Shown here piece by piece: positions 1 through 19,472 of a stretch of 19,472 nt of DNA. The DNA comes from an uncultured bacterium (GTDB taxonomy: Bacteria; Zixibacteria; MSB-5A5; JAABVY01; JAHJOQ01), in assembly GCA_965369655.1 (NCBI GenBank), contig CBDUQR010000048.1:1-19472 (forward strand), in the 5' to 3' direction. Below the pieces are notes generated by a model, which saw nothing but the letters and a program-made list of their open reading frames with translations, searched no databases and was not told where the DNA came from. How positions within the stretch are numbered: position 1 is the first letter of the stretch; each line of letters starts with the position of its first letter. The position numbers were made by a program, and so were the translations under genes.

Positions 1-734
1 TCAGCAATGTGAACAGCGGCTGTCGAGTATGATGCAGGCAATTCGTCCCACGATTTCCCCTCCAACAGACGTCCGGCTGCTTTTTTCCGAACTCCGCCCC
101 ATTGTTTGAAGAAGAACGGAACTCCGGCGGAGTAACACTGGTCCCTGATATCGATTACCCATTCTCGCTGCATGGGTCTGGCGCCCGGTCCGGATTCACC
201 GCCAACAATAACCCAGTCGATGCCGCTCAGATCGAGATCGGGGAGGGGTTCAAGCAGAGGTTCAAGGGATAGGAACTTTGTTTTCGCGCCAGTTTCTCGC
301 AGGTTATCAATCCGATCGACGAATCGCCTTGTCTCAACAGTCACGCCCATCCAGATGTTTGATGACCACTCCAGATTCCTGTTCATCTGCAGAAGCCTGC
401 CGGAGCGCTTGGTGAGAACCTGAAATGTGTGCCAGTGAGCGGCCTGCATGATGGAAAAGACATCAAGTATGAAATCCGAAGGGACACGTTTGTGGAAAAG
501 GTCGCTCATCGAGTTCACGAAGATCATCTGCGGCTTCTTCCAACTCAGCGGTTTGTCCAGGACATGCGGGTGGATCGCGACTTCAAACCCATTGGCATAG
601 TTGGGTTGTCCCATAGCCTTGAGTCGACGAGCCATGATTTCAGCGTAACAATGCCGGCATCCTGTACTGATCTTGGTGCATCCCGTCACCGGATTCCACG
701 TCGATTCAGTCCATTCGATTGCGGATTTGGCCAT
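1..734 (-). CDS. DUF5131 / phage Gp37/Gp68-family protein (three-Cys-motif, radical-SAM-like); 3' end runs off the window
   Basis: Not in the ORF track because there is no stop inside the window. Manual translation from ATG 734-732: MAKSAIEWTESTWNPVTGCTKISTGCRHCYAE...IFVNSMSDLFH...FQVLTKR...FLSLEPLL...IDWVIVGGESGPGARPM...FFFKQWGG...GRLLEGKSWDELP. These are the family's signature motifs (Cx6Cx2C, SMSDLFH, GGESG, FKQWGG). It starts 3 nt after the upstream gene's TAA. Confidence 0.93.
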   Translation of the reverse strand, partial: MAKSAIEWTESTWNPVTGCTKISTGCRHCYAEIMARRLKAMGQPNYANGFEVAIHPHVLDKPLSWKKPQMIFVNSMSDLFHKRVPSDFILDVFSIMQAAHWHTFQVLTKRSGRLLQMNRNLEWSSNIWMGVTVETRRFVDRIDNLRETGAKTKFLSLEPLLEPLPDLDLSGIDWVIVGGESGPGARPMQREWVIDIRDQCYSAGVPFFFKQWGGVRKKAAGRLLEGKSWDELPASYSTAAVHIA

Positions 735-737
735 TTC

Positions 738-1892
738 TTATTCCACGTCTATTTTGGGTGATGGAAATGTGACTACTACTTTTTCTGCAAATGTCGGTTT
801 GCCATGTTTTTTTGGTCTCTTTTCTGCAGGTGGATCTGCAGTGATTGCACCTTGTTCTTCCAATTTCAGGAGAGCGTCCTTATAATGGCTCGGTATGAAT
901 AGAGTGCCAACCGAATGAGCCTTGTATACGTCATACATCTTGAGTTCTTGACCTTGAAATGCTGCAAGGATACTCTCTGCCAGTTCGCCTGTTATGAATT
1001 CTGTCGGAAACAAATCGAACATCAATTGTCGGTCTCGAGGATCGAAGCCAAGTTCTCGTTGGGCTGATTCTCCACCAGTGCTTCGTTTGTACATAATCCC
1101 CTTCATTATGTCATATCCAAGAAAGTCCTTAGTTATAAATACAAGATAGTGACTTGGTCTGTCGGACTTTCTATTTTTCACTCGATAAGTCAACATATAC
1201 TTTGCCCCAGCTTCTGATAATGCATCTTCGAGCGCAGACAGTACTAACTTTTCCCGCTCCTGCTTTGAAGCTGCCTTCTGTATATTGTTCACGAGTTCAT
1301 TTCCTCTATCCCGACCGAAGATGGAATCTCGATGCTTGCTCCATTTCTTCTTCGCAATATCCATGTTGATGCGCCTGTAGTTGAACAAGAAGACACAGTC
1401 ACATCCCCAGTCCTTTATAACAGAATGGAACAAATTCTTTGACAGAACCTTGTAGCCAAAGGGATCGATAAAAGAAAAAGTCGGTGCCATTCTTCTTTTC
1501 TGTAGCAAAGCAACAACATCGTCTCCCGTCTCAGTCTGGCTTGCTACTGGTTTATACCTAAGTCTATCAAGTCCAGGCATTCCGTTCAGCACCTCTTTCA
1601 AAGAATCTGCGCATTCTTTATCGTTATCGTTTAATATGATTTTCACCCATTCACACAAATCTCGACTAGCGAGGACCTCCTGAATCACCAAGATCGGTGT
1701 GGACGGAGTGCCGTCATCGTATCGGCCCATTCCTGCACAAAGATCCAGATAGAGAATCCGGTCCGGTTTGTTGCGTTGTTTCTTGAGAGTGTTAACCATT
1801 ACCTTTGCCCATGCAACGAAATATGTCTTGACAATCTCTGCCTTAATGAGCGAATGGTCCTCAGGCTTCTCAAAGAACTTCTTTGTGTCCAC
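738..1892 (-). CDS. tcmP: Three-Cys-motif partner protein TcmP (SAM-dependent methyltransferase-like fold)
   Basis: Motifs HSLIKAEIVKTYFVAW, YLDLCAGMGRY-DG-STP, FSFIDPFGY, and YLVFITK..GYDIMK, plus adjacency to DUF5131, the known partner. Likely start is GTG 1892-1890 with AGGA 5 nt upstream; the ORF track extends to 1967. Confidence 0.85.
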   Translation of the reverse strand: MDTKKFFEKPEDHSLIKAEIVKTYFVAWAKVMVNTLKKQRNKPDRILYLDLCAGMGRYDDGTPSTPILVIQEVLASRDLCEWVKIILNDNDKECADSLKEVLNGMPGLDRLRYKPVASQTETGDDVVALLQKRRMAPTFSFIDPFGYKVLSKNLFHSVIKDWGCDCVFLFNYRRINMDIAKKKWSKHRDSIFGRDRGNELVNNIQKAASKQEREKLVLSALEDALSEAGAKYMLTYRVKNRKSDRPSHYLVFITKDFLGYDIMKGIMYKRSTGGESAQRELGFDPRDRQLMFDLFPTEFITGELAESILAAFQGQELKMYDVYKAHSVGTLFIPSHYKDALLKLEEQGAITADPPAEKRPKKHGKPTFAEKVVVTFPSPKIDVE

Positions 1893-2050
1893 ACTTATCC
1901 TGCCTTTCTGCTTCACCCCAATATAACCTACCCGAATTTCTATGATGTTGATGACATTGTCAATCATTTGTCAGCTAGCTAAGTCGCCTAATGCTGATGG
2001 GCGCAATGAAGCTCGAATTCTTAGTAGCTGAGATTTGGAACTATGGAGCG

Positions 2051-3037
2051 CTAGTTCTCTCTATTGATCGCGAAGCTGACGACGTTTTCGAGGGCAGTGT
2101 AGTATTTGGATGAGCCGTATTTGCGGAGAAGCTTGAGGCCGTTTTCGCCGAACTGCTCGGCGCGGTTCCTGGCGTATTCTATTCCGCCGGAATCCAAAAT
2201 GAAATCGATCACTTTCCTGTACTTGGATGGCTTCGTCCCGTTCGAGAGAATACCGGTGATCTCATTCCTGATCTTTTGAGACGACTTCTTGAGCGAGAAT
2301 ATAAGTGGCAACGTCGCCTTGCCCTGCATCAGGTCACTGCCGACCTGTTTGCCGATTTTCTTCGTATCGCCGACCAAGTCGAGCAGATCGTCCGCGATCT
2401 GGAACGAAATTCCGACATTTTCGCCAAACGATGCAAGCCGGTTGACCTCGCGGCTCGATGCGTTATTCAGAAGCGCACCGGATACCGCCGATGTCGAGAA
2501 GAGTGATGCCGTCTTCGCAGTAATTATGTCGAGGTAGACATCTTCTGTCAATTCGAAATTGCCACATTCCTCGATCTGCCGCAGTTCGCCGAATGCGACT
2601 TCCTCAGTGGTCTTTGACAATCGTTCCATAAGCTCAGGACACTTGGTAGAGACCAGCAGCCGGAACGCCTTGGCGAAGAAGAAATCGCCCATAAGGATAG
2701 AAATCAGGTTGTTCCACTTTGCATTGACCGTCTTATGACCACGGCGCGTGCCAGCTTCGTCGATAACGTCATCATGCAACAGCGTAGCGGTGTGGATCAA
2801 CTCGATAGCGAGCGCGGCGGAGACCATGCCGGAATGATCCATTCCGCTGCAGTGGGCGGTCAGGAACAGGAATGTGGGTCGAATGCGTTTACCGCGCTTT
2901 TCGAGAAGATAATCGAGCACACTCTGGACGAGAACAGAATCGGCAAGCAGATGCTTCTCGATCAACTTGTCGAATCTATTCAGATCGACCCTGACGGGGT
3001 CGAAAAACTGCTTTAACTGTCCGTTTTCCTTCAGCAT
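2051..3037 (-). CDS. Trans-polyprenyl diphosphate synthase (IspB/HepT-like)
   Basis: GKRIRP, IHTATLLHDDVID...RRG (FARM), KTASLF, FQIADDLLD (SARM), GK..GSDL.QGKATLP. ATG 3037-3035 is preferred over TTG 3076. Confidence 0.93.
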   Translation of the reverse strand: MLKENGQLKQFFDPVRVDLNRFDKLIEKHLLADSVLVQSVLDYLLEKRGKRIRPTFLFLTAHCSGMDHSGMVSAALAIELIHTATLLHDDVIDEAGTRRGHKTVNAKWNNLISILMGDFFFAKAFRLLVSTKCPELMERLSKTTEEVAFGELRQIEECGNFELTEDVYLDIITAKTASLFSTSAVSGALLNNASSREVNRLASFGENVGISFQIADDLLDLVGDTKKIGKQVGSDLMQGKATLPLIFSLKKSSQKIRNEITGILSNGTKPSKYRKVIDFILDSGGIEYARNRAEQFGENGLKLLRKYGSSKYYTALENVVSFAINREN

Positions 3038-3048
3038 AAAGTTACGTG

Positions 3049-3080
3049 AAAATACCAAATGGGTTTGAATTGTCAAACCC
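3049..3080 (-). promoter_or_regulatory. Hairpin after guaA (possible terminator) overlapping a sigma70-like promoter for the prenyl synthase
   Basis: Perfect inverted repeat GGGTTTGA-N4-TCAAACCC (3061-3080), 5 nt after the guaA stop. On the minus strand, TTGACA (3076-3071) is followed 16 nt later by TATTTT (3054-3049) with an extended -10 TGn. Confidence 0.5.
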
Positions 3081-3085
3081 TTTGT

Positions 3086-4633
3086 TTACTCCCATTCGAT
3101 AGTCGCCGGCGGTTTGGAACTGATGTCGTAGACAACCCTGTTGATCCCTGAGACGCGGTTAATGATCTCCGATGAGACCTCCGCAAGGACATGATCCGGT
3201 ATCCGCGCCCAGTCTGCGGTCATGCCGTCAGTCGATGTCACCGCGCGCAACGCCACGACATCCTCGTATGTCCGCTCGTCTCCCATGACTCCGACGGACT
3301 GGACTGGCAGCAGAACGCAGAAGGCCTGCCATATATTGTCGTATTCACCATGTTCGTGCAATGCCCTGATGAAAATGTCGTCGGCTTTCCTGATAAGATC
3401 AAGCCGCTCCTCGGTTATTTCTCCAAGGATTCGCACAGCAAGCCCAGGGCCCGGAAATGGATGCCTTCCGAGGATCTCGTTCTTGAGACCGAGCAGTCGT
3501 CCAAGCTTGCGAACTTCATCTTTGAAGAGCTCCCTGAGTGGTTCAATAAGCTCCAATTTCATCTGTTCCGGCAACCCGCCGACATTGTGGTGGCTTTTTA
3601 TAGTCGCGGACGGTCCCTTAAACGACACGGACTCAATGACATCCGGATAAAGCGTCCCCTGTGCAAGGAATCGGACATCACCGACGTCGTCGGCTGCCTT
3701 CTCGAAGACATCGATAAAAGTTCTGCCAATGATTTTGCGCTTCTGCTCGGGGTCGACAACTCCAGCCAATCCATCGAGGAATGCCTTTGAAGCATCGATC
3801 TTCTTTACGTTCACGTTCAGGTCGGCGAGCGCATCGGGGACATAGCTTCCCTCGTTCAACCGTAGCAGGCCATTATCCACGAATACGGACGTCAGTTTCT
3901 TTCCAATCGCTTTCGACAGGAGCAGGGCGCAGACGGCTGAATCGACGCCTCCGGATATACCGCAGATCACCTCTCCGTCACCAACTTTCTGCCTGATAGA
4001 ATTGATCTGGGACTCGATGAAAGATTCCATCGTCCAGCTTCCTTCAATTCCGCAAATGCCGGACAGGAAATTGGCGATTATCCTGTCGCCGCCGTCAGTG
4101 TGGAACACCTCTGGATGAAACTGCAGACCATAGAGTCCTCGGTCTTGGTTCTCGATGGCGGCGAAATCAACCGAATCGGTCATGCCTATCTGGCTGAAGC
4201 CATCGGGCAGCCGTATGAGGCTGTCGCCGTGACTCATCCAGACGGTGAATTCATCCGGCTGGCCGTCGAAAAGCTTCGAATCCCCGAGAATCGACAGCTT
4301 CGACCTGCCATATTCCCGACTCTCCGATTTGGATAATTCGCCCCCAAACAACTCTGCAATCAATTGAAGTCCATAGCAGATTCCGAGCACCGGTACGCCG
4401 AGATCGAAATATGCTTGATCGCAGATATAAGCATCGTCAGAGAGCACCGAATTGGGTCCGCCCGACAACACGATACCCCTGATCGGTTTGGTCCGGGCAT
4501 CTTCGATCGGATAATTGAAAGGAACGATTTCACAGAAAACCCTCTGTTCGCGTATGCGCCTCGCGATAAGTTGCGTGTACTGCGATCCGAAATCGAGTAT
4601 CAGGATCATGTCCTGAGAGGTCATGTCAGTCAT
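3086..4633 (-). CDS. guaA: GMP synthase (glutamine-hydrolysing)
   Basis: [82 protein letters not shown]. Alternative start ATG 4624. Confidence 0.98.
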
Positions 4634-6236
4634 CTTTGCTCAGTATGGTGTCGCGACGCCACAGTGCGTCATCGGTTTCAGGATAATCGGCATTGTTGTG
4701 GAGGCCGCGGGATTCCTTTCGCTGCATGGCGGACTTAACGATCAGTCGCGCCACCGTCACCAGGTTGCGCAGTTCTATCGCACCGAACGACGGCGGATAA
4801 CGGTGATGGAAATCCTCAGTTTCCTCAGTCAGTATTTCGAGCCGTTTCCTCGCGCGGTCGAGTCGTTCGTTTGATCTTACAACGCCGACATAGTGCCACA
4901 TGTGCCTGCGAAGCTCCGATTTGCTATGAGATATGAGCACTTCCTCATGTTCGCCGACCGAGTTGCTGGAGTCTGGCGTGTACTCCGTGAGCAATTCCGG
5001 CACGTTCGGTGAGACCGTCGAATCGAATGTCTCGACGGCAGACTTCGCGGCAAATTCCGCCACAACTACTGCTTCGAGAAGAGAATTGGAGGCCAGCCTG
5101 TTGGCACCATGCATTCCGGTGCAGGCGGCTTCACCCACGGCAAACAGCTTCTCGATGTTGGTTCTTCCCTGTACATCGGTTCTGATCCCTCCGCACATAT
5201 AGTGCGCCGCCGGCACAACCGGAATCGGATCGCGCGTTATGTCGATTTTCAGACCGAGCAATCGGTTGTAGATATTCGGGAATCTTCGCATGATGTAGTC
5301 GGATTTAATCGGCGTCAGGTCGAGAAACACGCATGGTTCACCCGAGAGTTTCAATTCTCTGTCGATAGCCCGCGCCACAACGTCTCTCGGCGCGAGATCC
5401 CTCTGCTCGTGATAATTCGACATGAAAGTCTCGCCCGATTTCAGTTTGAGCAGCGCGCCCTCGCCTCGCACCGCCTCGGAAATCAGGAAGTAGTCTCCGT
5501 CCGGATGGTACAATGCAGTCGGATGAAACTGCATGAACTCCATGTTCGAGATCGATGCGCCCGCACGGTATGCCATCGCAACGCCATCGCCGGTCGCAAT
5601 GGAGGGATTGGTAGTGTGCACATAGACATATCCGAGTCCGCCGGTTGCAAGAAGAGTAACGCGCGCGACAAATGCCTTGATCTCTCCTGCTATTGCATCG
5701 AAAGCGTGGCAGCCATAGCAGGTCGTCTTTCCGGCGGAGGAATCGACGATCAACTCGACCGCAAGGTGATCTTCGTACAGCGTGATATTCGGATTTGCCT
5801 TGATTGCAGTTAAAAGCCTGGTCTCCACCTCCCGACCGGTGTAGTCGGCAGCATGTACGACCCGCTGGGCGGAATGTCCCCCTTCCCGACCGGCATCGAG
5901 GTTTTCAAGCAAACTGCGATCGCCGGTATAGGAGAAATCAACACCGAGATCGAGAAGATTCCTGATCGCGTCCGGACCATGTTCGATAATTGCCCGAACG
6001 ATGTCATCGTGGCAGAGGCCTCTTCCTGCCTGGAGCGTGTCGTCGATGTGCTTCTCGAAAGAATCCTCCGACTTGATGACAGATGCTATGCCGCCCTGCG
6101 CATAGTTCGTATTCGATTCCGAGTCTTTCTTCTTGGTAATTACGGCGACTTTGCCTCCGGAGGCGACCCTGAGCGCAAACGACAATCCGGCTATGCCGGA
6201 ACCAACTATCAGAAAATCTACTTCATGCCGAATCAT
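4626..6236 (-). CDS. nadB: L-aspartate oxidase
   Basis: [85 protein letters not shown]. Confidence 0.97.
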
Positions 6237-7317
6237 CAATTACTCTCTCAATTAGGCGCATTAAGTTACTATCATCGCCCTGTATCTGCAAACGAATTCT
6301 GTACTCGAACAGTTCGACTTTCCGATTGTCGAGCGATCTTAGTTTGACGGCGTCCTTTTCTGTTACGATTGCCGCACTGCATTGCAGGGATCGACACTCG
6401 GCTATGATATCGTCGATATCCGACTGCGTGAATATATGGTGATCTCTGAAAGGCTTTGTTCCGGCAAGTGTATAGCCATCTCTCCTGAGTGTATCGAAGA
6501 ATGTGTCAGGTGCAGCAATTGCCGAGAATGCATAGACCGGAACGCCCAGCAGTGATGCCGGATCGACCTGTCCGCCCATAGTAATGTTGTAAACTCCATC
6601 GCAGACATAATCGGACAGAAGAATTCTCTCGTGCCCTGCGCGTGAAGCGATCTTTCTTCTCGTCTGTTCGATATCGTCACAGAGCGATATTCTCGTGACG
6701 ATAATCAGGTCCGCATCGGAGAGTGTTGATGACGGCTCCCTGAGATTACCTGACGGAAGCAGTCGCTCGGACCCGAACGGATTGCTGCAGTCCAGAACGA
6801 CTATGTCCGCATCGCGCTTTATCTTCAGGTGCTGGAAACCATCATCGAGAATAACAATGTCGAATTCGCAGGACTCCGACGCTGTCTCGAATGCGGCGAT
6901 CCTGTCCGCTCCAACCGCGATAGTCGCCGACAGTCTGTTCGCCATGAGAATGACTTCGTCGGATAAGCGTCTGTTTTCGATTTGTTCCGGTCCCTCGATC
7001 ACCTCGACCGAGTTTGACTCGCCTCCGTATCCGCGCGTCAGGATCAGCGGCTTCATGCCTCTTTTTTCGAGTTGACGAGAAAGATATATCAGTACCGGTG
7101 TCTTCCCCGATCCTCCTGCGGTGATTCCACCGACTGAGATGACCGGTTTCGGGAGTCTGACCGACTTTAGAATGCCGAATCGGTATAACTTCCTTCGCAT
7201 CACGACAGTTACGCGGTAGAGTATCGCGAACGGGAAGAGCATCCACCCGACAATGATCTCGGCTACCGATCGGTCTTTCTTCGACAGGAAACTCTGCACC
7301 GTTGCCTGATCAGGCAT
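6223..7317 (-). CDS. lpxK: Tetraacyldisaccharide 4'-kinase
   Basis: PVISVGGITAGGSGKTP, LTRGYGG, ILDDGFQHLKIKRD, LLPSGNLREP, FRDHHIF, VTEKDAVKL. It follows waaA with an overlapping stop/start. Confidence 0.96.
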   Translation of the reverse strand: MPDQATVQSFLSKKDRSVAEIIVGWMLFPFAILYRVTVVMRRKLYRFGILKSVRLPKPVISVGGITAGGSGKTPVLIYLSRQLEKRGMKPLILTRGYGGESNSVEVIEGPEQIENRRLSDEVILMANRLSATIAVGADRIAAFETASESCEFDIVILDDGFQHLKIKRDADIVVLDCSNPFGSERLLPSGNLREPSSTLSDADLIIVTRISLCDDIEQTRRKIASRAGHERILLSDYVCDGVYNITMGGQVDPASLLGVPVYAFSAIAAPDTFFDTLRRDGYTLAGTKPFRDHHIFTQSDIDDIIAECRSLQCSAAIVTEKDAVKLRSLDNRKVELFEYRIRLQIQGDDSNLMRLIERVIDDSA

Positions 7318-8578
7318 TTTGCTGACTCCAGAGATATCTAAGACGCTCGGTGACTTCTCCCAGATCTGATGAAAAGATCGACGAGACCTGCGCAGAGTCC
7401 GGTTTCAGAACCTTGCCGCACAGGCAGTCTTCGAGGAATCGAGCGAGTTCATCTCCATCGTGAACTGTTGTTGCCATCCCATGTTCTATACATTTGCACG
7501 CCAGGTCGATGCAGTTGTCCATGTGGGGACCAAAACAGGTTGGGACGCCGAGCGCGATCGGTTCGAGCGGATTGTGTCCGCCGATTGGGACAAGGCTGCC
7601 GCCGACGAATGCGCATTCGGCTATGCCGTACACTTTCCAGAGCTCGCCCATCGTGTCGAGGATCATGACGTCGTAATCCTGATAATCATCCGCCATCGCT
7701 GATCGTCTGAGGCATTTCAGTCCCCGGTTCAAAATGATCTTCTCGATTTCTTCGACCCTGACCGTGTGACGTGGAGCGAGGATCGCTTTCACATCGGGGT
7801 GTCCGATGCGAACCCTGTTAAACGCTTCTAATGCGAGTTCCTCCTCGCCCGGTCTTGTGGAACCGAAAACTACATACTTAACGTTATCTCGCAGGTGCAA
7901 CTCCTTCAGCACTTTTTGCCTGTCGAAACCAGCCAGATTCGAGATCATACCGGATACTTTGATATTGCCGCCAGTGTGGATTCGTCTCGGACTCGCTCCG
8001 AGTGCGGCAAACCTCCGGGCGTCCTTCTCCGACTGCGTGTGTATATAACTGAACGCACCGAGAAGAGGCTCGAAGATAGATCGCAGGGAGCGATACTTTG
8101 CAAAGCTCTTATCCGAAAGCCTTCCGTTCACGATTGCGATCGGCGTCTTGCGCTCCAGCGCTCGATGAACGAGATTAGGCCAAAGCTCGGTCTCGATCAG
8201 TACTATCATGCCGGGATTGATTCGTCGGAATGCGCGTCTGATAGCGAGTGTACACTCCATCGGCAGATAATAGATTTCGATATTCTCCGGAAGTTCATCG
8301 CGGGCAACCTTCATGCCTCGAGTTGTGAATACCGTGATCACGAAACGGGTGTCGGGAAGTCTGCCTTTCAGTGAATCGAGAAGGAGCATCGCGGCTTTGA
8401 ATTCGCCCACCGATGACGCATGTATCCATATCGATTTGCGATCACTATCATTCACTGATCCCCTGTAAAAACCGAGAAAGTTGAGAAGAGATGCATCGCC
8501 GAAGATTGCCTTGAGTATCAATACCGGCGCTGCCAGTGCAGCGGCGATGTGCGACAGGAACCAGTAAATTGCTCTCAA
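7310..8578 (-). CDS. waaA: 3-deoxy-D-manno-octulosonic acid (Kdo) transferase
   Basis: IWIHASSVGE, IETELWPNL, VNGRLSDKS, GNIK, GSTRPGEE, LAPRH, DTMGEL, FVGGSLVPIGGHNPLEP. Likely start TTG 8578-8576 with AAAGG upstream; the ORF track extends to 8647. Confidence 0.95.
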   Translation of the reverse strand: MRAIYWFLSHIAAALAAPVLILKAIFGDASLLNFLGFYRGSVNDSDRKSIWIHASSVGEFKAAMLLLDSLKGRLPDTRFVITVFTTRGMKVARDELPENIEIYYLPMECTLAIRRAFRRINPGMIVLIETELWPNLVHRALERKTPIAIVNGRLSDKSFAKYRSLRSIFEPLLGAFSYIHTQSEKDARRFAALGASPRRIHTGGNIKVSGMISNLAGFDRQKVLKELHLRDNVKYVVFGSTRPGEEELALEAFNRVRIGHPDVKAILAPRHTVRVEEIEKIILNRGLKCLRRSAMADDYQDYDVMILDTMGELWKVYGIAECAFVGGSLVPIGGHNPLEPIALGVPTCFGPHMDNCIDLACKCIEHGMATTVHDGDELARFLEDCLCGKVLKPDSAQVSSIFSSDLGEVTERLRYLWSQQNA

Positions 8579-8680
8579 GGAATCAACCTTTCGTTTCACC
8601 AGACGCCGTATGTGCGAGTTGCGTCTGCTCATGCGAATATAGCACAATACAGAATCTTGCGCAAAGGGGCAAAAACATGC

Positions 8681-8709
8681 TTGACAAACAGGGACGTCTG
8701 TATTATACT
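8681..8709 (+). promoter_or_regulatory. Near-consensus sigma70 promoter, divergent from waaA
   Basis: TTGACA (8681-8686), 17-nt spacer, TATACT (8704-8709). No credible + strand CDS follows. Confidence 0.8.
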
Positions 8710-8710
8710 T

Positions 8711-9190
8711 GGGCAGTCTGAAAGGAGACTGACCGCTCGATACCTCATTGCTACTGTATGTAAAGCTCTCGTTTTTTCGAAGTAGGTGTGCTTCTATTTA
8801 GCTGTTTGCTACGGTGATTGTAACTGAGTTTCCCTTGAACGGCCTTCGCGGTCGACAGGAGAATTGAGTAAACAGCCCATCCATATTGATACTGTGCTTA
8901 TCTGAGTTGCCTGAATATGTGTTCAGGCTGGTTGAACAAACGACTGGAGAGAGTACAGCTCACCATACCGCTACTGTTAGAGAGAAATCCTTCCTGCACA
9001 TGTGCAGGTGATACGAGGAAGACGACTTACCAGATACCGCTACTGCTGTTAGAACAACTGTTCGAGTGAGCCCAAAGCATCATTCAGATTGAACAGTTGA
9101 AAGTAACCTTATGTGCAGACCGTAATAGTTCTGCCGGAAGGAGGTGGTAGCGGTAACCAAACGGCCTTTCAAGCACCAATCTCACCAAGG
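8711..9190 (+). ncRNA. Candidate large structured non-coding RNA (~480 nt), family not recognised
   Basis: Lies downstream of a strong promoter and has no credible ORF. It contains at least 9 helices, several long-range and nested (8801-8810/8867-8876; 8892-8899/8951-8958; 9035-9047/9143-9155; 9055-9065/9089-9099). Their non-Watson-Crick positions are G-U wobbles on the + strand. Confidence 0.65.
8965..9045 (+). repeat. 12-nt direct repeat ATACCGCTACTG (8965-8976, 9034-9045), with a degenerate third copy at 8740-8756
   Basis: Read directly: ATACCGCTACTG-TTAGA and ATACCGCTACTG-CTG-TTAGA; upstream ATACC-tcatt-GCTACTG. Confidence 0.85.
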
Positions 9191-9212
9191 TTATCCCTGA
9201 GGGGGGAATTGC

Positions 9213-9500
9213 TCAGGTCGGGACCGACTGTTTCTTGATTGAACGGTCGAGAGTGCAGTCAGGTCTCGGCAGCTCTGTCCATGAGGAGAGGCATGTTCCG
9301 TCTTCAGTGAATTCCTGGCCATCGCAATCATCAAATTCATCATCCACATCACGCTTTCTTGAGCGGGATGAGCTGACCTTGAAGTCATAATCACAGTCAA
9401 CACATAAGTACAGATCGATAACACCTCCGAATGAGTCCTGAAGGATGACATCGTTGCCGGAACAACGGGGGCACTTTCTTGTTTTTCTGGAACGTCCCAT
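9213..9500 (-). CDS. Small Zn-ribbon protein with an acidic tail, function unknown
   Basis: ATG with AAGAGGA RBS; CPRC...CVDC (two CxxC pairs); basic N-terminus; acidic DVDDEFDDCD segment. Confidence 0.7.
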   Translation of the reverse strand: MGRSRKTRKCPRCSGNDVILQDSFGGVIDLYLCVDCDYDFKVSSSRSRKRDVDDEFDDCDGQEFTEDGTCLSSWTELPRPDCTLDRSIKKQSVPT

Positions 9501-9562
9501 TGGTCAAATCCTCTTACTTAGTCAACAATGCTCAGCAATCTATTCTCTTGTTCTTTCTCCGA

Positions 9563-9586
9563 ACCTATGATATAGATATCATAGGT
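9563..9586. promoter_or_regulatory. 24-bp palindrome, putative transcription-factor operator (or weak terminator of adh)
   Basis: ACCTATGATAT-AG-ATATCATAGGT, perfect 11-bp arms, in the intergenic gap upstream of the Zn-ribbon gene. Confidence 0.55.
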
Positions 9587-9640
9587 GAATACTTGTCTTT
9601 CTACCGACCTTTTCTCGACACCTTCTGGAATTCATCTCAT

Positions 9641-10696
9641 TTACTCAAAGGAGATAAGCGGTTTGATGATGTTATCTTCCTTGGTTTCCATCATCTTGAA
9701 TGCCTTCTCGAGTTCATTGAACTTGAATCGATGAGTCGTCATCGGAGTCGGATCGACTCGTCCTCTCTCGATTAGCCTTAGAAGTCTTTCCATCCTGACT
9801 TTTCCACCGGGGCAGAGGGCTGTTCTGATCGTTTTGTCACTCATTCCAACACCCCATTCCAAACGCGGTATCTTGACAAATTCGCCCTCTCCGAAGTATC
9901 CCACGACTGAGATTGTCCCTCCCGGCCGAGTGACTTAAATGCAGGCTTCAAACGTTTCCTGTCCGCCCAGACATTCGATGGCGGAATCAACTCCTTTGCC
10001 ATCGGTCAGTTCGAGGATATGCTCGACCGGATCAGACTTCGTGAAGTCAACGATCTCATCCGCACCGAACTTCGTGGCTGCCTCAAGCCGATTCGGTTTG
10101 CTATCGACAGCGATCACAAGTCCAGCTCCCAGCAGTCTCGCGCCGGCTGTCGCCATGAGCCCCACTGGACCCTGAGCAAATATGGCAACCGTACCACCGA
10201 GAGGTATATCCGCCTGCTCGGCTCCGATAAATCCTGTAGACATCATATCAGTAGCGTACACGGCTGCTTCGTCCGGAACAGCATTAGGTATCTTCGCAAG
10301 ATTCGCATCGGCGTCATTTACGTGGAAATATTCTGCGAATACACCGTCTTTGATATTAGCGAATTTCCATCCGCCGAGCATCTGAGTGCATTGTGATGGA
10401 AATCCACGAAGACAATTCTCACACATGAAGCACGGCGTGATCGCGTTGACAGCCACTCTATCGCCTTCTGTAAACCATCTAACTTCTTTGCCGACTTTTT
10501 GAACTGTGCCGACGGCCTCATGCCCGAGCGTGAGGTTGTTCCGGTCTCCAATCGCACCGTTGACAGTGTGAACATCAGATGTACAGACGAGCGCTCTTGT
10601 GGTTTTGACAAGAGCGTCATTCGGCCCGGGGCTCGGGATGTTTTTCTCTGCGAACCCGACCTGGCCGATACCATTCATCACAAAACATTTCATCAT
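9641..10696 (-). pseudogene. adh: Zn-dependent (secondary/isopropanol-type) alcohol dehydrogenase interrupted by an in-frame TAA
   Basis: CTSDVH, GHEAVG, C..C..C...FPSQC, GWKFANIKDGVF, TDMMSTGF, GPVGLMA, LCPGGKVRM, IKPLI. The two ORF-track pieces are in the same frame and read ...FEACI*VTRPGGTISVVGYFG... with the stop at 9937-9935. Total length is 352 codons. Confidence 0.88.
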
Positions 10697-10835
10697 TTTC
10701 TGAATCCATGGCTCACGTTTTTTGAGACCGGCGATTTGAGCCAACATCAGCCGGTTCCTACTGTCTTGTTAGTACCGGCGTTCAATCCCGGCATGTACAT
10801 TCGTATAAGGCTTCACACTCTGTTCTTTGTGAGAG

Positions 10836-12161
10836 CTAAGCTTTCGGTTTCTTTGTCCCATCAACGCTGTGGTTTCCCACAGAATCAAGTGCCACGAACG
10901 ACGGTAACGGTTTGATGAATCGCTGGCGTAGACTGTACGTATATGCGCCCTGAGTCGGGACTAACAGAACATCACCGCGCTCGATGCCATTGCCGAAGTA
11001 TGAATATCCCCAGATATCGTGTGGTGTGCAAAGCAACCCGTAAACGGCGCTCTCTCTCTCGTTAAGACTTGGTCTCGACAGGTTGATTACAGGAAAATAG
11101 TCGGTCTCGAATCTGTCCCATCCGACCGCATTTGTGCCTCCGTCGGTGACAACTATATCATCCGCCTTCTTGTCCACAACTTTGAGCAGGATGTGCACCG
11201 CATCATTGCATAGCCATCTACCCGGTTCAGCGTAGATCGTACAATCGATATGCGGCTGAATGTGTGTTTTGATCGCACTGCCGATTGCTTCAGCGAATTC
11301 CTCAATTGATGATGCCGGAAGTCTGTAATGAGTGAGATCGCTCGGCCAGAAGTTATCGGATGATGCGGCGCTAATCCTGCCAAAGTCTGTACCTGCTTCC
11401 TGAAGCCATTCGCCACGCGGAGGCCAGAATCCTCCGCCAATGTCTATGAATGAGATGGCCGAGCTCATATCTGCGTCGAGAGTCCTCAACTGCTTTCCGA
11501 GTCGCTCAATGAAGGCAATCTGTCTGCTCGAGTCGAGATTCCAACTCGTGTGAAATTGAATGCCTGTAATTCGCACGTTTTCGCAGCGACTGGATCTCAG
11601 GAAAAATTCAACGAGATCCTTGAGCGGGATTCCGAATTTTCTCCAAAGGCCGCTGTCTTCAGTGCTTACACGAACGCCAATTCGCATAGGATTGGCTGAG
11701 ACGCGTGCTGCTCTGTCCAGGCGCTCCAGTTCACCGAAACTATCGACCAATACCGTCACGCGATCCACGTAGTCGACCGCCATCCTCAACTCTTCGTCAG
11801 TTTTGCCGGGACCGCTGAACAGAATCCTATCGCATTTGCAGTTGATCGCCAGCTCCAATTCATTCCCACTGGAAACATCAAGACCGAGACTCGCTGAGAC
11901 GGCAGTTTCTGCTATCATCGGGTGATTATTGCTCTTTACAGCATAATAGATATGGACGTCCGGAAGAATGCCGTCAAAGGCGAAGCTGAACTCCGCTGCT
12001 CGGTTCAGAAAGGTCTTCCTATCGAACACATATAGTGGCGAGCCGTGTTCCTCTATCAGCCTGCAGAAGACATCGCTCTGCCGGTTGAATTGCTTAACAA
12101 ACGATTGGAGTTCCGTCTGTCGGAAGTACGGGCGTCTCGCGTGACAGTCGCTTCCTGACAC
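10836..12161 (-). CDS. PLP-dependent fold-type III decarboxylase (Orn/DAP/Arg decarboxylase family), substrate unknown
   Basis: YAVKSN (PLP lysine), DVSSGNEL, FSGPGKT, KFGI, IDIGGG, EPGR, LCTPHD, GAY. FHTSW replaces the usual HxGSQ. Start uncertain: GTG 12161, or ATG 12189 with a frameshift. Confidence 0.9.
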   Translation of the reverse strand: MSGSDCHARRPYFRQTELQSFVKQFNRQSDVFCRLIEEHGSPLYVFDRKTFLNRAAEFSFAFDGILPDVHIYYAVKSNNHPMIAETAVSASLGLDVSSGNELELAINCKCDRILFSGPGKTDEELRMAVDYVDRVTVLVDSFGELERLDRAARVSANPMRIGVRVSTEDSGLWRKFGIPLKDLVEFFLRSSRCENVRITGIQFHTSWNLDSSRQIAFIERLGKQLRTLDADMSSAISFIDIGGGFWPPRGEWLQEAGTDFGRISAASSDNFWPSDLTHYRLPASSIEEFAEAIGSAIKTHIQPHIDCTIYAEPGRWLCNDAVHILLKVVDKKADDIVVTDGGTNAVGWDRFETDYFPVINLSRPSLNERESAVYGLLCTPHDIWGYSYFGNGIERGDVLLVPTQGAYTYSLRQRFIKPLPSFVALDSVGNHSVDGTKKPKA

Positions 12162-12164
12162 CCT

Positions 12165-13472
12165 CTATGATGCTTTGGGTGCTCTGCATAACTCTTCTTC
12201 CATTTCGATCTTGAGCTTGGTGGAGATGTCGTGACATTCGTAGGGAATAGCGCTGACATCATTCGGACGGAAAATCACATGTCCCAAAATGCGGGAATCA
12301 TAATCGTACGGAGTAAGAACTACCCTGTGACCCACTCCGTGTCTGAGTTTGATGTCCCTGGCTCGAGAGTCAGAGGATATCAAATGGTGCGATAATCTTG
12401 TGATTGTGCCCTCCTGGGAGGCGAATAACCTGAGACCAACACAGGTGTTCCACTTGGTGTAATCCGGAGCAGTGTGGGATAATCCGTCGGCGAAGTTCAA
12501 CGCGAATGCTATAATGTCGAACTTCCCGCTCTGCAACATCAGTTCGGGCAAGCAATCACCACCCGGGCGTGGGGAGAGCTCGAGAAAGATAGCTTTGTCA
12601 TCCACTACCATGAAGTCAAGCATGCATATGGATCGAGTCAGTTTGAGAGCACGAGTTGCACGGAGGACTTCAGCTTTGAAGTCGCTGAGGTTGAATTTCT
12701 TTGGCAACATCGCCGGGATTACATACGCCCAGGTTGTGCCGAAAACCTGGCTTGGCGCATGTAGTTTCCTCGCGAATCGTATGATTTCTATGGATTCTCC
12801 ATTTACCTCAAAGTCACAGCTGAACTCGAGTCCATCGACGGATTCTTCGGCTATGAAGACTTTACGCGGACTCAATTCCAGGTGGTCGCTGGTGCCAGCC
12901 GGGTAGAGCCTGTCATCGCTGTGTCTGCTGATCCTTTTCTGCAAAGTTGAGAATGCCTTGGCGCATTCCTCTCGATCCTTGCACTTGAATACGAGTTCAC
13001 TGCCTGTTCCTGTCAGTGGCTTGAGTATGATCGGTCTATTCCGCTTATCGAAGATACTGAGGACATTATCGAGACAGTACACTGGATCGGCGTCGGGGCA
13101 GGGGACGCCGGCCTTTTTCCATGTTTTGCGTGTTACGTACTTGTTTCTGCAGGCAGTTACGGCCTCTCGGGAGGGGAATGGTAGTCCCAGTTTCTCGGCA
13201 AGATATGCTGCGAGATCAAGGGATTCGCAATCGAAACAGGCTAGGCCGGATGGCGTAATCTCTGTATTGTCAAGGTGGCTTCTCAGCGAATTGAATACTT
13301 CAGGATAGTCAGTGAGATCGCATGTGATCTCATCGCGATGCCAGAAATGACTTTCAGCCACATCCTCATTTATGCTGTGTGAAACAAAGAGTGTGCGACC
13401 CGGATAGCTTCTTCGAATCAGATCCACGTAATCTGTTGTTGTACCCACAGCCAATGTACGTCTATCCAACAT
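12165..13472 (-). CDS. ATP-grasp domain protein (L-amino-acid ligase-like)
   Basis: CRNKYVTR..W.KAGVPCP, IILKPLTGTGSELV, IAEESVDGLEFSCD, IFLELSPRPGGD, ILGHVIF. Likely start ATG 13472 (AAGAGG/AAGGA upstream), overlapping the GNAT stop by 11 nt. Confidence 0.88.
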   Translation of the reverse strand: MLDRRTLAVGTTTDYVDLIRRSYPGRTLFVSHSINEDVAESHFWHRDEITCDLTDYPEVFNSLRSHLDNTEITPSGLACFDCESLDLAAYLAEKLGLPFPSREAVTACRNKYVTRKTWKKAGVPCPDADPVYCLDNVLSIFDKRNRPIILKPLTGTGSELVFKCKDREECAKAFSTLQKRISRHSDDRLYPAGTSDHLELSPRKVFIAEESVDGLEFSCDFEVNGESIEIIRFARKLHAPSQVFGTTWAYVIPAMLPKKFNLSDFKAEVLRATRALKLTRSICMLDFMVVDDKAIFLELSPRPGGDCLPELMLQSGKFDIIAFALNFADGLSHTAPDYTKWNTCVGLRLFASQEGTITRLSHHLISSDSRARDIKLRHGVGHRVVLTPYDYDSRILGHVIFRPNDVSAIPYECHDISTKLKIEMEEELCRAPKAS

Positions 13473-14424
13473 TCCTTGCCTCTTTAGGTCTTGCTTGCTG
13501 GTTAAATCCGGCACCGTCGAAGTTCGAAATTGCGAAGAGTGGTCTCGGAGTAAGGTGGAACATGGGCTTCCAGGAGAATTCTCCGCAAAGGAAATCAACT
13601 TCCCTGATTCGCTCTTCGCACGCCCAGCTCATGTGGTGTATGTTGATCAGTTTGGCAATACCGGGGAATTCAGGATCGGTACTACCTGCAATTAGCGTAT
13701 AAGCATTGTTGAAAACAGCTCCGAGATCGACTGCCGCTGGCATTCCGTCTACTAAGACCGTCGTTATTCGAAGCCACCCGTTCTTAGCTAACAGGTGCAT
13801 CAAGCATCGAATGCTTTCACGGAATTTGATGTCATGGAAATATGAACGTTCCTCGTACCTGCTTAGATTCTGAGTTATGAGAGTATCGAAATCAGCCAGA
13901 CAATCGTATCTGAAGCTTAAATTCCGTGATTCCCAATCTCTAAGGATGTTCTTGATGCGCTTGGCTGATTTGCCCGAGAACTCCTGGAAATAGTTTTCCA
14001 TATCGTATCCGTACTTCGGCGGTTCGAACAAATACCCGACTTCATCAATAGCACAACCGTTAGTCCCAATCGAATCCATCTCACGCAAATAACGGAGTTT
14101 ATACGGCGCTGGTATGGCATCGAATAGCATAGTGCGAGTCTTGTCGTCGCAAGCAATAATACGATTCTGCTCGATCCAGGTCTTACCTTCCCAGGTCTCA
14201 CCGGGGAAGTAGCTGTAGCAAGATGTCTCATCGTTCCAGCTGAGCGGGAGCAGGCCGGTGATCCGGCCACGCTCTTCCGTTACAATGAAAAGGGGGGATA
14301 AATTGAAGTGGCGATCGAAACATCTGCGAACTTCCCACAGATCCCAAATTGTCTCTCTGGGCATAGTTTCGTTCCAGAGCTTCTCGCACTCTTGTATGTC
14401 TGAGACGAGCCTAACCTTGTACAT
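13462..14424 (-). CDS. GNAT-family acyltransferase (CelD/BcsL, Acetyltransf_6-like double GNAT)
   Basis: N-terminal 'W..L...FD.HF...LFIV.EE.GRITGLLPL'; central YFQEFSGKSAKRIK; C-terminal VLVDGMPAAVDLG...GSTDPEFPGIAKL...EVDFLCGEFSWK. Confidence 0.8.
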   Translation of the reverse strand: MYKVRLVSDIQECEKLWNETMPRETIWDLWEVRRCFDRHFNLSPLFIVTEERGRITGLLPLSWNDETSCYSYFPGETWEGKTWIEQNRIIACDDKTRTMLFDAIPAPYKLRYLREMDSIGTNGCAIDEVGYLFEPPKYGYDMENYFQEFSGKSAKRIKNILRDWESRNLSFRYDCLADFDTLITQNLSRYEERSYFHDIKFRESIRCLMHLLAKNGWLRITTVLVDGMPAAVDLGAVFNNAYTLIAGSTDPEFPGIAKLINIHHMSWACEERIREVDFLCGEFSWKPMFHLTPRPLFAISNFDGAGFNQQARPKEARNVG

Positions 14425-14427
14425 GGC

Positions 14428-14877
14428 TTAACGCCTCAGGTTTATCTGTGTTATGCACTCCGCGCCGCCGAAGAACTTCTTGGCAAACTCAGCAACGACA
14501 TTCGGGTCGTATGATTTACAGCTGAAAACGTCCAGATAAGTAGCATTGGTCTTATTCGCGAAATGCGCTGATATCAGTGATGTCTCGATCAGCTGAACCA
14601 TCGAATAACCAGCAACTCTCTCATCCTCACCGAAGTGAACCACCATCGTTTCTCCAAAGCGTTTCATCTCTATGAGATCGCAGAGCTCTGACACGAACTG
14701 CTTTATTTTGTCGGCGTCGCGAATCGTTGCAGGATCGCATCCGTAAATGTCAAAGCTGCATGCTAATCCCCAGGCTCGATGCAGTTCATCTACACTGAAG
14801 TTACTTACGGTTGAGTCTGCAGACAGCGCTGCGGAGCACTTCACAGCTACATCAGGTGTTTCAACTATTGCCTTCAT
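14428..14877 (-). CDS. S-adenosylmethionine decarboxylase-family (pyruvoyl) proenzyme
   Basis: WG....DIYGCD, HFG...GYSMVQLIETSLISAHF, YLDVFSCKSYD: SpeD/SpeH class 1b-like fold with an ETS motif at the processing site. Start ATG 14877 with GGAG RBS. Confidence 0.87.
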   Translation of the reverse strand: MKAIVETPDVAVKCSAALSADSTVSNFSVDELHRAWGLACSFDIYGCDPATIRDADKIKQFVSELCDLIEMKRFGETMVVHFGEDERVAGYSMVQLIETSLISAHFANKTNATYLDVFSCKSYDPNVVAEFAKKFFGGAECITQINLRR

Positions 14878-14954
14878 CTCGTTTCTCCAAAACTTCGTTG
14901 TTAACTCGGAGTGCATCGGTTGGCTACGGGCCAATGGACCGATACACCCACCCC

Positions 14955-15530
14955 TTAGCCTTTTCGCTGCCCCTTATTAGGCATGAGCACTGCGTCGATT
15001 ACATGGATCACGCCGTTCTCACACCAAATGCCGTAGTCGAGTGCTACGGCATCGCCGATTTTTGTCAATCCTGTTTCGGATCTCGTTATTACGATTCTCT
15101 CACCGGCTATAGTGATGAGTGTGTCGTTCGCGGTTTTGCCAAACAAATAAGATATTCCGACAACGATGTGGTTGCTCAATACCTCCCGTAGATATTCCGT
15201 ATCTGACAGGAGAGCATCGAGATCATCTTTTGCCAGTTTGTCGAATGATGAATCATCGGGTGCGAAAAATGTGAACGATTGCCTCGTATCGAGGAATTCA
15301 TCCAACCCCGTCTTAGTCAGTAGTAAGGCTGCGAACTCGAGTGTGCTGTATTCGCTCATCACATTCACTACACTATACTCCAATTCATCGGGAGCCAGCT
15401 CGAACTTATCAAGGTAATCGGGGTGATCGTCAGGCTCTTGTGCTCCGGTGGATGTGTATAGTATGAAACCTACCGTTGCAGGTCCTATCAGGAACCAACT
15501 GGATCGCAATATGTCTCGTATTGCTTTCAT
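14955..15530 (-). CDS. Fasciclin (FAS1) domain protein, secreted or membrane-anchored
   Basis: N-terminal hydrophobic segment; FTFFAPDDSSF (H1), VLSNHIVVG, ENGVIHVIDAVLMP (H2); GGAGGT RBS. Confidence 0.92.
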   Translation of the reverse strand: MKAIRDILRSSWFLIGPATVGFILYTSTGAQEPDDHPDYLDKFELAPDELEYSVVNVMSEYSTLEFAALLLTKTGLDEFLDTRQSFTFFAPDDSSFDKLAKDDLDALLSDTEYLREVLSNHIVVGISYLFGKTANDTLITIAGERIVITRSETGLTKIGDAVALDYGIWCENGVIHVIDAVLMPNKGQRKG

Positions 15531-15550
15531 CTCATCTTACCTCCGCTGAA

Positions 15551-15574
15551 CGCGGATATTGAAACAATTCCGCG
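15551..15574 (-). terminator. Stem-loop between groEL and the fasciclin gene (weak terminator or stability element)
   Basis: CGCGGA-t-ATTG-aaa-CAAT-TCCGCG, 14 nt after the groEL stop. There is no clear U-tract. Confidence 0.35.
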
Positions 15575-15588
15575 CTCACATATTGTGA

Positions 15589-17526
<1,938 letters not shown>

Positions 17527-17889
17527 AATCATGTGCTCCTGTTTTCCCTCGTTCCGGATCCACTTCACCATAGCGGGTAAATGGGTCCGGCTGACTAAGC
17601 GTCCTGAGCTATCACGTACCGATTCCCGGCTACTCCTGTGAGCTGCGCTCATCAGTACGCGCTTCTTCAATGGCCGACGTATCGGCAATGCCGACTACAC
17701 CGGTATGTGATCTGTTGTGGATAGATTCCCTATGTTAGCATAGGTTGCAACCCTCCAGCACGGGCTGCGGGGCTACGTGGATCAGGTGGTGAGCCTGAGG
17801 TCGCCTTCCCCGTGTCCCGGCAAAAGCAGAACTCCAACCGAACTAGTATGGCGACAATTGTTTATGTAAGATCCCATCTTCTCAGCATG

Positions 17890-18543
17890 CTACTTTTTCT
17901 TGGGCATCGCTTCCTTAATGAATCGAACGAGTCCAGCGACAAACGCACTTTTTAGACTCATGAAAGATTCTTCAACTTCCTCCGCCGAACTGGCAATACT
18001 GGCAAAGGAATAATATCCGGAGATGAATCCTCCGATGGCGAACGCCACCTTTCGAAGGATTTCCCTTGAAACCTTCATGGTGACCGCTGAGTCGACCATC
18101 TTCTCTATAGTCCGTATGTAATTCAGGTATGGCGCCTCGATTCCGTCGTAACTCTGGTCCAGAGTCAGGTCAGACCGACCTAAATAGTATAGCACGAAAT
18201 CCTCCCATCGGCCAACAAAGTAGTCCGTGTGCGCCTGTATTATACCTTCCATGACAGAAGGCAGGTCTGACTCATCATCGCACTGTACTTTCATCTCCCG
18301 AATGAGACCAGACATGACCTCTTCGATGAGATTCTTAACCAGTTCCCCTTTGCTATCGAAATGATAATAGAAAGTTCCGCGGCCAAGATCAGCGCGCTCA
18401 GTTATGTCGTCCACGGTAGTAGCCTCAATGCCCTTCTCCGAGATGACGGAGCGAGCGGCTTCTGTGATTTTCTTGTGCGTCTTCTTGACACGTCTGTCTT
18501 GCCGGCTCTGCCTTTTGGCCGGCTTCTTGGCTTCGGCTTCCAT
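17890..18543 (-). CDS. TetR/AcrR-family transcriptional regulator
   Basis: DRRVKKT.KKI..AA..VISEKGIEATTVDDITERADLGRGTFYYHFDSKGEL HTH. Alternative in-frame ATGs at 18573 and 18585. Confidence 0.93.
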   Translation of the reverse strand: MEAEAKKPAKRQSRQDRRVKKTHKKITEAARSVISEKGIEATTVDDITERADLGRGTFYYHFDSKGELVKNLIEEVMSGLIREMKVQCDDESDLPSVMEGIIQAHTDYFVGRWEDFVLYYLGRSDLTLDQSYDGIEAPYLNYIRTIEKMVDSAVTMKVSREILRKVAFAIGGFISGYYSFASIASSAEEVEESFMSLKSAFVAGLVRFIKEAMPKKK

Positions 18544-18594
18544 ATCTCTATCTTTCTTCGACGCTCCCTTCATATTCGACTGCATCGTCAATTA

Positions 18595-18609
18595 CGACAT
18601 AAATGTCAA
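18595..18609 (-). promoter_or_regulatory. Palindrome overlapping a TTGACA box upstream of tetR (putative autoregulatory operator)
   Basis: GACAT-AA-ATGTC (18596-18607); minus-strand TTGACA at 18609-18604. No convincing -10 box at 16-18 nt. Confidence 0.4.
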
Positions 18610-19265
18610 GCAATATTTTCAGGCGAGCCTAACTTTTTTCGAACAACGATTAGGTGATTGGGGCTCTGGAACTTATGCAGCTGTTTGGGCAACCGCCAAT
18701 TTCACGAATTCATTAAATGAACTCGACCTTCTTTGGTCGTTTTTGTCGGGTCTGAAACTGTACAGGTGAATAAGAATCCGGTCTTCAGGGATGAATTGCG
18801 GTCGTATAAACACGGCAGTTGTCATGGCGACTCTATTGTATCCATTACGGCCTGGCTTGTGACTTTTTAGTGTCCACTCACGGCGAAAGCAGGTAGTAGT
18901 AAGCAGAACCATCCACAGATAGGCAGAGAAACGAAGTCACTGCAGTTCTTCGAGTTGTGAGTTAAGGCGCTGCCATCCCACAGGTTAGAGAATAGCCCCC
19001 GGAGAATTCATAGTTCACAATTAATTTATCGATTATCGCTATCTCGATGCAGGGTTGTCAAGACGATGCTCTCAATTCACATCTCGGTTTATAAGTTGTC
19101 GAAGAGTCAGCTTGCATTATCTAAGGCTGGTTACTAAATTGGTACTCCTAATATGTGTTTAACGCATGCGAAACCACGGTTGCAGCAATTGTACCACCGG
19201 TATGCTAAGTCTCTTCGCGCTACCTTGCATTCATCATATTTGCAATTACTTACTTGGAGGAATGC

Positions 19266-19424
19266 GTGAACATCTCAATCCGAGAGGCAACACTTGCCGA
19301 CATTGATCCTCTGAGCAGATTGATTCAGGGTTTTATTAGAGAGCATAGCTGCATGATTGGGGGCACTAAGACCAGAGAACTACCGGATATTGCTAATCAA
19401 CAGAGATCTTCGCTATGGGTGTGA
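19266..19424 (+). pseudogene. Probable truncated GNAT acetyltransferase N-terminus
   Basis: GGAGG RBS (19256-19260) and GTG start; MNISIREATLADIDPLSRLIQGFIREH resembles the GNAT beta1-alpha1 start, but the ORF stops after 52 codons. Confidence 0.5.
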
Positions 19425-19472
19425 CACATATATACCGCTATACTTTCTTCCACTTGTATGGTCTTGGATTGG

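Follow-up and report, generated by a model that had tools for sequence, protein, structure and literature searches.

Large, intricately folded bacterial RNAs of unassigned function are rare, and OLE, GOLLD, ROOL, raiA and HEARO each revealed unexpected biology, the latest being RNA-only cages and dimers. The OLE RNA (ornate, large, extremophilic; Rfam RF01071) measures ~0.6 kb; a further class of nearly 1 kb would rank among the largest such RNAs. To our knowledge, the Zixibacteria are a phylum without cultured members. Within a 19,472-nt stretch of DNA from an uncultured member of this phylum (hereafter the window), positions 8714–9300 very probably represent the first 587 nt of a stand-alone gene, specific to this lineage and equipped with its own promoter, for a structured non-coding RNA, this copy being cut by a rearrangement at 9300/9301. 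A second copy, on contig C28 of the same genome (copy 2), extends further. On balance, we lean towards an undescribed class of ornate RNAs of 0.8–1.0 kb in a family of sediment Zixibacteria, built from repeated modules that share a sequence word and operating as a multivalent scaffold or by self-assembly, accompanied in this genome by a natural "domain-deletion" paralogue (5' modules and domain c alone) behind the same strong promoter. The first-pass annotation of the window had proposed a large, stand-alone structured RNA in the OLE/ROOL size class behind a strong promoter, which is borne out by the promoters and terminal hairpins of the orthologues, by covariation and by the lack of an ORF. 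Its estimates of ~480 nt and of the 3' end proved wrong, as the native RNA is about twice as long (0.8–1.0 kb).

The RNA resembles OLE in being stand-alone and several hundred nucleotides long, in its many conserved stems and conserved single-stranded words, in its occurrence in anaerobic uncultured or extremophilic lineages and, presumably, in high expression. It differs in showing no covariance-model similarity, in belonging to another phylum and in its length of ~0.8–1.0 kb. ROOL and GOLLD are large ornate RNAs that form RNA-only homo-oligomers, as reported in PMC12286853. Their size class and multi-domain ornate fold recur here, whereas the RNA matches neither model, has no phage, plasmid or tRNA link (no tRNA genes were found in the RNA loci) and occupies a chromosomal, syntenic location. 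With 6S RNA, it would share a housekeeping-type character, a strong promoter, a stand-alone gene and action in trans, and the 6S niche is formally open because this genome yields no hit to the standard 6S model. However, 6S is a single rod with a central bubble, while the RNA described here is 4–5 times longer, branched and unmatched by the 6S model, with its 5' end in a local hairpin.

Homologues were searched for at several depths. Of 185,579 species genomes, three contain the exact two-block pattern, as does one metagenome contig, and all five of the other genomes of the family match. Full-length orthologues of ~0.8–0.9 kb adjoin waaA in every other genus of the family with an assembled locus, so the synteny with waaA that the first-pass annotation had pointed to was indeed found; a further full-length orthologue lies on one metagenome contig. 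So far, the RNA family is represented by seven sequences that are full or nearly so and by one 3' fragment, all from one Zixibacteria family, and the gene is single-copy apart from the extra copy in the window. The synteny anchor waaA (Kdo transferase, PF04413; 7310–8647, minus strand) is divergent from the RNA and stands upstream of it in G002, G003, G004 and G005. BLAST against 285 genomes of the phylum returned 168 "matching" genomes, with all matches listed outside the family confined to ~25–50 nt around an inserted, unrelated hairpin of copy 2. An nhmmer profile, applied to the waaA loci of 26 genomes belonging to other families, returned no hit with an E value under 1. Covariance model R1, run on 151 genomes, produced two weak extra matches, neither fitting the RNA profile and the stronger being terminator-like on reading. 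Phage and plasmid collections contained no match to the RNA, and a relaxed pattern in IMG/VR returned nine viral-contig matches, in which nhmmer with the RNA profile found no further likeness (lowest E 0.79). By eye, these nine matches resemble coding sequence. Among the papers listed in literature searches, none described a structured RNA from Zixibacteria; the supplements of two 2026 preprints on genome-language-model mining of non-coding elements might include this RNA.

The comparison with Rfam 15, named in the first-pass annotation as the check on novelty, yielded no match at the gathering score over the whole window, the models including OLE, ROOL, GOLLD, raiA, HEARO and 6S as well as the T-box and group II intron domains. 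Among sub-threshold matches, the S4 leader was obtained on the minus strand for 8500–9500 at E values up to 10 (21.2 versus a threshold of 48.8 bits, E 0.61), and FtrB for the four full-length loci at E values up to 1 (32.5 versus 66 bits, E 0.043), the latter sitting on the unrelated inserted hairpin. These matches are at chance level, and the RNA matches no described family. The idea of a tmRNA had arisen because none was detected in this genome though SmpB is present: ARAGORN found none in the window, the RNA loci or the whole genome, and the Rfam tmRNA model gave only tRNA-sized matches in this genome. It was rejected, since G001–G004 have both the RNA and, elsewhere, a canonical tmRNA. 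RNase P RNA and SRP RNA were likewise rejected, as above-threshold copies are encoded elsewhere (contig C84, 285.9 bits, and contig C76, 66.2 bits, respectively), which upholds the initial exclusion of all three classes. Equally sound was the initial view that the region holds no credible ORF: none of more than 50 amino acids starts inside 8722–9190 on either strand, and none is conserved between genera, the 58 cross-genus peptide matches being at most 41 amino acids long, distributed over all six frames and confined to the same nucleotide blocks. Together with the promoter, the terminator and the covarying structure described below, the lack of a conserved ORF is what would be expected of an independent non-coding RNA gene.

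A sigma-70-type promoter, TTGACA-N17-TATACT, is present at 8681–8709 on the plus strand, as first noticed, and matches the consensus at 11 of 12 positions. Shuffled versions of the region yield 2.0 ± 1.3 such sites, so a single occurrence is at chance level; this one carries weight because the orthologues have the same promoter at the same place. Their promoters score 11–12 of 12, near the sigma-70 consensus (some placed by eye), and TTGACA is unchanged across all seven aligned sequences. Directly 5' of the -35 element, two UP-element-like A-tract words (GCAAA ... GCAAAAAC; 8661–8676, plus strand) were located by eye, and the same arrangement was seen by eye in G002, G003, G004, G005 and the metagenome contig. 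Transcription of the window RNA would start at approximately 8714–8716. At the 3' end, a terminator was formally predicted in the metagenome contig orthologue, and the other orthologues have a terminal GC hairpin followed by a U-rich tail (by eye). Formal prediction failed for G002 and copy 2 because their loops exceed the limit of the scanner and the U run of copy 2 is weak. The CUCUCC tail preceding the terminator is conserved in all seven sequences that reach that far. None of the runs listed as containing the sequence is an RNA run, so the transcription of the RNA, its ends and its abundance are predictions. The plus strand is the folding strand because the closing helix of module D3 contains the G-U pairs 9044/9146, 9045/9145 and 9047/9143, in agreement with the strand originally assigned on this basis.

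The full-length RNA begins with a 5' hairpin, followed by four or five stem modules and a 15-nt linker. Next come the closed domain c, a long hairpin and a variable region, and the RNA finishes with a 3' domain, which contains an invariant ACAGUAC, and a CU-rich tail. A word of the G[CU]UAC[CU]G type accompanies every stem module, on or next to the 5' strand of the closing helix, and the window copy retains all parts through domain c. All features given below are on the plus strand. Strict copies of the repeated word occur at 8750–8756, 8970–8976 and 9039–9045 and relaxed ones at 8808–8814 and 8888–8894. The three strict copies compare with 0.1 expected, a number reached in 1 of 300 shuffles, and the other sequences have two to four copies versus 0.1–0.2 expected.

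Most of the helices initially read from the window were recovered, namely the 5' hairpin, D2 and D3 with its inner hairpins in minimum-energy folds, and a small hairpin that is readable in the sequence and part of the two-copy consensus. The 5' hairpin (8714–8731) pairs CAGUCU with AGACUG (8714–8719/8726–8731) around a purine loop, GAAAGG; a 5' hairpin with a purine word in the loop formed in five of the seven sequences folded alone, with differing arm sequences, and G002 and the metagenome contig have another, weak 5' hairpin instead. In the small hairpin (8779–8794; GAAGUA/UGCUUC, 8779–8784/8789–8794), pair 8783/8790 changes on both sides between the genomic copies, from U-G to A-U. Module D1 (8801–8876), with closing helix 8801–8810/8867–8876 and inner hairpin 8840–8854, was only partly as first drawn: it appears in the centroid and local folds, and copy 2, where pair 8805/8872 is altered on one side, retains it, but in other genera it is closed in another register, by UACCGU/ACGGUA. 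Module D2 (8892–8958) is closed by CUGUGCUU/GAGUACAG (8892–8899/8951–8958) and contains an inner hairpin at 8908–8928. An equivalent closing helix was seen by eye, uncounted, in the local folds of all seven sequences, its second pair being U-A in some genera and C-G in others (by eye).

Module M4 (8968–9033) consists, in the two-copy consensus, of the repeated word followed by a hairpin, CCUGCA/UGCAGG (8993–8998/9003–9008), in which pair 8995/9006 changes from U-A to C-G between the two copies. Module D3 (9035–9155) has a 13-bp closing helix (9035–9047/9143–9155), the 3' strand of which is the invariant GGAGGUGGUAGC block, and encloses two hairpins; over the seven sequences, 88.9% of its cells are paired versus 13–76% when slid, and two pairs change on both sides. 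It is followed at 9164–9178 by a near-invariant 15-nt linker, GCCUUUCAAGCACCA, which is unpaired in the consensus and identical in six of the seven sequences, G003 differing at two positions. Pairing between the 5' loop and this linker is possible, with 76.8% of cells paired and no pair changed on both sides. Domain c (9179–9287) has a consensus closing helix (9180–9185/9281–9286), a small G-rich hairpin, a long branched stem (9216–9269) and a hairpin GGCA/UGUC (9268–9279). Its 23 pairs are 85.7% paired versus 34–52% when slid, and eight change on both sides. The final hairpin originally proposed at 9196–9201/9212–9217 is not kept in other genera, where the consensus has a 4-bp hairpin instead. 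Comparison with the other copies identifies 9288–9300 as the 5' strand of a conserved long hairpin (d), severed at 9300/9301, the loop and 3' strand of which are present in copy 2 and all orthologues. Long-range contacts suggested by eye or by single folds would pair the first repeated word with ACAGUAC and a G-rich tract with the CU-rich tail; the bases involved are invariant and so cannot covary. Given its modular repeats and invariant linkers, the RNA may well adopt an ordered shape in three dimensions, and it would then be a good target for structure determination.

Covariation was assessed on the seven sequences, two of which derive from one genome and two more of which are very alike, plus the 3' fragment, with a multiple alignment computed by L-INS-i. 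The whole structure comprises 72 pairs, 86.0% paired versus 40–47% in slid controls, a comparison that favours the counted structure because it was derived from the same sequences. Fourteen pairs change on both sides, versus 3–6 when slid and 8.7 in shuffles, of which 5 of 500 reach 14, with the tool's caveat that related sequences can exceed shuffle counts without any structure. The covariation score was reached in none of 500 shuffles, and the homologues covary in the manner anticipated at first reading; the count of further pair types was unexceptional (45 of 500 shuffles). RNAalifold on the whole alignment, and likewise the 5'-end alignment, yielded little or no consensus because loop sizes and modules vary between genera. 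Single-sequence folding gave z-scores of -5.95 for the plus strand of G005 (0 of 20 shuffles as good) versus -2.46 for its minus strand, and of -6.74 for the plus strand of G003 (0 of 20). In the window, the expectation of a better fold than shuffles failed for 8711–9230 (z -1.41, 12 of 100 shuffles as good) and held for 8714–9300, with -2.69 on the plus strand (0 of 100) versus -0.77 on the minus strand (23 of 100).

The window copy belongs to a duplicated 754-bp segment (8547–9300; 92% identity with its counterpart on C28), which takes in the initial ~100 nt of waaA, the shared promoter region and ~587 nt from the 5' end of the RNA. Identity is ~90% over 8547–9040 and nearly 100% over 9045–9300. 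Homology and structure reach 9300, beyond which unrelated DNA follows in the window, while copy 2 runs on for another ~450 nt and ends in a terminator-like hairpin. Being a 3'-truncated duplicate, the window copy lacks these 450 nt and the terminator; in this genome, it is the truncated copy that is linked to waaA. The intact gene measures ~1.04 kb here and 0.8–0.9 kb in other genera. The two copies differ at 44 alignment columns, with 38 substitutions between them, and in their joint consensus two pairs change on both sides, six change on one side yet stay paired and none is broken. Small defects of the window copy relative to copy 2 are a C-A mismatch at 9185/9281 in the domain c closing helix, position 9281 being A versus G, and two mismatches, at 8975 and 8978, in the M4 basal helix (GGUAAG/CUUACC in copy 2). 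The coexistence of full-length and truncated copies in one genome offers a natural experiment for learning which domains are required.

The genome is metagenome-assembled, and the split in identity between the 5' and 3' parts is odd, so the window copy might instead be an assembly or strain artefact, with one RNA locus per cell and the two versions stemming from two strains or a chimeric contig. We consider this improbable. Contigs from three DNA runs span both ends of the window version, those for 9013–9800 and 9251–9624 crossing the 9300 junction and that for 8200–8916 the left boundary near 8547, and the C28 continuation is visible in the run contigs as a loose end at 9300. Depth in run X2 is similar for the two versions (9.4–10.3 versus 12.9), and both sit inside long contigs. 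The three supporting runs all come from one study, possibly from the source sample. Even if true, an artefact would leave the existence of the RNA family unaffected.

As regards function, we tentatively suggest a multivalent scaffold that works in trans rather than a leader, antisense RNA or coding transcript. The repeated conserved bases of the modules would let one RNA-binding protein, or alternatively further molecules of the RNA, dock at several equivalent positions. Self-association of the ROOL and GOLLD kind, mediated by repeated complementary words, is conceivable in principle but pure speculation, and the repeated word may reflect only module duplication. As for an antisense target, the conserved blocks have no other match or complement in the genome with up to two mismatches, bar short low-information words.

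The same repeats could make the RNA a decoy for a global RNA-binding regulator, for example CsrA, which it would titrate as CsrB and RsmZ do. A CsrA gene is present in the genome, the repeated short word is enriched and most sequences carry a GGA-containing purine loop on the 5' hairpin, a further resemblance to CsrB/RsmZ. Such a sponge is nevertheless unlikely, given that GGA itself is not enriched in this genome (23 versus 22.9 expected in copy 2 and 9 versus 10.1 in the window copy). Orthologues have 16–25 versus 15–20 expected, and in only two of them does the count exceed nearly all shuffles (reached in 2 and 8 of 300). Moreover, the enriched word is not of the CsrA type and lies mostly in helices, at their bases, rather than in loops, and the RNA is far larger and more ordered than known sponges, with a conserved structure.

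Action on the small ribosomal subunit would rest on Shine–Dalgarno-like purine tracts, in the 5' loop and the GGAGGUGG block, pairing with the 16S rRNA tail or, as a switch, with the RNA's own CU-rich tail. The GGAGGUGG block is invariant in all seven sequences, the 5' loop contains AGGAG or GGAGG in all seven, the CUCUCC tail is equally constant and neither tract precedes a start codon. This reading appears decidedly doubtful, as the GGAGGUGG block is mostly paired because it forms the 3' strand of the D3 closing helix. In addition, the purine tracts do not vary and so cannot covary, and the 16S rRNA 3' end is missing from the assembly of this genome.

A cis-acting leader, T-box-like or another riboswitch, is very improbable. 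It is prompted by a class II aminoacyl-tRNA synthetase gene, which is the next gene on the same strand in G002 and G004, and by a conserved GGUGGUA word that recalls T-boxes. However, the RNA has its own terminal hairpin, which in G002 lies ~280 nt before the synthetase start codon, with a separate promoter-like site ~250 nt further on, ahead of that gene (by eye). In G004, mobile genes separate the RNA from the synthetase. The downstream gene is not conserved, a synthetase being found there in only these two genera, neither copy in this genome has a synthetase within the annotated stretch, and T-box and riboswitch models remain unmatched even at E values up to 10.

A mobile or repetitive element (transposon end, MITE or transposon-nuclease guide RNA) in place of a cellular RNA gene is scarcely tenable. 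This genome does contain the RNA twice, a transposase HTH fragment is situated 63 nt away from the boundary of copy 2, and G004 has an IS200-like transposase downstream. In other genera, however, the gene is single-copy and waaA-syntenic, phage and plasmid collections contain no match, and the duplicated segment carries a piece of waaA, indicating a segmental duplication rather than an element with its own ends.

The sequence downstream of the RNA gene varies between loci. After copy 2, only ORFs lacking a Pfam match were found; G005 and the metagenome contig show no obvious same-strand coding start beyond the RNA, and their downstream DNA resembles the antisense of coding sequence by eye, all of which likewise speaks against a leader.

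The DNA upstream of waaA (7310–8647, − strand, PF04413) was shown to hold an independent, conserved and structured RNA gene with a near-consensus promoter, of which the window carries a copy that starts at about 8714 and is broken at 9300/9301. The first-pass annotation had proposed a stand-alone, multi-domain RNA of ~480 nt, and its strong promoter, TTGACA-17-TATACT, was confirmed at 8681–8709. Its description of the region as lacking a credible ORF also held, with zero ORFs longer than 50 aa starting between waaA and 9190 on either strand. The 5′ hairpin and the stem modules D2 (8892–8958) and D3 (9035–9155) that it had drawn were all present in minimum-energy folds, module D1 (8801–8876) was recovered in the centroid of the fold and in a local fold, and the hairpin at 8779–8794 appeared in the consensus of two genomic copies. 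The span it implied, 8711–9230, splits one domain in two and folded no better than chance (z −1.41, 12 of 100 shuffles as good; − strand, −0.57). For 8714–9300, the z-score was −2.69 on the + strand (0 of 100 shuffles as good) and −0.77 on the − strand (23 of 100). No Rfam family matched the window at threshold, and the sole match of a permissive scan was at chance level and on the wrong strand. Immediately 5′ of the −35 element, a phased pair of A-tract words, GCAAA followed by GCAAAAA (8661–8676), was seen, with equivalents found by eye in every orthologue (loci L010, L011, L012, L013 and L017). An UP element is one possible role for them, and another is a regulator site common to the divergent waaA promoter.

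A search of relatives with 8660–9260 revealed another copy elsewhere in this genome, on contig C28 (21258–21856, 92% identical). The segment common to both copies corresponds to window 8547–9300 by alignment (RNA part 8707–9300 by BLAST) and carries the start of the waaA reading frame (~100 nt), the promoter and 587 nt of the RNA. The waaA piece on C28 has indels and is thus a dead fragment there. The copies are ~90% identical as far as ~9040 and close to 100% identical over the rest, to 9300. Beyond 9300/9301, the window consists of DNA unrelated to the C28 copy, in which a long hairpin (hairpin d, starting at 9288) is completed and followed by a further ~450 nt of non-coding sequence and by a GC hairpin and its U-rich tail. 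The window copy has the modules, a linker and domain c (9179–9287); missing from it are hairpin d, the 3′ domain and the terminator. The window retains waaA, the ancestral upstream gene, and C28 the full RNA together with a downstream stretch common with G005, another genome of the family. From sequence comparison, we read this as one ancestral locus that would have been split by a rearrangement duplicating 754 bp. The 9300 junction was spanned by independently assembled contigs covering 9013–9800 and 9251–9624, and the left side of the window version by one covering 8200–8916, all from three DNA runs of one study and supporting the window version; in these contigs, the C28 continuation appears as a loose end at 9300 and the two versions are of similar depth.

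The copies differ at 44 alignment columns, 34 of them unpaired in their joint consensus, in which pairs 8783/8790 and 8995/9006 are changed on both sides, six are changed on one side yet still paired and none is broken; such a joint consensus favours compatible pairs. Inspected by eye, pair 9185/9281 of the window copy is a C-A mismatch, and its module M4 (8968–9033) is mismatched at two positions of the basal helix. The RNA locus seems rearrangement-prone. A transposase HTH fragment (PF01527; L006:8033–8335, −) lies 63 nt from the C28 copy boundary, an IS200-like Y1 transposase and a T5orf172-domain ORF lie between the RNA and a synthetase gene in G004 (L011:5552–6732), and the assembly of the same-genus genome G001 also breaks within the RNA. 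The variable region of the C28 copy contains an insertion (L006:6910–6935), the GC-rich hairpin word GTCATTCCCGCGAAGGCGGGAATC of ~25 nt, to which a weak Rfam FtrB match is due. Near-identical copies occur in ~160 of 285 phylum genomes, often several in each (e.g. L019–L042), and the word resembles a REP-like element or a miniature repeat.

Among 185,579 species genomes, only three had the exact two-block pattern, which also occurred in one metagenome contig; the C28 RNA was matched in all five other genomes of the family, in G001 through its last ~210 nt only, at a contig start. In G002, G003, G004 and G005, the RNA is divergent from waaA and adjoins it; G002 and G004 also have ORFs sized as in the window's lpxK-nadB-guaA order after waaA, judged by size alone. 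Full-length orthologues measure ~0.8–0.9 kb. Their promoters match at 11–12 of 12 positions with a good −10, the TTGACA −35 being invariant in the alignment, and they end in a GC hairpin and U-rich tail, called formally as a terminator in the metagenome contig only and judged by inspection in G002 and C28, which the scanner missed. Past the terminal hairpin, G002 has a separate promoter-like site (by eye) followed by a class II aminoacyl-tRNA synthetase gene, and the sequence in G005 and the metagenome contig resembles, by eye, the opposite strand of a coding region. The leader reading was dropped given this separate site, the RNA's own terminal hairpin and the mobile genes that intervene in G004. 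The RNA thus forms its own transcription unit, and its stand-alone nature is borne out by the promoter and terminal hairpin kept in orthologues.

Coding potential was assessed on six-frame stop-to-stop segments from seven sequences. Among the 346 compared, the 58 cross-genus matches (8–41 aa) were spread over all three forward and three reverse frames and fell on the same conserved nucleotide blocks, which indicates nucleotide conservation and no gene; a conserved small ORF, the alternative raised in the first-pass annotation, does not explain the region. A 95-aa orphan ORF (9213–9500, −) overlaps the broken RNA end, its last 31 codons being RNA-derived. It had no homologue in 20 relatives and no Pfam match, and has two CxxC pairs near its N-terminus.

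Helices were derived with RNAalifold on sub-alignments, and slid pairing served as the control. Domain c (23 pairs) had 85.7% of cells paired (34–52% slid) and eight pairs changed on both sides; the corresponding values were 92.3% (30–40%) and three for hairpin d (13 pairs), 96.6% (50–64%) and six for the 3′ domain (17 pairs), and 88.9% (13–76%) and two for the D3 closing helix (13 pairs). The combined set with one putative long-range helix (72 pairs) was 86.0% paired (40–47% slid), with 14 pairs changed on both sides versus 3–6 slid and a shuffle mean of 8.7. This figure was reached in 5 of 500 shuffles, the covariation score in 0 of 500 and an unremarkable number of further pair types in 45 of 500; these counts are not probabilities. 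Only seven sequences, two pairs of them close, were available, and they served both to build the structure and to score it. Independent support for the structure is given by the folding energy of G005 (+ strand z −5.95, 0 of 20 shuffles, versus −2.46 on the − strand) and G003 (z −6.74, 0 of 20). The 5′ hairpin formed in five of seven sequences folded singly, with differing arms and a purine loop. All seven sequences formed the D2 closing helix when folded locally, with U-A or C-G as its second pair depending on genus (by eye), and the D1 closing helix is specific to this genus, with UACCGU/ACGGUA closing the module in other genera.

Among known RNAs, RNase P RNA and SRP RNA were rejected, both being present elsewhere in the genome. 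A tmRNA was not found in this genome, yet four relatives carry a canonical tmRNA besides the RNA. The 6S model found nothing in the genome, and the size and branching of the RNA are unlike 6S. A CsrA gene is present, but a CsrA sponge was discarded, since GGA motifs show no enrichment in the two copies of this genome. The tmRNA gene, missed by ARAGORN and the Rfam model despite SmpB on contig C38, was probably lost to a gap in the assembly, in which only half of the 16S rRNA is present, at the end of contig C95. In the portions of the literature available to us, the closest likeness is to the large ornate RNAs OLE, ROOL and GOLLD in size, complexity and a role that is not obvious, and a phage or tRNA context is a feature of ROOL and GOLLD; the RNA here has neither context and falls outside all three by covariance-model test. 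The literature searched on Zixibacteria yielded no report of such an RNA, which we rate as a new class within this known broad kind.

No homologue outside the family was found in any of the following searches. BLAST gave matches in 168 of 285 phylum genomes; outside the family, those among the matches listed span only ~25–50 nt around the GTCATTCCCGCGAAGGCGGGAATC hairpin, and 179 further matches lie beyond that list. An nhmmer profile run on 30 waaA loci found only the four family loci, the other 26 giving nothing below E 1. In 23 of 24 other-family loci, waaA is preceded by a large same-strand ORF, so that an RNA of this kind would not fit; in the remaining one, the available upstream sequence was just 169 nt. 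A 3′-domain covariance model recovered, among 151 genomes, the five family genomes in the sample, this one included (E 1e-18 to 4e-25), plus two weak matches, neither fitting the RNA profile and the stronger being terminator-like on reading. Phage and plasmid collections held nothing similar, and nine viral-contig matches to a relaxed pattern had no further similarity to the profile.

Stem modules, four or five in number, make up the 5′ half. A G[CU]UAC[CU]G-type word accompanies each, lying at the 5′ strand of the closing helix or next to it, and strict copies number two to four per RNA versus 0.1–0.2 expected. Partner strands pair with differing parts of the word, so it is conserved beyond pairing needs, which suggests module duplication, a common factor recognising each module base, or both. 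Near-invariant unpaired blocks comprise the 15-nt linker (9164–9178), ACAGUAC and, in the full-length form, the CU-rich tail; with up to two mismatches allowed, no other genome site matches or complements the conserved blocks, short low-information words excepted. The best fit to the repeated word and these blocks is, tentatively, a trans-acting scaffold, which would serve protein binding or self-assembly and on which a common factor would dock at each module base. That the RNA acts as a protein sponge is improbable, and a ribosome-linked role via its Shine-Dalgarno-like tracts is very doubtful.

Elsewhere in the window, a zinc-type alcohol dehydrogenase (9641–10747, −) and GroEL (15589–17218, −) each appear as two ORFs that overlap or adjoin, which may reflect frameshifts, from real pseudogenes or from assembly indel errors. 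The cluster at 10836–14934 (−) encodes a PLP-dependent Orn/DAP-type decarboxylase, an ATP-grasp enzyme, a GNAT-like acetyltransferase (PF13480) and S-adenosylmethionine decarboxylase, a set suggestive of a pathway for polyamines or modified polyamines. At the left contig end (3–1967, −), a DUF5131 protein of the phage Gp37/Gp68-like family adjoins a GMT-like winged-helix protein.
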